From sequence record MN655998.1: a DNA stretch of 64,000 bases. The stretch is one strand, 5' to 3'. Every line of letters begins with the position of its first letter. Position 1 is the stretch's first letter. This document shows, piece after piece, positions 1 to 64,000 of the stretch. The stretch is from Escherichia phage E26. Position numbers and translations under genes: made by a program. The notes beneath the pieces are model-generated. The model did not search any database. It had not been told where the DNA came from and saw only the letters and a list, made by a program, of their open reading frames with translations.

Positions 1-169
1 TTTTAGTGAAAGTCGCATAGGCTATTCCCTTAGAATCTGCAAATGCTTTAGCTGTCATGCCTTTGGCTTTTGCCTTCGCAAATTCTACACCCAATTCGAC
101 CCACTGTTTAGACTTTCGTTTTTGGGGAGACGGCTTTTCGTCTTCTGTGATTATTTCAAATACGCTCAT
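1..169 (-). CDS. 5' part of a gene running off the window start; gp2-like (DNA end protector) by position only
   Basis: ATG at complement(167..169), frame open 56 codons to position 1 (MSVFEIITEDEKPSPQKRKSKQW...); lies immediately downstream of gp4 as in T4. Confidence 0.4.
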   Translation of the reverse strand, partial: MSVFEIITEDEKPSPQKRKSKQWVELGVEFAKAKAKGMTAKAFADSKGIAYATFTK

Positions 170-180
170 AATATTATCCT

Positions 181-654
181 CTATTTGTTAAGCCCTTTAA
201 AGCCAAATACTTTCTTTAATGCGTGTTCAGTTATGATCTTAAACTCCATGTTATACTTTTGGCATAATTTCACGGCAGCCAACCATTTTTCGGTATTTTT
301 TGTGTACGTCCATACTTCATGCATATACCGTTGCTTTGTCTTCGCGGTCATTCTTTTTGGCTTTTCCGGTGGCCTTGTCTCTTTAGCTGGTTTAACTTCC
401 CATAAATGCTCCTTGCCATCATCAAACTTAACGTAAAAATCCATAAAGTATCTGTGTCTTTTTCCGTCTGTTGATGACTCATAAGGAATTACTACGGTCT
501 CAGATCCCCATTTTGCAACTCTAGGATTGCGGTCTAGCCACTGCATGATCCATCTTTCCCAGCTTGAACGGTATGTGATTTTCCGTATATCCCCTTTATA
601 TTTTTCCTTATTCTCAGGAACATACTTGCCCTTATAAGTGTTAGATCCTCCCAT
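181..654 (-). CDS. 4: head completion protein gp4-like
   Basis: 157-aa ORF with ATG and GAGGA RBS, divergent from gene 53 as in T4; size fits T4 gp4. Confidence 0.65.
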   Translation of the reverse strand: MGGSNTYKGKYVPENKEKYKGDIRKITYRSSWERWIMQWLDRNPRVAKWGSETVVIPYESSTDGKRHRYFMDFYVKFDDGKEHLWEVKPAKETRPPEKPKRMTAKTKQRYMHEVWTYTKNTEKWLAAVKLCQKYNMEFKIITEHALKKVFGFKGLNK

Positions 655-669
655 TTTAGCACCCTTTAT

Positions 670-677
670 TATAAATA
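670..677 (+). promoter_or_regulatory. T4-type late promoter box (TATAAATA) for gene 53
   Basis: exact TATAAATA 32 nt upstream of the gp53 ATG. Confidence 0.55.
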
Positions 678-709
678 CATAATACTATTTATCAATTGAG
701 GGTGATAAA

Positions 710-1264
710 ATGCTCTTTTCTTTCTTCCCTGCCATAGAATACAACGGCAAGATGATTACTGACATTGTGCGCAATTACCGCGCATATTTCAACGCAATAA
801 TTTCTGATTATAACATACAAACATATTACATTCAAGGTAGTCCACGACCGGAACAAGTTGCATATGAAGTATACGGAAACCAGCAACTTTATTGGATCTT
901 GCTGATGCTTAATGACGTATACGATCCGTTTCATGACTGGATCACCGATCAAGAGACAGCATATGAATCAGCCGAACAACGATATGCAAATGTAGGAGGA
1001 AATCAAGTATTATACCACGTTGATATTGACGGAAACAAGTATTGGAATCTTACCGAATATCCGAAAGGATCAAGCAACTGGTATGATAAAGGGGATATTC
1101 ATCATCGTCATTTGCAGTTTCAAGGTGCATTATCGGCAGTAGACACACTGGAAGATGCGATCCTCCGTAATGAGGAACGACGCAAGATCAAGATCATAGA
1201 TCCTACACAAATTAAACAATTTATTAACGCATTCATTCGAGAAATGGAAAAGGCTGATGTGTAA
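710..1264 (+). CDS. 53: baseplate wedge protein gp53
   Basis: 184 aa; N-terminus MLFSFF and GSPRPE..LYW..DW motifs resemble T4 gp53; precedes gp5. Confidence 0.85.
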   Translation: MLFSFFPAIEYNGKMITDIVRNYRAYFNAIISDYNIQTYYIQGSPRPEQVAYEVYGNQQLYWILLMLNDVYDPFHDWITDQETAYESAEQRYANVGGNQVLYHVDIDGNKYWNLTEYPKGSSNWYDKGDIHHRHLQFQGALSAVDTLEDAILRNEERRKIKIIDPTQIKQFINAFIREMEKADV

Positions 1265-1275
1265 GGTGATTAATT

Positions 1276-3075
1276 ATGCTAATGTTTAATAACTCCGTTA
1301 AATGGTTTACCGGAATTGTAGAAAACAGGGAAGACCCATTAATGCTGGGGCGTGTTCAGGTTAGGATTCATGGTATACATCCTTCGCTATCCGCACACGG
1401 TGACATTCAAGGTCTTCCAACCGAAGATCTATTATGGATTACGCCAGTACAAGATATTACAAGCGCGGCGATCTCCGGTATAGGTCAAAGCCCTACTGGT
1501 ATTGTTGAAGGTTCAATGGTATTTGGTTTGGCTTTAGATGAACGTTATTTAAACTGCGTTATTCTGGGTACTATTGCCGGACAATATACAGAGAAACCAC
1601 TCACTACAGAAGGTTTTTGCGACCCTTCCGGTGCATATCCGCGTTATATCGGTAATGATGTTAATATTCTTGCCCGTGGCGGTATTAACCCAGAAACCGG
1701 ACAAACAACAAAACCTGATAGTGTCTATATTCGAGATGAAAACACTGGAGTTGCAGTAAATCCAGACGACGAGCCATTAGATCAAATTCCGGTTGATGAT
1801 AATCCTGATTTTACAATAGAAAAAATGCTTCGTGGCGATGAGGGATATCGTGAGAAATGGTATCTTGATTCAGAAGGATATCCGACAATAGGCATCGGGC
1901 ATTTGATCATTTATAAGAAAACCAGTGATCTGGGTATTATCAATAATGAACTTTCTAAGCTGGTAGGGCGTGAAGTTACAAACGGAAGACTTACCGCCGA
2001 AGAAGTTAGTAAAGTATTTGCCGACGATATAGAAAAGACTCGTCGTGATATGCGCAAACATCCACGAATTGCACCTGTCTATAATAAATGTAATGCCTCA
2101 CGTCGTATGGCATTAGAAAATATGGCGTTTCAAATGGGTGTTGGTGGATTGGGTAAATTTAAGAATAGTCTTGCTGCGATGTTAGCGGAAGAATGGAAAC
2201 AAGCCTATGATGGATTACGTCAATCGGTATGGGCTAACCAAACTCCAGGACGTTCAAGCCGTGTTTCTAAAATTATTTTAACTGGTAACTTAGAATCATA
2301 TGGCGTAATTGCTCCTAAGAAAGAGGAAACTGTTTCAGATGATCCGAGAGCACGTTTGAGAAATGCCCGTATTGCTGCCTATAAGACGCAGAGAGCAGAA
2401 GAAGACCCAGAAGCACCGTTTACCCCACAAGACACACGAATCATGTTTAAAGAGCCTAAGAGTTCGTATTCTGCGAGGTATCCTTATAACCATGTGTACG
2501 AGTCAGAGAGCGGTCATATTATCGAGATTGATGATACTCCTTCTCATGAGCGATATCATCGCAAACATCCTTCTGGTACATTTGAAGAAACCAGACCGGA
2601 CGGAACGAGGGTAGAAAAGATTGAAGGTGATGATTATCTGATCGTTAAACAAGGCCGGAAAGTAAACGTTAAGGGTAATTTGCAAGTTGTTGTTGAAGGT
2701 GACGCGCAAGTTTATTATATGGGTAATGTGATGCAAACCGTTGATGGTAACGTCACTGAATTTATTCGTGGCAATGTTAATCAGACCGTTGAAGGTACTG
2801 CTAACATGCATGTTGTTGGTGATGTTATCGCACAGCTTGACGCTAATTTGACGGCTAACGTCAAGGGTAATGCTGAATTAATGATCGAGGGTAACACTAC
2901 AGAGACAATTAAAGGTAACTATGATTTAACCGTTGAGGGTAATTTTAATATGACCGTCAATGGCACTAAATCAGATCAGGTTAATGGTGACTGGTCCCGT
3001 AATTGTGGTGCAAGCGTTAAAGATATTGCATCTGGTACAGTTAAAATTGATGGTAGCCGTATTGATCTTGGGTGA
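1276..3075 (+). CDS. 5: baseplate central spike / tail lysozyme gp5
   Basis: 599 aa; internal lysozyme signature (EGYREKWYLDSEGYPTIGIGHL) and C-terminal V-x-G-N beta-helix repeats. Confidence 0.9.
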   Translation: MLMFNNSVKWFTGIVENREDPLMLGRVQVRIHGIHPSLSAHGDIQGLPTEDLLWITPVQDITSAAISGIGQSPTGIVEGSMVFGLALDERYLNCVILGTIAGQYTEKPLTTEGFCDPSGAYPRYIGNDVNILARGGINPETGQTTKPDSVYIRDENTGVAVNPDDEPLDQIPVDDNPDFTIEKMLRGDEGYREKWYLDSEGYPTIGIGHLIIYKKTSDLGIINNELSKLVGREVTNGRLTAEEVSKVFADDIEKTRRDMRKHPRIAPVYNKCNASRRMALENMAFQMGVGGLGKFKNSLAAMLAEEWKQAYDGLRQSVWANQTPGRSSRVSKIILTGNLESYGVIAPKKEETVSDDPRARLRNARIAAYKTQRAEEDPEAPFTPQDTRIMFKEPKSSYSARYPYNHVYESESGHIIEIDDTPSHERYHRKHPSGTFEETRPDGTRVEKIEGDDYLIVKQGRKVNVKGNLQVVVEGDAQVYYMGNVMQTVDGNVTEFIRGNVNQTVEGTANMHVVGDVIAQLDANLTANVKGNAELMIEGNTTETIKGNYDLTVEGNFNMTVNGTKSDQVNGDWSRNCGASVKDIASGTVKIDGSRIDLG

Positions 3076-3083
3076 GGTAACTA

Positions 3084-3650
3084 ATGGTTGAAATTCTTCC
3101 GATGAGTTCAAAATTGGAGGATATCAGCGAGCGAGAAATCTTTGAGGTGGTGTTCTCTTATAAAGCAACGCCACCGGATGCAAATACCACATACACGATT
3201 AAAGAGTTTAAGATCAGCGAGTATCGCCCTAATAAGGGCGTTACCGTTGAAGAAACTAAAATATCTGGTGAGTATAGGGATAGTTTTTCGCTTGGCGCGG
3301 ATTCTCTTAAATATATAACGAAAGATCGAATTAAAAAATCTGCCGGAAGTTTTGATGATTTACCAGATCCAACTACCGCAGATCTATATTATTTTAACGC
3401 TCCTACACGTCTACAGGAGGTTTATACTTATAAAGTAACCCTAACCTATATCCAATCTGTTTCAGAGTCTTCTGGTGGTTCTGGTGAAGGAAATAGTGGT
3501 GGTTCCAATAGCCGAGAGGGTTCTGGTGAAACTAATCCTCCTCCGGTAGTAACCGAGCACACAATAGAGAAAGTTTATACTCAAACCGTTTTTGGAAATT
3601 GGGATGTGTGGGCGCAGCAACTAAGAGATTATGTACATAGGGGTGTTTAA
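3084..3650 (+). CDS. hypothetical protein in the T4 gene 5.1 position
   Basis: 188-aa ORF with RBS, between gp5 and the PAAR gene; Gly/Ser-rich linker [20 protein letters not shown]. Confidence 0.5.
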
Positions 3651-3943
3651 TGGCTGGATTATCCTACGATAAAGCTAAAACTACAGGGCACGGAAACTAC
3701 CCACCTACGGTAATTAATGCAACTCAATCTAAGGTATTTGTTGAGGGTATCCCTGTATTAGTCGAAGGAGACCCAATTACACCACACACAAAAACAACAA
3801 AGCCTTATGATACACACGGGGGAACTACGGTCGCCAGTACCCCGAAAGTATTTGTTACCGGAAAGAAAGCAATTCAAATGGCAGATCGTATTAGCTGTGG
3901 CGATACCGTCGCTATGGCATCACCGAAGGTATTCATAAAATGA
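3650..3943 (+). CDS. 5.4: PAAR-repeat spike tip protein (gp5.4-like)
   Basis: 97 aa, same length and position as T4 gp5.4; start overlaps upstream stop. Confidence 0.6.
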
Positions 3944-5844
3944 CAAAGCAAAAGATTACACAAATTCCTGATATTTTTAATGCTGCTACATTCGATGAAA
4001 TTAAAAGCGCATTAACAGACTGGATGAGAAACCAGGAAGAATTTAAAGATTTTGATTTTAATGGTGCTGGTATTAACGTATTGATGGACTTGCTCGCATA
4101 TAACACTCTGTATATTCAGCAATTCGCTAACGCCGCGCTATATGAATCTTTTATCAGAACGGCAATTAAGCGTAGTTCAGTTGTTCAAGCCGCGCAAGAT
4201 TTAGGATATTTGCCAGCAAGTAAAACTAGTGCATCGACTACAATTATGTTGCACGTAACACATCCGCGAAATCCGGCAAGTATTCGAATCCCACGAGGAA
4301 CTAAATTTATTGCAAGTGTGGATCGCCAGACGTCTTATCCGTTTGTGACTACCGAAGACGTTGTGAGCGTTTTAGGTTCAAATGGTTTATATACGCCTAT
4401 GCTTAAAGTCGCACAAGGTCGTATTGTTCGTACAGAAATGTTATTTGATCCGAAGAAACAAATTCTGATCCGCGATCCTGATATTGACCGCGCTCAGGTT
4501 AAATTGTGGGTAGACGGTGCTGAATGGAAAGACTGGACGCGAGAAAGCATTGTTAATGCAACTGGCGCTAGTAATATTTTCTATATGCGTGAAACCGTAG
4601 ACGGTCATACAGAAATCTTCTTTGGTGAGGGTGAATCAACTTTATCTGCTGCTGGCGGTGCACTGGAAGCAAATTATATTGGTGGACTTAAGCCGTCAAC
4701 TGGCGCTAATATTGTTATCGAATATATCAGCACTAAAGGCGCGGAAGCAAACGGTTCAGTTAATTTCACATACGCGGATACCCTTGCATCTATCTCTATT
4801 GTTAAAATTATTGAGAATCCGACAAATGATCGTGATTATGTCGGTGCGGATGGTGGTGGTGATCCTGAATCAATCGAACGTATCCGTGAACTTGCTCCGG
4901 TAATGCGTGAATCTCAGCGTCGTTGTGTAACTGCTTCCGACTATGAGGCTTTTGTGTCTAGCCGTTTTGGTAGTATTGTTCAGGCGGTACAATGTTTCAC
5001 CGACCGAGAAAAACCGGGTTATGCTTTTGTTGCTGTTAAGCCTAAATCTGGCTTGCGCTTGACAACCGTTCAAAAAGAAGATATGCGGGATTATCTGGCA
5101 AAATATAACCTTGCCCCTATCACGCCGAGCATCATTGACCCTAACTATCTGTATATTAAACAGAATATTAAAGTTTCCTATTCAATCAACGACTTGTCAG
5201 AATCAGAGCAGTGGTTGCGCGGTGCGGTTATTGATCAGATTGATGCATATTATACCGACGAAGTGGAAATTTTTAACCAGACCTTTAGTAAGTCTAAAAT
5301 GCTTGCGCGTATTGACAAAGCTGATGTATCTGTGATAGGTTCTAGTGCAGAAATCGAGATGGTGCGAGAGATCGACAACTTCTATAAAGCACCGATGGCT
5401 GGAATCAAGTTTTTAAACCAGTATAAGAGCGGAATCAAGTCTAGTTCATTCAACTTCGAAAAGGACGACAAGCAATATCCGATCCATTATGTAAGTACAG
5501 AAATGAACAAAGAATCCGGTTTAGCTAAATTGCTGGTTGGACCTTTCCCTGTTGATTCTACAATCGCTTTACCGCACTATTCCGGCACTGATTTTGATAA
5601 AGAGGTTATCGACGGTGCGGACCTATACTTTGAGGTTGGAGAGGTTAAGCATTATGACGACCTTATTTCATGGGATCTGGGTAAACTGAATATCAATAGC
5701 GATCGCTTTACTGGTTCATATATTGAGTTGACAGCTAAACCGATTGCTGATAACATCTTTACTAAAGACGGTTCTTTGATCGTGTTTGAAAACGATCTCC
5801 GTCCTCAGTACACAACTATTAGTCTGGAGGCAATTGCTCAATGA
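3940..5844 (+). CDS. 6: baseplate wedge protein gp6
   Basis: 634 aa; strongly T4 gp6-like ([33 protein letters not shown]). Confidence 0.9.
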
Positions 5845-8800
5845 TTAAAGCGCCTAGTGTAACTAGCTTGACAATAGAAAAATTGTCTGCTAATCAGGCG
5901 TATATCACATGGGATGACGTAGGCGAAAACTTCTTTTATTTTGTGGAGTTAGCCGAAACCAGAACACGAGACGGGGAGATCATCCCCGTCGATGAGTTAA
6001 GCTGGGTAAACCTGGGATATACTGCCGAACAAAACTGGTTTGAGGATAAAAACCTTTTTCCAGAATATTATTACAAGTTTCGTGTAGCAGTAGCCGCAGA
6101 AGGATTTGAACAAAGTAAATGGGTTGAAACAGAAGAGTTTCAGACATTTAAAACAAACGCATATAATTTTTCTATGATGCGAGAGTTCAACCTTGCAAAT
6201 GAGTTTATAAAGGAAAAATTTACATACGATAATCGAGAGTATGTCAAGTTTAATACTGACCTGATTCAAGCATCATTGATGAAGGAAGATTTTGTCTTTA
6301 GTCCTGAATATGCAAACATGACAAATATCTCAAACTACATTGTAGTTGATGAGAACTTTCATGAAATACAGGATCACATAGAAAAAGTTTGTATTGATAT
6401 AAACCGCACTATGTTAGCGGAAATGAACGGTGTTTTGTACCTTTTCGAACGGTTCCAGCCGATCGTGAAAGTGTCAAATGATAAAGGTCAATCATGGAAA
6501 GCATACAAGGCTTTTAATGACCGTGTAGGCAATCCGGTTTCCCGTACATGCGTTTATCAGTCTAAAACAACTACTTACGTTTTAGGTTATGACCGAATCT
6601 TTTACGGACGACAAGCGAGCGATACTCGATGGAGCGCGGACGATGTTCGATTTAGTGATGATACGATCACTTTTGCAAAGGTTGGTGACGAGAACGATTT
6701 AGGGTTTGATGTTGAGGTATTTGGCGTATTTTCCCGATTAACAGGCGACACCACAAAATACGCCGAAGCGATGGCGTGTAGTGACGATTATTTGTGGGTT
6801 GGTGCTAAGGATGTTATTCGCAGGATTCGCCTTAAGAATACTCCGGTCGATACCGTACAGGGTTCGCCTACGTTTGGAGAAAAAATATTCGATCCTGATG
6901 TTATCAGAGTAACAGGAAATGATAAAGCTGTCATTCAGAAAATGGATGTGATCGACGGTAAATTGCTTGTATTTGTTACGGGTGAAGTTAAACAGCGTTA
7001 TCAAGATCCAACTAAACCAGAAAACGTTGTTCCGTCAGATGATGCGGGTGTATACTTAATAGGGAGTGATGGTCTGTCTTTTCAGAGAGTATTTGGCAAC
7101 ACTCCGCAGGAAAGGGAATATATTCAGCATGGGTTCAGTAATATGTCAACCAATGGTGATGAGGTGTTCATAAGCCATTATAATCATCACTTCGAAAGCA
7201 TTTTACCTGATCCAGAAACTGCCGCGAAATATGAATTAGGCGAAGCTGTGAAATATTCTCAGGAGCCAACTTATCTAACTGATAAGAAAATACATCAAAC
7301 TACTTTCAGAGCAAGTTATGATGATTTGCGTATTTGGGAGTTAGGACCGCAAGCGTATTATAATGAGGCTGATTATACATGGATGCGTCGAAACGGTGTC
7401 CGTGTGTGGATCACAAATGATAATCGCCCGTTGGTTGTTTATCCAGAGGTTATCTATACTCAAGAAGTTGATACGTCCGGCATTCTTGATCAAAATAGGG
7501 TCAACCGAGAAGTTTATGATAAAGGGACCGTGACCTGTTATCTTAACAATGTTAAATTTGAAGGATTCAAACAATATGCATCCGGTGTAATGTTCCATAA
7601 AAACACGGGAGAGATCATAGGATTCTATCAATTTAACTATCGCGTTCGTGATCAGGTTGGTGTATATTGGAAACCTACAAATGTAGCATTTGTTGCTGAA
7701 TTGCAAAATCAGGTTCGAGAGGTTCCCTGGGTTCCGGTTCACTACGATCGAGAGCAAGATCCAGATTTGCGACCTTTACTGAATAAGATGACACCTGATA
7801 GCTTTTTACTTGAGAACGAAAATTTCAGAAAATTCTCTGAATATTATCTGCAATTCTTAAGTGATGGTTCAGGAACATATTATAATAAACTAAAAAATCT
7901 GATTAAAAACAAATATCCACGCGAGCAAGATGCATATGAGTATCTTTGGTCAGAGATGAACAAACGAAACATCTATGCAGATAAAAACAAGCGAGATGCG
8001 GTAGTAAGATTCTTTGAATCCCGCAAATCAGATTTTTATTCCACTAAGGGCGTGGAGGCTTCTTATAAGTTCTTGTTTAAGTTACTTTATAATGAAGATG
8101 TGGAAATTGAGGTTGAATCACAAGCCGGACTAGAGTATGATATTGTTGTTAGTTCAACGAACATTGACGAGGATATCGTAGGTCGCACGATTTATACTCC
8201 AACCGGACGGGCTAACGTGACTTATCTTGAAAGGGAATATGAAGGTGGTCGCCTACGCTGGCGAGTAACCATTCATAACCTGATCGGGCGGTTCGAAGAA
8301 GGTCAAGTGATCAAATCAGAGAAAACAGCGTTTGAAGGGATGATCCTTGTTGGTGTACGTGGTAAAGAGTTGTTGAGTAGTTCAATCGACTATATCAACC
8401 GCTCACGAAGCCAATACACCATGAAGATTAAAAGTGCATTGCCAGTTTCTCGCTATGCAAATGATGTAATGCGATTCGTTCATCCTGTCGGCTTTGGGTT
8501 TATCGGTGTTACCCTGCTTACGATGTTCATTAACAGCGGGTTAAGCATGAAACACACAGAGACGATAATTCAATCTCTAAAAAATTATAAGTTTGACAGC
8601 GGATTGCCTAGCGTGTATCCTGATCGGGTGGCAGACCTTGACGTTGACGGAAACATTAAGAAAGACCCGCTTACCGGAAAAGCATTATATTTGACTTCAC
8701 CTTTAATTGGTGAAGAATTTCCGGTTCCCCCTGAATATGATCAGGAGAACAGCGAATTGTTCCACGGACTTAAAGCAAGCGAACGAAGATTTGCAATGAG

Positions 8801-8927
8801 TCCACTGTTTGACCAGTCGGCGGTAACATTCTCTATGTTCCGTGAACTTGTAGATAAACGGTTGAAGGATAATATAGGGAATCCACGCGATCCGAAGAAT
8901 CCGACACAGAGGAAAATTAATGGCTAA
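5841..8927 (+). CDS. 7: baseplate wedge protein gp7
   Basis: 1028 aa, size and position as T4 gp7 (1032 aa); start overlaps gp6 stop. Confidence 0.85.
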   Translation: MIKAPSVTSLTIEKLSANQAYITWDDVGENFFYFVELAETRTRDGEIIPVDELSWVNLGYTAEQNWFEDKNLFPEYYYKFRVAVAAEGFEQSKWVETEEFQTFKTNAYNFSMMREFNLANEFIKEKFTYDNREYVKFNTDLIQASLMKEDFVFSPEYANMTNISNYIVVDENFHEIQDHIEKVCIDINRTMLAEMNGVLYLFERFQPIVKVSNDKGQSWKAYKAFNDRVGNPVSRTCVYQSKTTTYVLGYDRIFYGRQASDTRWSADDVRFSDDTITFAKVGDENDLGFDVEVFGVFSRLTGDTTKYAEAMACSDDYLWVGAKDVIRRIRLKNTPVDTVQGSPTFGEKIFDPDVIRVTGNDKAVIQKMDVIDGKLLVFVTGEVKQRYQDPTKPENVVPSDDAGVYLIGSDGLSFQRVFGNTPQEREYIQHGFSNMSTNGDEVFISHYNHHFESILPDPETAAKYELGEAVKYSQEPTYLTDKKIHQTTFRASYDDLRIWELGPQAYYNEADYTWMRRNGVRVWITNDNRPLVVYPEVIYTQEVDTSGILDQNRVNREVYDKGTVTCYLNNVKFEGFKQYASGVMFHKNTGEIIGFYQFNYRVRDQVGVYWKPTNVAFVAELQNQVREVPWVPVHYDREQDPDLRPLLNKMTPDSFLLENENFRKFSEYYLQFLSDGSGTYYNKLKNLIKNKYPREQDAYEYLWSEMNKRNIYADKNKRDAVVRFFESRKSDFYSTKGVEASYKFLFKLLYNEDVEIEVESQAGLEYDIVVSSTNIDEDIVGRTIYTPTGRANVTYLEREYEGGRLRWRVTIHNLIGRFEEGQVIKSEKTAFEGMILVGVRGKELLSSSIDYINRSRSQYTMKIKSALPVSRYANDVMRFVHPVGFGFIGVTLLTMFINSGLSMKHTETIIQSLKNYKFDSGLPSVYPDRVADLDVDGNIKKDPLTGKALYLTSPLIGEEFPVPPEYDQENSELFHGLKASERRFAMSPLFDQSAVTFSMFRELVDKRLKDNIGNPRDPKNPTQRKING

Positions 8928-9915
8928 TGAAAATAGTGTGATCTATCGCTCAATCATTACTAGTAAATTCAGAACGGAAAAACTTCTGAATTTCTATAAT
9001 TCTGTAGGCGATGAGGCAAATCAAATTACAATTTATGGAACGTTTGGACGTTCGGAGCCGTGGTCAGAAAACGAAAAAGAGGTGGGCTTTGCCCCACCTT
9101 ATCCGACCGATTCAACGGCTGGTGTTGTTGACATGTGGACCCATATGATGGGGGCGGTTAAGATTAACAAATCACTTCTTGATGCGGTTATCCCTCGTAA
9201 AGATTGGGGTGATACCGGACAGGATAACCCGCGCACATTCTTTATCAATGACATTGTTGTTGTCAACTCAGCACCATATAACCGAACTGATGTTGGTAGC
9301 GGCTGGATGGTGTATCGCGTAACCGATGTTCCTGATCGCGGTTACTGCTCGATTTCAAGCATTGATGCTAAAGTAGAGTGTTTGAAGTTGGGCGGAAAGT
9401 GGACCCCCACTCATGAATCAATTGCGCCACCTGTAGGAAAGGGCGATTCTATTGATATGGGTGATGGGTATCGTTGGGAATATCTGTACACAATTCCACC
9501 TGATGCGGCGATCAACCGTTGCACCAATGAACATATTGTTGTACCGTTCCCCGATGAACTGCGACAAGATCCGGCGCGTTGGGGCTATGACAATGTGATC
9601 ACCTGGTATAATGACTATAATCTGCTTTATCGGCTGAAAGTAGTAACTTTGCGTTTTCAGGCTTATATGGACTCTGCGCAATTCCCAACTACCGCGTTAG
9701 TGGGTAATACTGGTTTCCGTCAGTTAAGCATTATCCTTAACCCATTGGAAAAGAAAGCACGCCCTAGCGATCCAGACGTTAAAGCGGTTAACGATAAGTA
9801 CCGACCGCAAGACTTAGAGCCACACTCAGGAGAAATGATCTACATGGAAAACCGACAACCTATCGTTCGGTCATTAGATCAAACAGAACTTGTTTCTGTA
9901 TTGTTTGAGTTCTAA
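8920..9915 (+). CDS. 8: baseplate wedge protein gp8
   Basis: 331 aa; T4 gp8-like throughout (FGRSEPWS, GEMIYMENR). Confidence 0.88.
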   Translation: MANENSVIYRSIITSKFRTEKLLNFYNSVGDEANQITIYGTFGRSEPWSENEKEVGFAPPYPTDSTAGVVDMWTHMMGAVKINKSLLDAVIPRKDWGDTGQDNPRTFFINDIVVVNSAPYNRTDVGSGWMVYRVTDVPDRGYCSISSIDAKVECLKLGGKWTPTHESIAPPVGKGDSIDMGDGYRWEYLYTIPPDAAINRCTNEHIVVPFPDELRQDPARWGYDNVITWYNDYNLLYRLKVVTLRFQAYMDSAQFPTTALVGNTGFRQLSIILNPLEKKARPSDPDVKAVNDKYRPQDLEPHSGEMIYMENRQPIVRSLDQTELVSVLFEF

Positions 9916-9930
9916 GTGTATGATTTAAAA

Positions 9931-9957
9931 AGCCAATTCGAGAGAGTTGGCTTTTTC
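9931..9957 (+). terminator. rho-independent terminator after gene 8
   Basis: AGCCAA / TTGGCT stem with 10-nt loop followed by TTTTT. Confidence 0.6.
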
Positions 9958-9968
9958 TATTTTGGGTG

Positions 9969-9997
9969 TTGACAGTCTTGTCTGGTAAAGGTATAAT
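9969..9997 (+). promoter_or_regulatory. sigma70-type (early) promoter for the inserted methyltransferase cassette
   Basis: TTGACA, 17-bp spacer, TATAAT; about 30 nt upstream of the 10027 ATG. Confidence 0.65.
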
Positions 9998-10026
9998 GCT
10001 CACATCTAAACAACGGAGGATAAATT

Positions 10027-10284
10027 ATGGCACGTCGTAAATTTACAGATAATTGTGAAGCAATTCAGGTATCCCCTTGCGGTTGGGATGTGATCGCGAA
10101 CGGTGAAAAGATCGGCGAGATCATCGATCATACTCATTCATCACTAGCCGATTACACCGATGAACTATGGGAGGGTATCAACTTCATGAATGACACTAAA
10201 CGATTCAAGACTATCGACGAAGCTATCTATTTTGTGTATAATCCAACTTTCGGTATGTGGGGAACTAGAAAATGGCACGCGTAA
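10027..10284 (+). CDS. hypothetical protein (cassette gene 1)
   Basis: 85-aa ORF with GGAGGA RBS; no recognisable motif. Confidence 0.5.
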   Translation: MARRKFTDNCEAIQVSPCGWDVIANGEKIGEIIDHTHSSLADYTDELWEGINFMNDTKRFKTIDEAIYFVYNPTFGMWGTRKWHA

Positions 10285-10601
10285 ATATTAAATTGCATTA
10301 CACAATGGGTAAACCAAAACATCCAATGCATAAAGTGTTTTGGGGCTTGCATCTTCAAGAAAAATGGCATGATAACTATTGGTTTTGTGACCATGATAAG
10401 AAGTGGCATTCTCAAGATGAAGTTAATGCGATGATGGAACAGGGTATAAAATTTAATTACTCTAATTATGACCATAGCATTACTTGTATTCGAAAATTGA
10501 AACGGTTTATTCGAAAGAATCCGCAATTTAAAAACTTTGTGTTCTTTATGTCTCATGTTTATTTGGGGCATAGCGTTACAGTAACAGCAAAGGTTAAATA
10601 A
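10272..10601 (+). CDS. hypothetical His/Trp-rich protein (cassette gene 2)
   Basis: 109-aa ORF overlapping neighbours at both ends (coupled). Confidence 0.45.
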   Translation: MARVNIKLHYTMGKPKHPMHKVFWGLHLQEKWHDNYWFCDHDKKWHSQDEVNAMMEQGIKFNYSNYDHSITCIRKLKRFIRKNPQFKNFVFFMSHVYLGHSVTVTAKVK

Positions 10602-11440
10602 TGGCACGACTTTCTAAACAAGAACAAAAATTACACGATCGGGTGATGGAGTTGATTAATTCAGATCGCCCATTGACATATGAAGAAAAAGAATTTTGCT
10701 ATAATAACTATCATGGCGATGGGCTAGGTGGTTCCGGTGCATTCTTTACCCCAGAAGGGCTTGCATGGGATTTTACCATCGATGCACATTGCACAGGAAA
10801 AGTATTAGATCTTTGTGCTGGGATCGGTCGCTTATCTTTTTGTATGTTACATCGTTGTAAGTCAGAAAAGATCGTATGCGTCGAACTCAATCCAGAATTT
10901 GCGCGGATTGGCAAGCGACTATTACCGGAAGCAGAATGGATCACCAGCGATGTATTCGAATTTGAGTCAAACGAAAAATTCGATGTTGTAATTAGCAATC
11001 CACCTTTCGGGAAAATCAATACAACCGACACAAAGGATGTATTTGAGTACACTGGCGGCGAATTTGAATTTAAGGTTATGACGCTAGGGCAAAAGTTTGC
11101 CGATGTTGGCTATTTTATTGTTCCTGTGGGTTCCGCTGGTTTTGCTTATTCCGGCAGACCTTATTATGACGGGACCATGAAGTCTAATAAATATCTAAAA
11201 TGGAGCAAACAAACTGGTTTGGTGACTTATGCCGGATGTGGGATCGATACATCAATCTATCGCGATGAATGGCACAGTACCAACGTTTTAACAGAAGTGG
11301 TTGAGGTTCGGTATTACGAGAAAGAAGCCGTAGAAGCGCCTAAATCGCGTCCTAACAAACAAATAGAAGAAAGTAAGGAGATTACCTTACCGAAACAGGA
11401 AAGCGAGTCTGGGACGCTCTCAGATTTGTTTGGCATTTAA
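10601..11440 (+). CDS. putative DNA N6-adenine methyltransferase
   Basis: 279 aa; AdoMet motif I VLDLCAGIGRL followed by catalytic NPPF; unlike T4 Dam in sequence. Confidence 0.7.
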   Translation: MARLSKQEQKLHDRVMELINSDRPLTYEEKEFCYNNYHGDGLGGSGAFFTPEGLAWDFTIDAHCTGKVLDLCAGIGRLSFCMLHRCKSEKIVCVELNPEFARIGKRLLPEAEWITSDVFEFESNEKFDVVISNPPFGKINTTDTKDVFEYTGGEFEFKVMTLGQKFADVGYFIVPVGSAGFAYSGRPYYDGTMKSNKYLKWSKQTGLVTYAGCGIDTSIYRDEWHSTNVLTEVVEVRYYEKEAVEAPKSRPNKQIEESKEITLPKQESESGTLSDLFGI

Positions 11441-11444
11441 TTAT

Positions 11445-11470
11445 AAGCCGTCCTTGTGGGCGGCTTTTTT
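11445..11470 (+). terminator. rho-independent terminator after the methyltransferase gene
   Basis: AAGCCG / CGGCTT stem followed by TTTTTT. Confidence 0.6.
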
Positions 11471-11480
11471 GTATGTATTT

Positions 11481-11488
11481 TATAAATA
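11481..11488 (+). promoter_or_regulatory. T4-type late promoter box (TATAAATA) for gene 9
   Basis: exact TATAAATA 27 nt upstream of the gp9 ATG. Confidence 0.6.
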
Positions 11489-11515
11489 ATACATCATAAC
11501 ATGAGGAATTAAACA

Positions 11516-12370
11516 ATGGCACAAGTTCCAAAGAAAAGAATAGACACCGGTACTGTCGGCAATCCATCGACTGGCGATATCTTATATGATGGCGGCAATA
11601 AAATTAACGATAACTTTGATTCAATATATGACGCATTTGCTGATCAGCGGTTTAAAGACGTAGACCACGGTGTGGGAAGAATGGTTATTCATGCAACCGG
11701 ATACTATCAGAAGCATCCACGTCAAAGCTACGCGGGTTCCGCTGTTGAGATTGGGAGTCTACACGATATCGATACAACTCAAGGCGCACTTATTGCTATT
11801 CTACCTAAAGCAAAGGTCGGCGAGGGTGTTGTATTCATAAATAGTAACGGTAGCCTTTCAACGACGACACCGCTCAATATTCGAACTCAAGCAGGTGATT
11901 CTATTAGCGGTTATTCCGGTGATGCTACAATAACACAACCATTTTCAAAAGTCACTGTTTGGTGTACTGCCGTTGAAGGTAGTCGCGTAACGTGGCGATT
12001 GGGTATCGAAAGTATGTTTACCGATACAACAACGCCATTAGATAAAACAGTTAACGTAACTGGAGTAGCAACAAACGTTGCTATTGCCGCAAAAACAGAA
12101 TACGTTTCCATCAAATTATTAACTACCGCTAGCAATACATCCGGTTCAAAAATGCGTTCAAGTGAAACGCTACTGATGATTGATTCTAAAGCCGGAAAAG
12201 TTTATGCGACGGAATATGCAGTTTTGCAGAAGACAGAAGATGAACTATACATGGTTCGTTATTTCATCGGTTCCGGCGATAAAGTATATGCAGAGTATAA
12301 GGCTACTGGCGAAAATATTCGTTTAGCAGTTAAAGCCGTAGACACTATTAAAATCGGGGTTGCTACATGA
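11516..12370 (+). CDS. 9: baseplate wedge / long tail fiber socket protein gp9
   Basis: 284 aa; N-terminal GDILYDGGNKIN motif as in T4 gp9. Confidence 0.85.
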   Translation: MAQVPKKRIDTGTVGNPSTGDILYDGGNKINDNFDSIYDAFADQRFKDVDHGVGRMVIHATGYYQKHPRQSYAGSAVEIGSLHDIDTTQGALIAILPKAKVGEGVVFINSNGSLSTTTPLNIRTQAGDSISGYSGDATITQPFSKVTVWCTAVEGSRVTWRLGIESMFTDTTTPLDKTVNVTGVATNVAIAAKTEYVSIKLLTTASNTSGSKMRSSETLLMIDSKAGKVYATEYAVLQKTEDELYMVRYFIGSGDKVYAEYKATGENIRLAVKAVDTIKIGVAT

Positions 12371-14169
12371 AACAATTAATTAATATCGGTAACGTTGTTG
12401 ATGACGGTACAGGTGATTATTTAAGAAAAGGTGGTCAAAAGATTAATGACAACTTTTCTGAACTTTATACTAAGCTGGGGGATGGTGATATCCCTCATGC
12501 ATCCGGCGCGTGGAAAACTCACACACAACCAGTATTAAAACCAAATTTTGGTGATGCATGGGCGATTAATACAACGAACAACTCTGTTTCTGTTGAATTG
12601 CCTAAAGGAAGCGCGAGTGATTACAATAAAACAATTAAACTTCGTGATGTTTGGCGCTCATGGGCTGCACATAACGTAACATTGAAGCCAGCACAAGGTG
12701 ATACCATTAAGGGATCTCCAATCGACCGTGAGTTGTATAAAGATTTCATGGATGTTGAATTGGTTTATTGTGCTCCTGGACGTTGGGAATATGTCGAAAA
12801 TAAACGAGTAGATACTATCACCACTTCCGATTTAAGCACAGTCGCCAAAGAAGTTTATATTGCAACCGAAGGACAAACAGACTTCCCCAATGTGTTTGGT
12901 TCCAATACTTACAATATTCGAAATGTTGAAGTGTATTATCGCGGTAACTTGCTTTATTATGGCAAGGATTTAACCGATGATTCTAACTATGGTTCAATCG
13001 GTGAAAACGGTGATATTGTTCCGCTGGACGGTAAAAGCATTAAATTACGCTTCCCTTGTTCGGCGGGTGATACCATTCAAATCATAACTTATATGGACGG
13101 TATCGCATCCTTCCGGTCAAGCTATATTACTCATACAATCCGCGTTTATGAAACAGGAATGACCACTTTGGAATCCATCCCTGGTGAAGTTTGGGTTGGT
13201 GAACTAGCTAATAAGAAAGAATTTACTAATGCTGAATTAGGCGTAAGTAAGCGAGATCTTATTAATCCAAATTCATTTGAATTGCTAATCAACGGCACAC
13301 AAATGATTAAAGCGGGTGATGCGGATTTACCTTCCTTTATTTGTGAAGGCGCTGACGGTGAAACGGAAGAAACCTGCGTACTTGCTGGCGGTCAATGGGT
13401 GGAATCTGGGGAAGATTATTCATTGATGTTCGACGAAAACAGCGTGGTGACTGGTATTAAATTATCTAAAGCACTAGATAACCGAGATACTATCACAATT
13501 CGCTGGTTTAATAATGATATCGGAACATTAATGGAATGGGACGGTGTAGGCGGTATTAAAGAAAAAGCAGATAAAATCTATCTTAATAACGAAGATGAAG
13601 TTACTCTGACAAATCGAATTGAATATACCGATTTCCAGAATCCAAGCCAAGCAACTAAACGCCCAATGGAAGATTATACAGGTCGTGTGATGGATATCTA
13701 TTCCATATTCGATATTTTCTATCCTATAGGCACAATTTATGAAAATGCGCATAACCCAGCTAACCCAGCGACCTATATGGGATTTGGTACATGGGTACGG
13801 TATGCGGAAGGTGAATTTTTGGTTGGTTGGTCATCCGATGCAAGCGATCAAAACTTCGCACTAAACAATAACGATCTTGATACACATGGTCAACCTACAC
13901 ACACCGCAGGTGGTAACGGTGGTGATGTTGCATATCAGATCAAGAAAAATATGATTCCTGAATTACAGAGCAGCGATCGAGTTCTTGTAAAAGATGATAA
14001 CGGAAATATTATTATCGGTGGTTGTCAGGTAGATCCTGATGCAGTAGGTCCAGCGTTTACCAAATATCGCGAAGATAATGTTAAAGTTAATCAGGGAAAT
14101 ACTGACCCATCAATGATGGGTATTCTTCCTCCATACAGAACTGTCTATCGTTGGCTAAGGGTAGGTTAA
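12367..14169 (+). CDS. 10: baseplate wedge protein gp10
   Basis: 600 aa; N-terminus IGNVVDDGTGDYLRKGG matches T4 gp10. Confidence 0.9.
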   Translation: MKQLINIGNVVDDGTGDYLRKGGQKINDNFSELYTKLGDGDIPHASGAWKTHTQPVLKPNFGDAWAINTTNNSVSVELPKGSASDYNKTIKLRDVWRSWAAHNVTLKPAQGDTIKGSPIDRELYKDFMDVELVYCAPGRWEYVENKRVDTITTSDLSTVAKEVYIATEGQTDFPNVFGSNTYNIRNVEVYYRGNLLYYGKDLTDDSNYGSIGENGDIVPLDGKSIKLRFPCSAGDTIQIITYMDGIASFRSSYITHTIRVYETGMTTLESIPGEVWVGELANKKEFTNAELGVSKRDLINPNSFELLINGTQMIKAGDADLPSFICEGADGETEETCVLAGGQWVESGEDYSLMFDENSVVTGIKLSKALDNRDTITIRWFNNDIGTLMEWDGVGGIKEKADKIYLNNEDEVTLTNRIEYTDFQNPSQATKRPMEDYTGRVMDIYSIFDIFYPIGTIYENAHNPANPATYMGFGTWVRYAEGEFLVGWSSDASDQNFALNNNDLDTHGQPTHTAGGNGGDVAYQIKKNMIPELQSSDRVLVKDDNGNIIIGGCQVDPDAVGPAFTKYREDNVKVNQGNTDPSMMGILPPYRTVYRWLRVG

Positions 14170-14170
14170 T

Positions 14171-14815
14171 ATGATTTCGAAAACACGTTCAAAAGCTAGT
14201 GTATTTTCCAGCGATGCGGCGTTTATTTCATACGATCCAGGATCGAAAGATCCTGTTATCGGTGGTTCTCGTCCAATTGGTGGCGTTAATGTCGATCAAT
14301 CAAGAAAAGGTTCCTATGTGAGCAACGTTCAATCTGCAATTGATGACCTTTATTCATTGTCAATGATCCGAATTGGTGATGTGTTGGTTACAACCAACTC
14401 AACTCCACCACAAGCCGCAGGACAGATTGAAACTCTGTCATTTTCTGGTTCTGTTAACAATCAGCATAATCCAGACGCAAACAAAGTATTAATTGATGTT
14501 TTGGGTTATCCATTTATTGTTGATGTTGGGTCTTCCGGCGTTTCTCTATGTGAGAAAGTAACGGAAAAATTTACCGAACTAATGAATAAAAACATTATGT
14601 TCAAAGAAGTAAAAAGAAAAGGAAGTAGCAACGACCAATTAGAAATTCATTATATCGATTCTCTTGAACATCCACCAACCGATATTAACAAGTACGGAAT
14701 TACAATCACAGGAAATGTTGATTCTCCTGCTCGTGTTGGTTATGGTTCATGGTCTCGAATGGGTACAGAAGAGAAATTTGGAACTACCCTATATTATTTC
14801 AAACGTATTGCATAA
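14171..14815 (+). CDS. 11: baseplate wedge protein gp11
   Basis: 214 aa between gp10 and gp12, as T4 gp11. Confidence 0.8.
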   Translation: MISKTRSKASVFSSDAAFISYDPGSKDPVIGGSRPIGGVNVDQSRKGSYVSNVQSAIDDLYSLSMIRIGDVLVTTNSTPPQAAGQIETLSFSGSVNNQHNPDANKVLIDVLGYPFIVDVGSSGVSLCEKVTEKFTELMNKNIMFKEVKRKGSSNDQLEIHYIDSLEHPPTDINKYGITITGNVDSPARVGYGSWSRMGTEEKFGTTLYYFKRIA

Positions 14816-14826
14816 GGTGATGTATA

Positions 14827-16227
14827 ATGGCAAACAATACTATTAACCATGTAAAAGACGATGCTCAATACGTCAAGTTTAACCCTGTAAATGATTGGCC
14901 TCAAAGCATTACCAACGTACAAGCGGCTTTAGCCGCTATTAATGGCTTTGCCGTAAATGGATTACCGGACGCTACGGAAGATACAGCCGGGATCGCTGCA
15001 ATCGCAACTCAGGAAGAAGTAAACGACGGGACAGTAGACAATAAGATCGTGACTCCAAAAACACTGGCTGTTAAAATGTCACGTCCAGATGCCACAAAAG
15101 AAGTAAAAGGCATTACCCGATTTGCCACGATGGAAGAATCGCTGCAAGAGAGCAACGAGAACATAGCAATCGGTCCAGACACACTAAACCATTACTTCAC
15201 CACTAAAAAGGCGTCAGAGAGCGTTCAGGGGACTATTAAGATATGTTCTCTTGAGGCGGCAAAGATTGGCAGTGATGACACAATGGCAGTAACACCGAAA
15301 AAGATGCACACTGCCATTGCACAGATTGTACCTGGATTAATTCCAGATCAAAACACAGCAACCGAAAGCGCACAGGGTTTAGTTCAGTTAGCAACCAATG
15401 CGCAAGTTTTACAAGGCCAGATTCGAGAAGGTTTTGCAATTAGTCCTTATGCATTTGCAAATGCTCGCGCCAATGAGAATCAGGCGGGTACTGTTAAGAT
15501 CGCCAGTCAGTCACAGATGAATGCTGGTTCAGATGATACTGTAGTTGTTTCTGCTAAGAAGTTTGCAAGCACTAAGGCAACAACGTCTCAATACGGTATT
15601 GTTAAACTACGAGACACCGTGGGAAGTGAGGCTAACGCTGCACTATCAGCAAATGCTAAGGTTCTTCCTAGCACTGGCGGTACGGTAAGCGGAAACGTCT
15701 ATAAAGGTTCAAACTCAGACGGCAACCAGTTTGTTACTAAAAATGAATTAGCGAATCACGCAATGCCAATTGGTGGTATTATCCTTTCTGGATTCAATGC
15801 CGATCGAGGTGACTTTCTGATCTGTAATGGTCGTTCGCTGAATAAAAATCAATATCCGCAATTATTTTCTGCGATTGGTTATACCTTTGGTGGTTCAGGT
15901 GACAATTTTAACATTCCTGATATGCGCGGTTTAGTTGCTCGTGGTTGCGATCATGGAAGAAACCTTGATCCAGGTCGTCGATTTGGTTCTTATCAAGAAG
16001 ACGCAATGCAGAGAATTACTGGTAAATTCCCTGTAGCTGACCGCTGGCGCGGTTGGTATGGTGGAGCATTTACTGCACAGCGCGGTCAATGGAGCACGAA
16101 CTATAAAAACGGTGGTGGTGATGATTGGGGTACTACTGTTAACTTTGACTCAGGAAGATCCGTAAGAACGGCTAACGAGACTCGCGTCAAGAGTCTGGCA
16201 TTAAACTATATCATAAGGGTGCGCTAA
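14827..16227 (+). CDS. 12: short tail fiber protein gp12
   Basis: 466 aa; repeated G(T)VKI..(G/A)SDDT..V..KK N-terminal repeats and C-terminal LNYIIRV as in T4 gp12. Confidence 0.9.
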   Translation: MANNTINHVKDDAQYVKFNPVNDWPQSITNVQAALAAINGFAVNGLPDATEDTAGIAAIATQEEVNDGTVDNKIVTPKTLAVKMSRPDATKEVKGITRFATMEESLQESNENIAIGPDTLNHYFTTKKASESVQGTIKICSLEAAKIGSDDTMAVTPKKMHTAIAQIVPGLIPDQNTATESAQGLVQLATNAQVLQGQIREGFAISPYAFANARANENQAGTVKIASQSQMNAGSDDTVVVSAKKFASTKATTSQYGIVKLRDTVGSEANAALSANAKVLPSTGGTVSGNVYKGSNSDGNQFVTKNELANHAMPIGGIILSGFNADRGDFLICNGRSLNKNQYPQLFSAIGYTFGGSGDNFNIPDMRGLVARGCDHGRNLDPGRRFGSYQEDAMQRITGKFPVADRWRGWYGGAFTAQRGQWSTNYKNGGGDDWGTTVNFDSGRSVRTANETRVKSLALNYIIRVR

Positions 16228-17996
16228 TGATTGAACAATTAAACATCCACGAGATCCCACATGTTGACGGTGTACCAAGCGAAGGACAGCACCGTATTAA
16301 CTGGATCAAGAATGGCGAATGTTTAAGCGCAGCAACGACACAGACTGGCAATGACGGGACGCTTAACCGCGCCCCTGTTGCAATTCAAGAAAACGTTGCA
16401 CGCGTAAACGAAAACGCAAAATCAACCGTCGCTAAAGTTAACGAGGTTGTAACGGCGGTTAACGATATTAAAACAACTTTAGGGGTAATTTCTGACGGAA
16501 GTATCATTGATGTGGTTAACCAGACTGTCGCAAAAGTTGAATCCGTCGAAGAGAACTTAGGAGAAACAGCAAGAACTCTGCAAACAACGGTAGACGCTGT
16601 GTCAGAACTTAACATCAAGATTGGTGATCGCCCCGCTGCCGATCCGAGCACAAGAACAATCTATGATGACATTTCTTTCATCAAACAAGAAATGGGTTCT
16701 TATCCTAACTTTAATATCAATGGTTCCCCTGATGCTGGCAGTTCCGGTTCTGGCATCAAATACCGAGTTATTCAGAATACCGCAGCATTAAATGACCACG
16801 GTCGCCGAATCGTTCAGCTTGAAAACGACTGGCAAGATTCTGACGTAGGCGAGTTAACAAGACAAGTTAACAAAATGCGCAGTGAGATCGGAGACACGTC
16901 TCTTGCCACACAAGAAAATGTGTATGTTCGTCTCCGCACCAACGCAAGAAACATTGCTAACTTATCAAACGAAGTTCTAGAAGTCAAGAAAGCAATTTTG
17001 TTTGATTCAATCCCTGATATCGGGACTAAAGTCACTACGCTGGGAACTAATTATGAACGTCTAAACAATGATGTTAATGGTGTAGATTCCGGTATTCGTC
17101 CTCGTCTTCTGGCTGTCGAGAATAAGATCGGAACGCCTCAATCGGCTGGAAGCATTGATTATCGATTAACCAACACAGAGCGAGAATTTTTAGATCTTAA
17201 ACAGGTTGTTGGTGTAAGCGGTGCTGACGGTTTGCGCGGTGAAGTTGTTCGACTTTCCAATGAGATTGGCACTGACAGCGATCGACATACTCTAGCCGGA
17301 CGTATTAAAGTTGTAGAAAACACTCAGGGTCGGTTAGAAGCAAGCGTACAGGACATGGAACAGATTGTAGGTGATCGCGAATCAGGTTTGACCGCTGGCG
17401 TTATTAAACTATCAAGTGATATCTATGGCGATGATGGTTCAGAAGATCCATTTACTCAGAAAGGCGTGATTAAAATCGTCAAAGAGCTACAAACATCTAA
17501 CGGAAACAAAGTAGATGATGTACCTGATGACGGTTTTCATTATCTGCGTAAGCACGGCGAATGGGTGCAAGTTGCATATGCTGCTGGAGCATTTAAAAAT
17601 ACCGCAGATATTACGGTTGAACTTGACGAACAGGATGTTTATAAACCGATTCCGCTAAACGATATGACCGAAGAAGTTCCTGCGCGTGGAATGGTTAAGA
17701 GCGAATCTCTTGTTACGGTTAACGACAAAGGCTTATTCCGTTGTGATTTCCGTTGTTCTGTAAATGCGGCACATAACGCTACTTTCGTAGTCGGTATTGC
17801 TAAAAATGGTCTGATTGTACATGAGGTACGAAATGGTCATTATGGAGCTGATGATTTAATTAGCTATTCTACCAGTGCTTTCCTAAATATTGAAAAGGGC
17901 GACCGGATCGATATTCGCATTAAGGGCGTATCCGAAGAAGCATTAGCGCAACAGCTACAAATTAAAGAGTTCCTCTTTGGGATTTCTCCGGTATAA
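16227..17996 (+). CDS. wac: fibritin (whisker) with internal foldon-like motif and extra C-terminal domain
   Basis: 589 aa; N-terminus PHVDGVPSEGQHRINWIKNGE as T4 Wac; foldon-like FHYLRKHGEWVQV is followed by about 140 further residues. Confidence 0.85.
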   Translation: MIEQLNIHEIPHVDGVPSEGQHRINWIKNGECLSAATTQTGNDGTLNRAPVAIQENVARVNENAKSTVAKVNEVVTAVNDIKTTLGVISDGSIIDVVNQTVAKVESVEENLGETARTLQTTVDAVSELNIKIGDRPAADPSTRTIYDDISFIKQEMGSYPNFNINGSPDAGSSGSGIKYRVIQNTAALNDHGRRIVQLENDWQDSDVGELTRQVNKMRSEIGDTSLATQENVYVRLRTNARNIANLSNEVLEVKKAILFDSIPDIGTKVTTLGTNYERLNNDVNGVDSGIRPRLLAVENKIGTPQSAGSIDYRLTNTEREFLDLKQVVGVSGADGLRGEVVRLSNEIGTDSDRHTLAGRIKVVENTQGRLEASVQDMEQIVGDRESGLTAGVIKLSSDIYGDDGSEDPFTQKGVIKIVKELQTSNGNKVDDVPDDGFHYLRKHGEWVQVAYAAGAFKNTADITVELDEQDVYKPIPLNDMTEEVPARGMVKSESLVTVNDKGLFRCDFRCSVNAAHNATFVVGIAKNGLIVHEVRNGHYGADDLISYSTSAFLNIEKGDRIDIRIKGVSEEALAQQLQIKEFLFGISPV

Positions 17997-18004
17997 GAAA
18001 TTAA

Positions 18005-18025
18005 AGGGGCGTTAAGCCCCTTTTT
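18005..18025 (+). terminator. rho-independent terminator after wac
   Basis: GGGGC-GTTAA-GCCCC hairpin followed by TTTTT. Confidence 0.7.
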
Positions 18026-18042
18026 CGTTTATAGGTGATATT

Positions 18043-18975
18043 ATGTCAGGATATGTAACCAATAACCCAAGAGAATTAAAAGACGCTATTCTGCGTCGTT
18101 TAGGCGCACCAGTAATTAACGTAGAAGTAACAGAAGACCAGATTTACGATTGTATTCAGAGAGCATTAGAACTCTATGGGGAATATCATTTCGATGGTGT
18201 GAATAAAGGATATAAAGTATTTCGTGTCAGTGCAGAGCAAGCGCAACATGGGGTATTTGATTTAAGCGATTCTGGAGTATTCGCAGTAACTAAAATAATT
18301 AGAACAAACGTAGGTAGCGCGGCTACGATGGATGGCACTGCCGTTTATCCGTGGTTTACTGACTTTCTGTTGGGTTTAGCGGGTGTAAATGGCGGTTTAG
18401 GATCTGGCTGTAGTAAATTTTATGGACCAAATGCAATGGGCGGTGATCTGGGATATTTCGAACAGCTTATGAGCTATCGAGCCACTATGCAAAATATGCT
18501 TAATCCGCTGCCAGATTATTGGTATAATAGCGCAAACGGACAACTTAAGATCACAGGAAACTTCCGAGAAGGCGATCTCATTGTTGTTGAATTGTATGTT
18601 AAAAGTTATGTTGATGTACCGGACATGATGGGGGCGGTTGCTGGTTATGCTCATGCGGGAGGATGTTCTACCGCTGGCGGGATTAGCGCCGTTTATGATA
18701 ATCCAACCGCCGGATTGAGCGGTATTGTTGCTGGCATGGGTCCGATCAGCGAGAACAAACAGGGCGCATATAATAACCGCTGGGTTAAAGACTGCGCGAC
18801 CGCGTTTACTCGTGAGCTATGGGGGCAGATCTTAGCTAAACATCAAGGGTTGCAATTACCAGGTGGTGTAACAGTTGATGGTGTCAGAATCATCGAAGAA
18901 GCACGCGCGGATATTGAGAAATTACGACAAGAATTGGAATTACTAGACCCACCGTTTGGGATCATTATGGTTTAA
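18043..18975 (+). CDS. 13: neck protein gp13
   Basis: 310 aa; T4 gp13-like ([29 protein letters not shown]). Confidence 0.88.
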
Positions 18976-19036
18976 TGTTTACAATCCGTTCTCGTTTATG
19001 TATAATCAAGGCGAGAACGGATATAGGAGTTTAACA

Positions 19037-19933
19037 ATGAATCATTATGTGTATAAAATAACCAACAAATTAAATGGTAAAATCTATATCGGCGTCCGTA
19101 GCTGTGATTGCGATATCGACAAAGATCCTTATATGGGTAGTGGGGTATTAATTAAAAAAGCTATCCATACTCATGGAGTTGAAAATTTTCACAAAGAAAT
19201 TCTCGAAACATTTGAAACAAGAGAAGAAGCTAATCAAGAAGAAGCCAGATTAGTGACACTAGATTTTGTTAACCGACAAGACACATACAATCTAATTGAA
19301 GGTGGTCTGGGTGGTTGCTACTGGAATACATTTTCAGAAGAAAAAAAGGAAGAGATCAAGAACAAATTAAGACAACATAAACCAGATCCAGAACAATTAA
19401 GAAAATTACATGAATCAAATAGAGGCGTTCCGCGTTCGGAAGAGACTAAATTGAAAGTTAGCCGAGCAAATAAAGGAAGAATCCACACGGAGCAGTCAAG
19501 AAAAAACATGTCCGAAGGGCGAAAAGGTATGGTGTTTTCAGAAGAACACAGAAAAAATATATCAAAAGCAAATGTAGGACGTGTACATTCTCCAGAAACA
19601 TTGGAAAAAATAAGATTAGGGAATTTAGGAAAAAAATTAAAACCAGAAACAATAGAAAAACTAAGAGAGGTTGCCAAGAATCGTCCTCCTGTCTCAGAAG
19701 AAACAAGAAGAAAACTATCAGAGGCAGCAAAGAAACAAATAAGAAACTTCGGGGATAAAATAAGTAAAGGGAAAATAGATAAACCTATATCAACGAGCAA
19801 AACAGTGTATGCGGAAGGTGTTGAATATCCTTCTGTTAGTGTTTGTGCAAGGGCATATGGGATTTCAAACACATCAATATTGAAGAGAATTAATTCAACG
19901 TCAGAAAAATGGAAGGAGTTTTATTATGTTTGA
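19037..19933 (+). CDS. GIY-YIG homing endonuclease (Seg-like)
   Basis: 298 aa from ATG with AGGAG RBS; GIY-YIG core [14 protein letters not shown]; repeated NUMOD3-like basic motifs; C-terminal HTH-like tail. ORF-track start at 18956 rejected (inside gp13). Confidence 0.8.
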
Positions 19934-20666
19934 TAATACCCTATTTGCTCGCCTTGAATCGCAAAAGGATTATGAGAATACACGACAATCAGAGATTCTT
20001 AATCCTTATGTGAACTTTCACAAATATACAAATACTCAGACGTTAGCCGACGTTATGGTCGCCGAAGCTATTCAGATGCGAGGTGTAGAATTATATTACA
20101 TCCCTCGTGAATTTGTCAAACCAGACATGATCTTTGGCGAGGATGTTCAAAGCAAATTTACTAAAGCATGGAAATTTGCTGCTTATATTAACTCATTTGA
20201 TGGGTATGAAGGCGCGGGTAATTTCTTCTCTAGTTTCGGTTATCAAGCCAATGATGAACTAACTTTTACGGTTAATCCTAACCTATTCAAACATCAAGTA
20301 GATGATCAAGAGCCAAAATCAGGTGACTTGATTTATATTCCAATGAGTAATGATTTATTTGAAATCAATTACGTCGAGCCATATCAGCCGTTTTTTCAGG
20401 CTGGCAAAAATGCCATGCGTAAAATTATTGCAGAGAAATTCGTATATAGCGGCGAGGAATTGCGACCAGAATTACAACGCAATGAGGGAATTAATGTTGA
20501 TGAGTTTGCGGATCTGGATCTTGCACCGATCACTAATCTGGACGGGTTAACAGATATCAACTTAGATCAGTACAAAGAAGATAAGCAATTCAGAAGCGAA
20601 GGACAAGATTTTATTGATCCGTTTGATCCTATTAATGGCAAGGGTTCACCTTTCGCCGATTTTTGA
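19926..20666 (+). CDS. 14: neck protein gp14
   Basis: 246 aa; position and size as T4 gp14. Confidence 0.8.
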
Positions 20667-20692
20667 TAAATACTCATAAACAAGGGGGTCAA

Positions 20693-21526
20693 ATGTTCGG
20701 TTGGCACTATAATTCGTCAATTAGAAGGTATATTGTATTGCTGGGTAATTTATTCTCCGGCGTACAAATTAAAAGGGTGCGTAGTGACGGTGAGCGGTTT
20801 ATTAAAGTTCCTATCACCTACGCAAAGAAAGAAAAATTCATGATGAGTCTGGACAAATATAACAATATCTCAAGCGAGGAAGACGTAGCAAAGGTAGAAA
20901 CTATTTTACCGCGTATGTGTCTTTCTTTGATTGATATGACATACGCCCAGAACTTTAAAACAAATATTGCAAATAAGACAGTACCAAAATATACGGCTGA
21001 TGGAATCAGGAGCGTAACACAATATAATCCTGTACCATATAAGTTTACTTTCGAGTTAGGGATTTATACGCGTAACGAAGATGATATGTTTCAGATAATT
21101 GAACAGATTCTTCCTTACTTCCAGCCTCATTTTAACTGCAAGATTAAAGAACTACACGGTAATGATGTATGGATTGACCGAGATATTCAGGTCACAATTA
21201 GTTCTATTACTCCAGATGAACAGGTAGGCGAAGATAAGTTTTCTCGTCGTCGTCTTGAGTGGACCATTATGTTCGAATTTATCGGGTTTATATATCCTCC
21301 AGCTACCGACGTTAAGGGGGAAATTAGAACGATTTATCTTGATTTTCATGCCAATTCTCGTGAATTGAATCCTAGCGGTAATTTTGAATCAGTGGACCAC
21401 GAGGTCGTTAAACGTGACGTCGAGCAAGAAGATTGGGACGGAACAATCAAAGAATCATATTCTAGTGATATTCCAATACCAGTTGCACCAACTCCACCGG
21501 GTCCACGTATTGTAAGAGAATTTTAA
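20693..21526 (+). CDS. 15: tail sheath stabiliser / tail completion protein gp15
   Basis: ATG with AAGGGGG RBS; MFGWHYNSS..RR start and PYFQPHFN motif resemble T4 gp15; ORF-track start at 20663 is a TTG extension. Confidence 0.85.
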   Translation: MFGWHYNSSIRRYIVLLGNLFSGVQIKRVRSDGERFIKVPITYAKKEKFMMSLDKYNNISSEEDVAKVETILPRMCLSLIDMTYAQNFKTNIANKTVPKYTADGIRSVTQYNPVPYKFTFELGIYTRNEDDMFQIIEQILPYFQPHFNCKIKELHGNDVWIDRDIQVTISSITPDEQVGEDKFSRRRLEWTIMFEFIGFIYPPATDVKGEIRTIYLDFHANSRELNPSGNFESVDHEVVKRDVEQEDWDGTIKESYSSDIPIPVAPTPPGPRIVREF

Positions 21527-21539
21527 GAGGTATTTTATT

Positions 21540-23860
<2,321 letters not shown>

Positions 23861-23891
23861 CGATAATGCATAAAAAGATGAGGAAATTCTA

Positions 23892-25892
23892 ATGACTCTA
23901 TTATCACCGGGTTTCGAAACGAAAGAAACTACTCTCTCCACTACCATTGTGCAATCTGCGACTGGTCGCGCGGCACTGGTGGGTAAATTCCAATGGGGTC
24001 CAGCTTTCCAGATTATTCAAGTAACTAATGAAGTTGAATTAGTTAATAAATTTGGTCAGCCGGATAATAACACCGCAGACTATTTCATGAGCGGGGCTAA
24101 CTTCCTCCAGTACGGTAATGATCTGCGTGTTGTTCGTGTACTCAATAAAGAAAAAGCAAAAAACGCAACTGCCCTAGCTGGTAACGTCGAGTTTGAAATC
24201 ACAAACGAAGGTTCAAACTATGAAGTAGGCGATACTATCAAGATTAAACATAACCGTCAAGATATTGAAACGGCGGGTAAAGTAACTAAAGTTGATGGTG
24301 ATGGTAAAGTTAAGGGCGTATTTATCCCAACTGGTAAAATTATCGCTCACGCTAAAGCAATCGGTGTATATCCAGAACTCGATGGCGGTTGGACGGCAGA
24401 GTTCACTTCTTCGTCAGGTAACGGTAGTGCGGCGCTGTCAGTAACTAAAATTGTCACTGATTCCGGTCTTCTGTTAACGGATCTGGAAACTTCCCGCGCC
24501 AATATCACAAATCAAACTTTCTTGACTAAACTCAAGAAATATGATATGCCAGCGGTAAGCGCGATCTATGCTGGTGAGATTGGAAACTCGCTGGAAGTTG
24601 AAATTCTGGCGCGTAGTGCGTTTAAGAACACTGCACCGGATCTGACCATGTATCCTTATGGTGGCGAGCGCACCGCAGCACGCAACCTGATTCCATATGC
24701 ACCGCAGAATGATAATCAATATGCGTTTATTGTTCGTCGTGATGGTGTTGTGGTAGAATCCTATGTACTGTCTACTCTGAAAGGGGATAAAGACGTATAC
24801 GGCAATTCTATCTATATGGACGACTTCTTTGCTCGTGGTTCTAGCCAGTACATCTATGCAACCGCTCAAGGGTGGGTAGATGGTTTCAGTGGTATTATCT
24901 CTCTTGCTGGTGGTGTTTCTGCTAACGAAGCAACGACTGCTGGTGTTGGTGCTGATCCGTTCATCGGTGCGATGATGCAAGGATGGGATCTGTTTGCTGA
25001 ACGTGAATCTATTCACGTAAACCTGTTGATTGCTGGTGCATGTGCTGGCGAAGGCGATGCGTTCTCTACCGTACAGAAACATGCTGTTTCCATCGGTGAT
25101 GAGCGTCAGGATTGCTTAGTAATGGTTTCTCCGCCGCGTAGCACTGTTGTTAATATTCCGGTGACTACTGCAATTGATAACCTGATTGCATGGCGCGAAG
25201 GTTCAGGAAACTATAATGAAAACAACATGAACATTAATACCACTTACGCGGTTATTGATGGTAACTACAAATATCAGTATGACAAATACAACGACGTAAA
25301 CCGTTGGGTTCCGTTGGCTGCTGATATTGCTGGTTTGTGCGCTCGTACTGATGCTGTATCCCAGCCGTGGATGAGTCCGGCAGGTTATAACCGTGGTCAG
25401 ATCATGAACGTGGTTAAACTGGCAATTGAGCCTCGCAAGGCGCACCGCGATCGTCTGTATCAGGCCGCAATTAACCCGGTGATCGGTGCTGGTGGTGAAG
25501 GGTTTATCCTGATGGGTGATAAAACCGCTACGACTGTTCCCAGCCCGTTTGACCGCATTAACGTTCGTCGTCTGTTTAACATGCTGAAAAAGAATATCGG
25601 CGATTCAAGCAAATACAAACTGTTTGAAAACAACGATAACTTTACTCGCGCTTCCTTCCGTATGGAGGTTTCGCAATATCTCAGCACGATTCGCTCTCTG
25701 GGTGGAATTTATGACTTCCGAGTACAATGCGACACCACGAATAACACGCCGGATGTAATTGATCGTAACGAATTTGTTGCTAGTATGTTCATCAAACCAG
25801 CAAAATCGATCAACTATATCATGCTCAATTTCACTGCTGTTGCAACTGGTTCTGATTTTGACGAAATTATCGGTCCAGCTAACCAGGCATAA
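23892..25892 (+). CDS. 18: tail sheath protein gp18
   Basis: 666 aa; size and position as T4 gp18 (659 aa). Confidence 0.93.
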   Translation: MTLLSPGFETKETTLSTTIVQSATGRAALVGKFQWGPAFQIIQVTNEVELVNKFGQPDNNTADYFMSGANFLQYGNDLRVVRVLNKEKAKNATALAGNVEFEITNEGSNYEVGDTIKIKHNRQDIETAGKVTKVDGDGKVKGVFIPTGKIIAHAKAIGVYPELDGGWTAEFTSSSGNGSAALSVTKIVTDSGLLLTDLETSRANITNQTFLTKLKKYDMPAVSAIYAGEIGNSLEVEILARSAFKNTAPDLTMYPYGGERTAARNLIPYAPQNDNQYAFIVRRDGVVVESYVLSTLKGDKDVYGNSIYMDDFFARGSSQYIYATAQGWVDGFSGIISLAGGVSANEATTAGVGADPFIGAMMQGWDLFAERESIHVNLLIAGACAGEGDAFSTVQKHAVSIGDERQDCLVMVSPPRSTVVNIPVTTAIDNLIAWREGSGNYNENNMNINTTYAVIDGNYKYQYDKYNDVNRWVPLAADIAGLCARTDAVSQPWMSPAGYNRGQIMNVVKLAIEPRKAHRDRLYQAAINPVIGAGGEGFILMGDKTATTVPSPFDRINVRRLFNMLKKNIGDSSKYKLFENNDNFTRASFRMEVSQYLSTIRSLGGIYDFRVQCDTTNNTPDVIDRNEFVASMFIKPAKSINYIMLNFTAVATGSDFDEIIGPANQA

Positions 25893-25926
25893 TCAGTAAA
25901 TTAGCATAGATTAAAAGTTAAATCAA

Positions 25927-25945
25927 GCGGGGAGAAAATCCCCGC
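25927..25945 (+). other. intercistronic stem-loop between genes 18 and 19
   Basis: GCGGGGA-GAAAA-TCCCCGC hairpin, no downstream T-run. Confidence 0.5.
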
Positions 25946-25965
25946 TCTATTAAGGAATATCAATT

Positions 25966-26460
25966 ATGGCACTCGATTTGAATGATATTACACGCGGTTT
26001 CGAGTCTGGCGATTTTGCTCGTCCTAACCTGTTTGAAGTTGAGATCCCGTATCTGGGGCAAAACTTTAAGCTGATGTGTAAGGCTGCGACTGTCCCGGCT
26101 GCTACCGTAGAAAAAATTGCTATAGGCTATCAAAACCGTAAAATTAACATCGCTGGCGACCGTGTATACGACGACTGGACCATCACTGTATTCAACGATG
26201 ACGCACACAAGATCCGTGATGCTATCGTTGCATGGAGCGATCAGACACACGGCACTGGTTCGGCGATCACTGGTGCAACTCCTGCACAATATAAGAAACA
26301 AGCTATTGTTCGTCAACTTAACCGTAACACCGAATCAACTAGCGAAAAAACATTGTACGGTATTTTCCCTACCAACGTTGGTGAAGTAACCCTCGATTGG
26401 GAACAAAACAACGAAGTTGAAACGTTTGAAGTTACTTTTGCTATCGATTGGGTAGAATAA
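25966..26460 (+). CDS. 19: tail tube protein gp19
   Basis: 164 aa; FESGDFARPNLF and NEVETFEVTFA motifs as T4 gp19. Confidence 0.92.
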   Translation: MALDLNDITRGFESGDFARPNLFEVEIPYLGQNFKLMCKAATVPAATVEKIAIGYQNRKINIAGDRVYDDWTITVFNDDAHKIRDAIVAWSDQTHGTGSAITGATPAQYKKQAIVRQLNRNTESTSEKTLYGIFPTNVGEVTLDWEQNNEVETFEVTFAIDWVE

Positions 26461-26472
26461 ATATATTATCAT

Positions 26473-26491
26473 GCGGGGAGAAGTTCCCCGC
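26473..26491 (+). other. intercistronic stem-loop between genes 19 and 20 (same family as 25927..25945)
   Basis: GCGGGGA-GAAGT-TCCCCGC hairpin. Confidence 0.5.
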
Positions 26492-26518
26492 CTAATTTCT
26501 CCCAATTCGAGGTGAATA

Positions 26519-28084
26519 ATGTTTAGTAGATTAAAAATGCTTGCGCGTTGGGCTGATTTTGACAACGACAAATACGAAGAACAAATTAAAGATAAAGCAG
26601 AGTCTATCGCCGCACCTAAAAACAATGATGGTGCTACGGAAGTAGAAATTAACGATAATTCACCTGCTAGCTCGTGGAACTCTCTTACCCAGCAATTTTA
26701 CAGCACAGACCAGAAAATCAGCACAACTAAGCAATTAGTTAACACATATCGCGGTTTGATGAATAACCATGAAGTCGAAAACGCTGTACAAAATATCGTT
26801 AACGATGCGATTGTATTTGAAGAAGGTCATGAAGTTGTTTCATTAAATCTTGAGGCGACTGGCTTTAGTGAATCTGTAAAAGAGCGCATTCATGAAGAAT
26901 TTAAAGATCTTTTAAACACTATCCAGTTTGATAGGCGCGGTCAGGATATGTTCCGCCGCTGGTATGTCGATTCGCGTATTTTCTTCCATAAAATCATCGG
27001 CAAAAATCCAAAAGATGGTATCGTAGAATTACGCCAGCTTGATCCACGAAATCTTGAATATGTTCGCGAGATCATTACAGAAGACACACCGGAAGGTAAA
27101 ATTTATAAAGCAACGAAAGAATATTTCATTTACACTGTAGGCAATAGCTCTTATTGCGCAGGTGGTCAAGTATTCTCTCCTAACAGTCGCGTTAAAATCC
27201 CGCGTAGTGCTATTACATACGCTCACAGCGGCTTGATGGATTGCGATGATAAATATATCATTGGTTATTTGCATCGGGCGGTTAAGCCAGCAAACCAGCT
27301 TAAATTGTTGGAAGACGCAATGGTCGTTTATCGTATCACGCGTGCACCGGAACGCCGAGTGTTCTTTATTGATACCGGAAACATGAACAACCGCAAGGCT
27401 GCACAGCACATGAACTCAGTGGCACAGTCTTTTAAAAACCGCGTTGTTTATGATGCATCGACTGGTAAACTTAAAAACCAGCAAGCAAATCTATCAATGA
27501 CAGAGGACTACTGGTTACAGCGTCGAGATGGTAAAGCAATCACCGACGTTACTACTTTACCTGGTGCATCCGGTATGAGTGATATCGATGATATTCGCTA
27601 CTTTAACCGTAAGTTGTATGAAGCGTTGCGTGTGCCATTGTCACGTAGTAATCTCTCCGATGCTAATATGGTGATCGGTGGTGACGGTTCAGAAATTACT
27701 CGCGATGAGTTGGAATTTTCGAAATTCATTAGAACTCTGCAATCACAGTTTTCGGAAGTATTGCGCGATCCTCTGAAATATAATCTGATTCTCAAAAATG
27801 TAATTACGGAAGACGATTGGGATCGTGAAATAAATAATATCAAGGTGGTTTTCCATCGGGACTCTTACTATACAGAAGTTAAAGACGCGGAAATTTTAGA
27901 ACGTCGAATCGGTCTAATCGAACGTATTACACCTTACATTGGTAAATATTTCTCTAACCAGACAGTGATGCGTGACATTCTGAAATATACCGATGACCAG
28001 ATGGACACCGAGAAGAAACAGATCGAAGAAGAAGCGAACGATCCGCGCTTTAAACAAACTCCCGATGAAATAGAGGATTTTTAA
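26519..28084 (+). CDS. 20: portal vertex protein gp20
   Basis: 521 aa; size and position as T4 gp20 (524 aa). Confidence 0.93.
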   Translation: MFSRLKMLARWADFDNDKYEEQIKDKAESIAAPKNNDGATEVEINDNSPASSWNSLTQQFYSTDQKISTTKQLVNTYRGLMNNHEVENAVQNIVNDAIVFEEGHEVVSLNLEATGFSESVKERIHEEFKDLLNTIQFDRRGQDMFRRWYVDSRIFFHKIIGKNPKDGIVELRQLDPRNLEYVREIITEDTPEGKIYKATKEYFIYTVGNSSYCAGGQVFSPNSRVKIPRSAITYAHSGLMDCDDKYIIGYLHRAVKPANQLKLLEDAMVVYRITRAPERRVFFIDTGNMNNRKAAQHMNSVAQSFKNRVVYDASTGKLKNQQANLSMTEDYWLQRRDGKAITDVTTLPGASGMSDIDDIRYFNRKLYEALRVPLSRSNLSDANMVIGGDGSEITRDELEFSKFIRTLQSQFSEVLRDPLKYNLILKNVITEDDWDREINNIKVVFHRDSYYTEVKDAEILERRIGLIERITPYIGKYFSNQTVMRDILKYTDDQMDTEKKQIEEEANDPRFKQTPDEIEDF

Positions 28085-28327
28085 ATGAAACAATTTATCG
28101 AAGCAATTAAAACTCGCGATCTAACGCTGATCGAAAAAGAATTTGATAAGATCATGGAGGCTAAAAAAGCCCAGATCATCGAATCCCAGCGTGTCGAAAT
28201 CGCATCCAGTATCATGATCGAAGGTGAAGAAGAAAAAGACCGCGATGATGAAGAAGATATGGAAGATGAGGACGACGAAGACGAAGATCGCAAAGACGAT
28301 AAAAAAGACAAAGAAGACGACGAATAA
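28085..28327 (+). CDS. 67: prohead core protein gp67-like (acidic)
   Basis: 80 aa with strongly acidic Asp/Glu tail; same length and position as T4 gp67. Confidence 0.65.
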   Translation: MKQFIEAIKTRDLTLIEKEFDKIMEAKKAQIIESQRVEIASSIMIEGEEEKDRDDEEDMEDEDDEDEDRKDDKKDKEDDE

Positions 28328-28339
28328 TAGGAAGCCAAC

Positions 28340-28747
28340 ATGATTAAAGATTTTACTCCTAAAGCTGACTTAGAAACTTTTCTGCCGGAAGCACAGGAAA
28401 AATTGGACATGTTGGCTATGTTTGAGTCAGAAGAACTATTGAAAATCGTTGAAGGTATCTCCGAGGATGAGCCTGAACTGGCGGTAGCAATGCTGTCTAT
28501 CATCGACGGAATTACTGTAAATGAAGCAATGGTTAAACATGTAAACTCACGCGGGGAAGTTGCACGTAAGAAAGATCGCAAAACCCGTGAGCGTAATGCT
28601 TACATGACTACTGGCCTAAGCAAAGCTAAACGCCGTCAAATTGCCCGTCGTGCTGCAAAAACCAAACGTGCAAATCCATCTATCGAACGTCATGCGGAAC
28701 GTAAGCGCAAAAAAGCAATGCGTAAACGTAAGGCGTTAGGATTATAA
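28340..28747 (+). CDS. 68: prohead core protein gp68-like
   Basis: 135 aa, basic C-terminus, between gp67 and gp21. Confidence 0.6.
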   Translation: MIKDFTPKADLETFLPEAQEKLDMLAMFESEELLKIVEGISEDEPELAVAMLSIIDGITVNEAMVKHVNSRGEVARKKDRKTRERNAYMTTGLSKAKRRQIARRAAKTKRANPSIERHAERKRKKAMRKRKALGL

Positions 28748-28758
28748 CAGGAAACAAC

Positions 28759-29454
28759 ATGGAAAAGAACGAATTACTGATCGAACAATGGGGCGTTCCT
28801 TGTGCTCGCGGTAGTTCGTCATTGCTTGAATCATTTGATGATAAGGCTACAGGAAATCTCTATATTCAAGGGATTTTCCTGCAAGCCGAAACAGTAAACC
28901 GCAATAAACGCTGGTATCCTCGCAGTGTTCTAGAAAATGCGGTTACTAAATACATACATGAACAAGTTGAGACACATCAAGCTCTAGGCGAACTTAATCA
29001 CCCAGCAAGAGCAATGCCAGATCCATCTAATGCTTGCATCATAATTGAAAAATTATGGTGGGAAGGTAATAACGTGATGGGTAAAGCCCGTGTTATTGAA
29101 GGGGATAAAGGCGCAGGTGATAAACTTGCTGCACTGATTCGCGCTGGCTGGATTCCTGGCGTTTCCTCCCGTGGGTTGGGTCGGTTGAAAGACTCTGGTC
29201 GCGGATACAATATTGTACAGGAAGGTTTTGTGTTGACGGTTGGTGTTGATGTTGTATGGGGTCCGAGCGCACCAGATGCGTGGGTAACTCCGGTGGTTGA
29301 GTCAACGGATAGCGATTCTAGCGCGTCAGACGCACCAGAAAGCGATAAAACCGAAAATGTGACTAACCCTACAGCCTCACAACAAAACATCGTAGAATCG
29401 AATAATAGCGCGTTTATGGCGCTCGCAGAAGCGTTATCTAAACGCTATAAATAA
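28759..29454 (+). CDS. 21: prohead core protease gp21
   Basis: 231 aa; LGELNHP and GVSSRG motifs as in the T4 prohead serine protease. Confidence 0.82.
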   Translation: MEKNELLIEQWGVPCARGSSSLLESFDDKATGNLYIQGIFLQAETVNRNKRWYPRSVLENAVTKYIHEQVETHQALGELNHPARAMPDPSNACIIIEKLWWEGNNVMGKARVIEGDKGAGDKLAALIRAGWIPGVSSRGLGRLKDSGRGYNIVQEGFVLTVGVDVVWGPSAPDAWVTPVVESTDSDSSASDAPESDKTENVTNPTASQQNIVESNNSAFMALAEALSKRYK

Positions 29455-29485
29455 TAACGTCGTTATCAACAAGAAGGTTATAACC

Positions 29486-30280
29486 ATGCTTAAAGAAATG
29501 CTGCTCGAAGAAGCAAAACAGATCACCGTAGACGTTGCTCTCGATGACCTGTTTGAATCCGTCGAACTGTCGCCGGAAGTAAAAGAAAATTTTGGTGCTA
29601 TCTACGCTCAGGCGGTAAAAGCTAATGCTGTTGCTCTGGCAGAAAGCCACATTGAAAAAATCGCCGCTAAAGCCGATGAACTGGTAGAATCAAAGGTCGA
29701 AGAAGCACGCACCGAGATTGAAACCAAACTGTACGAAGATGCAGATAAATTCCTGAATCACTTAGGCGCTAAATGGCTGGCAGAAAATAAAGAAGCCGTC
29801 ACCCGTAATATTAAAGCGGATCTGTGCGAATCCCTGATTGGTTCTCTGAAAGATGTTTTCGTTACTCACAATGTTGTAGTACCGGAAGAATCTGTGGACG
29901 TTGTTGCTGAACTGGACGAAGCACTCAAAGAAGAAAAAGAAAAAACCTCTGAACTCTTTGATGCCAAACTGCAACTCGAAAGCGAAATTCGCGGCATGAA
30001 GCGTGAACAAGCGATCAATGAAAGCACTCGCGATCTTTCCGATACTCAGAAAGAAAAAGTAACCGCGCTGATTGAAGGTCTGGAATATAGCGAAACTTTC
30101 GATAAGAAATTAACTGCAATTGTCGAAATGGTTGCTAAGAAAGAAGACAAACCAGCGAAGATTGAAGAATCACTAAATACTGATGCCGACAAGCTGAATG
30201 TTATTGCAGAAAATGTCGAAAAATCAGATAAAAAGGCAACTGTAGATTCCGGCGTATCCCGCTACCTGAATTTCATCTAA
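29486..30280 (+). CDS. 22: prohead core scaffold protein gp22
   Basis: 264 aa, highly charged, helical-looking; position as T4 gp22. Confidence 0.8.
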   Translation: MLKEMLLEEAKQITVDVALDDLFESVELSPEVKENFGAIYAQAVKANAVALAESHIEKIAAKADELVESKVEEARTEIETKLYEDADKFLNHLGAKWLAENKEAVTRNIKADLCESLIGSLKDVFVTHNVVVPEESVDVVAELDEALKEEKEKTSELFDAKLQLESEIRGMKREQAINESTRDLSDTQKEKVTALIEGLEYSETFDKKLTAIVEMVAKKEDKPAKIEESLNTDADKLNVIAENVEKSDKKATVDSGVSRYLNFI

Positions 30281-30298
30281 TGTAATTCAAATCTACTT

Positions 30299-30306
30299 TA
30301 TAAATA
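30299..30306 (+). promoter_or_regulatory. T4-type late promoter box (TATAAATA) for gene 23
   Basis: exact TATAAATA 33 nt upstream of the gp23 ATG. Confidence 0.6.
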
Positions 30307-30339
30307 CTTTAGGTTAACAACAAACAAGGTTTAAAGAAC

Positions 30340-31926
30340 ATGAAAACTACCAAAGAACTGATGGAAAAATGGTCCCCGCTGCTGGAAAACGAAAAACTGC
30401 CGGAAATCGCAACTGCGTCTAAGCAGAAACTGGTTGCTAAAATTCTGGAATCTCAGGAAGCGGACTTTGCTGTAGACCCGATCTATAAGGATGAAAAAGT
30501 TGTTGAAGCATTCGGTGGCTTTATCGCAGAAGCCGAAGTTGCTGGCGACCACGGTTATGACGCATCTAATATCGCGGCTGGTCAGACTACCGGTGCAATC
30601 ACCAACGTAGGTCCGGCTGTTATCGGTATGGTTCGCCGTGCTATCCCTAACCTGATCGCATTTGATATTTGTGGTGTTCAGCCGATGAGCACTCCGACTA
30701 GCCAGATCTTTGCAATCCGTTCTGTATACGGTGGCGACCCGCTGAAATCCGGTGCTCGCGAAGCATTCCATCCGATGTATGCACCTGATGCGTTCCATAG
30801 CTCTCTTGCTGCTAAAGAGGCAACTGTAGGTTCACCAACTGGTACTGCATTCGCTAAACTAACTCTTTCCCAGGCTATCGCTGCTGGTGATATCGTATAT
30901 CACACCTTCGCAGAAACTGGTATTGCTTATCTGCAAAACGTAACTGGTGATTCTGTAACACCACAGAAAGTAGGTAGCGAATCCGAAGATGAAGTAGTAA
31001 TGAAGCTGATTGAAGAAGGTAAATTGGCTGAAATCGCTTTCGGTATGGCTACTTCCATTGCCGAAATTCAGGAAGGCTTTAACGGTTCCAGCAATAACCC
31101 GTGGGCTGAAATGTCAATGCGTATTGACAAACAGGTTGTTGAAGCGAAATCTCGCCAACTGAAAGCCCGTTATTCTATCGAAGTTGCGCAGGATCTGCGT
31201 GCTGTACACGGTATGGATGCTGATGCCGAACTGAATGCTATCCTGGCTAACGAAGTTCTGCTGGAAATCAACCGTGAAATCGTTGACGTTATCAACTTTA
31301 CCGCTCAGGTTGGTAAAACTGGTATGACTCAGACCGTTGGTTCTAAAGCTGGTGTATTTGACCTGCAAGACCCGATCGATACTCGCGGTGCTCGTTGGGC
31401 TGGTGAATCCTTCAAATCTCTGATCTACCAGATCGACAAAGAAGCTGCTGAAATCGCTCGTCAGACTGGTCGCGGTGCTGGTAACTTTGTTATCGCTTCC
31501 CGTAACGTTGTAAACATTCTGGCTTCTGCTGATCAGGGTATCAGTCTTGCTATGCAGGGTGCTGCAAAAGGTCTGAATACCGACACCACTAAAGCTGTTT
31601 TCGCTGGTGTTCTGGCTGGTAAGTACAAAGTATTCATCGACCAGTATGCTCGTCAGGACTACTTCACCGTAGGTTACAAAGGCGACAACGAAATGGATGC
31701 TGGTATCTACTATGCTCCGTATGTTGCTCTGACTCCGCTGCGTGCAACTGATCCGCAGTCTTTCCACCCGGTTCTGGGCTTCAAGACTCGCTACGGCATC
31801 GGTATTAACCCGTTTGCAGACAGCAAATCCCAGGCACCGTCCGCTCGCATCACCTCCGGTATGTTGAGCAAAGACAGCGTAGGTAAAAACGCATACTTCC
31901 GTCGTGTATGGGTTAAAGGTTGCTAA
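30340..31926 (+). CDS. 23: major capsid protein gp23
   Basis: 528 aa; near-collinear with T4 gp23 (RRAIPNLIAFDICGVQPM, YFTVGYKG, GIYYAPYVALTPLR). Confidence 0.97.
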   Translation: MKTTKELMEKWSPLLENEKLPEIATASKQKLVAKILESQEADFAVDPIYKDEKVVEAFGGFIAEAEVAGDHGYDASNIAAGQTTGAITNVGPAVIGMVRRAIPNLIAFDICGVQPMSTPTSQIFAIRSVYGGDPLKSGAREAFHPMYAPDAFHSSLAAKEATVGSPTGTAFAKLTLSQAIAAGDIVYHTFAETGIAYLQNVTGDSVTPQKVGSESEDEVVMKLIEEGKLAEIAFGMATSIAEIQEGFNGSSNNPWAEMSMRIDKQVVEAKSRQLKARYSIEVAQDLRAVHGMDADAELNAILANEVLLEINREIVDVINFTAQVGKTGMTQTVGSKAGVFDLQDPIDTRGARWAGESFKSLIYQIDKEAAEIARQTGRGAGNFVIASRNVVNILASADQGISLAMQGAAKGLNTDTTKAVFAGVLAGKYKVFIDQYARQDYFTVGYKGDNEMDAGIYYAPYVALTPLRATDPQSFHPVLGFKTRYGIGINPFADSKSQAPSARITSGMLSKDSVGKNAYFRRVWVKGC

Positions 31927-32007
31927 TATAAGCCATTCCTGAAAACTCCTGTCGGGTGCAATGCCCGACTTATCATAAACCTTATGACAGTGTAAAGTGT
32001 TAATTCC

Positions 32008-32039
32008 AAAGGGAAGACTCGAAAGGGTCTTCCCTTTTT
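32008..32039 (+). terminator. rho-independent terminator after gene 23
   Basis: GGGAAGAC / GTCTTCCC 8-bp stem followed by TTTTT. Confidence 0.7.
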
Positions 32040-32239
32040 GCGTATTATATCCCGTTATAAATAAGGTTGCAAGCCTATATTCTATTGTGAGCGAAAATAG
32101 ATACACACAACAAAGACAGGAAGATGCAGAACATCGGTGGGTTGCTAGCCTAAATCCGGTGGCTATGATATGTGATTTCTTTTGATGCTGGATTTATTAA
32201 AACACAACAAACAATTCCACCAATTTTCGTAGTAACTGC

Positions 32240-32413
32240 ATGGCAAAGGGACCAATGAATGAAATGAGCGTTCATGTTGATATTGGGTCGGATAGATTTG
32301 GTAGATATACAGATCTGGTGTATGCCGACCTTGTTATGACATTCCAGTGTGACGCTAGCGGTATTTTTGGTTTTGGTACGCTGTTCCCTGAATTAACCCA
32401 AAATTCTCCATAA
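32240..32413 (+). CDS. hypothetical small protein (57 aa from 32240; 52 aa from ATG 32255)
   Basis: below ORF-track cutoff; its TAA lies inside the AAGGAGG RBS of the next ORF; a TTGCTA-16-TATGAT promoter-like site sits at about 32142..32169. Confidence 0.35.
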   Translation: MAKGPMNEMSVHVDIGSDRFGRYTDLVYADLVMTFQCDASGIFGFGTLFPELTQNSP

Positions 32414-32423
32414 GGAGGAATGC

Positions 32424-32576
32424 ATGAGTAAGAAAGAAAACAGCTATGTTATGACTCGTAAGGAATACAACAAATTGATGTTAGCATTAGCTTATGCAAT
32501 TATTCGTTCTGATCATGCAATTAATCTGGTAAACAAAGTTAACCGTAGCGTTGATAATGTTTCTAGGAAGAAGTAA
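32424..32576 (+). CDS. hypothetical small protein (50 aa)
   Basis: ATG 6 nt after AAGGAGG; followed directly by a terminator hairpin. Confidence 0.45.
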   Translation: MSKKENSYVMTRKEYNKLMLALAYAIIRSDHAINLVNKVNRSVDNVSRKK

Positions 32577-32585
32577 GTTTATTTT

Positions 32586-32607
32586 GGAATCCTTCGGATT
32601 CCTTTTT
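32586..32607 (+). terminator. rho-independent terminator (UUCG tetraloop)
   Basis: GGAATCC-TTCG-GGATTCC followed by TTTTT. Confidence 0.7.
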
Positions 32608-32614
32608 CTTTTTG

Positions 32615-32622
32615 TATAAATA
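32615..32622 (+). promoter_or_regulatory. T4-type late promoter box (TATAAATA) for gene 24
   Basis: exact TATAAATA 36 nt upstream of the gp24 ATG. Confidence 0.6.
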
Positions 32623-32658
32623 TGATATATCCATTAAGCAAATACAGGATTCATAAAC

Positions 32659-33900
32659 ATGACTCATATTTTTACTGAACTGTTGCGGGAATCTACTTCC
32701 TCAGTAGCTAACCAGACAGCGCGACCGCAACTATTATCATTAACTCGCGCGGTAAACAACCTGATTTTCTCTGATCTGGTAGCAATCCAGCCAACGGATC
32801 AACCAGTATCTGCATTGTACGGCCTACGTTATCTTAATCGTGATGGTCAGATGACTTTCCGAACTGCTACAACCTACGGTGGCGCGGCTGGTGATCGCAC
32901 AGAGATTGAAGAGTTTTCAAAAGAAAAATCTTATGACGAAGGCGCACTGTTCAAATCAGACGATGTTGTATACGAAGTTGTGACCGCTGGTACAGTCGGT
33001 GAAGATGCCGAAACTCCAGAAGCTGCAATCTTTAAAGGCGTAATGACAAACAAAATTCGTTTCTATAGCGATTGTGCATCGGTAGAATACTTTGAAGATA
33101 AAAACACCGAAATTTCGTCTACCTCTATGCAGTTTGATAAATGGCAGGTTAATGTAGGTTCTCGTAAACTGAAAACCTCATTCACGACCGAATTGATGCA
33201 GGATCTTGAGGCAAGCCAAATCAACTCTGAAAACTCTGTAATTGATCTTCTGGCTACGATCGCTTCCGAAGAGATCAACAAAGATATTATTCAGAAGTTG
33301 ATCACTGTATCATCTCGCTATAAAATTAAAGGGATCACCCCTGACGGCGTACTTTCTCTCGTTAGCGTTCAGGATGCACCAGCACAAGCGCGTGAACTTT
33401 ACCGCTATGCTTGCGAAATGAGCAATCAAATGTTGCGGACTTCCTCCTTTGCTGGTACATACGTTTTGGCGTCTTCTCGCGTGGTTGGCCTCCTGCAATC
33501 TTCCGGTTGGATGGAAGAAACCGACAATGCTCTAAGCGAAGGTCGTCTACGTTGCGGTCTGGAAGTGTACGCAGACACGACAACACCTTTCGATTATATG
33601 CTCGTTGGTTGTAAGCACATGATCGGTGATATGGAGAGTGTAGGTTCTCTGTTCTACTCCCCATATACAGAAGCCGACGGCGCTGGCGCGTATAAGAGTG
33701 TAATTGACCCTAATAGCTTCCAGCATCATGTAGCTATTATGAATCGTTATTCACTCTCTGTCAACCCATATACATCAAAAGTTGATCAGGAAGAACACCA
33801 GGTCATCAAGGGTGACGATTGGGGTAAAATGGCTGGACGCTCTGAAATGTCCTACATTTTAGGAATCGAACTGCCACCGCTTGAGATTGACAACGCTTAA
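32659..33900 (+). CDS. 24: head vertex protein gp24
   Basis: 413 aa; gp23-paralog features, size and position as T4 gp24. Confidence 0.9.
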   Translation: MTHIFTELLRESTSSVANQTARPQLLSLTRAVNNLIFSDLVAIQPTDQPVSALYGLRYLNRDGQMTFRTATTYGGAAGDRTEIEEFSKEKSYDEGALFKSDDVVYEVVTAGTVGEDAETPEAAIFKGVMTNKIRFYSDCASVEYFEDKNTEISSTSMQFDKWQVNVGSRKLKTSFTTELMQDLEASQINSENSVIDLLATIASEEINKDIIQKLITVSSRYKIKGITPDGVLSLVSVQDAPAQARELYRYACEMSNQMLRTSSFAGTYVLASSRVVGLLQSSGWMEETDNALSEGRLRCGLEVYADTTTPFDYMLVGCKHMIGDMESVGSLFYSPYTEADGAGAYKSVIDPNSFQHHVAIMNRYSLSVNPYTSKVDQEEHQVIKGDDWGKMAGRSEMSYILGIELPPLEIDNA

Positions 33901-34488
33901 CTAAATATCTAACCAAGACAAGTCAGATCCGCCCAAGATTTTTTCGACGGCGGATCTATTTTCTTGATGATATAAGTTAAAACATGGTATCCCATGTCTA
34001 CGGGCAACATAAACAGCAATTCTAGTTCCTCCCGAAACGATTCCATTAACTTCTTTCGCCCAGAATATCACACAATCTACAGGATCATCAAGTGTCTCAC
34101 CTAAGACTTGAGCAACATTTCTAGAAAACAGATTTTGCATGTATAACGGTATAGAACGAGGATTATCATAAACGTGTTCTAATTCATCCATCGCCAGATT
34201 TTTTTGTTCTAAGGTTTGCCATGCAATCACATCATGACCGTTATGCTTGTGGTCATAAAACTTCCAATTTGGAATGAAAATTTTTCTATAATCTGGATCG
34301 TAATACTTCATGAAAGCATTGTCCATACCGTAAGCCCCTCCAGAATGCGCTACAACGCGATTTTCTGACAATACCCTCCCAATGGTACTAGCCATTATCA
34401 AAATGTCGCTAGGCGCTTTTCTAGAGCCTATTAAAGCACATCTACGAAGTGGTTTTACTCCAAATAGATCTTGTAACTGGTCAAACAT
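33901..34488 (-). CDS. DprA/Smf-like (SLOG-type Rossmann fold) protein
   Basis: 195 aa; ALIGSRKAP...VVAHSGGAYGMDNAF fits the GSR / SGxAxGxD pattern of DprA-type domains; GGAGG RBS. Confidence 0.45.
   Translation of the reverse strand: MFDQLQDLFGVKPLRRCALIGSRKAPSDILIMASTIGRVLSENRVVAHSGGAYGMDNAFMKYYDPDYRKIFIPNWKFYDHKHNGHDVIAWQTLEQKNLAMDELEHVYDNPRSIPLYMQNLFSRNVAQVLGETLDDPVDCVIFWAKEVNGIVSGGTRIAVYVARRHGIPCFNLYHQENRSAVEKILGGSDLSWLDI
33925..33965 (+). terminator. terminator-like hairpin for gene 24, lying inside the 3' end of the convergent gene
   Basis: AGATCCGCC / GGCGGATCT 9-bp stem followed by ATTTTCTT. Confidence 0.45.
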
Positions 34489-34641
34489 AATATTTCCTCC
34501 ATAGAAAGCAATATCATACTACAAGTTAATAACAAATACAAGTATCCGCGTAGCGGAAGCGAGCACAGCGAGCAATAAAACACTTCCAGTAATTGATTAA
34601 TAAATGTTCGAAACAAATTTTTATTATTCTATAAGATAAGT

Positions 34642-34666
34642 CTTCGTTTTGATCATAATTTAATCA
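34642..34666 (+). repeat. direct repeat copy 1 (CTTCGTTTTGATCATAATTTAATCA)
   Basis: 25-nt exact copy; flanking bases also similar. Confidence 0.7.
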
Positions 34667-34791
34667 TACATGTAAAAAACTACACAAAAGGATATCGCTT
34701 CGCGAACTCCTACGGAGTATAACATTTGTGTTACAATATGTAGTGATTAATAATTAACCAAAGATACATTTTCTATGTTCTAAAGATCTTT

Positions 34792-34816
34792 CTTCGTTTT
34801 GATCATAATTTAATCA
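34792..34816 (+). repeat. direct repeat copy 2 (CTTCGTTTTGATCATAATTTAATCA)
   Basis: identical 25-mer 150 bp downstream of copy 1. Confidence 0.7.
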
Positions 34817-34868
34817 AACAGTATTAATATTGTGCACATGTAAACTAAAATTATGTTAATAACATATA

Positions 34869-34894
34869 CAAAAAAGCCGCCCCGAAGGACGGCT
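34869..34894 (-). terminator. rho-independent terminator (UUCG tetraloop) after the 145-aa gene
   Basis: minus strand AGCCGUCC-UUCG-GGGCGGCU then U-run. Confidence 0.65.
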
Positions 34895-34902
34895 AATGTT
34901 AA

Positions 34903-35340
34903 TTATTTGTTGATAACGATCTGATTTCGGCGAATGGTAACATTACTCTTAGAGATGATCAGATCATCCGGCACTACGTTAGTTTTGTATGGCTGGAAGC
35001 GAACAAGCATCTGATTGCGTTTAGACCCTTCCTTAATCTTGATTTCCATCTGGATATTGTTGCCTACGTGAGCAACCGCAATTTCACCTTTATTCTCATA
35101 GACCAACTTGCTGGTAACGTCTCCTGCAAAAGCCTTAATAACTTGCAATGCTTCGTCGTATGCGGTAGAGCTGTGAACTTTCAGAAGGCCAGCCGTAGCA
35201 AGACGGGAGCAAGTGATCGCCGGAGATTGCCAAACATCAACATTAATTTGCTCAATCAGAGTAACACCGCCCTGATCAACTGCTTTGAATGCTTCAAACA
35301 TTGCCTTTTTCATTGCTACGTGGTTTTTACGGAATTTCAT
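34903..35340 (-). CDS. hypothetical protein
   Basis: 145-aa ORF with GAGGTGA RBS; no recognisable motif. Confidence 0.55.
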   Translation of the reverse strand: MKFRKNHVAMKKAMFEAFKAVDQGGVTLIEQINVDVWQSPAITCSRLATAGLLKVHSSTAYDEALQVIKAFAGDVTSKLVYENKGEIAVAHVGNNIQMEIKIKEGSKRNQMLVRFQPYKTNVVPDDLIISKSNVTIRRNQIVINK

Positions 35341-35386
35341 AATTAGTCACCTCTATTGATTAGTTATTCAAAATATTAATTACAAA

Positions 35387-35662
35387 TCAGGACATTGCCC
35401 GTTTGAATGCGTCCATTATAACAGTGTTATTTGGCTTGTCAACACGTTTTTGAACTTTATTTTTAAATTTTTTGTTGATGTGGTGTTTACGATAAACAAC
35501 CTTTTCACGGTTGGCGTAAGCCTCGCGTGCGTCTTTTACCATCAACCATGCCTTAGCCGCATCTTGTCCGCTGATCCCGCCAATCTTCTTAGCAATATCA
35601 ACAAAATTAAGACCGTGGTCTTCGCGTAGCATGTAAACCATTAACGCTGTTTTCTTGTCCAT
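35387..35662 (-). CDS. hypothetical protein (91 aa), possible HTH
   Basis: ATG overlaps the upstream TGA (ATGA); ORF-track start at 35770 has no RBS. Confidence 0.5.
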   Translation of the reverse strand: MDKKTALMVYMLREDHGLNFVDIAKKIGGISGQDAAKAWLMVKDAREAYANREKVVYRKHHINKKFKNKVQKRVDKPNNTVIMDAFKRAMS

Positions 35663-35859
35663 CACTTCGCCCCATTGACGATTAACAGGATAGTGATCAG
35701 TACCGGAAACTGGATCATGACAGTACCAAAAAACCGGATAAACGCATTTTCCGACTTCCACACATGACATGCGACTAGCTGATAGACCATTGTTGCAACC
35801 AAAGCCAGAAAATACATCTCGATTGGTGCTTCTTTGATCAATCGTACAATCTCATTCAT
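35662..35859 (-). CDS. small hydrophobic (membrane) protein
   Basis: 65 aa with one or two predicted transmembrane stretches. Confidence 0.45.
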   Translation of the reverse strand: MNEIVRLIKEAPIEMYFLALVATMVYQLVACHVWKSENAFIRFFGTVMIQFPVLITILLIVNGAK

Positions 35860-35985
35860 ACTTCACCTCATACATTCATAAACACAACAACGAATAATAC
35901 AGTAACAGTTATCAACGCCATTTTCAACCCCATATTCATAATATTTTCTTCGCCTCACGATGACAGTAGCATGTCGATGCGTGCC

Positions 35986-36013
35986 ATTATAGGCATCTAA
36001 ATCGCTCTGTCAA
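35986..36013 (-). promoter_or_regulatory. sigma70-type promoter for the 65-aa/91-aa gene pair
   Basis: minus strand TTGACA, 16-bp spacer, TATAAT, just downstream of the hoc terminator. Confidence 0.5.
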
Positions 36014-36023
36014 GCACTAAAAA

Positions 36024-36049
36024 CAAAAAAGCCACCCCGAAGGATGGCT
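36024..36049 (-). terminator. rho-independent terminator after hoc (paralog of 34869..34894)
   Basis: minus strand AGCCAUCC-UUCG-GGGUGGCU then UUUUUU. Confidence 0.65.
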
Positions 36050-36060
36050 GATAGATTTCA

Positions 36061-37275
36061 TTAAGCAGGATGCGTTTCACGAATGCATAGAACTCGCTCT
36101 AACGTATCTCGGTCCAGTTTATGTAAATCTTTGGAATGATACATGAAACCATTGCGAGATTCCATGCAAGTGCAATCACTATATTTTTCTTCCGCTGCCG
36201 CGATTGTCTCCAGATCTTTGGCGTACTTGCTGGTAGAATAAACTTCTCGGTCACGCCACTCTAACCCAGCCTCATTGAATTTAACAATCTCGTCAAATAC
36301 CCACCATCCAATGTAGATAAATGAAGTTTTGCGCCACGGGATCGGGTGTACGTAACGAAACATTTTAACAACTTCCATTGAACATTTTCTACTTGTACTT
36401 GTTGCAACTTCTACTGTTTCATTTTCGATCTGTTGATATAGTTTAGCAACACACCAGAATTTGGCTGTGTCATCGTAAGTAGCACTCTCTTTGAACAGAT
36501 GACCGTCTGGAGTGATAGAAAATCCTTCCTGTGCTTCGCCGACCTCATTACCGATCAGAGTCGGTGACAGTTGCCCTTCGCGCTGCAAATACCAGTTATG
36601 TTTGATCGTCAATTCAGGCATACCGCTAGAATCGCCTACAATGTCCTCTGACACAACATAATTAAGTAAGATCTCATTACCTAGTGCCACGGTCTTTGAT
36701 TCCACCACATCCTGTTCTACGTTCATTGTTGCCAGCATGATTTTAGTCGATGCGCTATTGGCTGAATCTTCCGACTCACCCCACACTTTTACAGTATACA
36801 CGCCGTTTTTATCTGCTGTAAATTTTTGGATTGTAATATCCTGTTTTGTGTCTATAACTTCTTCGCCCTTACTCCAACTATAATGTAGTTCATAGTTGTC
36901 TGATGGAGTCTTCCCACCAGAAAAATTTACTGTTGCATGTAATTCTACGTCTGTTTGTGATGATACGTAGAAATGCTGCGGTTCGGTGATATTTACGATT
37001 AATTCCGCTTCTTCCATGAGGAAAACTTCAGATTCTACTGATGTCGTCGTATCGGTATCTTGTACCGTTACTTTATAGCTACCCGCATTTTCACTTGTTG
37101 CGCCTTCTACAGTTAGCGTAGCTGTGTTATTTTCATGCGGTTGGTCGTCTTTTGTCCATGTATATGTCAAATTGCTGGGTAATGGTTCGTCACCCTCTAC
37201 AGTCGCCGTTAAGGTGAAACCATCGCCAGCAAGAAAACATCTTTTGTCAGATTTAATTGATACTGTGAAAGCCAT
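36061..37275 (-). CDS. hoc: outer capsid decoration protein Hoc
   Basis: 404 aa; Ig-like domain repeats plus C-terminal capsid-binding motif (YVHPIPWRK..GWWVFDEI..ESRNGF) as T4 Hoc. Confidence 0.85.
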   Translation of the reverse strand: MAFTVSIKSDKRCFLAGDGFTLTATVEGDEPLPSNLTYTWTKDDQPHENNTATLTVEGATSENAGSYKVTVQDTDTTTSVESEVFLMEEAELIVNITEPQHFYVSSQTDVELHATVNFSGGKTPSDNYELHYSWSKGEEVIDTKQDITIQKFTADKNGVYTVKVWGESEDSANSASTKIMLATMNVEQDVVESKTVALGNEILLNYVVSEDIVGDSSGMPELTIKHNWYLQREGQLSPTLIGNEVGEAQEGFSITPDGHLFKESATYDDTAKFWCVAKLYQQIENETVEVATSTSRKCSMEVVKMFRYVHPIPWRKTSFIYIGWWVFDEIVKFNEAGLEWRDREVYSTSKYAKDLETIAAAEEKYSDCTCMESRNGFMYHSKDLHKLDRDTLERVLCIRETHPA

Positions 37276-37470
37276 ATAAAGCCACTCCCATCGAAAATCC
37301 GAATTTAATTAATTGAAATAGTTGATTGTCATCAACCAGATAACCATTGCGAGATTCCAATACATGAGTATTAGAATAGTGATGCAACGAGGCCGAAATA
37401 GTATCGATCTCGTCTGGGTATTTGTTCTGTTTGATGTAATACATTGATTTTGTTAGACATGTAGTATCCT
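37253..37470 (-). pseudogene. remnant of a duplicated hoc C-terminal segment
   Basis: 16-nt identity with hoc (CCATTGCGAGATTCCA); encodes HVLESRNGY like the Hoc tail; the only RBS-ATG is in another frame. Confidence 0.45.
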
Positions 37471-37540
37471 CTTTTTAATTGCATAACGGAACTACAATTA
37501 AAATTATAACAAATATTTCACAACTTTTATCACCCAAAAA

Positions 37541-38266
37541 TTACTTGAGTGTGTGGAATTGGCTATGTTTAGTCTCTCGCACCTTGACAGACCCATCGCG
37601 TTTGATATAATAGATCAGTGACTTGAGGGTGTCGTGTACATACGCGTGCGGGAAACGCTCTGGATACTTCTTCCAATCTGGAGTATTAACGATCCAGTCG
37701 AAAATCCACCACGGGCAGGAGTAGTAACCACGACCGCCACCGATCAAGCAAATGGTCGGACGGAAGCCAGTAAGATCGCAAAATGAATCAGTGTCATGTG
37801 ATGGGGAACGATGTTCTGCTTCGTCAGAGAAAATGTTTGCTACCGGAGATTTCACTTTAACTTCCGGTGCTTCTTCAACATCTGACTTAACTTCTTCGAC
37901 CACTGGTTCAACTGCTGGAGATTCTTCTTTTGTTTCTTCAATGACGATCTCAGTTTCTTTCATTGCTTCAACCAGAGACGGGTCAACTTCGTCGAATACC
38001 ACTTTATCATCTGCGGTGTCTGCTGCCAGAATAAGATCGTTAATACTGGTTCCTTCTGCCGGAGTTTCTTCTTCCATTTCGGAAGCCAGTTTAGTTAATT
38101 CGGTTTCTACGAACTCGATCATGTTCTCTAGTGATAAAGTCTTTTTGACCTTAATATCAAATTGTTTTGCGTAGTCAGCTAATTCTGTTTTAGCTGTTTT
38201 CTGTGCTTCTTTGTCGTCGGACGCCGCAATAGCGCGGAGTTCTTCGAAATATTCTTTATCAAACAT
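37541..38266 (-). CDS. inh: Inh-like protein (prohead protease inhibitor) sharing the Hoc-type C-terminal motif
   Basis: 241 aa; acidic centre; C-terminal PWWIFDWIV resembles Hoc GWWVFDEIV; position after hoc as in T4. Confidence 0.55.
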   Translation of the reverse strand: MFDKEYFEELRAIAASDDKEAQKTAKTELADYAKQFDIKVKKTLSLENMIEFVETELTKLASEMEEETPAEGTSINDLILAADTADDKVVFDEVDPSLVEAMKETEIVIEETKEESPAVEPVVEEVKSDVEEAPEVKVKSPVANIFSDEAEHRSPSHDTDSFCDLTGFRPTICLIGGGRGYYSCPWWIFDWIVNTPDWKKYPERFPHAYVHDTLKSLIYYIKRDGSVKVRETKHSQFHTLK

Positions 38267-38292
38267 GTTATTCTCCTGATTGGGGGTGTTTG

Positions 38293-38300
38293 TATAAATA
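38293..38300 (+). promoter_or_regulatory. TATAAATA late-promoter-like box upstream of uvsW
   Basis: exact TATAAATA 36 nt upstream of the uvsW ATG. Confidence 0.4.
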
Positions 38301-38336
38301 TTTGTATACTGTATTTATTGAGTGAGGCTATTCGCT

Positions 38337-39839
38337 ATGCAAGATATTAAAATTCACTTTCTGAACTACTCCCATGTTCAAATTGAATGTAGCGATTCAA
38401 TTTTATTAGAAATGCGAGATTATTTTAGTTTTGAAGTCGAGGGAGCGCGGTTCCAAAAAAGATTTAAGTATGGTGGATGGGATGGGCGTATTCGTCTTTT
38501 AGATTACAACGGAAAGCTGCCAATCGGCCTAACTAAAACCGTGGGAATCTTCGCTAAAAATATGGGCTATAGCGTATGGGTAGATCCTCGCTTATTCGAA
38601 AAAGAACAAGTTACAGAAGAAGAAATTACAAAATGGTGTAATGACTTAGAATTATATTCCGGTGCTAACAGGATCACCCCGCACTGGTATCAATCAAAGG
38701 CTGTCTTTGAAGGTATTCATCATAAACGCCGTATGTTAGTTTTGCCTACGTCCGCTGGTAAATCTGCGATTGCTTGTATGTTGTCTCGTTGGTACTTAGA
38801 GAACTACGAAGGGAAAGTGCTGATCATCGTTCCTACCACGTCGCTAGTGCTGCAAATGCGTGATGATTTTGTTGATTATCGCCAGTTTCCTTATGAAGCA
38901 ATTCATACTATCATGAGCGGTACTAGTAAACACGTAGGTGATCGCCTGATCGTTGTTAGTACGTGGCAATCAGCATGTAAACAGCCTCGTGAGTGGTTCC
39001 AACAATTCGGGATGGTTATTGTTGACGAATGTCACAAGGCTACTGCTAAAAACCTGCTAAACATCGTTACTGATATGGATCATTGCCAGTTTAAGATCGG
39101 CATGACTGGTTCCCCTCGTGACGGGAAAGCTAACATGATGCAGTATGTCGGGCTTTTCGGTGATATTTCTAAGATCGTGAGTATTGACCGCCTGATGGAA
39201 GAAGGGCAGGTGACAAAACTGAAAATTAACTGTCTTTTCCTTCGTTATACCGATGAGGAATGTAGCGCGGTTAAGGGTAGAGAATATGCGGAAGAGATCA
39301 AGTATATTACGTCTAACCCACGACGAAATAAGTTTGCTTGTAATTTGGCGCTAAAACTCGCTAAGAAGGGCGAAAACGTATTCCTGATGTTCCGCAATAC
39401 TAAGCACGGAAAACTTATGTATGATGCGTTACAGAAGGTACACGACAAGGTTTATTATATTGACGGTGGAGTTAAGACAGAAGAACGTGATGAATTTAAG
39501 AAAATGGCGGAGGGTGACACCGGGATCATTTGTGTTGCGTCTTATGGTGTGTTCTCTACTGGTGTTTCAATTAAGAATTTGCACCATGTTATTTTCGGTC
39601 ATCCAGTGAAGGAATCAACTATCGTTCGTCAGAGTATCGGTCGTGCATTGCGTAAACATGGTTCTAAGGATATTGCAACGGTCTGGGATCTTATCGATCA
39701 TCTGGCGGTGAAGACAAAGAGCAAGAATGCTAAGAAACAGTTTAGTCACCTTAATTATGCTCTTAAACATGCCCTTGAAAGAATAAAAATTTACAACACC
39801 GATCGATTCGAATATGTCACGAAAACCATCGAGATTTAA
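38337..39839 (+). CDS. uvsW: UvsW DNA/RNA helicase
   Basis: 500 aa from ATG; helicase motifs LPTSAGKS and DECH; N-terminus as T4 UvsW; ORF-track start at 38322 is GTG. Confidence 0.9.
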   Translation: MQDIKIHFLNYSHVQIECSDSILLEMRDYFSFEVEGARFQKRFKYGGWDGRIRLLDYNGKLPIGLTKTVGIFAKNMGYSVWVDPRLFEKEQVTEEEITKWCNDLELYSGANRITPHWYQSKAVFEGIHHKRRMLVLPTSAGKSAIACMLSRWYLENYEGKVLIIVPTTSLVLQMRDDFVDYRQFPYEAIHTIMSGTSKHVGDRLIVVSTWQSACKQPREWFQQFGMVIVDECHKATAKNLLNIVTDMDHCQFKIGMTGSPRDGKANMMQYVGLFGDISKIVSIDRLMEEGQVTKLKINCLFLRYTDEECSAVKGREYAEEIKYITSNPRRNKFACNLALKLAKKGENVFLMFRNTKHGKLMYDALQKVHDKVYYIDGGVKTEERDEFKKMAEGDTGIICVASYGVFSTGVSIKNLHHVIFGHPVKESTIVRQSIGRALRKHGSKDIATVWDLIDHLAVKTKSKNAKKQFSHLNYALKHALERIKIYNTDRFEYVTKTIEI

Positions 39840-39845
39840 TAAATA

Positions 39846-39867
39846 GGGACTTTAATGTCCCTTTATT
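39846..39867 (+). terminator. stem-loop after uvsW (leaky terminator)
   Basis: GGGAC-TTTAAT-GTCCC followed by TTTATT. Confidence 0.45.
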
Positions 39868-39882
39868 CTACGGAGATTAAAA

Positions 39883-40119
39883 ATGATTAGCTTTAAACGT
39901 TTTTTGGTTGAGGCCGCTATTGACGGTTTCATGAGTAAGATTTATTCTTGTAATACTATCGAGGGATTAAATGAACTTGAGGCATATTATGAGAAGCGCA
40001 AGAAAGAAACAGAATTGAAACCTGCTGATGATATTTCGATCCGTGATGCCATCGCTGGACGCCGTAAGCAATTGGAAGCGGACAACGAGCCAGAAGAGGA
40101 GCCGGAAGAGGATTTTTAA
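39883..40119 (+). CDS. uvsW.1: UvsW.1-like small acidic protein
   Basis: 78 aa, acidic C-terminus, directly after uvsW. Confidence 0.6.
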   Translation: MISFKRFLVEAAIDGFMSKIYSCNTIEGLNELEAYYEKRKKETELKPADDISIRDAIAGRRKQLEADNEPEEEPEEDF

Positions 40120-40124
40120 GATAT

Positions 40125-40149
40125 AAAAAAGCCCCATCATTGATGGGGC
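40125..40149 (-). terminator. rho-independent terminator at the end of the uvsY operon
   Basis: minus strand hairpin GCCCCA..TGGGGC followed by UUUUUU. Confidence 0.55.
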
Positions 40150-40182
40150 AAAATAAACCAATTAAAATCGGTTATCAACAAA

Positions 40183-40359
40183 TTACATTAACAGCATTGT
40201 TTGCTCTACGAGTTGTTCTTGTTCTTCGCCGTTCGCATCTTCACTAATCGAACGTTCTGTTACTAGCTGTAAGCAGTAGCCAGTGTGAACAACGCCGTTT
40301 TCTGTCTGGACGGCTAACGCATCCTCGACAGGTTGTTTACAACAAATACAGATTTTCAT
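40183..40359 (-). CDS. small Cys-rich protein (uvsY.-2 position)
   Basis: 58 aa, MKICICCKQ..., GGAGG RBS; below ORF-track cutoff. Confidence 0.45.
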   Translation of the reverse strand: MKICICCKQPVEDALAVQTENGVVHTGYCLQLVTERSISEDANGEEQEQLVEQTMLLM

Positions 40360-40379
40360 AAAATTCCTCCTGTATGTAT

Positions 40380-40787
40380 TTAGCGACCAGATTCCAGCAT
40401 ACGCAATTCTATAGCATTCTTGATCGCAAATCCACGAGATTTAACGATATCAAGTGCGCGACCAGCGAAATCCATTACCATCTGGTAATATGCAATTTTC
40501 GTATCAAGTGGTAAGATCTCGTCGTCTGCTGCCATGACAACTTTCAATTCTGATTTCTCATACTCAGCGCGACACCAGTCATCACTACGATTAGTGTAAA
40601 AGTCAAGACGATTTTTCATAGCCTTTTTCTTTTTAGCCTCAAGAGCAATCGTCTCTCTTTTCGCCTCGCTGTAAATCCTTAACCACTTTGAGTATACTAC
40701 CGGATTATTCAGCGCCTCCCATTGCAACTTAGTCGCATCGATCTTCATGTCAGCTTCTAATTGTTCTTTCAAATCGTTTAGGTCCAT
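40380..40787 (-). CDS. uvsY: recombination mediator UvsY
   Basis: 135 aa; KSRGFAIK and LDFYTNR motifs as T4 UvsY. Confidence 0.9.
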   Translation of the reverse strand: MDLNDLKEQLEADMKIDATKLQWEALNNPVVYSKWLRIYSEAKRETIALEAKKKKAMKNRLDFYTNRSDDWCRAEYEKSELKVVMAADDEILPLDTKIAYYQMVMDFAGRALDIVKSRGFAIKNAIELRMLESGR

Positions 40788-40834
40788 AATATCCCCTTAT
40801 TCACACTAAGACCTATATCATATCACACACAAAA

Positions 40835-41221
40835 TCACTTTGCAAGTCTTATGCGTAGTTGTTCAAGATCATCTGGGTTATCTATTACTGAAAAGTAGAT
40901 TGATACTATGATTGAGTTATCGTCGTACTGCGGAGTTACTTCTACTGTCAGGTTTCGGACCCGTGGTTCATAGTTTCGGATCGCCTCATTGATGTTTTTT
41001 GATAAGGTATCCACTGTCAGTGGGTTCATGTTCTCAAACAGTGATTTATTGAGATCGCATCCAAACAGTGGATCAAATGGACGAGATCCCTTGCGAGTAG
41101 TAACGATCAGTAGAATAGAATCCTTAACCGCTTTAATCCCTATGTTCTTTTTAACGTCGTTATTCCACGATCTGGATATATTGAGATCCAAATCAGTATA
41201 CATCTGATTAATAGTTGCCAT
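40835..41221 (-). CDS. 25: baseplate wedge protein gp25
   Basis: 128 aa from ATG (MATINQMYTDLDL); TTRKGSRPFDP and SVIDNPDD motifs; ORF-track start at 41233 is TTG. Confidence 0.88.
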   Translation of the reverse strand: MATINQMYTDLDLNISRSWNNDVKKNIGIKAVKDSILLIVTTRKGSRPFDPLFGCDLNKSLFENMNPLTVDTLSKNINEAIRNYEPRVRNLTVEVTPQYDDNSIIVSIYFSVIDNPDDLEQLRIRLAK

Positions 41222-41229
41222 GTTATACC

Positions 41230-41859
41230 TCAAAGAATTTTAAGGAAACTGGATAGACCTGATAATGAATATACACCAGATTCCCCGCATTCGCACTTGA
41301 TCGGTACTGCCAGCGTGATTTGATTTCTTGTTAGCTCGTCGATCACTTCTTCCACTTTATCCGTGGTAAGCATATCCAGCACGCGGTCAAAGTCCTGTGC
41401 GTTCAGGTCGTCTATATTGAATTGCTGATCGCCGATCACGATATATTCGATACATGCAATTACCATCTGCATAATATCAACATCTTCTGTAAACTTAGGT
41501 TGACGAAACTTGATTTTTACTTGTCCTAAGTCCAGAATATACGGTTCAACTTCTGGTATCTGTGTGCGTGAAACATCAAGAGAATATACTTTCTCTTTAT
41601 TGCATACACCGCATACCCAAGTAGCATCAATTTTCATCTTATTGAGGCTGTGACACCATAAGAGAAGAAAAATATATTCTGCTTCGCATTTCTCTAGCTC
41701 TAATGCATTGATCCCCGTACATTCATGTATGATCTCTATAACAACCTCTGACAGCTTGCCAGTCTCTTTTGCTGCTACCAGTTTTTGAAATTCGCCGAAG
41801 GTGAAAGCACGGGCGTGTATCAACTTTTCGCCTAATTGGATCTTGAAAAAGTATTGCAT
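41230..41859 (-). CDS. 26: baseplate hub protein gp26
   Basis: 209 aa; size and position upstream of gp25 as T4 gp26. Confidence 0.75.
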   Translation of the reverse strand: MQYFFKIQLGEKLIHARAFTFGEFQKLVAAKETGKLSEVVIEIIHECTGINALELEKCEAEYIFLLLWCHSLNKMKIDATWVCGVCNKEKVYSLDVSRTQIPEVEPYILDLGQVKIKFRQPKFTEDVDIMQMVIACIEYIVIGDQQFNIDDLNAQDFDRVLDMLTTDKVEEVIDELTRNQITLAVPIKCECGESGVYSLSGLSSFLKIL

Positions 41860-41901
41860 AATAAAACACCCTTTATAAACACATAGAATTATTTAGTATT
41901 T

Positions 41902-41909
41902 TATAAATA
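41902..41909 (+). promoter_or_regulatory. T4-type late promoter box (TATAAATA) for gene 51
   Basis: exact TATAAATA 20 nt upstream of the gp51 ATG. Confidence 0.55.
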
Positions 41910-41929
41910 CCCGAAAGGGGGATTATACC

Positions 41930-42700
41930 ATGAATATTATCCGAATAAAACTACCGGAAGGTGTGCAGAGATTTAAACCATTCACGGTAAAAGATTATAG
42001 AGATTTCCTTCTGGTGTCAACTGAAATTAAGATGAATCCAGAAGAAGAACAAACGATTCTTGATGAGCTATTAGAAGAAATATATCCAGAAGTAGATCCT
42101 GCATTTCGTGAATATATTTTCCTGAATGTCTTTACTAGTTCAATTGGTAAAACTAAGATACCGCTTTGTTTTACTTGCCCGACTTGCAACAAAGAAAGAA
42201 AAATGTTGCTTAACTTACAGATTGAAGCACTAAAACCAATCGTTCTGGAGGCCGCAGGGCTTAAAATAACTTTCCGGTATGTGAAACCATCAACCGACTA
42301 TGCAAAAACGTTTCTAGATGCGATAGAGCGTGTATCTGATGGTATTAATGATTATCTATGGACTGAATTACCGGAAGAAGTTAGAGAACAGGTTATCGAT
42401 TCAATCTCATTTGCTGAATTTGAAGAAGTTGTTAAGCAGATGCACACGATCAAGATCGAACAAAAGATATCTTGTTGTGAAAGTCATGATCTAAAATACA
42501 TAGGTCTTCTTCCATTATTCAAATTGTTGTTGAATCCAGATGAGTTATTCATCTTTTATCGAATAAACCATCTATTGGCAAAATCAAATTATTCTATCAG
42601 TGATCTTATGGATATGTTACCGATTGAGAGAAACATTGCATTGACACTGGTCGAGAAAGACGTAAAAGAGGCAAACAATGCAAAGAACGGGGTTTCCTAA
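41930..42700 (+). CDS. 51: baseplate hub assembly protein gp51
   Basis: 256 aa; divergent from gp26, precedes gp27. Confidence 0.7.
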   Translation: MNIIRIKLPEGVQRFKPFTVKDYRDFLLVSTEIKMNPEEEQTILDELLEEIYPEVDPAFREYIFLNVFTSSIGKTKIPLCFTCPTCNKERKMLLNLQIEALKPIVLEAAGLKITFRYVKPSTDYAKTFLDAIERVSDGINDYLWTELPEEVREQVIDSISFAEFEEVVKQMHTIKIEQKISCCESHDLKYIGLLPLFKLLLNPDELFIFYRINHLLAKSNYSISDLMDMLPIERNIALTLVEKDVKEANNAKNGVS

Positions 42701-43787
42701 TGTCTCAATAAAACTTTATCAGGATTATGAGGCGTTTCTAAATCATCGCTTTATAGAGTTGGGTGCTACCTTTGTTACAATGACTCTGCGTGATTCGATC
42801 CGTGGGGTCAATGAAGGATTGTTGCAATTCTATGATAATAAAGCGATGCATACAAAATTAAACGGACGAGAGATTATTCAGATTTCGCTATCCACTGCCA
42901 ACACAGATGAAGTGTTCAACCGAATCTATGGGATCTCTCATAGTAATGTAACTATTGACCAAAAATCTGACAACATTTTAACATTCCAGTTAAAGAGCTA
43001 TCACGAAACACTAAACCTTAAATTTTCTCGCGCATTGACAAATAACGCTGTTAATAACGTAACCAGTATGATTGATGCCATCTATAAGGAAGTTCCTTTA
43101 TGGAAACCTACTATAAAGGGCGATAACGTTGTTATTCCTCGTTGCCCGTGGGTTAGTACCATAAATGACTATATGGATTTTGTTAGGGCATACGGGCAAA
43201 GCGTAGAAACCGAGTCTTTCGTGTATTGCTGGGAAGATTTTGATGGTATAACGATCGCTGGACACGATACAATATTAAAAAATGAGCCAATACCAGCTAT
43301 AATCTGTGAGCCTAGACTCATGGGGCAATTTATTGATATGTCGCCTAATCTGATGGTTTTTAATTTCGAGTGGCAGACTAAGAGCAATGCTAAAGTTAAA
43401 AATTCATTTAGCAATGTGACATACACAACTATTGATTTTGTTACTAAGCAGTATAATAAAATTGTTGTTGGTAATGGGGATAATATTGCACACTTTGCTC
43501 ATGGTGGCGCTTATGGTAATTTAACTTATAAGAATGCGTTTTTGGAAGGTTCTAAACTTGCCATAATAGAACAATATGATTCATATGCTACCGCCGTGTG
43601 TCACGGTAATTTTTCGTTGCGCCCCGGTATGGTTATTCGATTCTTTGATGAGAAACAACAAGCACGCAATGATTTTATTGTTGACGAAGTTGTGCATGAA
43701 ATTAGCCGAGAGCAATCATTAACTCACCTGTATATGATCGGTAACAGCGAAGAATTACAGGAAGTAAAATTTGAAGGTAAGATATAA
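42678..43787 (+). CDS. 27: baseplate hub protein gp27
   Basis: 369 aa; N-terminus and SLTHLYMIGN motif resemble T4 gp27. Confidence 0.88.
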   Translation: MQRTGFPNVSIKLYQDYEAFLNHRFIELGATFVTMTLRDSIRGVNEGLLQFYDNKAMHTKLNGREIIQISLSTANTDEVFNRIYGISHSNVTIDQKSDNILTFQLKSYHETLNLKFSRALTNNAVNNVTSMIDAIYKEVPLWKPTIKGDNVVIPRCPWVSTINDYMDFVRAYGQSVETESFVYCWEDFDGITIAGHDTILKNEPIPAIICEPRLMGQFIDMSPNLMVFNFEWQTKSNAKVKNSFSNVTYTTIDFVTKQYNKIVVGNGDNIAHFAHGGAYGNLTYKNAFLEGSKLAIIEQYDSYATAVCHGNFSLRPGMVIRFFDEKQQARNDFIVDEVVHEISREQSLTHLYMIGNSEELQEVKFEGKI

Positions 43788-44305
43788 TGACAGAAACTAA
43801 ACCTATGTTAAAATTTGTTGTTCCTGTAAAAAAATTAGAGATAAACGGGAAACATATTAAGATCCCAAAAATGGGGATTAAGCAACATCGATTATTAAAA
43901 GATGTTCGTAGCTGTGATGAAACATTAAAGATTCTTCTTGATTCAATCTGTCCTGGGTTAAACGCTGCCGAGTCTGAATTGGTTATGCTTAACCTTTGTG
44001 CGTTTAATGGTAAGTGTCTGGAAGAAAAAGATGGTCTTAAGCTGTCTGATGTGTATATTTGTACAGAGACCGAATTTACTTTAAATGGTAAAGTCTTTAA
44101 ATTTAAAAATCCAATGTATACTTCTGACCCCATTATCGATGACGCTGATTTCTTGAGTCATCATTATCACGATCCTAGCGTAGACTTCCATGATTTCCCA
44201 GCTTTTATTATGGATTGGGCTACAGGATTAAGAAAAACTATTGCACTGGATACACCGGAAGGTACTATCTATGGTGGAATTAACATATTGGATCGCCTAT
44301 CATGA
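43787..44305 (+). CDS. 28: baseplate hub distal protein gp28
   Basis: 172 aa between gp27 and gp29. Confidence 0.75.
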   Translation: MTETKPMLKFVVPVKKLEINGKHIKIPKMGIKQHRLLKDVRSCDETLKILLDSICPGLNAAESELVMLNLCAFNGKCLEEKDGLKLSDVYICTETEFTLNGKVFKFKNPMYTSDPIIDDADFLSHHYHDPSVDFHDFPAFIMDWATGLRKTIALDTPEGTIYGGINILDRLS

Positions 44306-46035
44306 ATGACGCATTAACATCATTTCGCGGGATGCGCAAGGAAGCGGAAGAAAACCCGATTGATAAACTTAACAAATTAGATAAACTTGATTCTATTGAT
44401 AATTTGCAAGCCGCTACCGAATTGGTGGCAGAGACAGTAGAACAAAAATCTAATGAAGTTGTTGGTGCGGTAGAGGATAACACCGCAGCCAATGAATTGA
44501 CGGCAGAGAATACCCAATCTACCGCTGGCAATACCCAAAAAACTTATGAAGAATTGCAAAAACTCAATAATTTCTCTTCTCAGATGAATGAGAAATTACG
44601 TGGTTTTGGTGTTATGATGGAACGTAGATTTGGTGTTGTCAGTAAAATGGCTAGCGGTATTGGTGCGATTGAAGAAGCACTGAAAAAACCGGAACAACCG
44701 CAAACAATGCCATCACCTCAGCCAGTTTTGCCTACTGTACCGGAACAGCCTAATAATGACAACTATCAAGGTCTTCCAAAGAAAAAACCAGATGTTGAGG
44801 AACGGAAGAAAAAGAACGCCGCAGATAAGCGTAATGCGGATTCTATGGAAAATCTTCTTAAAGTTGTTCGTGGAGGATTTAAAGAAACCATAGGCATCTC
44901 TAATAAGGTCTTAGGGATGTTATTTAAGATCACCTTGACCGCTATGGCAGAAGCCGCAAAATGGGGCGCTATTTTGATGGGTATTGTTTTTGCCATCGAT
45001 ACCCTTATGATTCATTTCAGATATTGGAGTGATTTATTCGAAACACAATTCGATGAATTTATGGATAAGGCCGGAGAATGGGCTGGACCAATTAGTGATA
45101 TTCTAACAACTATTCGTCAAGTTCGAGATTATTGGTCTAAAGGTGAATATGGAGAATTAATTAAATCGCTGGTTATGGGTATTGGTGATGCATTCTATAA
45201 AACCTTTATCCAACTTGATCGAATTATCACTACTGGTATTGCTAAAATTCTTCGCATGATCCCTGGTATGGGTGATTATGCCGATAAGTTAGAATATGGT
45301 GCTTTAAAATCTGCTGTCGCTCAAGGCTATACGCCAAATGAAAGAGAACTCGAATTAATGGATAAGGTCGAGTCTGAACACGAAGAGGACAAATACGGGG
45401 AGCGCACAGGGTGGACCGGAAAAGCCCGTGATATTGGCGAAGCTATTGGGGATTCTATTAAGGATAAAGTTAACGAAGGTCTTGTTAGTCTGGGTTGGAG
45501 AGATCAAAAGGATGTTGACGCAGAGAAACGACAAGAAGAGTTAAAGCGCGGGGAATACAAGTCTGTTTCTGCTGAACAACGATCTGCTAGTCGTAAACTT
45601 AAAATTAAAAGCGAGGGAGCGATCAATAATATTAATGAAGTTATGGAGAATTTGAGCGGTGACTATGACAAAGAAAGAATGGGAGAGTTGAAAAAGGATA
45701 TTGATGTTTACCGTGAGAAAGTTCAAGATCCTACATTAGTTGAAAGTGATCGTTCTCAGTTAGAGCGTCTTATTGAAAAATTTGATGAGATGTATGCTGA
45801 TAAAACTAAGGGTGTTGTGCAAACACAGCCAGTTCCGGCAACTGAAACGGAAACAGCAAAACAAGCGGAGCGTACTGAACAAATGCAGAAACAAGCTGCA
45901 ATCCAGCAACAAACGACAAATCAGACCTCAAACGTAAATAATACACAAATTGTAACAAACAATAGAACTATTAAACAGGGTGCACCAACAACTAGAATTG
46001 ATGCCCCCGGTACAATTAATATGGGGAACTTTTAA
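44302..46035 (+). CDS. 29: baseplate hub / tail length determinator gp29
   Basis: 577 aa; size and position as T4 gp29 (590 aa). Confidence 0.85.
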   Translation: MNDALTSFRGMRKEAEENPIDKLNKLDKLDSIDNLQAATELVAETVEQKSNEVVGAVEDNTAANELTAENTQSTAGNTQKTYEELQKLNNFSSQMNEKLRGFGVMMERRFGVVSKMASGIGAIEEALKKPEQPQTMPSPQPVLPTVPEQPNNDNYQGLPKKKPDVEERKKKNAADKRNADSMENLLKVVRGGFKETIGISNKVLGMLFKITLTAMAEAAKWGAILMGIVFAIDTLMIHFRYWSDLFETQFDEFMDKAGEWAGPISDILTTIRQVRDYWSKGEYGELIKSLVMGIGDAFYKTFIQLDRIITTGIAKILRMIPGMGDYADKLEYGALKSAVAQGYTPNERELELMDKVESEHEEDKYGERTGWTGKARDIGEAIGDSIKDKVNEGLVSLGWRDQKDVDAEKRQEELKRGEYKSVSAEQRSASRKLKIKSEGAINNINEVMENLSGDYDKERMGELKKDIDVYREKVQDPTLVESDRSQLERLIEKFDEMYADKTKGVVQTQPVPATETETAKQAERTEQMQKQAAIQQQTTNQTSNVNNTQIVTNNRTIKQGAPTTRIDAPGTINMGNF

Positions 46036-47093
46036 TGAAAATTAGTGTTATCAATGATGCCGTTGATAGCTTTAAAGCGGGGGTTAAAACCTCCGCTGGT
46101 TTTACCTCAAAAAATAAAGGGAAAACATTAACCGCTCAATTCCCCGCTGAACGTGCTAGCGGTAATGATGCTAGCGGTTATTATATCAACGACTTATATA
46201 ATAATGGTCTGTTATTCACTGCATACGATTATACATCTCGTACTACTGGATCGTTGCGTGATTTCAGGAAAAAGAAAAATGTTGCTAGCGGTTTTGGCGG
46301 TAGCGTTAATATCGCTGGTTTTGATTTAAATTTGGGTGGGAGAAATGCTGCATTTGACCGAGAGGCAATTGCTAATATTCTTCTTCCTCGTAGTCAATCT
46401 GACGTTGACGCTGCTAGCCATAAGTTTAATGATGTTGGTGAATCTGTCATTTCTCGCGGCGGTGGTACTTTAGGCGGTGCTCTTTCTAATATGGCATCTA
46501 CTGCCGTTTTTGGTGGTATCGAAAGTATTACTGGTGGATACCTTGCCGATCACGGTGAACAGATTTATAATACTGCGCGAAGCATGTATGCGGGTGCTGA
46601 CGCACGAACTAAAAACTACGTATGGCATCTAACCCCACGTAGTATTGAAGACCTTCGCAATATTCTGATCATATACGAAACGTTTTTAGAATTGTCTTAT
46701 GGTTCTAGTGGTATTTCCAGCACCGCAAAAGAATTAAAAGCGGAAGTTGATGCGTGGTATAAAAATACACTATTGAGAAAATCCACCCCAGAGGAAGCGA
46801 AGAGAAATGATACTCTGTTTGAAGGGATCACCGATTTTCTATCAAACGCAATTACTGTATCTAACCCGACAATATGGATGATCTCTAACTTCGGTAAGCG
46901 TACATCGTTTGAAGGGCGTAGCGATGTATTTGGTCCCGCTCAGATCTCAAGTGTACGTCTGGACAAGTCGCCTGATGGTAAGTTTAATGGCCTTGCTATT
47001 TCTCCTAACTTGCCGAGTACCTTTGTTCTGGAAGTATCATTTAGAGAGATCTTGACACTTTCCCGTGGTACTATATTTGGGAGTGCGGCATAA
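46035..47093 (+). CDS. 48: baseplate tail tube junction protein gp48
   Basis: 352 aa; position and size as T4 gp48. Confidence 0.85.
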   Translation: MKISVINDAVDSFKAGVKTSAGFTSKNKGKTLTAQFPAERASGNDASGYYINDLYNNGLLFTAYDYTSRTTGSLRDFRKKKNVASGFGGSVNIAGFDLNLGGRNAAFDREAIANILLPRSQSDVDAASHKFNDVGESVISRGGGTLGGALSNMASTAVFGGIESITGGYLADHGEQIYNTARSMYAGADARTKNYVWHLTPRSIEDLRNILIIYETFLELSYGSSGISSTAKELKAEVDAWYKNTLLRKSTPEEAKRNDTLFEGITDFLSNAITVSNPTIWMISNFGKRTSFEGRSDVFGPAQISSVRLDKSPDGKFNGLAISPNLPSTFVLEVSFREILTLSRGTIFGSAA

Positions 47094-48025
47094 TGTTTGA
47101 TTTAAATGACTTTAACGAACAAGCCGCTAACCTTGACTTTCAGCGATCTAACTTATTCAGCGTGGCATTTGCCACCACTCCAAGTAATAAGACACAAGCG
47201 ATCCTAGAAAGTATGGGCGGTGCGGTATATGATATTATACCAAATGCATTAAATGACTATTTCGGGATTACTCGTGGTGATTATACTGACGCATTAACAA
47301 ATCTTGCTGTACAGGGTGTTAGGCGTGCTGTTGATTCATCTGGTGTCAAAAAGTATCTTTTAGGTGCAATGTCATCCCGCGTAGTTCAATCTCTTCTGGG
47401 GCAATTTGATGTTGGTACATATGCGCTTGACTGGTTCAATATGGCATATAAGACAAGCGGTCTTCTGGTGTATGCTGTTAAGGTTCCAGAAAACAGATTG
47501 AATTATGAAATGGACCGTAACCACAATGCGCCAAACATTCGAATTACCGGACGTGATTTCGATCCGCTTGTATTGAGCTTTAGAATGGACTCTAGCGCAT
47601 CAAACTATCGAGCAATGCAGGATTGGGTTAACTCAGTAGAAGACCCCGTTACAGGGCTTCGTGCGCTTCCTGTTGACGTTGAAGCAGATATTCAGGTCAA
47701 CTTACATAACCGAATGGGAGTTCCTCACACGATCATGATGTTTAATGGTTGTGTTCCTGTTGGTGTGAGTGCACCGGAATTAAACTATGAAAACAACAAC
47801 GAAATCACAACATTCGATGTTACTTTCGCATATCGTTCTATGCAAACTGGTGCTGTAGGAGAGCAAGCCGCGCGAGAATGGATTGAGGATAAGGCAATAA
47901 ACGCAATAACAAACACGTTCGGCAATAATTTACTTGATAGTGGGTTATCTGCTGCTGGTAATGCTTTATCGCGTCTAAATGGCGTTGGTGGGCGTGTGGT
48001 GAATACTGTCACTAACTGGTTCTGA
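47093..48025 (+). CDS. 54: baseplate tail tube initiator gp54
   Basis: 310 aa; tube-like C-terminal motif (TTFDVTFAYRS) as T4 gp54. Confidence 0.85.
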   Translation: MFDLNDFNEQAANLDFQRSNLFSVAFATTPSNKTQAILESMGGAVYDIIPNALNDYFGITRGDYTDALTNLAVQGVRRAVDSSGVKKYLLGAMSSRVVQSLLGQFDVGTYALDWFNMAYKTSGLLVYAVKVPENRLNYEMDRNHNAPNIRITGRDFDPLVLSFRMDSSASNYRAMQDWVNSVEDPVTGLRALPVDVEADIQVNLHNRMGVPHTIMMFNGCVPVGVSAPELNYENNNEITTFDVTFAYRSMQTGAVGEQAAREWIEDKAINAITNTFGNNLLDSGLSAAGNALSRLNGVGGRVVNTVTNWF

Positions 48026-48034
48026 TAAGCGAAA

Positions 48035-48058
48035 GGCGGGGATAATCCCCGCCTTTTT
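48035..48058 (+). terminator. rho-independent terminator after gene 54
   Basis: GGCGGGGA-TAA-TCCCCGCC followed by TTTTT. Confidence 0.7.
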
Positions 48059-48569
48059 ATTTGATTAAATCATCACATTGTTTGCGTAGTTTATAGCGAT
48101 ACTGTTTTGATTGTAGCAATTGAAGTTTTTCATAATCCCCTTCCTCATATGCAGCCGAAAGATCATCTTGATATGCTGCTTCCGTCCCGATTACACATAC
48201 TCCAAATTTTCTACGACGGTCGGCATCTTCCATTGCTTTGCGATTCATTTCTTCAATTGAATTTTCATGACCATAATAATATTCGTAAATGCGTTTCTTC
48301 TCTGCTTCTTTATCTGCCTTAATCTTTGCGATCTGTTCTGCTGATTCCGGTTGACGACCTAAACGCTGTAATGAGGCGTCTTTCTTTTCAAGGTAGTCAA
48401 TCACGCAATCTTCAACGCTATTAAATGGAAAACGTGACTCTTTCTGCCATCGTTCACATGACCGTACAAACTCGTGTGTATTCTTAGATGCAAGTGCCAG
48501 ATCATGCACAGCGCACCCATTAAGCATAGCCACTAAAGCCGCAAGACCAATCAGTTTAATCATTTTCAT
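48057..48569 (-). CDS. predicted secreted protein / lipoprotein
   Basis: 170 aa; signal peptide ending in a lipobox-like LNGC; start overlaps upstream stop (ATGA). Confidence 0.55.
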   Translation of the reverse strand: MKMIKLIGLAALVAMLNGCAVHDLALASKNTHEFVRSCERWQKESRFPFNSVEDCVIDYLEKKDASLQRLGRQPESAEQIAKIKADKEAEKKRIYEYYYGHENSIEEMNRKAMEDADRRRKFGVCVIGTEAAYQDDLSAAYEEGDYEKLQLLQSKQYRYKLRKQCDDLIK

Positions 48570-49390
48570 TTAGTCACCTCACCGAAAATTGTAAATTGTC
48601 TACGATTCTCATCACCGAAAGATTCTACTACGTCGTTTACCTTGACGCAAGTCCCGCGCGGTAAAATTACTTCACATTCGCAAGGATTCCATGCAATTGA
48701 CCCAACAACAAAACCTTTATGATCTTTTACGTCAATTACCCACGATACATTACAAGAATGTTGCATCTTTCCGGTCATGGATTCATATCGATTCTCACAA
48801 TAAAGGCTAGTGCTGTTTGATAGCCAGCCTCCAAAGATGATCGGTGTCATGCTGGTTGACACAAAGTTTTTAAAGGTAAATTCCTTATCTTCAATAATAC
48901 GCTCTATTGTCTGAATGTCAAGATGTTGACCGCGATAAAGAGTACCGTTTAACTTTTCGGTTTTATCCATGACGCAATCCATCAAATCAACAATCTCTGA
49001 TATCTCATCGGTCATGTCTTCTTCCCCTAAGAGAGCACCATTTACCCATTCGTATTGTTCAGACACATAATCACAGATTGCATTATATTCTGCTGGGGTT
49101 ATGTTGTTATGTTTGTAATGTTTGAATACATTATCTCCAAAGTCTTCGGAGTGTACTTCATACATCACATTAATGATTTTCTTGACAAATCCATAATCTT
49201 GTGTCTCACGCTCAAGGAAGCGGATAACCTTCACATAATCATCAAAGTTAATCTGATCGCTGATCATCTCAGTGATCATGTAACCATTAATCCCCTCAAT
49301 GTCATATGTTTCGATGTAATTATCCATACGTTCCATCATTGATTCGCGTGATTCTTCTGAAAGACGAAAATCCTGTAATTTCTTGAACAT
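48566..49390 (-). CDS. ADP-ribosyltransferase, short Alt paralog (Mod-like)
   Basis: 274 aa; R-S-E triad motifs LYRG, FVSTS and CECEVILPRG in the same order as in the adjacent Alt. Confidence 0.7.
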   Translation of the reverse strand: MFKKLQDFRLSEESRESMMERMDNYIETYDIEGINGYMITEMISDQINFDDYVKVIRFLERETQDYGFVKKIINVMYEVHSEDFGDNVFKHYKHNNITPAEYNAICDYVSEQYEWVNGALLGEEDMTDEISEIVDLMDCVMDKTEKLNGTLYRGQHLDIQTIERIIEDKEFTFKNFVSTSMTPIIFGGWLSNSTSLYCENRYESMTGKMQHSCNVSWVIDVKDHKGFVVGSIAWNPCECEVILPRGTCVKVNDVVESFGDENRRQFTIFGEVTK

Positions 49391-49468
49391 TTTAAGCCTC
49401 CCATATAACAGAAAACGGGGCTAGTATAAAACTAGTCCCCGTTTGAGTCAACCATTATTTCTTAAAAA

Positions 49469-51520
49469 TTACATTTTAAATTTATCTGGCATTGCGTCTA
49501 CAGATACCAGATCAGCGATAAGCTGACGTAGAGTTGCCTTATCTGCTTTCTTACGTTCGGTTTTAGCTTCGCTAATGAAGCTGGAGAAAGACAGGTCAGA
49601 AGCAGGTTTAACAACACCTTCACGGATGAATGCATCACCGTCCGCGATCATCTCGCCAGATTCTTGTAATGCTGCCAGTTCATTTTTGTTCATAATATGT
49701 GCCTCAATGTAATAAGTTTCTTGTGAATCCGTCGATGCCGTAGCACGAGTTACCGTATCAAAGGATAACACAACACCGCGAGGAAGTAAAATCTCGCATT
49801 CTTTGTAAGCAAATGCTTTGTTACCTACTGGCAAGACAGGGATGTTTTCCGCGCCAGCAATGGAGAAAGCAACATTAGCGCCACCTTCACCGCGAGAGCC
49901 AGCCATAGAATCAACACCAGCAACGGCACTAGCCACGTTTGCATTCCAGCCGCCAAAAATGTTAGGTGCAAGGGAAGTGCTCACATAGTTTTTAAAGTAA
50001 AACGCTTTTTGCTTACGTGCAGTTTCCCACATTTGCGACCGGAAGTCCATACCACGATACAGAATAGTACCCGGATCAAGTTTAACTCCATAGTTGGAGA
50101 AGGCATTATCCAGTGCATCGCACATCTTGACCAATTCTTCTGGATCTGCGATGCCTTCAAACTCTTCCAGCTTACGATCAGTTAGGAAGTTGTTCATATT
50201 GATGTATGCTGCATCGGCATATTCGCTCAATACAAAACCTTCCGCGCCAGGCAGATCAAGATCAATATCTGCCATCATTTCACCCATGTTGCTAGCAATT
50301 GCTTCAAACATACCGGAAGCAACATTACGTAGGGCATCGGTTTTAATCTGTGTGATGTGACTACGCAGCATTTCAGCTTTTACATCTGCTGGCATAGACT
50401 GGTCTACTCGATCCATTGCCAGGGCGGTGATCTTGTTTTCGAATACTTCCTCGCTCATGATTTCTTTTAAGCGTTTGATTGATGCTGCGATAACTTCCGC
50501 AGACAACGGATCATATTGATCCTGAACTTTTACCAGTTCGCTTACTGCGTATTTTGCATCGGCTTCGCTTTCAAAAATAGTACGCATGAAACCATAGCGA
50601 GTGATAATATCACTTGTCCAGTCATTCAGAGAACGGGCGGTTGAACGTTCTAAGGCTTGACGATCAATCAGAGTATTAAACTGTTTCTTAGGTTCGGCTT
50701 CGGTGATATCTTCTTCTGGTTTAAGATTAATTTTTTCTGGATGATTCACGTAGTCGCTGTTATATGTCGCTTGAGTTTTCAGCATTTCTTCTTTAGTCAA
50801 ACGAGATTTAGCCGCTACGCGTTGTTCTGCTTCCGCGTTTCGTTCTTCTTCTGACACAAGACTAGCCGCATATGCCTCATCTTTAGTCAGAGATTCACCA
50901 GTAGCCTTAGATACCCAGCGATCACCTAAATCACTTTCTACTTTAGTGAACAAGGATTCATCAAGTTTAATCCCTTTAATCTTATCAATCGCCATCCCGC
51001 GACGCTTGACAACAACTAAAGCGATCTTTTTGCTGGTCATTACTTCCTGCTGGAATACTTCAAACTTCGGTGTACGACGCACCAAACGCTCTATAACGCG
51101 CTTAACCAGTTCGGTCTTACCTTTCATGCGGGATACGTTAAAACGGAACATAACAGCGTCTAATTGCGCTTTACGGGCTGTTTCCATAACCACATCAAAA
51201 GCACTTGCCATAACTGCAATCGGGTTATCGCCTAGACCATTTTTAAGCTGTACAATACGACCGCTTTTGTTCATTTCGCACAGTACAACATGTGCGGTTT
51301 TGTCACCCATACGAATGATTTTAGGTGTTTTGTTGGTGAAGTTACAAAGACGGACAATCACATCTTTATCGCGTGTCTGTACTGCAAAAAGCTGTTTAGG
51401 ATTCTGCTTAGGCTTTAAGCACTGTACCGGAGCAATACTGCCAAAGTTTTCTTCCTCTTCCGTCAACAGCCATTTCTCGAAAGATTCAATCATTAGATCG
51501 TCGATTTCTAAGTTAAACAT
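49469..51520 (-). CDS. alt: ADP-ribosyltransferase Alt
   Basis: 683 aa; motifs LYRGMDF, YVSTSLAPNIFGG and YKECEILLPRG; size as T4 Alt (682 aa). Confidence 0.85.
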   Translation of the reverse strand: MFNLEIDDLMIESFEKWLLTEEEENFGSIAPVQCLKPKQNPKQLFAVQTRDKDVIVRLCNFTNKTPKIIRMGDKTAHVVLCEMNKSGRIVQLKNGLGDNPIAVMASAFDVVMETARKAQLDAVMFRFNVSRMKGKTELVKRVIERLVRRTPKFEVFQQEVMTSKKIALVVVKRRGMAIDKIKGIKLDESLFTKVESDLGDRWVSKATGESLTKDEAYAASLVSEEERNAEAEQRVAAKSRLTKEEMLKTQATYNSDYVNHPEKINLKPEEDITEAEPKKQFNTLIDRQALERSTARSLNDWTSDIITRYGFMRTIFESEADAKYAVSELVKVQDQYDPLSAEVIAASIKRLKEIMSEEVFENKITALAMDRVDQSMPADVKAEMLRSHITQIKTDALRNVASGMFEAIASNMGEMMADIDLDLPGAEGFVLSEYADAAYINMNNFLTDRKLEEFEGIADPEELVKMCDALDNAFSNYGVKLDPGTILYRGMDFRSQMWETARKQKAFYFKNYVSTSLAPNIFGGWNANVASAVAGVDSMAGSRGEGGANVAFSIAGAENIPVLPVGNKAFAYKECEILLPRGVVLSFDTVTRATASTDSQETYYIEAHIMNKNELAALQESGEMIADGDAFIREGVVKPASDLSFSSFISEAKTERKKADKATLRQLIADLVSVDAMPDKFKM

Positions 51521-51561
51521 TTTATATCCTCTAGTTGATAACCTATAAACCTATATTTATG

Positions 51562-51582
51562 AAAAGGGGGCTTAACGCCCCC
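51562..51582 (-). terminator. rho-independent terminator (GGGGGCGUUAAGCCCCC family)
   Basis: minus strand hairpin then UUUU, downstream of the 70-aa gene. Confidence 0.6.
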
Positions 51583-51587
51583 ATTTA

Positions 51588-51800
51588 TTATAATGCACCA
51601 TCGAGCAATTGCTCTAATGTGTATCCTGAATAGTCTTTTTCAATCAGGATATATTTTCCTACTCGTTTAATACAACCGCGCATTTCAACGTATTCTGCGT
51701 AGTTGATGGTGCGAGTTGTTCCATCTTCTAGCAAAGCAGTACCGATTTCGTTAATGCGGTCATAAGTTACGTCGGTAATGATGATTTCGATGTTAGCCAT
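51588..51800 (-). CDS. hypothetical protein (70 aa)
   Basis: ORF with conserved cassette leader and RBS. Confidence 0.55.
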   Translation of the reverse strand: MANIEIIITDVTYDRINEIGTALLEDGTTRTINYAEYVEMRGCIKRVGKYILIEKDYSGYTLEQLLDGAL

Positions 51801-51865
51801 TTGATACTCCTTAGTAGTTCGTTTCGGTATGGGTGTATTATGATATACACCCTCTGTTATGTCAA
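51801..51865 (-). promoter_or_regulatory. PeSL-like early promoter/stem-loop cassette a
   Basis: minus strand TTGACA, 17 nt, CATAAT with GGGTGTAT..ATACACCC inverted repeat, then conserved leader CCGAAACGAACTAGGAGAATCAA-ATG. Confidence 0.6.
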
Positions 51866-51871
51866 CAACTT

Positions 51872-52051
51872 TTAGAACATTTTTGAAATTAATTCTGCTT
51901 TGATTTCGCAGAGAACATCTAAAGATTTCTCGTCACCCGCTTTTGCTGCTTCTGATTGCATTTTTGAAATGGCTTCAACGTAAGTGCAATTATAAGCCGC
52001 TTGAACTTTAGCGATTGCGATGATTGCCGATTCGATGGTTAAGTGTTTCAT
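51872..52051 (-). CDS. hypothetical small protein (58 aa)
   Basis: below ORF-track cutoff; ATG preceded by the cassette leader RBS (GGAGAATCAAAC). Confidence 0.45.
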   Translation of the reverse strand: MKHLTIESAIIAIAKVQAAYNCTYVEAISKMQSEAAKAGDEKSLDVLCEIKAELISKMF

Positions 52052-52112
52052 GTTTGATTCTCCTTTCGTTTCGGTATGTGTGCATTATAGGGGATCACCG
52101 ATCCCCTGTCAA
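52052..52112 (-). promoter_or_regulatory. PeSL-like cassette b
   Basis: TTGACA, palindromic 17-bp spacer GGGGATCGGTGATCCCC (two GATC sites), TATAAT, conserved leader; -35 overlaps the end of the DUF262 gene. Confidence 0.6.
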
Positions 52113-52640
52113 CAACTTTTTTGAATTATTTTTTAATTGCTCATCTTGTAATAGAGCAATAACATGCTGGCGATGTTCTTCCGATTGAGGCACACCGAAA
52201 AAGTTTGTTTTGTAGAAATATTCTAATCGATCTTCTCGTGTGCTCTCTTCCATCATGATCGCGGGTAGTCCGAGATTTCGGAAACGTCGCTTTTCTGCTG
52301 GCGTAAAATCACTGTAATACAACATAGAATCATCATTACCAGCAATGCTAAACTCATCTTTCATAAAGGAGAATATTGCGTTTAAACGCTGTTTACCGTC
52401 CACGATTTCGATCTCATAGCGAGAGCCATCATCAATCTTAGCCATTGCGATAGCACCAACCGGAAAATCATTAATCAGGTTTTCGATAAACATACGTTTG
52501 TTTTCGGTGTCCCATACCAAAGGACGCTGATAATCTGGGTTCATGTTGATATAGCCATCTTCTAACCACGCCTCATAAACAGAGATGACAAAGTTTTTAG
52601 TATTGGTATAGTAACGGCGTTTAGGCGTTAAACGGTTCAT
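52095..52640 (-). CDS. DUF262 / ParB-like nuclease-domain protein (GmrSD N-terminal-domain-like)
   Basis: 181 aa from ATG (MNRL, AGGAGA RBS); motifs DYQRPLVW and DGKQRL; ORF-track start at 52676 is TTG. Confidence 0.6.
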   Translation of the reverse strand: MNRLTPKRRYYTNTKNFVISVYEAWLEDGYINMNPDYQRPLVWDTENKRMFIENLINDFPVGAIAMAKIDDGSRYEIEIVDGKQRLNAIFSFMKDEFSIAGNDDSMLYYSDFTPAEKRRFRNLGLPAIMMEESTREDRLEYFYKTNFFGVPQSEEHRQHVIALLQDEQLKNNSKKLLTGDR

Positions 52641-52641
52641 G

Positions 52642-52971
52642 TTATAGTCTCCTGAATGGATCATCACGTAAATCAATATCTTTTAAGAACTCATCCCATG
52701 AATGGCGGATATTGTTCTTAATTCTCCAGATAAGCGCAGGGATTGAACGCTCTCCCATCTGGAAGTAAGGATCATATGATCCATATGCCCAATATGCTAC
52801 TACAATTCCACAATCAGCGCAATAATATTCTATTTCACTTGCTGGCGACCAAAGTCCATCAATATGATCGGTGATCCTGCTTTCGATGTTATGGCTATGG
52901 CAATCAGGGCAACGGATGCAATGACCTTGTTTATCGTAATTTGACGTTAGCGAATACTTAAACAATCTCAT
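52642..52971 (-). CDS. Zn-ribbon protein
   Basis: 109 aa; CxxC..H and CxxC pairs (CIRCPDCHSH, CADCG); start overlaps upstream stop by 1 nt. Confidence 0.5.
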   Translation of the reverse strand: MRLFKYSLTSNYDKQGHCIRCPDCHSHNIESRITDHIDGLWSPASEIEYYCADCGIVVAYWAYGSYDPYFQMGERSIPALIWRIKNNIRHSWDEFLKDIDLRDDPFRRL

Positions 52972-53687
52972 TATAGATCCTTATTTGCTTCAAATACTGC
53001 CTTTGCGAATCCTCGCGGGGTAAGTGACCTTATAGTCTTTGTTTTCGTTCCTTTCCCGCCTAGCTTAGAATGCTGTTTACTGTACCCTTTATTAATCTGC
53101 AACGGTTTCTTTTCTGGCATTATAAAGCCTTGTCCGGTCCATAAGCAAGTCCTTTTCGGGTACATATCACGGGCGGCAATATACTCAGGAAAAGTAGGAT
53201 GTTTATCATCTTCCGGCAAATAACCGCCATATTCCCACGGATGGAACATATAATCAGGCTTACGCCACATGCTAGAGATAACGCTTACAGGATTCTCTAT
53301 CATGTAGGGAACTCCTAGCCATTCACCCAAATAAGCGGTTATTTTAGCTGCCCGTACATCATGAACTTGAATCAATGGTCCTTGCTCTCGTTTCTTTCGT
53401 TCAAAGTGTGCAGCGCCACTAACAGCTAAATTGGTGCACGGTGGGAATGCAAATATAATATCCGGTTTCCCCCATTCAAGGTCCATTGCTCTTTCTAGCC
53501 AGTTCAAATCAATCCATGTGTTTACATATGTAATGTTTGGATGTTCAAATCGGGTATTATATTTTTTGTATGTACCGTGGTCGCCATCGTCAGCATTAAA
53601 GCAGATCACCTTATGACCTGCTTTAGCCCATTCTAACCCCATTATCCCCGATCCGTCAAAGTTGCAGAATATTAATTTTTGTTTCAC
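52971..53687 (-). CDS. compact DNA (cytosine-5)-methyltransferase-like protein
   Basis: 238 aa; motif I FDGSG, PC motif FPPCTNLAVSG, ENV-like MIENPV; GTG start overlapping upstream TGA with GGGGG as RBS. Confidence 0.5.
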   Translation of the reverse strand: MKQKLIFCNFDGSGIMGLEWAKAGHKVICFNADDGDHGTYKKYNTRFEHPNITYVNTWIDLNWLERAMDLEWGKPDIIFAFPPCTNLAVSGAAHFERKKREQGPLIQVHDVRAAKITAYLGEWLGVPYMIENPVSVISSMWRKPDYMFHPWEYGGYLPEDDKHPTFPEYIAARDMYPKRTCLWTGQGFIMPEKKPLQINKGYSKQHSKLGGKGTKTKTIRSLTPRGFAKAVFEANKDL

Positions 53688-53935
53688 GCTGCCCCCATTG
53701 GTTTGATAGTAACAGAATCTAAAAGACCTTTGTTAGCCAGTTCGCGGCAAGTTTTCAGATCCGCAACTTCCCAGCCAGCCGCAATCAGGTTATCAATCAG
53801 GCTGTTAGCAATTTCTTCGCTCATGAAAGAGCACTGTTTGCCGATGGTGTAGCGTACACGCTGTAATTTCAGTTTACGGAAGCCTTTAACGTTCAGGTCT
53901 TTAGCGATTTTCTTTGCGGTTTCGATGTTAGCCAT
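53684..53935 (-). CDS. hypothetical protein (83 aa), first gene of the operon
   Basis: ORF with cassette leader RBS. Confidence 0.5.
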   Translation of the reverse strand: MANIETAKKIAKDLNVKGFRKLKLQRVRYTIGKQCSFMSEEIANSLIDNLIAAGWEVADLKTCRELANKGLLDSVTIKPMGAA

Positions 53936-54004
53936 TGTTTGATTCTCCTAAGTGGTATCTCGTCTTGATGGTTGTATTGTAGGGGAGTTATCCTCCCCTG
54001 TCAA
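53936..54004 (-). promoter_or_regulatory. PeSL-like cassette c
   Basis: TTGACA, spacer GGGGAGGATAACTCCCC (inverted repeat), TACAAT, leader. Confidence 0.55.
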
Positions 54005-54018
54005 CACTTTTTATAAAA

Positions 54019-54186
54019 TTATTTGTTAATTTCCGGTGCGTTGCTTGGATAGTAACCTTCTTTAACTCCGAGGTATTTCGCAACCATCCCTACAATCTTC
54101 TGTGCTACTACAATGTCAAATTTCAGATAATCTTCACCGTAGGTTTCAATGATATATGCTTCACATGCTGCTTTAGTCTCGAACAT
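54019..54186 (-). CDS. small protein (55 aa), paralog copy 1
   Basis: MFETKAACEAYIIETYGEDYLKFDIVVAQKIVGMVAKYLGVKEGYYPSNAPEINK; near-identical second copy at 57287..57454. Confidence 0.6.
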   Translation of the reverse strand: MFETKAACEAYIIETYGEDYLKFDIVVAQKIVGMVAKYLGVKEGYYPSNAPEINK

Positions 54187-54249
54187 TTTGATTCTCCTAT
54201 TTCGTTTCGGTATGTGTGTATTATAGGGGATCTCCCGATCCCCGTCAAC
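54187..54249 (-). promoter_or_regulatory. PeSL-like cassette d
   Basis: TTGACG-like -35, spacer GGGGATCGGGAGATCCCC, TATAAT, leader. Confidence 0.55.
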
Positions 54250-54263
54250 AACTTTTTTTAAAA

Positions 54264-54545
54264 TTATTCGTGATTAGTTTCGATGTTGTGCATTTTGCAC
54301 CAGTTCAGCCAATCGCCCAGTTCTTGATAGTTGATGCTTTTATCTGCTGCCATCGTTTTTGTCTTGATACCCATATGTGCGTTATGAGTAAGCATTTTTA
54401 CAGTGAACTCGATTTTATCGCCTTTAGCTTTAACATCAACCAGTTTGGTCCACTGGCTACCAGCACCGCGAATGTTCATGCCAACGATGTTTCCGATGTA
54501 TGCTTCTTTGTTTTTCAGGATTTCGGTTGCTTTGATGAATTTCAT
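54264..54545 (-). CDS. hypothetical protein (93 aa)
   Basis: ORF with cassette leader RBS. Confidence 0.5.
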   Translation of the reverse strand: MKFIKATEILKNKEAYIGNIVGMNIRGAGSQWTKLVDVKAKGDKIEFTVKMLTHNAHMGIKTKTMAADKSINYQELGDWLNWCKMHNIETNHE

Positions 54546-54607
54546 TTTTGATTCTCCAGTTCGTTTCGGTATGGGTGTATTATGCTATGTTCTTACTTTG
54601 GTGTCAA
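54546..54607 (-). promoter_or_regulatory. PeSL-like cassette e
   Basis: TTGACA, 17 nt, CATAAT, leader; no spacer palindrome in this copy. Confidence 0.5.
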
Positions 54608-54615
54608 CAACTTTT

Positions 54616-54885
54616 TTAGATATTTTCAGAAATAAATTTTAAAACTTGACGTAAATGTTTCTCATCTTTGATAGTCGCCGGAAGTTCTTCTTTTACTTCC
54701 TGTGCAAGATAGATATTTCCGTTCCAAGTGAAAGATCCGTCTTCGTTTACGCGATAGCTGAACATCCACTCGCAATCATTTTCGATTTCATATACACACA
54801 GAAGAGTGTAATCTTCAAAGCTATTGAGTTCAAGGTCGAAGCCGTGACGTTTTGCAAAGTTGGTAGTGGTTTTAGTCAGTGCCAT
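54616..54885 (-). CDS. hypothetical protein (89 aa)
   Basis: ORF with cassette leader RBS. Confidence 0.5.
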   Translation of the reverse strand: MALTKTTTNFAKRHGFDLELNSFEDYTLLCVYEIENDCEWMFSYRVNEDGSFTWNGNIYLAQEVKEELPATIKDEKHLRQVLKFISENI

Positions 54886-54954
54886 TGTTTGATTCTCCTA
54901 AGTGGTATCTCGTTTCGATGTGTGTATTATGCTATAGGCGTGTTCTGGTGTCAA
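54886..54954 (-). promoter_or_regulatory. PeSL-like cassette f
   Basis: TTGACA, 17 nt, CATAAT, leader. Confidence 0.5.
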
Positions 54955-54978
54955 TTCTTTTTTTAAAATTTTATGCAA

Positions 54979-55004
54979 TAAAAAAGCCGACGCTAAGGTC
55001 GGCT
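54979..55004 (-). terminator. rho-independent terminator after paralog A1
   Basis: minus strand AGCCGAC-CUUAGC-GUCGGCU then UUUUUU. Confidence 0.6.
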
Positions 55005-55011
55005 AATAAAA

Positions 55012-55320
55012 TCATTTAGACAAATAATCATTCTGTGCAATCCGGTCAGCATGTTCCGGCGTTACGTCAATTGCAATCACTTTAACGCGTGCTTTCTTGC
55101 GACCTGGGTTTTCTCGTAGCCAGTGCGTGTGACCGTACAAATTTTTATACTTTGATGCTTCTTCGAAGGTACGGATCGGACCTGGGTAATCAGCGTAAAG
55201 GATCTCTAGATCTTCGGTGATGTAAAAATATACATCGTAATTGCTGTTCTCTAGCTTAAGCAGAGACTTTCGGAACATTGGGAGATTTTCGCGGGTAAAT
55301 TCAAAGATATTATCTTTCAT
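55012..55320 (-). CDS. HxHW-family paralog A1
   Basis: 102 aa from ATG (MKDN, GAGGA RBS); GHTHWL then VKVIAIDV. Confidence 0.55.
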   Translation of the reverse strand: MKDNIFEFTRENLPMFRKSLLKLENSNYDVYFYITEDLEILYADYPGPIRTFEEASKYKNLYGHTHWLRENPGRKKARVKVIAIDVTPEHADRIAQNDYLSK

Positions 55321-55344
55321 AGTATTATCCTCAATAGTTGGATG

Positions 55345-55367
55345 AAAAGGGGGGCTTAACGCCCCCA
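55345..55367 (-). terminator. rho-independent terminator (GGGGGCGUUAAGCCCCC family)
   Basis: same hairpin as at 51562..51582 and, on the other strand, after wac. Confidence 0.6.
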
Positions 55368-55371
55368 TATA

Positions 55372-55659
55372 TTAAAACAGTCCTTCCTGTACACCGTAAT
55401 AGAGTTCGTCGCTGATAATTTCATTAATGCGACGGTGTGCATATTCCTGATTTGCGAAGTTGTCAGCAAGTTCTACTTTAGTTTCTCCGTCATGAGTCCA
55501 TTTAGTGATAACTTTACCATCTGCAAATTTGAAGTTGAACTCTTTAGCTACCGCATCGCGTACCAGACGTGCAAACTTATTGTTGCGGATTGCATTGTCG
55601 GTTTCGTGTGCAGCGTGAGCGAATTTGTTAACTTTCAGAGTGATAGTAATGTATGCCAT
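55372..55659 (-). CDS. small protein, family C paralog 1
   Basis: 95 aa; RLVRDAVAKEFNFK matches REVRKALAKEFNTK in 58672..58983. Confidence 0.5.
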   Translation of the reverse strand: MAYITITLKVNKFAHAAHETDNAIRNNKFARLVRDAVAKEFNFKFADGKVITKWTHDGETKVELADNFANQEYAHRRINEIISDELYYGVQEGLF

Positions 55660-55734
55660 AATTTGATTCTCCTAGTTAGAAAGTGTATCTCGTTTCGATG
55701 GGTGTATTATGCTATACACCCGACCTTATGTCAA
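55660..55734 (-). promoter_or_regulatory. PeSL-like cassette g
   Basis: TTGACA, 17 nt, CATAAT flanked by GGGTGTAT..ATACACCC, leader. Confidence 0.55.
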
Positions 55735-55740
55735 CACTTT

Positions 55741-56019
55741 TTATAAAATAATTTTTTGATATTTTTCTATGATGTTCGTGTAAGTCACATCAACCGCTAG
55801 CACCGTTGCTTCGAATCCACCGTTTAGCCAATGGCTATGGTCATGATCGTGAAAGAAACCAAGACCAGTACGAAGACCTTCTTTATATTCTGCGCGTACA
55901 TTTAGATCATCATCGATAAACAGATAAAACCATGAATTTTTACTAGGATTGATGATACAACCTTTCAGATTAGGGAGAATATCACGACTAAGAATAAACT
56001 TATCACCTACTTTGAACAT
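55741..56019 (-). CDS. HxHW-family paralog A2
   Basis: 92 aa from ATG (MFKVGDKF, GAGGA RBS); HSHWL then VLAVDV. Confidence 0.55.
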   Translation of the reverse strand: MFKVGDKFILSRDILPNLKGCIINPSKNSWFYLFIDDDLNVRAEYKEGLRTGLGFFHDHDHSHWLNGGFEATVLAVDVTYTNIIEKYQKIIL

Positions 56020-56033
56020 AATATTTTCCTCAC

Positions 56034-56342
56034 TTATAAAGTTTGACCGTTGTTTTTCGCGTAATGCTGAATGCGTGCTTGATCTGCTTCCGCTGGTGAT
56101 AGATTCCATGCAACCACTACAACTTCTGACGCATCGTCATCCGTTTTTGATACCCAATGATTATGATTCATACAATTGTTTGCTATCGCGTGAGCAAATG
56201 ATTTCATCACTGGAGATGTATAATCATAGTAACGGATTTTCAGATTTTCATCAACATACAAGTAGATCGTATAAGGTTTATATTCAGTAACCAGTAACAG
56301 ACAGTTACGCAATTCTGGGAAAATCTTTTTAGTTAATTTCAT
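56034..56342 (-). CDS. HxHW-family paralog A3
   Basis: 102 aa from ATG (MKLTKK, GAGGA RBS); HNHWV then VVVVAWNL. Confidence 0.5.
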   Translation of the reverse strand: MKLTKKIFPELRNCLLLVTEYKPYTIYLYVDENLKIRYYDYTSPVMKSFAHAIANNCMNHNHWVSKTDDDASEVVVVAWNLSPAEADQARIQHYAKNNGQTL

Positions 56343-56343
56343 T

Positions 56344-56553
56344 TTATAATCCTCGGTCGCGGCTATAGTACACGGTACGCCATACAATTTCATGTTTCGT
56401 GTCGCTCCAGCACACGATCTCATTTACTCTTAAATCTTTGTTATCAACAAAAGATGAACATTGTGACGTTTCTTTCATCATTTTATCTGCTGTTTTCTCA
56501 TCAAATACAGCACAGATTTCTTTATACACTCGATAATCTTTAAACTTGCTCAT
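56344..56553 (-). CDS. small protein, family B tandem paralog 1
   Basis: 69 aa; MSKFKDYRVYKEICAVFDEKTADKMMKETSQCSSF against MSKFKDYKAYQQILRVYEPEFAEKMMEDASKCPSF in the neighbour. Confidence 0.55.
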   Translation of the reverse strand: MSKFKDYRVYKEICAVFDEKTADKMMKETSQCSSFVDNKDLRVNEIVCWSDTKHEIVWRTVYYSRDRGL

Positions 56554-56555
56554 AA

Positions 56556-56765
56556 TTAACACCAATCAAGAGTTTTTGAAAACACATCTATCCATTGTTG
56601 AGTATATGCGGTTTCTTTCCATGATACAATACCGGTAGAATAATGGTTTTTGTTTCCAGAAAAGGACGGGCATTTTGATGCATCTTCCATCATCTTTTCG
56701 GCGAACTCTGGTTCGTATACTCGCAAGATCTGTTGATATGCTTTGTAGTCTTTAAATTTGCTCAT
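56556..56765 (-). CDS. small protein, family B tandem paralog 2
   Basis: 69 aa; see paralog 1. Confidence 0.55.
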   Translation of the reverse strand: MSKFKDYKAYQQILRVYEPEFAEKMMEDASKCPSFSGNKNHYSTGIVSWKETAYTQQWIDVFSKTLDWC

Positions 56766-57030
56766 AATCGTTAACTACCTTATCAGCTTCTTTTATTGTT
56801 TTTACATCAACTGCGATAACCCGTAAAGGTTCGTCGTGGTTCCACCAATGATCGTGAATATCAGCTTGTGATTTATCACCAAAGGAATCACGAATATCAT
56901 TTTTACATTTATAGCTAATGTGACCGTCATAGTCAACATAAAGGTAATTATCGAAAATCGGCGTTTTTAAGATCATACCGAAAAATCTTTCTTTGTGTGT
57001 CTTATCCAGCGTTGCAGTAATTCGCATCAT
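56752..57030 (-). CDS. HxHW-family paralog A4
   Basis: 92 aa; HDHWW then VIAVDV; GAGGA RBS. Confidence 0.55.
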   Translation of the reverse strand: MMRITATLDKTHKERFFGMILKTPIFDNYLYVDYDGHISYKCKNDIRDSFGDKSQADIHDHWWNHDEPLRVIAVDVKTIKEADKVVNDYEQI

Positions 57031-57042
57031 AATATATTCCTC

Positions 57043-57222
57043 TTAGAAAGGGATGGTCATTTCTTGAGCTTGTACATTCTCGTTAGGATTAAACTTCATC
57101 CAACCGATATTGTCTACCAGCATATGTACATTTTTATCATACCCTACGTGAGTAGTCAACACTAAATGTGCTTTACCTTCAACGATGATTTCCATGTACT
57201 TCTGAACTTCGATAGCTTTCAT
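57043..57222 (-). CDS. hypothetical small protein (59 aa)
   Basis: below ORF-track cutoff; cassette leader RBS. Confidence 0.45.
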   Translation of the reverse strand: MKAIEVQKYMEIIVEGKAHLVLTTHVGYDKNVHMLVDNIGWMKFNPNENVQAQEMTIPF

Positions 57223-57283
57223 TTTGATTCTCCGTTTGTTGTCTTGATGGGAGTATCTTACTACTCCCTTTAATCATTGTCAA
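57223..57283 (-). promoter_or_regulatory. PeSL-like cassette h
   Basis: TTGACA followed by GGGAGTA..TACTCCC inverted repeat around a weak -10, leader. Confidence 0.45.
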
Positions 57284-57286
57284 CTA

Positions 57287-57454
57287 TTATTTGTTAATTT
57301 CCGGTGCGTTGCTTGGATAGTAACCTTCTTTAACACCCAGATATTTTGCAACCATTCCGGTGATCTTCTGTGCTACTACGATATCGAATTTCAGGTAGTC
57401 TTCACCGTGGGTTGCTACAATGTATGCTTCGCATTCTGCTTTAGTCTGGAACAT
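57287..57454 (-). CDS. small protein (55 aa), paralog copy 2
   Basis: MFQTKAECEAYIVATHGEDYLKFDIVVAQKITGMVAKYLGVKEGYYPSNAPEINK; last ~47 nt identical to copy 1. Confidence 0.6.
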   Translation of the reverse strand: MFQTKAECEAYIVATHGEDYLKFDIVVAQKITGMVAKYLGVKEGYYPSNAPEINK

Positions 57455-57518
57455 TTTTGATTCTCCTATATCTCGTTGGTATGTGTGTATTATAGGGGAT
57501 CTCCCGATCCCCTGTCAA
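57455..57518 (-). promoter_or_regulatory. PeSL-like cassette i
   Basis: TTGACA, spacer GGGGATCGGGAGATCCCC, TATAAT, leader. Confidence 0.6.
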
Positions 57519-57526
57519 CAACTTTT

Positions 57527-57835
57527 TTATTCTTCATCTTCATTTTTATCTTTATATGCGTACTTCATAAATTTGTCTGCTACTTTGTCCGCGTTTTCAG
57601 GTTCTACGTCTGACGCTAGGACAACAGCTAGTTCGGTTTTGTCGTTTCCATCATACCAATGATTATGAGTGTCGTTTTCTTTGATATAAAACGAATCATT
57701 TGGAGTTGTGCGACAATATACGTCTAAATTCCCATCGATATAAAAGATCCAATCCGAATACAAAATGATTGTTTTAGCCAGATTTTTATTGTCTCTTACA
57801 AAAGGTTCCGCGACAAATAGCTTAGTTTGTTCCAT
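57527..57835 (-). CDS. HxHW-family paralog A5
   Basis: 102 aa from ATG (MEQTK, GAGGA RBS); HNHWY then VVLASDV. Confidence 0.5.
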   Translation of the reverse strand: MEQTKLFVAEPFVRDNKNLAKTIILYSDWIFYIDGNLDVYCRTTPNDSFYIKENDTHNHWYDGNDKTELAVVLASDVEPENADKVADKFMKYAYKDKNEDEE

Positions 57836-57851
57836 AGTAATTTCCTCAAAA

Positions 57852-58043
57852 TTATACAGCTTCGTAAACTTCCCAATGTCCAACACCAGCACGCTTAACG
57901 AAAAGGTTTTCTTTGATGTTATTCATAAACGTCTGGATGGATTTAATGCGGTTGGAAGGTTTCCAGTCTTCGTTAGCATTGCGGCGATACATTATAACAT
58001 TACCAGATCGCTTATATTCAGCAACCATTTTAAGACCACACAT
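57852..58043 (-). CDS. hypothetical protein (63 aa)
   Basis: ORF with GAGGA RBS. Confidence 0.45.
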   Translation of the reverse strand: MCGLKMVAEYKRSGNVIMYRRNANEDWKPSNRIKSIQTFMNNIKENLFVKRAGVGHWEVYEAV

Positions 58044-58099
58044 AATAATATCCTCAATTTGTGGGAGAGTATTACCCTCCCAATTATTGTTATACTACA

Positions 58100-58402
58100 T
58101 TACGCAAAATGGCGTGTCAATGCTTCTTTTGCTGTTCCGCTAAGATTCTCGATCTCTCCTGGCATAACATCAACCGCCAGAACTTCTACAACATCCTCTG
58201 ATCCTAACCAGTGAGTATGACCTTTGTAGAACTTGATATCCCATTTAACGCTATCGCTAGCCCACCACACATCACCGTCGATAAAGTTGATGTAAAGCAC
58301 ACTACGACACATTGAATTAATTACTTTCAATACTGCGCCTTTCATCTCTTCCACGGTATGGTCTTCCATTTTGAAGACCTCACCTACCTGAACTTTTGCC
58401 AT
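58100..58402 (-). CDS. HxHW-family paralog A6
   Basis: 100 aa; GHTHWL then VLAVDV; GAGAGGTGA RBS. Confidence 0.55.
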   Translation of the reverse strand: MAKVQVGEVFKMEDHTVEEMKGAVLKVINSMCRSVLYINFIDGDVWWASDSVKWDIKFYKGHTHWLGSEDVVEVLAVDVMPGEIENLSGTAKEALTRHFA

Positions 58403-58419
58403 TTAGTCACCTCTCTTTA

Positions 58420-58599
58420 TTACATAACAATCACGCCAGCCGTTGAAAGTTGATGTTTCAACTGAGCATTTTCTGCTACCGTCAAATCAATGATTTCTTG
58501 TGACGCTGCAATCATATAGCCATTGGTGATATTGTTTTGCATCAGTTCAATGGTTTCTTCGTTGTAGCGGATTTTAGCGATGATTTCGTTGAAGTTCAT
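58420..58599 (-). CDS. hypothetical small protein (59 aa)
   Basis: below ORF-track cutoff; cassette leader RBS. Confidence 0.45.
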   Translation of the reverse strand: MNFNEIIAKIRYNEETIELMQNNITNGYMIAASQEIIDLTVAENAQLKHQLSTAGVIVM

Positions 58600-58663
58600 A
58601 ATTGATTCTCCTAGTTCGTTTCGGTATGTGTGTATTATAGGGGAGTTTAGCCTCCCCTGTCAA
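58600..58663 (-). promoter_or_regulatory. PeSL-like cassette j
   Basis: TTGACA, spacer GGGGAGGCTAAACTCCCC, TATAAT, leader. Confidence 0.6.
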
Positions 58664-58671
58664 CAACTTTT

Positions 58672-58983
58672 TTAAAGTTTTTCCATGATAACGGTCATAA
58701 TTACATCTTCTGCGCGAGCGGTCAGATTATCAGCGTCAGCATGTGGGCGGTTGGTTGTTACAGAGATAACACCGTTGCGCACTGGTTTGATATTGATATC
58801 AAGATGATCCGCGAAACGTTCGCCAGTTACAGAATGAATTTTGGTGTTAAATTCTTTTGCCAGTGCCTTGCGAACTTCACGAATCAGGATAGCGTTTTTC
58901 AGTTGGTTCTCCGCGCTCATGGTCTTCTGGGTGTTCATGGTTCCGTCGAAGTCAATCATTGGCAGCGTTACGATGTATTTCAT
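58672..58983 (-). CDS. small protein, family C paralog 2
   Basis: 103 aa; shares the VRxAxAKEFN motif with 55372..55659. Confidence 0.5.
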   Translation of the reverse strand: MKYIVTLPMIDFDGTMNTQKTMSAENQLKNAILIREVRKALAKEFNTKIHSVTGERFADHLDINIKPVRNGVISVTTNRPHADADNLTARAEDVIMTVIMEKL

Positions 58984-59057
58984 TTTTGATTCTCCGTTTA
59001 AGAAAGTGTGTTTCGTTTTGATGTGTGTAGTATAGGGGATCGGTGATCCCCTGTCAA
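58984..59057 (-). promoter_or_regulatory. PeSL-like cassette k
   Basis: TTGACA, palindromic spacer GGGGATCACCGATCCCC, TATACT, leader. Confidence 0.55.
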
Positions 59058-59070
59058 CAACTTTTTTGAA

Positions 59071-59415
59071 TTATTTTTTCATGAGCTTAATTGCTTCTTC
59101 CATAGCCAACACATTTCGATAGTTAGGGTATCGTGTTAGATCGTCATACATTCGCTTAAGGGTGGAAACTTCCTCAAACTCTGGGTTTTCTAGATACAGT
59201 TGAACAAATTGTTTCTCTATCATCTCTGCTTTTAGCTTGTCTGCTTGTTCCTGTTCATATGATTTAGTTGGACCCAACACCAACAAAATGATAAAGGTGA
59301 TCAACGGGCTAATGATCAACGATAGGATAACATAACCGATAACGCTACGGTTTAAACGGCTTGCATACATGCCTACCAGGAAAACAAAAAGGATATAGAT
59401 AAACAGAAAGAACAT
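59071..59415 (-). CDS. small membrane protein
   Basis: 114 aa; two N-terminal hydrophobic helices then charged tail. Confidence 0.5.
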   Translation of the reverse strand: MFFLFIYILFVFLVGMYASRLNRSVIGYVILSLIISPLITFIILLVLGPTKSYEQEQADKLKAEMIEKQFVQLYLENPEFEEVSTLKRMYDDLTRYPNYRNVLAMEEAIKLMKK

Positions 59416-59422
59416 ATAATGG

Positions 59423-59896
59423 TTACTCCTTATTTTCGCGCTCGTACTTTTCGAAATAAAATTCTACTGGCTGGTCATTAATTGACAGCAAGCCAAAGCG
59501 TTTAGCCGCTCGCAATCCCATATTGCGCTGAATGTACTTCTGGAAGTTCTCGCGTATACACTTACGCCAGTATTCTAAGCCCATACAGCTTTTATAAAGA
59601 TTGCATTGCACACACGCCGGATTCATGTTATCAAGTATATCATGTTCCGGTTTATGCATTCCTACAACCTTATACTTCCACGATCCATCATCATTACGGG
59701 CAATTCGTCCATTTTCATCATAGACTACCTTTGAGCGTCGCAATACTGGTTTGATGTGGTCTGCGTGCCAGCGATCCCCTAGTTCCTCGCCACAATAGGC
59801 ACAACGTCCACCATATTTCATTTTCAGGATCTGGCGTTGCTCTTTCTTTGACAATTTTTTAGGTTTAGGGGCTTTTGCCCCTTCATTATCACACAT
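59423..59896 (-). CDS. small HNH endonuclease
   Basis: 157 aa; HNH core CAYCGEEL..WHADHIKPV..NMNPACVQCN. Confidence 0.65.
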   Translation of the reverse strand: MCDNEGAKAPKPKKLSKKEQRQILKMKYGGRCAYCGEELGDRWHADHIKPVLRRSKVVYDENGRIARNDDGSWKYKVVGMHKPEHDILDNMNPACVQCNLYKSCMGLEYWRKCIRENFQKYIQRNMGLRAAKRFGLLSINDQPVEFYFEKYERENKE

Positions 59897-61385
59897 CGAA
59901 TACCTCTTTTACTGTATTTGCAGTGGTCTTGTCGTAGCGAATACGTTTGATGATTGGGAGAAATAAAGAGAACTCCGGTTCATCTTCTTTACGTGATTTG
60001 CTGCGGATATACCCGTTGCATGTCATCTCAATGACTTTTCCAATCAGGTTATGACGATCAGCCCATAACATTTCTCGGTCGAGTTCATTTCTACGATCGA
60101 ACGGAATTACACGTTCAATACCATCATCACCTTTTTCGGTTGTAGTGTCGGTTAATCCAGATCCGGTGTTAGTCATCATTCGTCCGCACGCACTACGGAC
60201 AGTAAAACCGCCTACCTTATTGGGGTCTTTACTATGCGGATATACATCAACAATTTCCGCGTCGAAGTCAATCACTTCTTTAAATTTAACCTGATCTTTA
60301 CTACGGCGATCTTCAAATACACCATGTAAATTTTTAAGGATAATACCTTCTAAGCCCATGTTTACATAGCGATGATATACTTCGCGAGCTTCGTCTATAT
60401 TGTTAACTACAGTGTTTTCGATTATCTGAACACGAGGATCGTTAAGTTCTTCAACAATCTGTTTTAGTTCTTCGAATCGATCTTTATATTGCTTCGTTGC
60501 TTTCTCGTTTCCGTAATACACATCACGGTCGATAACATCCCAGACAGTGTAAACAATACATTGGGCTTCTTCTTTTGGAATAGTTCCTTTCAGTGATTTG
60601 TTGAGGATACCATTTCCGGTCTGACGATCTGCAACAACGGATTCTTTTACTGCTTCCGCTACTGGAGTTAATGGCATTTCCTCTTCTTCAAATATCCATG
60701 ACAGAGTACCATCATAAACGCTCTCAACGAAGTTCTGCGCTGGTGTTTGTGAAAGGGTAGGCATATATACCAATTCGCCATCTAGAACAATTCCACGGCC
60801 TCGTAGACGCTCTAAAACCGCAAACAAATCATCAAGCCCTTGATAGGTATTACCTGAGCGGGTATAGATTGCTAATGTTTCCCCGTCAATATCAGCCATA
60901 CCACGAGCGCCATCGCTTTTAAGTTGTGCATACGCCGGATATTTGATATTGGCAATAGTCTTATCAGAACATGACGATGCAAGGTGGCACGGTTGCTGAG
61001 GAATCAGTTTCTTCCATACCTTGTTTGCAGTGGTAGCGGAACAGCCGCATTCCAGATCACGATTCAGGACCATCATCGCAACTTTAGCATCATCCTCTGA
61101 CAAGCAAGTCAGAGTATCGGTAACTAGCTGTAATGCTGCATTACCAGTTACTTGACGCGTGGCAAGTTTATTTTTAAAGACCTGTAATGCACCGGATAAA
61201 GACAATACAGACGAATAGCGAGATGGTTTATCGTATTTCTTTACGCCAAACGTAACCTGTTTGCAATATGCCAGATAAAAGCATTCTTTCAGCGTTTCAT
61301 TGCTCGCGGATTCTTTCAGGATCTTTTCTTTCAGCGATGTTTTGTCGGTTGCTGCAAGCTGATTAATGATATTAAGAATTGACAT
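59889..61385 (-). CDS. 30: ATP-dependent DNA ligase gp30
   Basis: 498 aa from ATG (MSIL); adenylation motif KSDG (AYAQLKSDGARG); EGIILKN, FLPI..R..DK; ORF-track start at 61391 is GTG. Confidence 0.95.
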   Translation of the reverse strand: MSILNIINQLAATDKTSLKEKILKESASNETLKECFYLAYCKQVTFGVKKYDKPSRYSSVLSLSGALQVFKNKLATRQVTGNAALQLVTDTLTCLSEDDAKVAMMVLNRDLECGCSATTANKVWKKLIPQQPCHLASSCSDKTIANIKYPAYAQLKSDGARGMADIDGETLAIYTRSGNTYQGLDDLFAVLERLRGRGIVLDGELVYMPTLSQTPAQNFVESVYDGTLSWIFEEEEMPLTPVAEAVKESVVADRQTGNGILNKSLKGTIPKEEAQCIVYTVWDVIDRDVYYGNEKATKQYKDRFEELKQIVEELNDPRVQIIENTVVNNIDEAREVYHRYVNMGLEGIILKNLHGVFEDRRSKDQVKFKEVIDFDAEIVDVYPHSKDPNKVGGFTVRSACGRMMTNTGSGLTDTTTEKGDDGIERVIPFDRRNELDREMLWADRHNLIGKVIEMTCNGYIRSKSRKEDEPEFSLFLPIIKRIRYDKTTANTVKEVFDV

Positions 61386-61851
61386 TTTCACCTCGTTTTG
61401 TTAAACGTTCACGAATATCATTGAGGATACTACAAAATTCCGATTCAGTCAATATAGTCTTTAACGGATCAGTTCCACCTATACTATGACGTAATTTCTT
61501 ATTTCCGGTCGAGAGTAATGCTTTACAAAATTCTGGGTTATTCCGTGCCATCGTAACAAATGCCAGATGTACCAGTCTGTAATAATGCTCACTCATTCGA
61601 TGAATCGGGCGACCCTGAAAATATAACATGTGATTCTCAATCTTTTCAGTTCTTCCGGTTCTTTTTGCTTTGCCACCATGCATCAAAAAGATTTCTCTTT
61701 GTCTCTGAGGGTTCTTAAATCTTAGCCCCTGTAAAAATCCTTCTGTGCTGTTAATATCGCAACCAAATAGACGGAATGGTCTTTTATTGAAATTACTCAA
61801 TTCACCAGATGGATAAGGTCCACCCGCATAGATATCAATTTCAGAAGTCAT
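61372..61851 (-). CDS. NADAR (YbiA-like, DUF1768) domain protein
   Basis: 159 aa; GELSNF...STEGFLQGLRF and HSIGGTD..L.....ILNDIRERL fit the YbiA/NADAR pattern. Confidence 0.5.
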   Translation of the reverse strand: MTSEIDIYAGGPYPSGELSNFNKRPFRLFGCDINSTEGFLQGLRFKNPQRQREIFLMHGGKAKRTGRTEKIENHMLYFQGRPIHRMSEHYYRLVHLAFVTMARNNPEFCKALLSTGNKKLRHSIGGTDPLKTILTESEFCSILNDIRERLTKRGENVNS

Positions 61852-62005
61852 TGAAACTAATCTCGCTAATCAGAGAGAACGGATCATAATCGTCATGAGG
61901 AATATCGACAGTAATCGAATGAGGATTTACCCATACACCAAACTGGTCTTCTTCGGTGAATACTTCGGTATGGATTTCGTGGATGTTTACATTCATAGTT
62001 TTCAT
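61843..62005 (-). CDS. hypothetical small protein (about 53 aa)
   Basis: AAGGA RBS and ATG; stop overlaps the NADAR start; below ORF-track cutoff. Confidence 0.3.
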
Positions 62006-62057
62006 AATAAAATTCCTTAATAATCAATAACTTACAAAATCATATAGCCAAAATATA

Positions 62058-62076
62058 GGCGGGATTATTTCCCGCC
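62058..62076 (-). terminator. stem-loop after gene 31
   Basis: minus strand GGCGGGA-AATAA-TCCCGCC then U-rich tract. Confidence 0.45.
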
Positions 62077-62087
62077 GTTTAAAATCA

Positions 62088-62411
62088 TTAACCGTAAACT
62101 ACCACAATATTCTGTTTGTGCGTTACAGTCCATTTCAGGTCGATCTCTTCTTCCTTCTTAACGCCGTTAATAACGTCTGGATGAGGAACTTTATTAAGTT
62201 TCCCATGAGGAAGCAATACAGTCTTGCCCAGCAATTCTTTATCAACGTTATCACCGATATCAATAATCTTACCGACTAAAGGAATCTCTCCCATAGTTCG
62301 TTTTTGCTCGATGATAATACCAAAATCGCTCTTTACTTCGGTCCCTGCGCTTTCCGCTTTAGCTTCAATGATCACATAGTCACCAAGTGCTTTAGGAGTT
62401 TTAACGGTCAT
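62088..62411 (-). CDS. 31: co-chaperonin gp31 (GroES-like)
   Basis: 107 aa; GroES-like size; VPHP motif as T4 gp31; position between ligase and cd. Confidence 0.8.
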   Translation of the reverse strand: MTVKTPKALGDYVIIEAKAESAGTEVKSDFGIIIEQKRTMGEIPLVGKIIDIGDNVDKELLGKTVLLPHGKLNKVPHPDVINGVKKEEEIDLKWTVTHKQNIVVVYG

Positions 62412-62447
62412 AATTTTCTTACCTCTTCAATTCATCTCAATAGTAAA

Positions 62448-63065
62448 TTATTTATATTTCGCGACCTTTGGATTTCTCCGCAGACCGGAATGTATTTGCG
62501 CTATACAACAATAAGAAACATTAAACATATCAGCTATAATTTGCTTCTTAACTTTTCCTTTAAGCCGCATTATTTCTTCGACTTGCGCATTTGTCAGTTT
62601 TGCCCGTGAGTGGTTTTCACCGACATTGTTATTGAGTCCAGTTCTAAATGAATGTCTCATATTTTCTAGTAAGGTTACTATTTCTAGATTCCACACATAA
62701 TTGCAGGTTTTTACACCATTGATGTGATTAACCTCAAGTCCGGTAACGTCTCCTAGAAATGCATTTGCTACAAGTCGATGTATCTTTTCGGCTTTAACTG
62801 AGATTTTACCATTGTCTTTTTGTTTTGACAATGTTGAATAATAATATCCATATCGGTCTAAAATTGGTTTTATTATTTTACCAGCACGTTTTTGTTTTAC
62901 GAGCTTAATATTACCGGGAGAAACTTCTCTATAAAATTCGATACTTCGGTCAATAGATCTCAATCTACCATAATTAGAGATTTCATACCACGGATAACCT
63001 ACAGCTTGTCTCCATTCTTCCGGCGCTGGTAATACGATATTATCATCTTTTGTTTCCATTGTCAA
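62448..63065 (-). CDS. HNH homing endonuclease (NUMOD4 + HNH type)
   Basis: 205 aa; WYEISNYGRLRS (NUMOD4-like) and VNHINGVKTCNYVWNLE (HNH) motifs. Confidence 0.75.
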   Translation of the reverse strand: MTMETKDDNIVLPAPEEWRQAVGYPWYEISNYGRLRSIDRSIEFYREVSPGNIKLVKQKRAGKIIKPILDRYGYYYSTLSKQKDNGKISVKAEKIHRLVANAFLGDVTGLEVNHINGVKTCNYVWNLEIVTLLENMRHSFRTGLNNNVGENHSRAKLTNAQVEEIMRLKGKVKKQIIADMFNVSYCCIAQIHSGLRRNPKVAKYK

Positions 63066-63388
63066 CTGCCACCGTAAATTTCGACGATCTGCGCTGGAGT
63101 CAGCCCGTCTACATTAATCAGACTATCAAGCCCAAAACTACGGAAACCTTCAACTGCAATTTCATATACTGGCAAAGATGTTTCTGAGTCTTTACGCGGT
63201 TTTTCAACATTCGGAACTAACCACTTTTCGTATGTTTCGAAAGGCATCAGTGCCGGATCTCGCGTGGCGATCATCTCACGGACAGTACCATCTTTCTTAG
63301 TAAACTGCAAAGAGTGAGTACCGACCGAAAACATTTTCTTTAGTGCTTCACGAAGTGCGATATTATCAACTTGTTCAGTCATTATCAA
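63062..63388 (-). CDS. hypothetical protein (T4 31.1/31.2 position)
   Basis: 108-aa ORF coupled to both neighbours. Confidence 0.5.
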   Translation of the reverse strand: MIMTEQVDNIALREALKKMFSVGTHSLQFTKKDGTVREMIATRDPALMPFETYEKWLVPNVEKPRKDSETSLPVYEIAVEGFRSFGLDSLINVDGLTPAQIVEIYGGS

Positions 63389-63881
63389 TACCCTTCAAAT
63401 CAGTCAATAATGCTTTTGGAATACGCGTGATCGTAATATCTGCATTATTCAGAATATCAGCCCAATCACGCCCACCATTTCGATCATATGTGTCGCAATA
63501 GTATAGATGTTTAATTCCACTGTTTGCAATTGCTTTAGCGCAATCTGGACACGGTGAAGCAGTACACCACATACTAGCGCCTTCAATCGATACACCGCTA
63601 CGGGCAGCAAACAAAATAGCATTTAATTCAGCGTGGATCTCGTTTTTCTGTGACCATGCACTATGCTCTGGTCGTTTTTCTGGGATCATTTTGCCGTCAT
63701 CATCCAGCCAACCGTTTTTATGTGCATGACAGCTACAATTTACTTGCCCTGCTGGAGTTCCGTTAAATCCAGTAGAAATGATTCGCCCGTCTTTTTCGAT
63801 CAGTGCGCCTACCTTCCACGAAACACATTTAGAGTTCTTTGCGATCAGATAGGCGATCTGCATGTAAGTTTGTGACAACAT
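63375..63881 (-). CDS. cd: dCMP deaminase
   Basis: 168 aa; zinc-binding HAELNAI ... PCPDC signature; N-terminus as T4 Cd. Confidence 0.92.
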   Translation of the reverse strand: MLSQTYMQIAYLIAKNSKCVSWKVGALIEKDGRIISTGFNGTPAGQVNCSCHAHKNGWLDDDGKMIPEKRPEHSAWSQKNEIHAELNAILFAARSGVSIEGASMWCTASPCPDCAKAIANSGIKHLYYCDTYDRNGGRDWADILNNADITITRIPKALLTDLKGIDND

Positions 63882-64000
63882 AATATAATCCTCACATATT
63901 AATTAACCGTATACGCGAAAGTATTCTACTGACCCGTCGCTATACTGTTTTACATTGAATGTATTCACACCATGATTATTTCTCATGATGACATATACAC

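Follow-up and report, generated by a model that had tools for sequence, protein, structure and literature searches.

Two signatures, G-S/T/A-R and F/L/Y-x-x-R-N/D, mark the DprA proteins that bind single-stranded DNA (ssDNA), as described by Wang et al. (PMC3950713). In the Helicobacter pylori protein (HpDprA), Arg52 opens the base pocket, and Phe140, Arg143, and Asn144 hold the inserted base (PMC3950713). A GxD/E motif has been described for the YpsA clade of SLOG proteins (PMC6459960), and Iyer, Burroughs, Anantharaman, and Aravind (2022, Viruses 14:1977) regard the viral SLOG domains as mainly "YpsA-like". The same authors describe viral SLOGs that are fused to Macro, NADAR, and DUF4326 domains, and propose that these proteins bind or cleave ADP-ribose derivatives of host immunity. 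NADARs strip ADP-ribose from guanine in DNA, and gp30.3 (AdfN) of phage T4 counters the DarTG1 defense. For DruSM1 ORF83, a phage protein labeled "DprA/Smf", activity against AVAST III has been reported in a preprint, and a nucleotide N-glycosidase (phosphoribohydrolase) function has been proposed computationally for this anti-Avs3 protein. PeSL cassettes, which consist of a stem-loop and an AT-rich early promoter, flank shuffled accessory ORFs in phages RB49 and phi1 (PMC2839356). Here we compare with these systems a DprA-like gene found in a stretch of 64,000 nucleotides from Escherichia phage E26 (MN655998.1), which we refer to as the window.

Results and Discussion

The DprA-like gene occupies positions 33901–34488 on the minus strand and encodes a protein of 195 amino acids from an ATG start (GenBank AAQ15400.1, UniProt Q7Y3M6). 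A Shine-Dalgarno sequence, GGAGG, can be read directly at 34496–34500 (minus), 7 nt 5' of the ATG at 34486–34488. Gene 24 (32659–33900, plus; 413 aa), a capsid vertex protein by reference to the 99%-identical phage JSE, ends immediately next to the stop codon of the DprA-like gene; the two genes are convergent, as an earlier note on the sequence had described, and abut tail to tail. The window belongs to a Krischvirus, and the 3 kb around the DprA-like gene is 99.1% identical to JSE and 90–99% identical to 57 other matching records. The protein is 100% identical in RB49, the ORF is kept in 58 Krischvirus genomes, and the phrog_768 profile is matched over its full length (E = 1.2e-60, 205 bits, residues 15–187 aligned to profile positions 4–181 of 191), which together argue that the region is more than a chance reading frame. 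T4 has rnlB, 24.2, and 24.3 in the corresponding slot, in agreement with the RNA ligase 2 and small ORFs that the note had placed there. In Moonvirus CF1, rnlB and a homologue of the DprA-like gene form a pair next to gene 24.

Other minus-strand genes lie close by. The ORF at 35387–35770 contains a DUF2774 domain (E = 9e-29) and corresponds to JSE "gp24.3", where the annotation begins at a later start codon (276 nt). A 145-aa ORF (34903–35340) that separates this ORF from the DprA-like gene matches nothing in Pfam and is closed by a clean intrinsic terminator at 34875–34894. A Hoc-like head decoration protein with several Ig/PKD-type domains is encoded at 36061–37275, and its gene also ends in a hairpin, AGCCATCCTTCGGGGTGGCT (36030–36049), nearly identical to the one at 34875–34894.

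A G+C-rich hairpin is located at 33925–33957 (plus), within the last 19 codons of the minus-strand DprA-like CDS. Its stem of 9 bp (33925–33933 paired with 33949–33957) encloses a loop of 15 nt and is followed by ATTTTCTT. Folded with its surroundings (81 nt), the element reaches a minimum free energy of −26.1 kcal/mol (z = −5.5), and none of 200 shuffled sequences folds as well. The hairpin is absent from the list returned by a terminator scanner that considers loops of 3–8 nt, probably because its loop exceeds that limit. The position and the folding bear out the hairpin that the note had seen here, and to call it terminator-like, for gene 24, is fair but unproven. The codons that it overlaps encode a poorly conserved C-terminal tail, in which the pLDDT is 77 and then 56 over the last two 10-residue blocks; the hairpin DNA therefore probably constrains this stretch more than protein function does.

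On the other side of the gene, the 414-nt intergenic region 5' of the CDS (34489–34902, minus) is 95–99.5% conserved in all 58 Krischvirus records. It contains two minus-strand hairpins, at 34875–34894 and 34545–34557, each followed by TTGTAT[A/T]TGTTATTAAC, as well as two 38-nt direct repeats (34633–34670 and 34783–34820), and parts of it match at about four places per genome. A search of Rfam returned no family for the region (best E = 0.16, far below gathering), and a promoter scanner found no σ70 consensus promoter directly 5' of the DprA-like gene, TTGTAT-17-TATGAT being only a weak match. The hairpins and the promoter-like motif that follows each resemble PeSL cassettes, here in tandem arrangement. 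By analogy, these cassettes would be the probable source of early transcription of the DprA-like CDS, and early, cassette-driven expression of the gene is plausible.

The AlphaFold2 model of the protein, built from 32 sequences, is confident (pLDDT 93.9, pTM 0.89) and shows a three-layer α/β fold that superposes on solved SLOG members, so that the check by structure prediction suggested in the note comes out in favor of its assignment. The two motifs that had been pointed out are present in the translation, ALIGSRKAP at residues 18–26 and VVAHSGGAYGMD at residues 45–56. The pocket residues are G21-S22-R23, S49-G50-G51-A52-x-G54-x-D56, L120-x-x-R123-N124, Q127, and G153-G154-T155. In an alignment of 111 diverse relatives, G21, R23, G50, D56, R123, G153, G154, and T155 are invariant, while S22, P26, S49, A52, G54, P73, N124, Q127, G130, A158, A162, and N171 are conserved at ≥90%. 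The polar and glycine residues that follow strand 1 in SLOG proteins and their GxD/E-type motif behind strand 3 are in place, S22, S49, A52, and G54 being conserved at 90–99%. Both DprA signatures are found in the same alignment. The first is G21-S22-R23, in which G and R are invariant and S is conserved at 90%, and the second is L120-F-S-R123-N124 (L in 80%, with F in 12%; R in 100%; N in 95%). The motifs are collinear with those of E. coli Smf, namely GSR 114–116, SGLARGID 142–149, FPRRN 208–212, and SGS 231–233.

The resemblance to DprA at the level of sequence profiles was detected in the N-terminal part of the protein. The score against PF02481 is 22.3 bits (cut-off 29.6), over residues 15–60 only, and that against TIGR00732 is 14.4 (cut-off 191). 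PF02481 matches 80 of the 111 relatives at E < 0.01 (best 8.3e-7), the query itself lying below the gathering score. A sequence search of the PDB with the single protein retrieves only HpDprA (E ∼0.7), and the search with the family profile gives 2.9e-4 over the N-terminal 49 positions only. With hhalign, the probability is 22% for the family against E. coli Smf alone and 47% against 15 enterobacterial DprAs, the latter over the N-terminal ∼62 columns only and with a shallow DprA profile (members at ≥70% identity); neither comparison establishes homology across the whole Rossmann domain. A Pfam scan finds no other domain in the protein, which has neither a SAM domain nor a winged helix (PF17782). 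The location of GSR at residue 21, as opposed to 50 in H. pylori and 114 in E. coli, shows that the N-terminal strands, which mediate dimerization in HpDprA, and the SAM domain are absent. By structure and by sequence, the closest proteins are DprA proteins and not ThsA or YpsA. The DprA/SLOG assignment of the earlier note thus holds at the level of fold and superfamily, through the phrog_768 match, the model, and the motifs, but it does not extend to the DprA family proper, whose cut-offs the protein does not reach. Since it falls below the DprA thresholds and lacks the LOG motif discussed below, we place the protein in a distinct, DprA-proximal SLOG family.

The label "DprA-like DNA recombination-mediator protein" is already attached to this exact protein in GenBank/RefSeq, in RB49, JSE, KFS-EC, and others. 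The homology and the contextual link to ADP-ribose are likewise already in databases and the literature, and for this window nothing is added beyond the existing annotation. The phrog_768 family is present in 1354 of 50,697 phage records (∼2.7%), from phages of Klebsiella, Pseudomonas, Escherichia, Aeromonas, Vibrio, Acinetobacter, and other hosts. An exhaustive profile search yielded 4319 clusters at 50% identity, 2731 of them with E ≤ 1e-10, and the proteins are mostly stand-alone and ∼180 aa long. The family is also carried by 23 alphaproteobacterial and betaproteobacterial plasmids, 12 of which are conjugative. A literature search found no experimental work on any phrog_768 family member. 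Two entries of the 90% cluster bear other names: the member from phage Skers is listed as a "putative RNA ligase", a name that was probably transferred by position from T4 rnlB, and a 98-aa fragment is called "DNA-protecting protein DprA, partial [Bacillus atrophaeus]", which is probably phage contamination.

The domains to which the family is fused point to ADP-ribose. NADAR is the fusion partner in five of the best 150 representatives, of which three have two domains and two, of ∼1480 aa, contain YAcAr and SLOG-cluster-4 domains as well; DUF4326 and RecJ (DHH-DHHA1-OB) are each the partner in one. The architectures reported by Iyer et al. (2022) are recovered, including NADAR-SLOG (P0070, P0146, P0176), DUF4326-SLOG (P0160), SLOG-Macro (plasmid protein WP_115418205), and giant multi-SLOG proteins with NADAR; the SLOG-Macro fusions are two plasmid proteins. 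At one plasmid locus (L091, 5821–7068), a 415-aa SLOG-Macro fusion is encoded beside ImmA/IrrE, SocA antitoxin-like, and RNase H genes, and at another (L092, 6007–6519) an SRAP peptidase (abasic-site ssDNA) and DUF736 are encoded in the vicinity of a family member. In loci from IMG/VR, the domain also occurs inside ORFs of 1269–3056 aa. These long ORFs, of 1269 aa (L029, 2319–6128), 2505 aa (L037, 114–7631), 1446 aa (L073/L074, 2643–6983), and 3056 aa (L081, 51–9221), are reminiscent of the "polyvalent proteins" known from phages and conjugative elements, and Pfam returned nothing informative on them except a weak AlkB-like 2OG-oxygenase match in one.

In the gene neighborhoods, the order is Prs-NAMPT-Macro-x-x-DprA-like in Pakpunavirus and Rnl2-HNH-DprA-like in Slopekvirus, with NAMPT 1.3 kb beyond. 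An iterated search of 80 IMG/VR loci, collapsed to 42 groups, found in 13 groups a gene for Macro, DUF4326, or NADAR at a distance of up to 5 kb, a count that has no matched control; Pfam confirmed 7 of 12 for Macro (10 candidates and 2 annotated controls), 3 of 3 for DUF4326, and 1 of 1 for NADAR, which leaves at least ∼8 groups. For comparison, a Macro homologue can be detected at any position in only 5.9% of phage genomes. In a Pfam survey of the two flanking genes on each side in 39 dereplicated viral loci, no universal or consistent partner was found; an ADP-ribose-related neighbor is absent in two thirds or more of the loci surveyed, and two metagenomic contexts of family members were uninformative. 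The proximity of Macro, NADAR, and DUF4326 genes may reflect the clustering of accessory or counter-defense genes in hyperplastic regions.

A NADAR gene of the gp30.3/AdfN type (PF08010, E = 6.5e-38; ADP-ribosyl-guanine DNA glycohydrolase family) is present in the window at 61372–61851 (minus), immediately upstream of an ATP-dependent DNA ligase gene (59889–61391, minus), and a search of the 64 kb for Macro and DUF4326 genes gave none. Also in this part of the window, a 205-aa ORF with NUMOD4 and HNH_3 domains (62448–63065, minus) encodes a putative homing endonuclease. The NADAR fusions seen elsewhere suggest gp30.3/AdfN as a candidate functional partner of the DprA-like protein. Because domains that are fused elsewhere are both encoded separately in RB49, the relation is a hint of the Rosetta-stone type and not proof. 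The two genes are 27 kb apart in RB49, and since T4 uses AdfN with no DprA-like protein, the two are not obligate partners.

On the basis of these observations, we tentatively favor a role for the DprA-like protein as a noncatalytic, ssDNA- or nucleotide-binding accessory factor that helps to protect or repair phage DNA against ADP-ribosylating defenses. A single-stranded nucleic acid would be gripped in the manner of DprA, with one base or nucleotide inserted into the pocket formed by G-S-R 21–23, SGGAxGxD 49–56, LxxRN 120–124, and GGT 153–155. Made early from its own cassette, the protein would shield ssDNA intermediates of the phage, or present damaged ones, notably those whose bases host toxins of the DarT type have ADP-ribosylated, to enzymes that remove ADP-ribose. 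These enzymes would be the NADAR, Macro, and DUF4326 proteins that other viruses and plasmids encode either as fusions with the domain or next to it, and in RB49 the candidate would be the separately encoded NADAR gp30.3/AdfN. This reading covers the DprA-like motifs, the association with NADAR and Macro (DNA de-ADP-ribosylases) and with DUF4326 (whose function is predicted), and both the RecJ fusion and the weak AlkB-like one. Against it we count the slightly acidic character of the RB49 protein (pI 6.4, net charge −1.9, where the family median pI is 8.4), the 27-kb distance, the use of AdfN alone in T4, and the lack of a consistent partner. Furthermore, conservation of the motifs does not separate ssDNA from a small ligand, since the same SLOG pocket elsewhere binds AMP, ADPR, and 3'cADPR.

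The latter point leads to the reading in which the pocket sponges or cleaves soluble NAD+- or ADP-ribose-derived signals or toxins, such as the cADPR isomers of Thoeris, which we consider possible although somewhat doubtful. Such a role has been predicted in print for the SLOG domains of viruses, Iyer et al. (2022) having interpreted the Macro and NADAR fusions as processing soluble ADPr derivatives, and with SLOG pockets that bind free nucleotides and NAD-salvage genes nearby it accounts for the data nearly as well as the preferred reading. The nearest relatives, however, are DprA and not ThsA or YpsA, both motifs of the DprA ssDNA pocket are kept, the RecJ fusion and the weak AlkB-like match point to nucleic acid, and NADAR is now known to be a DNA de-ADP-ribosylase. 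A catalytic Glu of the LOG type is also missing. Where PGGxGTxxE (PF03641) would stand in a LOG protein, the sequence is V-S-G-G-T-R-I-A, and by motif register Ala158 (95%) takes the place of the Glu; a search for LOG by sequence gave no Pfam match and one PDB LOG, which is marginal (E = 0.15). With the motif absent and a conserved Ala in place of the catalytic residue, a LOG-type hydrolytic mechanism is unlikely. For the same reasons, we consider it very unlikely that the protein hydrolyzes AMP or a modified nucleotide in the manner of a LOG-like nucleotide N-glycosidase (phosphoribohydrolase), the activity proposed for ORF83. The acidic residue that follows GGT in such enzymes (Glu in LOG, Asp in ORF83) is the conserved Ala here, and ORF83 itself seemingly belongs to another SLOG family. 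As its likely equivalent we used gp80 of phage Seurat (130 aa, YAcAr/DUF2493; L090, 3656–4048), probably the counterpart of ORF83 in Seuratvirus, because the positions of the R-N and G-T-M-D motifs in gp80 agree with the residue numbering published for ORF83. This gp80 matches PF10686, to which neither the DprA-like protein nor its 111 relatives show a match; a phrog_768-type profile has no match in the genome of Seurat, the hhalign probability for the family and gp80 is 4%, and the BFVD TM-scores are ∼0.41–0.46 for gp80 versus 0.58–0.80 for the 19 top-ranked BFVD matches. Judged by this YAcAr-type stand-in, we reject the placement of ORF83 in the same family as the DprA-like protein. ORF83 provides the only experimental hint that such proteins act in counter-defense, and as such sets a precedent for phage SLOGs that stand alone; it is not evidence on phrog_768.

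The name in the databases implies a true DprA-like recombination mediator or ssDNA protector, which would coat ssDNA, help to load UvsX or host RecA, and supplement UvsY. In its favor, the best match by structure is DprA, the motifs for ssDNA are kept, a fusion to RecJ exists in one relative, and uvsW and uvsY belong to the segment of the genome that holds the gene. We nevertheless judge this role unlikely, given that the protein is below the DprA family cut-offs with profile homology detected over the N-terminal ∼62 columns only, and that it lacks the dimerization strands of HpDprA as well as a SAM domain and a C-terminal winged helix. Moreover, the phage already has UvsY, T4 recombines with no DprA-like protein, and the fusions are mostly to ADPr-hydrolase domains and not to recombinases. 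The suggestion in the earlier note of an unexpected mediator in a phage with UvsX/UvsY-type recombination is not supported. Least probable of all, to our mind, is an antitoxin mimic of ShosA/PsyrA that keeps ShosT/PsyrT silent during infection. PADLOC does report matches to ShosA and PsyrA (E = 4e-5 and 3.5e-4), but these cover only residues 15–61, the generic GSR...SGxAxGxD region, and ShosA depends on two elements that are absent here, its SAM domain and a dimer helix, to be stable and functional. The family is also far wider than the known hosts of ShosTA/PsyrTA, and there is no contextual link: no toxin gene lies beside the DprA-like gene, whose neighbors are gene 24 and small ORFs.

The name "recombination mediator" is carried by ∼2.7% of phage genomes, by some conjugative plasmids, and by some giant-virus-like polyproteins. 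If the family acts in the ADP-ribose arms race, whether by protecting or repairing ssDNA or by neutralizing NAD signals, this annotation misleads, and the family would be a candidate counter-defense module that matters for the host range of phages and for phage therapy. A more far-reaching view, which we regard as doubtful, is that phrog_768 constitutes a widespread, unrecognized class of counter-defense proteins that read ADP-ribosylated or damaged bases in ssDNA by means of a DprA-type base-insertion pocket and shield them or hand them to NADAR or Macro enzymes, in RB49 together with gp30.3. Were this true, it would supply the "additional phage protein" that has been invoked for AdfN working only in its own phage background.

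Comparison with Known Systems

Within phrog_768, the DprA-like protein is a typical member and shows no difference; the name of the family was itself inferred from homology. The fused SLOGs of Iyer et al. (2022) differ from the RB49 domain in that the latter stands alone, and while those authors classify viral SLOGs mainly as "YpsA-like", the nearest solved relative here is DprA. Identity to the DprA-like protein is 8% for YpsA and 11–16% for LOG phosphoribohydrolases and the ThsA SLOG sensor; the DprA-like protein has neither SIR2 nor another effector domain. ShosA is distinguished by its SAM domain, its C-terminal dimer helix, and a toxin partner, and the protein described here has neither of these domains. 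With ORF83 and the YAcAr proteins it shares the character of a small, stand-alone phage SLOG labeled "DprA/Smf" by annotation pipelines and the analogous GxR, GxD, RN, and GT motifs; Seurat gp80, in contrast, is shorter and keeps the acidic residue after GT. Finally, bacterial DprA/Smf (PF02481; 3MAJ, 4LJK/4LJR, 3UQZ) has an extended-Rossmann N-terminal extension that the DprA-like protein lacks, and the SGS of DprA/Smf, spaced 19 residues from RN, is replaced by GGT at a spacing of 28 residues.

Follow-up and report, generated by a model that had tools for sequence, protein, structure and literature searches.

The 25-bp direct repeat in the non-coding gap upstream of a DprA-like gene of Escherichia phage E26 (MN655998.1) is only part of a unit of about 95 bp. 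The unit belongs to a conserved architecture of terminator, units and hairpins, overlooked in the original prediction for this DNA. Every RB49-like phage examined carries one or two copies of it in this gap. Its conserved blocks fit the pattern of sites bound by Fis, a host nucleoid protein that bends DNA, and for this reason the element is most likely a control region that binds protein, and not debris or a gene for an RNA. The units probably bind a protein of some kind. The more specific reading, in which Fis-type binding sites are arrayed in them upstream of the DprA-like promoter, is tentative and is given a probability of about 40%. We infer protein binding and a transcriptional output from sequence, and the identity of Fis from the pattern match.

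The repeated unit and its surroundings

The window, the whole 64-kb stretch that was analysed, is from a Krischvirus (an RB49/phi1/JSE-like T4-type coliphage). Positions 33800-35400 are 95-99% identical to 58 GenBank records, every one a Krischvirus (RB49, phi1, JSE, GEC-3S and others). The gap spans 34489-34902 (414 bp, 29% GC), in agreement with the AT-rich non-coding gap of 410 bp first described. Both genes that flank it are read from the minus strand, which had been overlooked, and the DprA-like gene adjoins the convergent capsid-vertex gene 24 (32659-33900, plus strand). The features of the gap and its neighbours, in the direction of the genes, are as follows.

34903-35340, minus strand: ORF165, 145 aa, without a Pfam family, always upstream of the element.
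34869-34894, minus strand: T1, intrinsic terminator of ORF165, AGCCGTCC-TTCG-GGGCGGCT followed by T6.
34740-34832, minus strand: unit a, AT-rich and dyad-symmetric, the upstream copy in gene sense; profile match 34831-34741, E 3e-13.
34791-34816, no strand assigned: repeat copy 2, 26 bp exact, with Fis-type core GATCATAATTTAATC at 34801-34815.
34799-34804 and 34822-34827, plus strand: promoter-like boxes of repeat copy 2, TTGATC, 17 nt and a degenerate -10 TATTAA.
34744-34760, no strand assigned: 17-bp near-palindrome TGATTAATAATTAACCA, containing the second Fis-type core of unit a (34745-34759).
34675-34718, minus strand: central module between the units, consisting of hpA, hpB and then a U-rich tract (34675-34689).
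34706-34718, minus strand: hpA, mini-hairpin ACUCC-GUA-GGAGU.
34695-34705, minus strand: hpB, mini-hairpin UCGC-GAA-GCGA.
34589-34679, minus strand: unit b, the second copy, proximal to the DprA-like gene; profile match 34676-34593, E 1.5e-9.
34641-34666, no strand assigned: repeat copy 1, 26 bp exact, with Fis-type core GATCATAATTTAATC at 34651-34665.
34649-34654, plus strand: -35-like TTGATC within repeat copy 1.
34595-34609, no strand assigned: second Fis-type core of unit b, GATTAATAAATGTTC, within the 10-nt repeated block TGATTAATAA.
34545-34557, minus strand: SL3, hairpin UCCGC-UAC-GCGGA, preceded by GCTCGCTGTGCTCGC (34559-34573).
34513-34541, minus strand: predicted sigma70-like promoter of the DprA-like gene, TTGTAT (34536-34541), 17-nt spacer, TATGAT (34513-34518).
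34496-34500 and 34486-34488, minus strand: start signals of the DprA-like gene, SD GGAGG and ATG.
33901-34488, minus strand: DprA-like gene, downstream of the element.

As originally reported, the 25-mer CTTCGTTTTGATCATAATTTAATCA occurs exactly twice on the plus strand, at 34642-34666 and 34792-34816. No third copy was found in the 64-kb window at up to 3 mismatches, and 100 shuffles gave 0 matches. The identity extends 1 bp further (34641-34666 and 34791-34816), and the flanks are indeed similar, with 89% identity across 38 nt (34633-34670 and 34783-34820) at a spacing of 150. The 10-nt block TGATTAATAA is also repeated at 150-nt spacing (34594 and 34744), and the 29 nt separating this block from the repeat are alike at 11/29 positions, the level found in shuffles. 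The repeat is non-random, and looks like two conserved blocks within an otherwise diverged duplication. The near-palindrome TTGAT..ATCAA ascribed to the repeat is present in copy 2, but copy 1 reads ...ATCAT. The near-palindrome TGATTAATAATTAACCA of unit a is the sole zero-mismatch match to TGRTTAATNATTAAYCA in the window.

The earlier statement that the gap holds no convincing ORF is borne out: only a 53-aa ORF with a TTG start, a 21-aa ORF and a 23-aa ORF are present. The first two, together with peptides of 8-12 aa that start in the repeat, were rejected as genes; their reading frame is not conserved and their annotation is sporadic and inconsistent. A tRNA scan of the gap found nothing. 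Apart from the terminator that follows ORF165 and a few spurious small ORFs, GenBank annotations mark nothing in the gap; annotators have left it blank in 58 sequenced therapeutic-type coliphages. In UPWr_E1 (L007, 913-1629) a 1-nt insertion joins a spurious upstream ORF to the DprA-like gene. Other records (L008, 1467-1628; L014, 1531-1629) carry calls of 32-53-aa ORFs that overlap the promoter and SL3. The automatic annotations of all these records disagree within the gap.

Conservation among RB49-like phages

Homologues of ORF165 among GenBank phages are confined to Krischvirus. Searches with ORF165 also recovered metagenomic phages in which this protein is 92, 88, 68, 64, 57, 56 and 47% identical. 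The contigs of these relatives share the order hoc, gp24.3 (DUF2774), ORF165, gap, DprA-like gene and gene 24. Their gaps are all non-coding and contain 27-33% GC; complete ones measure about 276-575 nt. Read along the gene strand, the shared layout is T1, an AT-rich unit, hpA and hpB, a second unit, GCTCGCT..GCTCGC, SL3, a sigma70-like promoter, an SD and the start of the DprA-like gene. The promoter boxes of the relatives are TTGTAT, TTGTTT or TTGATT and, 17 nt away, TATGAT, TATAAT or TATAGT; L019, L025 and L027 have the same arrangement of promoter, SD and ATG as the DprA-like gene of the window.

The GC-rich hairpins of this layout are maintained. The SL3 stem is retained via compensatory changes in L019, L025, L027 and L029, with the variants UCCGC/GCGGA, UCGGC/GCCGA and CCCGC/GCGGG across relatives, and compensatory changes also maintain the T1 stem. 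The hpB stem around GAA varies among UCGC, UUGC and AUGC. The heptamer GCGAAGC in hpB (34695-34705) is invariant in L019, L025, L026, L027 and L030, and the stem flanking it co-varies; as DNA, d(GCGAAGC) is known to form a mini-hairpin of unusual stability.

Most lineages have two units, and at least one has a single unit; the spacing is 125-170 bp. L026 has one unit as far as its contig reaches, and L036 has one diverged unit-like stretch, which was recognised by eye only and is missed by the unit profile. When searched against the window and the flanking DNA of the relatives, a profile of 13 units matches exactly the unit positions and nothing else. In some relatives the repeats within the units are much longer: the repeat of L019 extends over 104 nt with 89% identity and that of L029 over 64 nt with 91%, and L027 has stretches of 45 + 34 nt. 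The minus-strand form of the window repeat, TTGATTAAATTATGATCAAAACG, is identical at 21/23 positions to TTGATTAAAATATGATCAAACG in both units of L027, whereas only 17/36 fourfold-degenerate sites of ORF165 are identical between the same two phages, which argues for selection on the 23-nt core of the unit. Absence of the repeat from close relatives had been named beforehand as one part of what would refute a role for it; the repeat is recognisable in L027, and no RB49-like phage examined is without a unit. Within the genus the picture is flatter. Variable columns among 17 aligned Krischvirus genomes make up 13% of the gap and 8-16% of the flanking genes, and the repeat copies, with 5/50 columns variable, are not better conserved than the remainder of the gap.

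The unit is not tied to the DprA-like gene in general, a possibility that was rejected: Klebsiella phage JD18 (L034) and Morganella phage MP1 (L035), from other T4-type genera, are without units. In both, the DprA-like gene comes immediately after RNA ligase 2 (rnlB), without any gap between them; Krischvirus carries ORF165, the terminator and the 414-bp gap where these phages carry rnlB. ORF165 and the DprA-like gene constitute a conserved module worth joint study.

Several rearrangements were seen around the units. L031 (contig SRR21291472_17602, 3496-4310) has a 197-aa ORF with a weak DUF723 match and a 73-aa ORF between ORF165 and T1; our guess is that the 197-aa ORF encodes a homing endonuclease. 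L033 (2029-2693) is a mosaic in which the ORF165 protein is 88% identical to that of the window and the gap DNA downstream of the terminator about 97%, which suggests a recombination joint near T1. In G2248 (L004) a patch corresponding to window positions 34848-34866 has been replaced.

The plasticity of this region, illustrated by these three genomes, would suit an element without present function, a relic of tandem duplication or of recombination of the PeSL type (PeSL, promoter-early stem-loop), whose copies are kept alike by gene conversion, the phage being highly recombinogenic. In the same direction point the within-genus variability of the repeat, the sequence TTGTAT(A/T)TGTTATTAAC found after T1 and again after SL3, and the 11-mer ATCAAAACGAA, which is shared between the minus strand of the 25-bp repeat and a PeSL leader at 59057. 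Units are also closer within than between genomes in 4/6 two-unit lineages, being each other's closest relatives there, a similarity that points to gene conversion or to shared constraint. However, the core and position of the unit outlast synonymous saturation, as the comparison with L027 indicates, and the whole gap is retained in 58/58 GenBank Krischvirus genomes although direct repeats should favour deletion. A profile of PeSLs has no match in the gap, and the conserved columns of the unit coincide with a specific 15-bp site pattern whose specified positions polymorphisms avoid. A relic is quite improbable in our estimation.

Fis-type sites in the units

The core consensus of Fis sites is GNtYAaWWWtTRaNC, and only some sequences that fit it bind with high affinity (PMC2816674). 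By the published site rules (Hancock et al. 2016, PMC4784862), the core has G/C at +-7 and a Y-R step at +-(3-4), its centre is AT-rich, and T/A is preferred at +-8. A strict 15-bp core of the form G-N2-Y-A-W5-T-R-N2-C, GNNYAWWWWWTRNNC, was used for counting. It has 8 sites in the 64-kb window, and 4 of these lie in the 414-bp gap (34595, 34651, 34745 and 34801); shuffles of the gap predict 0.04 sites, and 4 sites were reached in 0 of 2000-3000 shuffles. Each repeat copy encloses one site (34651 in copy 1, 34801 in copy 2), and the second site of each unit is 56 bp off. All four window sites have G and C at +-7 bounding an AT-rich centre (the rule of PMC4784862) and Y-R steps at +-(3-4) (TA/TG, TA/TA, CA/TA). 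T/A is found at +-8 on 7/8 flanks, and G at -8 on none.

The same core is frequent in the gaps of relatives, with 6 sites each in L019 and L027, 4 in L030, 2 each in L025 and L026, and 1 each in L029 and L036, against an expectation of 0.02-0.07 per gap; flanks of 3-6 kb contain only 0-2. In total, 26 sites in 8 lineages fit GNNYAWWWWWTRNNC. Each unit has two sites of this type, and in some relatives three. Alignment of 13 units reveals four conserved blocks, and blocks 1, 2 and 4 are Fis-type sites, with G and C 14 bp apart and an AT-rich centre. The invariant alignment columns G18, A22 and C32 are Fis-core positions -7, -3 and +7. Variation among the 17 Krischvirus genomes affects seven positions of the four sites; six of the changes keep the pattern and five fall on N positions (p about 0.03 by manual mapping, with a random expectation of 0.42 per change). 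In G2248 and PHB13 (L013), 34652 is changed from A to T in copy 1 and 34802 from A to G in copy 2, with loss of GATC in both copies; the position changed is -6, which is unspecified in the Fis-type core.

The centres of the window sites are about 96, 152, 246 and 302 bp upstream of the transcription start of the DprA-like gene, which is predicted near 34506 on the minus strand. The two sites nearest the promoter keep similar positions in relatives: they lie at -100/-153 in L019 and at -94/-159 in L027, compared with -96/-152 in the window. Sites are more closely set in some phages, with three sites 20 bp apart in L027 and two sites 19 bp apart in L019.

About eight transcription-factor consensus sequences were compared before Fis, and the match to Fis carries a multiple-testing cost for that reason. 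ArgR, Fur, CRP and H-NS gave no fit when their consensus sequences were compared by eye. The late promoter TATAAATA, the Mot box, the DnaA box and the IHF site are missing or not conserved across the gaps of the lineages. A role of GATC and Dam was also rejected, GATC being conserved neither in the group of relatives at 88% identity nor in L026. Other findings also run counter to a Fis array. Strict sites number only 1-2 in L025, L029 and L036, and not all lineages have the same number of units (one in L026, possibly one in L036). The GC-rich SL3 lies between the nearest site and the -35 box, which is unusual at Fis-activated promoters. The promoter-like boxes within the window units are degenerate, and within Krischvirus the repeats do not exceed the surrounding gap in conservation.

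Arrays of Fis sites are found in E. coli in the upstream activating regions that serve stable-RNA promoters (rrnB P1, for example), and the recombinational enhancers of the Hin and Gin invertases consist of two such sites. Like these, the gap has several 15-bp sites, with G/C at +-7, Y-R steps, AT-rich centres and A/T flanks, clustered upstream of a sigma70-type promoter. Unlike them, the element is in a virulent T4-type phage and not in the host; its putative sites lie at about -96 and beyond instead of -71, with a GC hairpin between sites and promoter; and a unit of about 95 bp is duplicated, the copies being separated by terminator-like hairpins. In the literature searched, no description of Fis sites in T4-type phages was found.

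In the mechanism that we favour, the 25-bp repeats would be the most conserved halves of two AT-rich, dyad-symmetric DNA units of about 95 bp. The units would act as DNA, offering a series of sites to Fis or to a different dimeric protein whose sites share this geometry. Once bound, the AT-rich DNA would be bent, and a nucleoprotein structure would arise between intrinsic terminators, upstream of the weak promoter (sigma70 type) from which the DprA-like gene is predicted to be read. This structure could modulate that promoter and possibly also the weak promoter-like sequences within the units. Among the three roles first proposed for the repeats (paired operators or protein-binding sites, a replication-origin-type element, and the ends of a small RNA), protein-binding sites appear to fit best, each copy having a Fis-type core that is conserved in distant relatives.

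Early transcription of T4-type phages is thought to be controlled almost entirely by promoter strength and by phage-made modifiers of RNA polymerase. If real, a conserved set of sites bound by a nucleoid protein of the host would constitute a new host-dependent layer of control in these phages. Because only fast-growing cells contain much Fis, the array could serve as a sensor of growth state.

RNA structure, replication and promoters

The units could instead work as RNA. A minus-strand transcript of a unit would fold into a long AT-rich hairpin that signals RNase III cleavage, processing or stability, or that is itself a small RNA; the GC hairpins would then terminate transcription. The dyad symmetry of the units is, however, present on both strands, with a mean fold z-score of -1.64 on each, and the window's own units have sense-strand z-scores of only -0.35 and -1.15. 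RNAalifold found 0 consensus pairs in 13 units. For the named outer stem the count of compensatory changes is 0, and 222/500 shuffles do as well; natural variants within Krischvirus disrupt predicted pairs without compensation. The Rfam scan of the gap gave no match even at E<5. T1, a strong terminator, lies upstream, and an early promoter in the gap is predicted neither here nor by Nolan 2006. The proposal that the repeats are the ends of a small non-coding RNA is not upheld by these results, and action of the units as RNA is unlikely. The symmetry on two strands, the lack of a consensus RNA fold and the lack of compensatory changes are the reasons why the units are read as DNA motifs. A possible long-range pairing of GCGAAGCGA in hpB with UCGCUUCCGC before SL3 was spotted by eye.

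A replication-origin-type element is another reading. The AT-rich units would then provide initiator sites and an unwinding region, the initiator possibly being ORF165 together with host Fis, and DNA synthesis could be primed, as it is at T4 oriE and oriF, by RNA that starts at weak promoters within the units or close to them. To our knowledge, RB49-like phages do not have the MotA-dependent origins of T4. The predicted fold of ORF165 bears a weak resemblance to winged-helix domains, and the gap resembles iteron origins with an adjacent winged-helix initiator (plasmid Rep, Vibrio RctB) in having repeated site-like DNA beside this gene, in an AT-rich context close to a strand switch. Iterons are several, short and evenly spaced, those at T4 oriE being 12 nt long (PMC3016281), whereas the gap has no cluster of short direct repeats at helical-turn spacing but one or two long units per genome, 125-170 bp apart. 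The structural similarity of ORF165 is marginal, and no DnaA box or IHF site is conserved across lineages. An origin is distinctly unlikely in our estimation. The composite view, a clade-specific nucleoprotein element of host Fis sites and the always-adjacent, winged-helix-like ORF165 acting as a replication origin or as a growth-phase sensor through which phage gene expression or replication would follow the level of Fis and hence the physiological state of the host, is a longer shot still.

Promoters within the units, which the Fis-type array might also modulate, are a secondary possibility only. For RB49, Nolan 2006 lists an early promoter upstream of ORF165 and a terminator after it (97821-97838 in the supplement, the position of T1), and no promoter within the gap (97435-97847). 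The gene strand of the window units has no sigma70 site of 9/12 or better against the consensus TTGACA-17-TATAAT. On the plus strand (window sense), 7/11 units from outside Krischvirus have a good match to TTGAT(G/T/C)-16/17-TATAAT at a homologous position, where the ATCAAACG core and ATTAATTATACT, each read as its reverse complement, supply the -35 box and the -10 box, respectively; some relatives have an additional gene-strand match at the apex of the unit. The corresponding boxes within the window units are degenerate (TTGATC-17-TATTAA, TTGATC-18-TAAAAA, TATAGA/TTAGAA). A single conserved promoter within the unit was rejected, the window boxes being degenerate on both strands and AT-rich palindromes yielding many -10-like hexamers.

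PeSL cassettes have been described in RB49 and phi1 (Arbiol et al. 2010, PMC2839356; Comeau et al. 2014, PMC4122927). The gap shares with them the phage group, an intergenic composite of GC-rich stem-loop terminators and AT-rich promoter regions, and a location in a plastic region near hoc, with evidence of modular exchange. T1, hpA/hpB and SL3 flank the units as terminator stem-loops flank PeSL promoters, with stems conserved in relatives, and SL3 with the promoter of the DprA-like gene resembles a PeSL with its upstream stem-loop. Unlike PeSLs, the window units are without a TTGACA-17-TATAAT early promoter with an AT-rich upstream region, and they are restricted to one gap, whereas PeSLs are dispersed about 50 times per genome. 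The gap was rejected as a PeSL: an nhmmer profile of the 11 PeSLs at 51.8-59.1 kb has no match in it at E<=10.

These 11 PeSL-type early promoters (51779-59095, minus strand) share a leader and have the form aaaaagttgTTGACA-ggggatc..gatcccc-TATAAT-ACACACAT(A)CCGAAACGA...GGAGAATCAAA-ATG. The only part of the gap with relatives elsewhere in the window is the terminator (11446, 36023 and 54980). Near-identical terminators, AAAAAAGCCGCCCCGAAGGACGGCT and variants, follow different genes at 34868-34894, 36023-36049, 11446-11474 and 54980-55007.

Follow-up and report, generated by a model that had tools for sequence, protein, structure and literature searches.

A probable pseudogene of a second, long hoc paralogue between inh and hoc of Escherichia phage E26

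Does the Hoc-like stretch lying immediately upstream of hoc in Escherichia phage E26 derive from hoc itself, or is it what is left of another gene? The window, that is the whole stretch of 64,000 nt analysed here (MN655998.1), comes from an RB49-like T4-type phage (genus Krischvirus, Straboviridae), and the region around the feature was 98.4-99.8% identical over 501 nt to RB49-like phages, with a match in 52 of 58 phage records. On the - strand, inh is followed by the Hoc-like stretch (37470..37253) and then by hoc, and uvsW begins at 38322 on the + strand; the coordinates of the individual features are collected in Table 1. The initial annotation regarded the stretch as a decaying duplicate of the 3' segment of hoc. 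Our analysis instead indicates, with a probability of about 0.93, that 37253..37470 is a pseudogene: a second, long paralogue of hoc (long-hoc) was lost by an out-of-frame internal deletion, and its two ends now lie fused to each other.

The 16-nt identity with hoc that suggested a duplication could be reproduced: the + strand contains exactly two occurrences of CCATTGCGAGATTCCA, one within hoc (36149..36164) and one at 37344..37359, and the match even extends to 18 nt (36147..36164 and 37342..37359). The frame of this identity encodes ...HVLESRNGYLVD..., in agreement with the described resemblance to the Hoc tail; the translation of the 63-aa ORF in this frame (ORF B) contains ...HHYSNTHVLESRNGYLVDDNQLF..., and ESRNGYLVDDNQLF is likewise part of the frame-B translation. 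It was also correctly noted that the sole Shine-Dalgarno/ATG pair, AAGAGGA followed by the ATG at 37460, opens a different frame. The Hoc-like coding frame is cut off from this RBS-ATG, and the initial annotation was right in that the stretch is a decaying, Hoc-related and non-functional remnant. The repeat as such carries little weight: using a first-order Markov model of the window, approximately 0.1 direct-repeat pairs of at least 18 nt and 0.8 pairs of at least 16 nt were expected, and 20 and 31, respectively, were observed in the whole window. Since long repeats are not rare in the window, a k-mer count alone proves little. When the remnant was compared with the resident hoc, DNA identity was 56% over 117 nt and 48% outside the 18-mer. 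At the protein level, ORF B showed 36% identity to residues 349-387 of the Hoc protein of the window over 39 aa (BLASTP, E = 7e-8), its frame matched an HMM of the Hoc C-domain (E = 1.4e-13), and it matched the extreme C-terminus of the PHROG Hoc family (E = 1.5e-6). Hence, the refuting condition set by the initial annotation, an identity limited to the 16-mer, was borne out for the DNA, where only the 18-mer is shared, but not for the protein, where the similarity spans 39 residues.

A search among relatives for an intact gene at this position, as had been proposed, identified one in six sister phages. With ORF B as query, tblastn returned approximately 50 near-identical copies and, in addition, a long protein of phage vB_EcoM_G2248, annotated as hypothetical, whose C-terminal end matched at 82% and which is encoded by an intact 2541-nt gene (846 aa) located between inh and hoc. 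The N-terminus of this protein (MSDKINILHQT…) matches the start of the frame that is served by the RBS in the window (ORF A, MSNKINVLHQT), and its C-terminus (…KYPDEIETIAASLHHYSNTHVLESRNGYLVDGTQLF*) matches ORF B. Intact genes of 2541 or 2544 nt, encoding 846 or 847 aa, were found between inh and hoc in G2248, SSG23, SFHK24, UPWr_E1, Brandy and JK32, all belonging to Krischvirus, and a large protein collection contained 13 further protein clusters of 841-847 aa from metagenomes with 59-96% identity to the G2248 protein. Pfam assigned multiple Ig domains to the long Hoc, and the AF2 model was all-beta with Ig-sized units up to approximately residue 765, amounting to some eight units. While the Ig domains were confidently modelled, the C-domain was poorly predicted (pLDDT 27-63, from an alignment of 13 sequences), and its assignment therefore rests on sequence, the last approximately 80 residues aligning with Hoc capsid-binding domains. 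The intact long Hoc thus comprises about eight Ig-like domains and a Hoc-type capsid-binding domain. Between long-hoc and hoc lies an intrinsic terminator (GCCGACC-TTCG-GGTCGGC-TTTT) in Brandy, SSG23 and JK32.

The remnant occupies the same position as the intact long-hoc, in the inh-hoc interval and on the same strand. Its RBS, ATG and first 36 nt match the 5' end of the intact genes, and blastn identity over the upstream spacer together with these 36 nt was 89-93%; from 37424 onward, the window aligned at up to 88% identity (Brandy) with the final 112 nt of the intact genes and, past these, with the spacer and the start of hoc. Between the two pieces, the window lacks approximately 2396 nt (2.4 kb) of long-hoc. 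The old stop codon at 37315..37313 has changed from TAA to CAA, and both the lost stop and the wrecked terminator are common to the remnants examined. Thus, homologous 5' (MSNKINVLHQT…) and 3' ends of the long-hoc family are present in the remnant, and an uninterrupted frame with approximately eight Ig-like domains is absent, 2396 nt being gone, the junction being +1 out of frame and the stop being lost. Because of this broken frame, we assign the stretch to the long-hoc family as a pseudogene and not as a member gene.

Table 1. Features of the inh-hoc interval and its flanking genes in the window.
Feature	Position	Strand	Description
inh, 241 aa	37541..38266	-	Residues ~171-241 (~37756..37544) homologous to the Hoc capsid-binding domain, judged from profile and model comparisons
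inh-remnant spacer	37461..37540	-	1 variable site in 80 across 10 phages, pi 0.0025; most conserved stretch of the locus
Shine-Dalgarno AAGAGGA of the old long-hoc gene, kept	37467..37473	-	
5' piece of the long-hoc pseudogene	37425..37460	-	ATG and first 36 nt (MSNKINVLHQTE); 36/36 identical to nt 1-36 of the UPWr_E1 gene
3' piece of the long-hoc pseudogene	37313..37424	-	Corresponds to the final 112 nt of intact long-hoc (…KYPDEIDTISASLHHYSNTHVLESRNGYLVDDNQLF); frame shifted by +1 relative to the 5' piece
ORF A, frame served by the RBS, 29 aa	37371..37460	-	MSNKINVLHQTEQIPRRDRYYFGLVASLF; 12 authentic residues, then out-of-frame readthrough; annotated gene in JSE
ORF B, accidental 63-aa ORF (RB49p168.2 / phrog_32100) with Hoc-like tail	37253..37444	-	No RBS; passes the old stop into the start of hoc
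Codons of the ESRNG capsid-contact loop motif	37343..37357	-	Within the 18-nt identity with hoc
Ruined intrinsic terminator (long-hoc/hoc)	37291..37303	-	Left arm mutated; right arm gone by a 15-nt deletion
Resident hoc, 404 aa	36061..37275	-	RBS/ATG 37289..37273; capsid-binding C-domain ~36396..36121

These data bear directly on the claim that the stretch is a duplicated 3' segment of hoc. A recent partial duplication of the 3' end of the resident hoc, now decaying, would account for the 18 identical nucleotides and for the similarity of the encoded peptide to the Hoc tail, but the low DNA identity to hoc outside the 18-mer compares poorly with the tail of the long paralogue, a separate 846-aa gene, which matches at 82% of amino acids even in G2248, the most divergent copy, and at approximately 88% of nucleotides in Brandy. 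Moreover, the 5' part of the remnant is homologous to the start of long-hoc and not to hoc; the same applies to ORF A of Phi1, which is homologous to the long-hoc N-terminus and for which BLASTP against the resident Hoc found nothing. Together with the uninterrupted gene that sister phages carry at this position, which refutes an origin from hoc, this makes such a duplication highly improbable. Nor does the 18-mer itself point to hoc. All five intact long-hoc copies checked (G2248, SSG23, UPWr_E1, Brandy, and JK32) read ...GAATCTCGTAA[T/C]GGT..., with CGT at the position where the remnants and the resident hoc (...CGCAATGGT...) have CGC. Because the intact copies differ in this way, the 18-nt run reflects the invariant ESRNG motif, shared codon choice and one synonymous T->C change, with no sign of a recent duplication or conversion; a tiny gene-conversion patch may nevertheless lie behind it.

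The order of events leading to the pseudogene can be proposed from a second type of remnant. In twelve records, those of the Phi1-type phages, the 5' piece is 75 nt longer than in the window type. Relative to UPWr_E1, they retain nt 1-120 (less a 9-nt in-frame loss) and nt 2433-2544, corresponding to a deletion of 2312 nt. As 2312 is two more than a multiple of 3, the tail is +1 out of frame. The window, which is of the RB49 type, has a 3' junction identical to that of the Phi1 type and is without the 75 nt between two CAGAA repeats. We thus suggest that the ancestor carried long-hoc between inh and hoc, as a minority of Krischvirus phages still do, and that an illegitimate deletion of approximately 2.3 kb would have taken out codons ~41 to 810 and left the two joined ends in frames that differ by +1, which is the state of the Phi1-type phages. 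In the RB49-type lineage, a second deletion of 75 nt between the CAGAA repeats would then have cut the 5' piece to 36 nt, and the stop codon and the downstream terminator would have decayed afterwards. The order from Phi1 type to window type rests on parsimony, because the 3' junction is common to both types. On this reading, no Hoc-like protein can be made from the locus: initiation at the retained RBS-ATG would yield a nonsense peptide of 29 aa, and the frame carrying ESRNG lacks a start site for translation and covers just the last 40% of the domain.

The two short frames created in this way have been annotated inconsistently. ORF A, which ends at a stop at 37373..37371, is the annotated frame in JSE, Phi1, ECD7 and Makalu, ORF B is annotated in RB49 and Sf20, and many other records carry neither. 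The ATG of ORF B is an out-of-frame ATG within the old 5' piece; Phi1-type phages lack it, and there the frame does not open before a TTG within the tail. The C-terminal 18 residues of ORF B come from reading on through the former stop and terminator, and ORF B is an accident of the deletion and decay events. RB49p168.2 (65 aa), phi1p168.1 (54 aa), EpJSE_00174 (29 aa) and PHROGs 32100 and 19377 all represent the same DNA as the remnant in different frames; the three proteins are filed as being of unknown function, and we here recognise them as the two ends of one pseudogene. In the intact long Hoc, the regions covered by the "unknown" PHROG families 19377 and 32100 are residues 1-34 and 809-846, respectively. 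A local copy of Pfam gave no match for ORF B or Inh.

We then asked if the retained tail evolves as a protein, by comparing 36 tail codons between five intact copies and the remnant lineage (10 phages). The remnant tail had accumulated seven nonsynonymous and four synonymous events, compared with two and 25 in the intact copies (Fisher p = 7e-4). Judged from these codon counts, the remnant tail evolves free of protein-level constraint, with no signature of purifying selection. In the window, the remnant carries the substitutions E→D, A→S, G→D and T→N in columns that are invariant in 13 intact clusters, the JSE remnant has replaced the invariant Ser of ESRNG by Tyr (EYRNG), and in KMB43 the start of ORF A has changed from ATG to ATT. 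Nucleotide diversity of the remnant (pi 0.015) did not exceed that of the flanking genes (0.029-0.032) and was close to that of the hoc C-domain (0.017), which speaks against relaxed constraint but is uninformative as a neutrality test, because the genomes are 98-99% identical; Krischvirus is so young that diversity alone would hardly reveal neutral decay. The match of the remnant to the Hoc C-domain HMM covers profile positions 60-99 only, corresponding to the last approximately 40% of its length. Missing is the N-terminal half of the domain (H-P-x-P-W-R … G-W-W-V-x-D-E-I), to which the conserved Arg and Asp partners belong. On the other hand, the RBS, the ATG and the upstream spacer of the remnant are well conserved, and a short peptide or transcript from the remnant may be functional.

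Two ways of obtaining a Hoc-like peptide from the remnant were considered. ORF B could be a real small gene encoding a mini-Hoc tail that binds or blocks the Hoc site of the capsid, as its CDS annotation in RB49 and Sf20 and its own PHROG might suggest, and small stand-alone Hoc-C-domain proteins do exist elsewhere in T4-like phages, such as KP15_196 (91 aa) and PspYZU05 gp141 (132 aa). However, its ATG is not preceded by an RBS and is not shared by the Phi1-type phages, the half of the domain with HP.PWR…GWWV.DEI is lacking, the C-terminal residues stem from readthrough, and both the nonsynonymous excess and the loss of the invariant Ser in JSE argue against a selected protein, making a functional ORF B very unlikely. 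Alternatively, a programmed +1 ribosomal frameshift, for example at CCC-AGA, could join ORF A to frame B and thereby produce a short Hoc-tail peptide; the two frames do differ by +1, and just past the junction rare Arg codons (AGA, CGA) come after a CCC codon. Yet the junction is a plain deletion breakpoint, the product would again be half a domain, and the start codon is gone in KMB43 as is the ESRNG motif in JSE. Furthermore, Rfam gave no match at E <= 1 for the remnant region and the RNA fold was unremarkable (z-score -1.77), so that we consider the probability of a frameshift to be close to negligible.

If the pseudogene still matters, what matters in it is probably non-coding. The spacer between inh and the remnant was far better conserved than its neighbouring regions, inh and hoc having a pi of 0.03, and contains an extended -10-like sequence, TGTTATAAT, at 37511..37503. 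The spacer is thus a possible candidate for a promoter or leader that now serves hoc. Loss of the terminator that insulated hoc would mean that transcripts starting in the spacer or upstream of inh run into hoc, the RBS of which sits in the old 3' flank of long-hoc. That the dead gene has been kept as cis-acting regulatory DNA for hoc is therefore conceivable, but we hold it only tentatively and below even odds: the spacer may owe its conservation to something else, such as a role as a hot spot of recombination, the - strand has no exact match to the late promoter (TATAAATA) ahead of inh, the remnant or hoc, and a sigma-70 scan of the - strand of the spacer gave nothing convincing. A regulatory role and the pseudogene explanation are compatible and not mutually exclusive.

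Two-Hoc phages and long Hoc proteins have been described previously, as Serratia phage Muldoon encodes a Hoc of 1174 aa with 10 Ig domains in addition to a second Hoc of 314 aa, and Enterobacter phage PG7 encodes two Hoc-like proteins (PMC10385173). The ancestral state of Krischvirus would resemble these phages, with a long Hoc of 846 aa (approximately eight Ig-like domains) and a short Hoc of 404 aa having the binding domain in common, and the window differs from them in that the long copy is deleted. In T4, the ESRNG loop of Hoc (highly immunogenic outer capsid protein) is located at the centre of the gp23* hexamer (PMC10385173), and the conserved Arg and Asp described for T4 Hoc belong to the half that is missing from the remnant. 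Of the T4/RB49 Hoc C-domain (PDB 8T1X; PMC10385173), frame B of the remnant retains the two final strands and the Glu-Ser-Arg-Asn-Gly loop, the ESRNG loop being present in the window. Unlike T4 and RB49 Hoc, however, the remnant comprises only the last ~40% of the domain and has no Ig domains, no connected start and no stop, and substitutions have hit residues that are invariant in functional copies. In the papers that could be searched, there was no discussion of the Krischvirus long Hoc or its remnant. The remnant is a product of ordinary gene decay and not a new element, and constitutes a fresh case of two known phenomena, the two-Hoc phage and gene decay.

For annotation, this means that three "hypothetical proteins" and two PHROGs of unknown function are pieces of one dead gene, and that a pseudogene label is due in more than 50 Krischvirus genomes, several of which are phage-therapy candidates. 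It also means that Krischvirus is polymorphic for a second Hoc fibre of 846 aa. The Ig domains of Hoc are implicated in adherence to mucus and cell surfaces, so that carrying or lacking the long fibre could change how a phage behaves in the gut, and also its immunogenicity. Hence, the long-fibre status is worth knowing when therapeutic phages are chosen.

The more interesting lead from this locus is, however, not the pseudogene but Inh, which carries a Hoc-type docking domain. T4 Inh (lip / hoc.1) is a minor head protein and an inhibitor of the gp21 prohead protease. The proposed similarity between the motifs PWWIFDWIV of Inh and GWWVFDEIV of Hoc was confirmed in so far as both are present as described, and the claim that the capsid-binding module has several copies in the locus also holds: when the Hoc C-domain HMM was run against all 1288 ORFs of the window, the top three were exactly hoc, the remnant and Inh, lying side by side, with Inh third at E = 0.016. 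In single-sequence comparisons the relationship was hardly visible. BLASTP of Inh against Hoc gave only an 8-residue WWxFDxIV match (E = 0.056), which is not significant alone, and phmmer with the C-terminal 91 aa of Inh against 1.84 billion representatives gave 88 matches, all to Inh-sized proteins and none to Hoc, so that the link between Inh and Hoc needs profiles. We therefore used an Inh profile built from 86 diverse Inh proteins and a Hoc C-domain alignment of nine sequences. hhalign of the two gave a probability of 94.9% and E = 4.3e-8 over 68 columns (Inh residues 171-241). Searching 177,635 PDB sequences with the Inh-family HMM returned T4 Hoc as the best match (E = 0.007), with …WI.DWI…DWK…REtRNS of Inh aligned to …WVMDEI…DWK…QESRNG of Hoc. 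The precomputed Inh families PF26097 and PF26098 were not found on long Hoc proteins.

Structure predictions point in the same direction. The C-domain of Inh was modelled by AF2 with very high confidence (pLDDT 96-98), and Foldseek with this domain gave as the best PDB match 8t1x_X, the T4 Hoc C-domain bound to gp23* (TM 0.53, E = 0.34); in BFVD, more than 15 Hoc proteins were matched at a probability of at least 0.97, following the Inh family itself. Taken together, sequence profiles and fold similarity indicate that the C-terminus of Inh is homologous to the Hoc capsid-binding domain, which provides a testable idea of where Inh is positioned on the T4-type head. Inh, the product of the neighbouring gene, shares the Hoc-domain fold in its C-terminal ~70 residues as well as the motifs WW.D.I, DWK and RETRNS, the last corresponding to ESRNG. 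The literature that could be searched contained no statement of a relationship between Inh and Hoc, and the 2023 paper on the Hoc structure does not mention Inh (PMC10385173).

More speculatively, inh, long-hoc and hoc may constitute one family with a capsid-docking domain, in which Inh is predicted to dock at the gp23 hexamer-centre site of Hoc through its RETRNS loop; from the profiles and models we regard this as possible but rather doubtful. Such docking, if true, would account for the presence of a protease inhibitor among the minor proteins of the head. Competition for the 155 sites, or their hand-over in time, would then be expected between Inh and the long and short Hoc, and the loss of long-hoc in most Krischvirus phages would represent a changed display on the capsid surface and not the mere loss of junk. 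In its N-terminal part, Inh differs from Hoc, this part being helical and acidic in the model and not Ig-like.

Hoc's capsid-binding domain at the C-terminus is, as judged from sequence profile and predicted fold, a homologue of the C-terminal domain of Inh, and in the alignment the Hoc capsid-contact loop ESRNG pairs with the Inh family motif RETRNS. No statement of this homology was found in the searchable literature. Very small proteins comprising little beyond the Hoc capsid-binding domain are also encoded by other T4-like phages (three are listed in the table), and in RB16 hoc this domain lies at the N-terminus. Evidently, the Hoc capsid-binding module serves as a portable capsid anchor.

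Both ends of Inh are near-identical between the window and RB49 (record L002), while its length is 241 aa in the former and 242 aa in the latter; the central acidic linker differs, other sequence being substituted in RB49. Within the locus, the fraction of variable sites peaks in inh (11%), and the linker is suggested to be hypervariable or recombining. The spacer separating inh from the long-hoc pseudogene, the remnant of a second Hoc gene, shows conservation far above that of the surrounding genes, with one variable site among 10 phages, and contains TGTTATAAT at 37511..37503.

A single long-hoc pseudogene is the source of phrog_32100, phrog_19377, RB49p168.2, phi1p168.1, and EpJSE_00174, all of which are fragments of it. 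Both PHROG families are listed with unknown function, and the three GenBank CDSs are annotated in different frames.

Features of the locus and small Hoc-domain proteins of other phages
Feature	Record	Coordinates	Strand	Size or residues
Inh-remnant spacer	window	37461..37540	-	80 nt
Inh C-terminal domain	window	37544..37756	-	Inh residues about 171-241
Inh central acidic linker	window	about 37830..37960	-	Inh residues about 100-145
KP15_196, small Hoc capsid-binding-domain protein	L010	319..594		91 aa
PspYZU05 gp141, small Hoc capsid-binding-domain protein	L009	184..582		132 aa
RB16 hoc, small Hoc capsid-binding-domain protein	L012	319..822		167 aa
T4-type late promoter motif TATAAATA, exact	window	38293..38300	+	
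Perfect sigma-70 consensus with TG extension, antisense to inh	window	37584..37611	+	
Perfect TTGACA-16-TATAAT promoter and hoc intrinsic terminator	window	35986..36013 (-) and 36030..36049		

The start of uvsW is preceded, at a distance of 22 nt, by an exact T4-type late promoter motif; ahead of inh, on the opposite strand, the motif occurs only in one-mismatch versions (38319..38312 and 38306..38299). Within the 3' end of inh, the antisense strand carries a perfect sigma-70 consensus (12/12, TTGACA-16-TATAAT with TG extension), which is oriented toward uvsW, about 700 nt away, and could from its sequence be an early promoter or a source of antisense transcription through inh. The hoc intrinsic terminator is followed immediately by a perfect TTGACA-16-TATAAT promoter, and the pair presumably resembles cassettes of promoter plus stem-loop that have been reported from genomes of the RB49 type.

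Follow-up and report, generated by a model that had tools for sequence, protein, structure and literature searches.

Why does a T4-like phage keep, directly behind the gene for the ADP-ribosyltransferase (ART) Alt, a second and shorter ART gene followed by that of a predicted lipoprotein, and do the two enzymes serve the same phase of infection? The question arises from a 64-kb stretch of DNA, hereafter the window, whose source is an RB49-type (T4-like) coliphage of the genus Krischvirus. The account favoured here, which we hold to be reasonably probable, is that the two ARTs are of common origin and divide their labour in time, and that an envelope lipoprotein is coupled to this arrangement.

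The alt locus of RB49-type phages

An earlier, sequence-only reading of the window had proposed three open reading frames with products of 683, 274 and 170 aa. All three are present exactly where it placed them, on the minus strand: alt (49469..51520; PHROG 802, PF03496), the short ART gene (48566..49390; PF03496, PHROG 15144), which corresponds to RB49p183 (RB49ORF183c), and the gene of a predicted lipoprotein precursor with signal peptide and lipobox (48057..48569; PHROG 16112), equivalent to RB49p182. Since its DNA shares 95-99% identity with 58 sequenced Krischvirus genomes, the locus stands well beyond chance. The RB49 annotation gives the three genes as alt, "ADP-ribosyltransferase similar to C-terminal part of T4 Alt" and hypothetical protein. 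Novelty had been implied for the paralogous pair, but the paralogy has been in print since 2006, when the short gene appeared in a list of paralogous duplications, as a copy of alt, and is also found in the RefSeq annotation (Nolan et al., 2006; PMC1524935). Both enzymes already have annotations and a published description, which makes the finding for the most part an ordinary one. What is added here are a PeSL-type promoter and hairpin, the gene order in divergent relatives, and the replacement of the mature part of the lipoprotein. A search of the literature turned up neither transcript, virion-proteome or enzymatic data from a Krischvirus nor a functional study of RB49p183.

Relatives of the short ART occur in six metagenomic lineages, and the order alt, short ART, lipoprotein, converging on gene 54, is likewise kept in six. 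The junction between the two smaller genes is a stop/start overlap or an abutment in every lineage examined, and the pair is retained even where identity has fallen to 28% for the ART and 26% for the lipoprotein. The overlap noted earlier in the window is real, with the ATG of the lipoprotein gene and the TGA of the short ART gene shared as ATGA. A bidirectional intrinsic terminator (48031..48057; 12-bp stem with 7 GC pairs, -19.6 kcal/mol, z -3.9) is common to the short ART-lipoprotein operon on the minus strand and gene 54 on the plus strand. Protein identity to RB49 is 100% for the Alt C-terminus, the short ART and gp54, and 34% for the lipoprotein.

Full-length Alt and the short enzyme

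The 683-aa protein, previously assigned to Alt by its size, is a full-length orthologue (683 versus 682 aa in T4). It is collinear with T4 Alt over the full length (BLASTP, 27% identity over 695 aa, E 1e-60), 99.6% identical to RB49 Alt, and matched by PHROG 802 over residues 16-683 (E 7e-180). From N- to C-terminus it is made up of an Alt-specific region, an ART domain of the R-S-E type with the motifs LYRG (487-490, R489), STS (514-516) and ECEILLPRG (574-582, E574-x-E576), and a tail whose last residues are MPDKFKM. Besides size and collinearity, it has in common with T4 Alt the R-S-ExE site, the conserved C-terminal ...MPxKF tail, the genome position converging on genes 54-48-29, and a terminator with a late-type box upstream. 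The Krischvirus protein differs from its T4 counterpart in being strongly diverged in sequence. Its N-terminus also resembles T4 alt.-1 and alt.-2 (E 2e-6 and 2e-10).

The R-S-E signature had been reported for both proteins in the same order, and this is borne out: the 274-aa protein carries LYRG at 151-154 (R153), STS at 178-180 and ECEVILPRG at 238-246 (E238-x-E240), and none of these residues in either protein varies when homologues are aligned. Profile comparison gives the same result, as the 683-aa protein (E 2e-9, 37.3 bits) and the 274-aa protein (E 4e-16, 59.3 bits) both score above the PF03496 gathering cut-off of 23.4 bits. The short enzyme is 100% identical to RB49p183 and matches PHROG 15144 with E 3e-198; the window gene and RB49p183 are the same gene, without any difference. 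PHROG 802 is matched with E 3e-45, only at profile positions 330-602, and BLASTP yields E 1e-22 against T4 Alt and 5.5e-16 against the Alt of its own phage. The protein consists of the Alt-family catalytic domain and the preceding helical region, equivalent to Alt residues ~330-602. The alignment confirms that the long Alt N-terminus is missing (the first ~330 residues), as is the ~75-residue C-terminal tail; N-terminal similarity to Alt does not extend beyond the first two residues, MF. Searched with tblastn, the short ART has matches in 1217 phage records, almost all annotated as Alt, and in a tree the short ARTs form a clade apart from the Alt catalytic domains. An AlphaFold model of the 274-aa protein (pLDDT 82, pTM 0.79) retrieves Certhrax, Vis, C3bot, CDTa and iota Ia with Foldseek at E 3e-11 to 1e-9. 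As modelled, the protein has an ART fold with the arginine-type R / STS / ExE motifs and belongs to the C3/VIP2/iota-like R-S-E class.

Intergenic signals and the proposed timing of the two enzymes

Upstream of alt, an intrinsic terminator hairpin (51566..51582, minus strand; GGGGGC-GTTAA-GCCCCC followed by TTTT), found by a terminator scan and also in the fold, is predicted to end the upstream early transcription unit before alt. A hairpin lies at the equivalent site before alt in T4 and in the metagenomic relative L008. The alt start codon is preceded, at a distance of about 40 nt, by a putative late-promoter-like box, CATAAATA (51554..51561, minus strand), which agrees with the T4 late consensus TATAAATA at 7/8 positions. 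T4 itself has TATAAATA directly after the terminator, in the same position, whereas a search for the exact consensus near alt in the window found none; the corresponding box is AATAAATA in L008 and TCTAAATA in another relative, L014.

Between alt and the short ART gene lies an element (49391..49468, minus strand) composed of an AT-rich stretch, a promoter, a hairpin and a Shine-Dalgarno sequence. The predicted sigma-70 promoter has the -35 hexamer TTGACT (49451-49446), a 17-nt spacer and the -10 hexamer TATACT (49428-49423), with a scan score of 10/12. The hairpin (49442-49415; -23 kcal/mol, z -3.35) overlaps the spacer and the -10 and is followed by TTTT, and the Shine-Dalgarno sequence GGGAGG (49402-49397) precedes the short ART. 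This succession of promoter, stem-loop, Shine-Dalgarno and ATG is that described for the PeSLs of RB49 and phi1, of which about 51 were listed and for others of which promoter and terminator activity was demonstrated experimentally (Arbiol et al., 2010; PMC2839356). The AT-rich stretch, the consensus -35/-10 at 17-nt spacing, and the G-tract/C-tract hairpin between or over the -10 are all shared; the element differs from the described PeSLs in that it precedes a conserved two-gene unit, not a mobile ORFan. Because the number of promoters in a generic scan (15) shows no enrichment over that expected from shuffles (12.3), the case for the promoter rests on conservation: promoter and hairpin are kept in five lineages whose short ARTs are 40-83% identical, and in the hairpin alignment of these lineages 98% of the cells pair, with compensatory changes in 2 of 10 pairs.

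With a sigma-70 promoter and a hairpin between the genes, alt is probably a late gene with a packaged product, the short enzyme and the lipoprotein probably being expressed early. In the divergent lineage L016, the spacer between alt and the short ART measures only 26 nt and contains no -10 element; the short enzyme is there probably co-transcribed with alt, so that a restriction to early expression does not hold throughout. In the present phage, too, late expression of the short ART could arise by read-through of the hairpin.

Several other readings of the short gene compete with this division of labour. The 274-aa frame might be a decaying, frameshifted or truncated alt duplicate without a function of its own, like T4 alt.-1/alt.-2, given that T4 has a degenerate, stop-codon-split partial alt duplicate at the same place and that tandem alt duplicates recur in T4-like phages (PMC1524935). 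Against this, its dN/dS of 0.03 lies below that of alt itself (0.09), all catalytic residues are invariant, the sequence is at least 99% identical in 39 phage records, the length stays within 264-288 aa across the seven metagenomic relatives compared, even at 28% identity, the gene has its own Shine-Dalgarno sequence and predicted promoter, and the fold model is confident. Decay is thus effectively refuted and extremely improbable, which also disposes of the frameshifted Alt fragment that the sequence-only reading had named as its own possible undoing; the pattern of sequence conservation argues that the 274-aa protein is functional. In both phages a tandem duplication of alt has left a remnant in the interval from alt to gene 54, but T4 retained the first ~120 non-catalytic N-terminal residues, 56-62% identical to Alt and split by a stop codon, whereas the Krischvirus copy retained the intact catalytic half under strong purifying selection. 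The label "Mod-type", which had been attached to the protein, may hold in a functional sense only, through the early Mod-like timing that the promoter suggests, and fails as a family assignment. A true member of the ModA/ModB family that moved beside alt would account for the small size, the lack of a packaging region and the predicted early promoter, but BLASTP against T4 ModA or ModB gives no match (E > 5, compared with 1e-22 to T4 Alt) and no Mod PHROG is among the PHROG matches of the protein. Moreover, the Mod locus beside srd is occupied in RB49 by a distinct, syntenic modB-like orthologue of 167 aa, the sole match of the Mod HMM on the composite RB49 genome. Family membership is refuted at the level of sequence, and we consider it very unlikely. 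In the composite genome the ART genes number exactly three (alt, the short ART and the modB-like gene), modA being absent in the Mod profile search; RB49 and T4 have the same total of three. Since there is no detectable sequence relationship and a separate modB-like gene sits at the Mod locus, Mod-like working is possible and family membership is not: as a small R-S-E enzyme lacking a packaging region and placed behind a predicted sigma-70 early promoter, the short ART may by analogy be Mod-like in action. Some probability, though a rather small one, goes to the view that the short ART is a second packaged or late enzyme, made mainly by read-through from alt late in infection, in which case two ARTs with different targets would be injected. 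Its gene follows alt immediately and in the same orientation, the close spacing in L016 implies co-transcription, and many phage ARTs are delivered from the head (PMC9503650). None of the Alt N-terminal region is present in the short enzyme, however, not even the stretch that is conserved in T4 alt.-1/alt.-2; the conserved tail is missing as well, and its N-terminus has only MF in common with that of Alt. A strong hairpin with a T-run follows alt, and the consensus sigma-70 promoter is conserved across the five lineages.

In the favoured account of labour divided in time, alt would be made late, as suggested by the terminator and the late-promoter-like ATAAATA box, an arrangement as in T4. T4 Alt is packaged in the head and injected with the DNA (PMC9503650; also RefSeq notes). 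The T4 protein, an NAD+--arginine ADP-ribosyltransferase of the Alt/VIP2 family in the R-S-E clade, also undergoes processing and acts on RNA polymerase alpha. The Krischvirus Alt would likewise be packaged, via its Alt-specific N-terminal region, injected, and ADP-ribosylate host proteins at once. Transcripts of alt would be ended by the hairpin before the short ART, and the PeSL-type promoter would start a two-gene early transcript once the host RNA polymerase reads the injected DNA. The 274-aa enzyme that it encodes is an old truncated Alt paralog with the arginine-type R-S-ExE site and without either Alt-specific end. It would not be packaged and would act as a newly made early ART, with a timing resembling that of the early, non-packaged T4 ModA and ModB, outside their family. 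Synthesis of the 170-aa protein would be translationally coupled to that of the short ART.

The predicted lipoprotein and its variable mature part

The 170-aa protein begins with MKMIKLIGLAALVAMLNGC. Positions 48569-48513 specify its signal peptide with the lipobox Cys19. The peptide contains K2 and K5, a hydrophobic core 11 residues long and, without variation, G18-C19. Its LNGC end, which had been pointed out, is real, and the Cys is invariant in 14/14 aligned alleles. The lipobox of the window allele, L-N-G-C, falls outside the strict pattern [LVI][ASTVI][GAS]C by its Asn at -2, whereas RB49-type alleles have the canonical L-T-G-C. A signal peptide, the lipobox Cys and four further Cys (38, 55, 125, 165) are invariant features of the aligned alleles, between which two signal-peptide types are swapped. 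In a structure model (pLDDT 81) the mature part is all-helical. The residue at +2 is Ala, which by the E. coli +2 rule predicts sorting to the outer membrane. The KFS-EC allele bears the UniProt name "Lipoprotein". The family is tiny, with 9 matches among 1.84 billion representatives, eight of which are 103-174 aa long and have a lipobox, the exception being the repetitive 489-aa protein P0020. The protein has no match in Pfam, NCBIfam or PADLOC, and its fold none in PDB and BFVD outside its own family. An envelope location of the predicted lipoprotein is well supported: after export it would receive its lipid at Cys19 and, given the Ala at +2, be sorted to the outer membrane, with a disulfide-stabilised helical domain facing the periplasm.

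The mature part of the gene contains a hypervariable, allelically replaced segment (48070..48535, minus strand). When the window is aligned with RB49, 60-column windows between 48080 and 48561 show 15-68% identity, and all those outside about 48020-48560 show at least 90%. At least five allele classes are found in the 58 genomes, with mosaic combinations of signal peptide and mature part. The dN/dS of 0.25 reflects faster evolution, but does not indicate positive selection. The swapping of the mature part between otherwise identical phages points to an interaction under conflict; recombination would have exchanged it in a conflict, for example, with competing phages or host envelope factors.

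What this protein does may be approached through its neighbor or through known phage lipoproteins. A functional coupling of ART and lipoprotein, as an immunity or partner protein or through a shared envelope-related target, would agree with their co-inheritance, by overlap or abutment, in every lineage examined. However, the enzyme has no signal peptide and its partner would be exported, so different compartments are predicted; lipoprotein alleles only 34% identical stand beside a 100% identical ART, which argues against a tightly co-adapted protein-protein interface; and the lipoprotein has no similarity to ART immunity proteins or ADP-ribosylhydrolases. We judge such a coupling to be improbable. 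As a predicted phage-encoded outer-membrane lipoprotein, the 170-aa protein might also serve in lysis as an outer-membrane spanin. RB49, though, already has the spanin pair pseT.2 and pseT.3, and the gene lies behind a predicted early promoter. Rz1-type spanins are short, proline-rich and accompanied by an inner-membrane spanin gene, whereas the 170-aa protein is helical, not proline-rich, and has no such gene adjoining; typical outer-membrane spanins are about three times smaller. A lysis role is accordingly given almost no weight. A function as an exclusion factor is possible. Like T4 Sp and Imm and T5 Llp, the lipoprotein is predicted to be early and exported, and is small and fast-diversifying between close relatives, but it has no sequence or fold similarity to any of these or to Cor. 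Its alleles do not co-vary with the gp38 adhesin class, unlike what might be expected of a receptor-masking protein.

The favoured account of two ARTs acting at different times can be carried further, tentatively and with considerable doubt, to a conserved early "take-over plus envelope" operon formed by the short paralog and the lipoprotein. If this were true, the truncated Alt copy would provide a second, post-injection wave of ADP-ribosylation, a gene of other ancestry doing the job that ModA does in T4. The outer-membrane lipoprotein would represent a new superinfection-exclusion or anti-defence family in phages without Sp and Imm, homologues of which are not detectable in RB49, and the replacement of its alleles would bear witness to an arms race among Krischviruses that circulate together.

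The alt locus and its two ADP-ribosyltransferases

The alt gene (51520..49469, 683 aa), the gene of a shorter ADP-ribosyltransferase (ART) paralog (short ART; 49390..48566, 274 aa), and the gene of a predicted lipoprotein (48569..48057, 170 aa) appear in the ORF listing as consecutive minus-strand genes, exactly where the sequence-only reading had placed them, and face the baseplate genes 29, 48, and 54 of the plus strand in convergent orientation. A plus-strand ORF of 200 aa with a GTG start (50946-51548), antisense within alt, is almost certainly spurious; profiles and dN/dS support the minus strand only. A megablast of the segment 47800-51800 retrieves 58 phage genomes with 95-99% identity; every one belongs to an RB49-type T4-like Krischvirus coliphage, and vB_EcoM_011D4 is the closest (99.3%). 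In the RB49 RefSeq record, alt corresponds to RB49p184 and the lipoprotein to RB49p182, a hypothetical protein. The short ART is 100% identical to RB49p183, which is labelled 'ADP-ribosyltransferase; similar to C-terminal part of T4 Alt protein'; its entry in the original GenBank record is worded identically. RB49ORF183c, 44RRORF188c, and T4 alt.-1 and alt.-2 were described as paralogous duplications of alt (Nolan et al., 2006; PMC1524935). The main finding thus holds but is not new: the annotations of RB49 and related phages include the tandem ARTs, and their paralogy has been in print since 2006. No earlier description was found for four incremental points, namely a conserved promoter and terminator from which a late/early split is predicted, a three-gene module that divergent relatives retain, the reciprocal outcomes of the alt duplication in RB49 and T4, and the allelic replacement of the lipoprotein. 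A literature search for Krischvirus virion proteomes or ART function returned nothing relevant, and experimental work was found neither for the short ART nor for the lipoprotein.

Both enzymes exceed the Pfam gathering score of PF03496. For the 683-aa protein, the match to the Alt PHROG spans the entire length (E 7e-180), and T4 Alt aligns with 27% identity over 695 positions (E 1e-60). The PHROG match of the short ART is limited to profile positions 330-602; according to the multiple alignment, it lacks the first ~330 Alt residues and also the Alt C-terminal tail of ~75 residues (...DGD..ETG...MPxKF), which is common to the Alt of the window, T4 Alt, and metagenomic Alts. The Arg of LYRG, the Ser-Thr-Ser, and the Glu-x-Glu of the catalytic R-S-E signature are invariant across all aligned members, and together with the PHROG and T4 Alt matches they bear out the assignment as Alt plus an intact, truncated paralog. 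Among R-S-E ARTs, the E-x-E form of the motif marks the arginine-specific type. The AlphaFold model of the short ART (pLDDT 82, pTM 0.79) is matched by Foldseek to Certhrax, Vis, C3, and the iota/CDTa enzymatic components (E 3e-11 to 1e-9); a sequence search found no Alt structure in the PDB. An N-terminal capsid-targeting peptide common to both enzymes was considered and discarded: MAFFT aligns their first residues, yet only 'MF' is in common.

Descent of the short enzyme and fate of the alt duplicate

The short ART had been proposed to be a Mod-type enzyme located next to alt, with a frameshifted Alt fragment as the competing possibility. Descent from the Mod family is ruled out at the sequence level. 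The protein matches T4 Alt with E 1e-22 and the Alt of its own phage with 5.5e-16; BLASTP against T4 ModA and ModB yields no match (E > 5), and the Mod HMM is negative. The Mod lineage is represented elsewhere, since RB49 carries a separate modB-like gene of 167 aa at the syntenic site beside srd, with its own LYRG, S, and E-x-E kept. The fragment reading is excluded by a dN/dS of 0.03, the kept length, and the invariant motifs. The dN/dS value stems from the comparison with phage PTE-Eco09, in which alt reaches 0.09. Homologues of the short ART stay within 264-288 aa down to 28% identity, and 39 phage records hold a version at least 99% identical. The short ART is thus best described as an intact Alt paralog, and a composite genome (RB49 1-64 kb, the window, and RB49 126.5-164 kb) contains exactly three ART genes by Alt and Mod HMMs and tblastn, namely alt, the short ART gene, and the modB-like gene; modA is absent from it by the same searches. 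The modB-like gene of RB49 (L012 8917-9420) encodes the single Mod homologue of that phage, for which ModB is the better match (E 1e-9, against E 3e-5 for ModA). The site of T4 modA is held by gene 56 in RB49.

In a neighbour-joining tree of the catalytic regions, all short ARTs group in a single clade, separate from the Alt domains that these phages encode, and the duplication is therefore old. T4 alt.-1 and alt.-2 (L003 4566-4951), split from each other by a stop codon, correspond to the N-terminal ~120 Alt residues, with 56-62% identity. T4 has thus kept the N-terminal, non-catalytic half of the alt duplicate, whereas the RB49-like phages kept the opposite half. Because opposite halves persist in the two groups, they together suggest an ancestral full tandem duplication of alt, which phage 44RR is reported still to have (PMC1524935).

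Regulatory elements and a proposed late/early split

The 78-nt minus-strand spacer between alt and the short ART gene reads AT-rich ... TTGACT - 17 nt - TATACT ... GGGAGG ... ATG. A hairpin (ACGGGG-A-CTAG / CTAG-CCCCGT) covers the promoter spacer and the -10 element, is followed by TTTT, and folds at -23 kcal/mol (z -3.35). This layout is that of the promoter-early stem-loop (PeSL) cassettes of RB49 and phi1, and for other PeSLs promoter and terminator activities were demonstrated with reporter fusions (Arbiol et al., 2010; PMC2839356). A generic promoter scan showed no enrichment over shuffles, and the promoter argument therefore rests on conservation. The -35/-10 pair and the hairpin precede the short ART gene in the same form in five lineages, the short ARTs of which are only 40-83% identical; 98% of the hairpin cells across these lineages pair, with two stem pairs altered on both sides. 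In a sixth lineage (L014), TTGACA-17-TAGAAT and a different hairpin are found at this position. The cassette is not universal in the clade, because a seventh, metagenomic lineage (L016 1500-1529; ERZ27260015) has an alt-short ART gap of just 26 nt with TTGACA, no -10 element, and no hairpin.

On the 5' side of alt, a terminator is followed by CATAAATA; T4 shows at the same position a terminator and then the late promoter TATAAATA. The exact TATAAATA is absent near alt, and the equivalent box before alt reads AATAAATA in the metagenomic relative L008 and TCTAAATA in L014. At the other end of the locus, a strong bidirectional terminator (48031-48057, both strands) closes the short ART-lipoprotein operon against gene 54. 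An Rfam scan of 47500-52500 gave no match.

These elements are consistent with a model in which alt would be expressed late, as needed because Alt is presumably packaged into the head, and the spacer hairpin would halt alt transcripts. The embedded sigma-70 promoter would drive the short ART and lipoprotein genes early; since transcripts starting there would miss the 5' arm of the hairpin, they would escape its termination. Judged from these motifs, it is plausible that the short ART is Mod-like in timing.

Two further PeSL-type elements are located 5' of alt on the minus strand, in keeping with the dense arrays of PeSLs that have been described in hyperplastic regions of RB49. The first (51837-51865) consists of TTGACA-17-CATAAT and a hairpin GGGTGTAT...ATACACCC before a 70-aa ORF (51800..51588), and the second (52112..52084) of a perfect TTGACA-17-TATAAT. 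A neighboring minus-strand ORF of 193 aa with a TTG start (52095-52676; 172 aa as RB49p187) contains a 'IVDGKQRLNAIFSF' stretch, which we take to resemble DGQQR-type ParB/DUF262 nuclease-related domains.

A conserved module with a variable lipoprotein

Six metagenomic lineages retain alt, short ART, and lipoprotein in this order and in convergence with gene 54, and in all of them the short ART and lipoprotein genes overlap or abut; the module persists at identities as low as 28% (short ART) and 26% (lipoprotein). In the window, the lipoprotein start codon overlaps the short ART stop (ATGA) after a Shine-Dalgarno-like GGTGAGGTGA, and in the N-terminus MKMIKLIGLAALVAMLNGC a basic n-region and a hydrophobic core precede Gly-Cys. 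Fourteen alleles share an invariant signal peptide, Cys19, four further cysteines (38/55/125/165), and a GDY motif. The proposal of a putative lipoprotein is well supported as a prediction from sequence, and the stop/start overlap and the LNGC end of the signal peptide are confirmed. The -2 position of the window allele (L-N-G-C) lies outside the strict consensus; RB49-type alleles read L-T-G-C, and two signal-peptide forms are shuffled among the alleles. Residue +2 is Ala in all but one of the 14 alleles, the exception having Val; under the E. coli +2 rule, the lipoprotein is accordingly predicted to be sorted to the outer membrane. The KFS-EC allele is named 'Lipoprotein' in UniProt, and one GenBank record reads 'putative lipoprotein'.

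Relative to RB49, identity is 100% for the C-terminus of Alt, for the short ART, and for gp54, but 34% for the lipoprotein; the DNA diverges only within about 48070-48535, which corresponds to the mature lipoprotein. At least five allele classes (100, 91, 46-48, 32-33, and about 29% identity) occur in the 58 genomes, and the alleles are mosaic. The dN/dS of the lipoprotein (0.25, one close allele pair) is above that of its neighbors, which is no demonstration of positive selection. As far as the sequences tell, this variation reflects a cassette-like replacement of alleles, as is typical for genes in conflict. PTE-Eco09 is 99% identical to the window in alt and the short ART but, over 46035-48025, only 87% in gp54 and 78% in gp48 (dS 1.7); with this drop, the adjoining baseplate genes belong to a different recombination block, and the mosaic boundary falls at the bidirectional terminator.

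The lipoprotein family is very small, with nine clusters in an indexed search and only nine matches among 1.84 billion representatives in an exhaustive HMMER profile search. Eight of these nine are lipobox proteins of 103-174 aa, the exception (P0020) being a repetitive protein of 489 aa; both matches whose contigs were looked up (P0022 and P0025) lie in the same phage context. A tblastn search against 72,556 plasmids returned nothing. Neither this nor the exhaustive profile search revealed relatives outside phage contexts, so that a remark in the Discussion of PMC2839356 could not be reproduced. Pfam, NCBIfam, and PADLOC returned nothing for the lipoprotein, which belongs to PHROG 16112, labelled 'unknown function'.

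A role as an envelope or exclusion factor had been suggested for the lipoprotein. No homologue of T4 Sp or Imm is detectable in the composite genome, which leaves room for another exclusion factor. An Sp-like or other known fold was rejected: the AlphaFold model is all-helical (pLDDT 81), has no Foldseek match in the PDB at E < 1, and retrieves only its own family from BFVD. Llp-like receptor masking was likewise discarded, in a weak test, as lipoprotein allele and gp38 adhesin class show no co-variation; the window-type lipoprotein co-occurs with gp38 proteins 80%, 83%, 96%, and 98% identical to that of RB49, and the RB49-type with proteins 81-100% identical. A spanin is ruled out because RB49 carries pseT.2 and pseT.3, and the name 'outer membrane protein assembly factor', given to one allele in nr, is supported by no profile or fold search. 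The lipoprotein is reasonably regarded as a lineage-restricted putative envelope protein and a candidate for phage-phage or phage-host conflict.

For the ARTs of T4, recent work (ModB RNAylation) reportedly indicates that such enzymes can hold surprises. The locus is proposed as a clean natural case of one duplicated effector gene split into a packaged and injected form and a post-injection form, and the halves of the alt duplicate could help to locate the region of Alt responsible for head packaging. The accompanying lipoprotein, a candidate in conflict, is found in phages now used for therapy.
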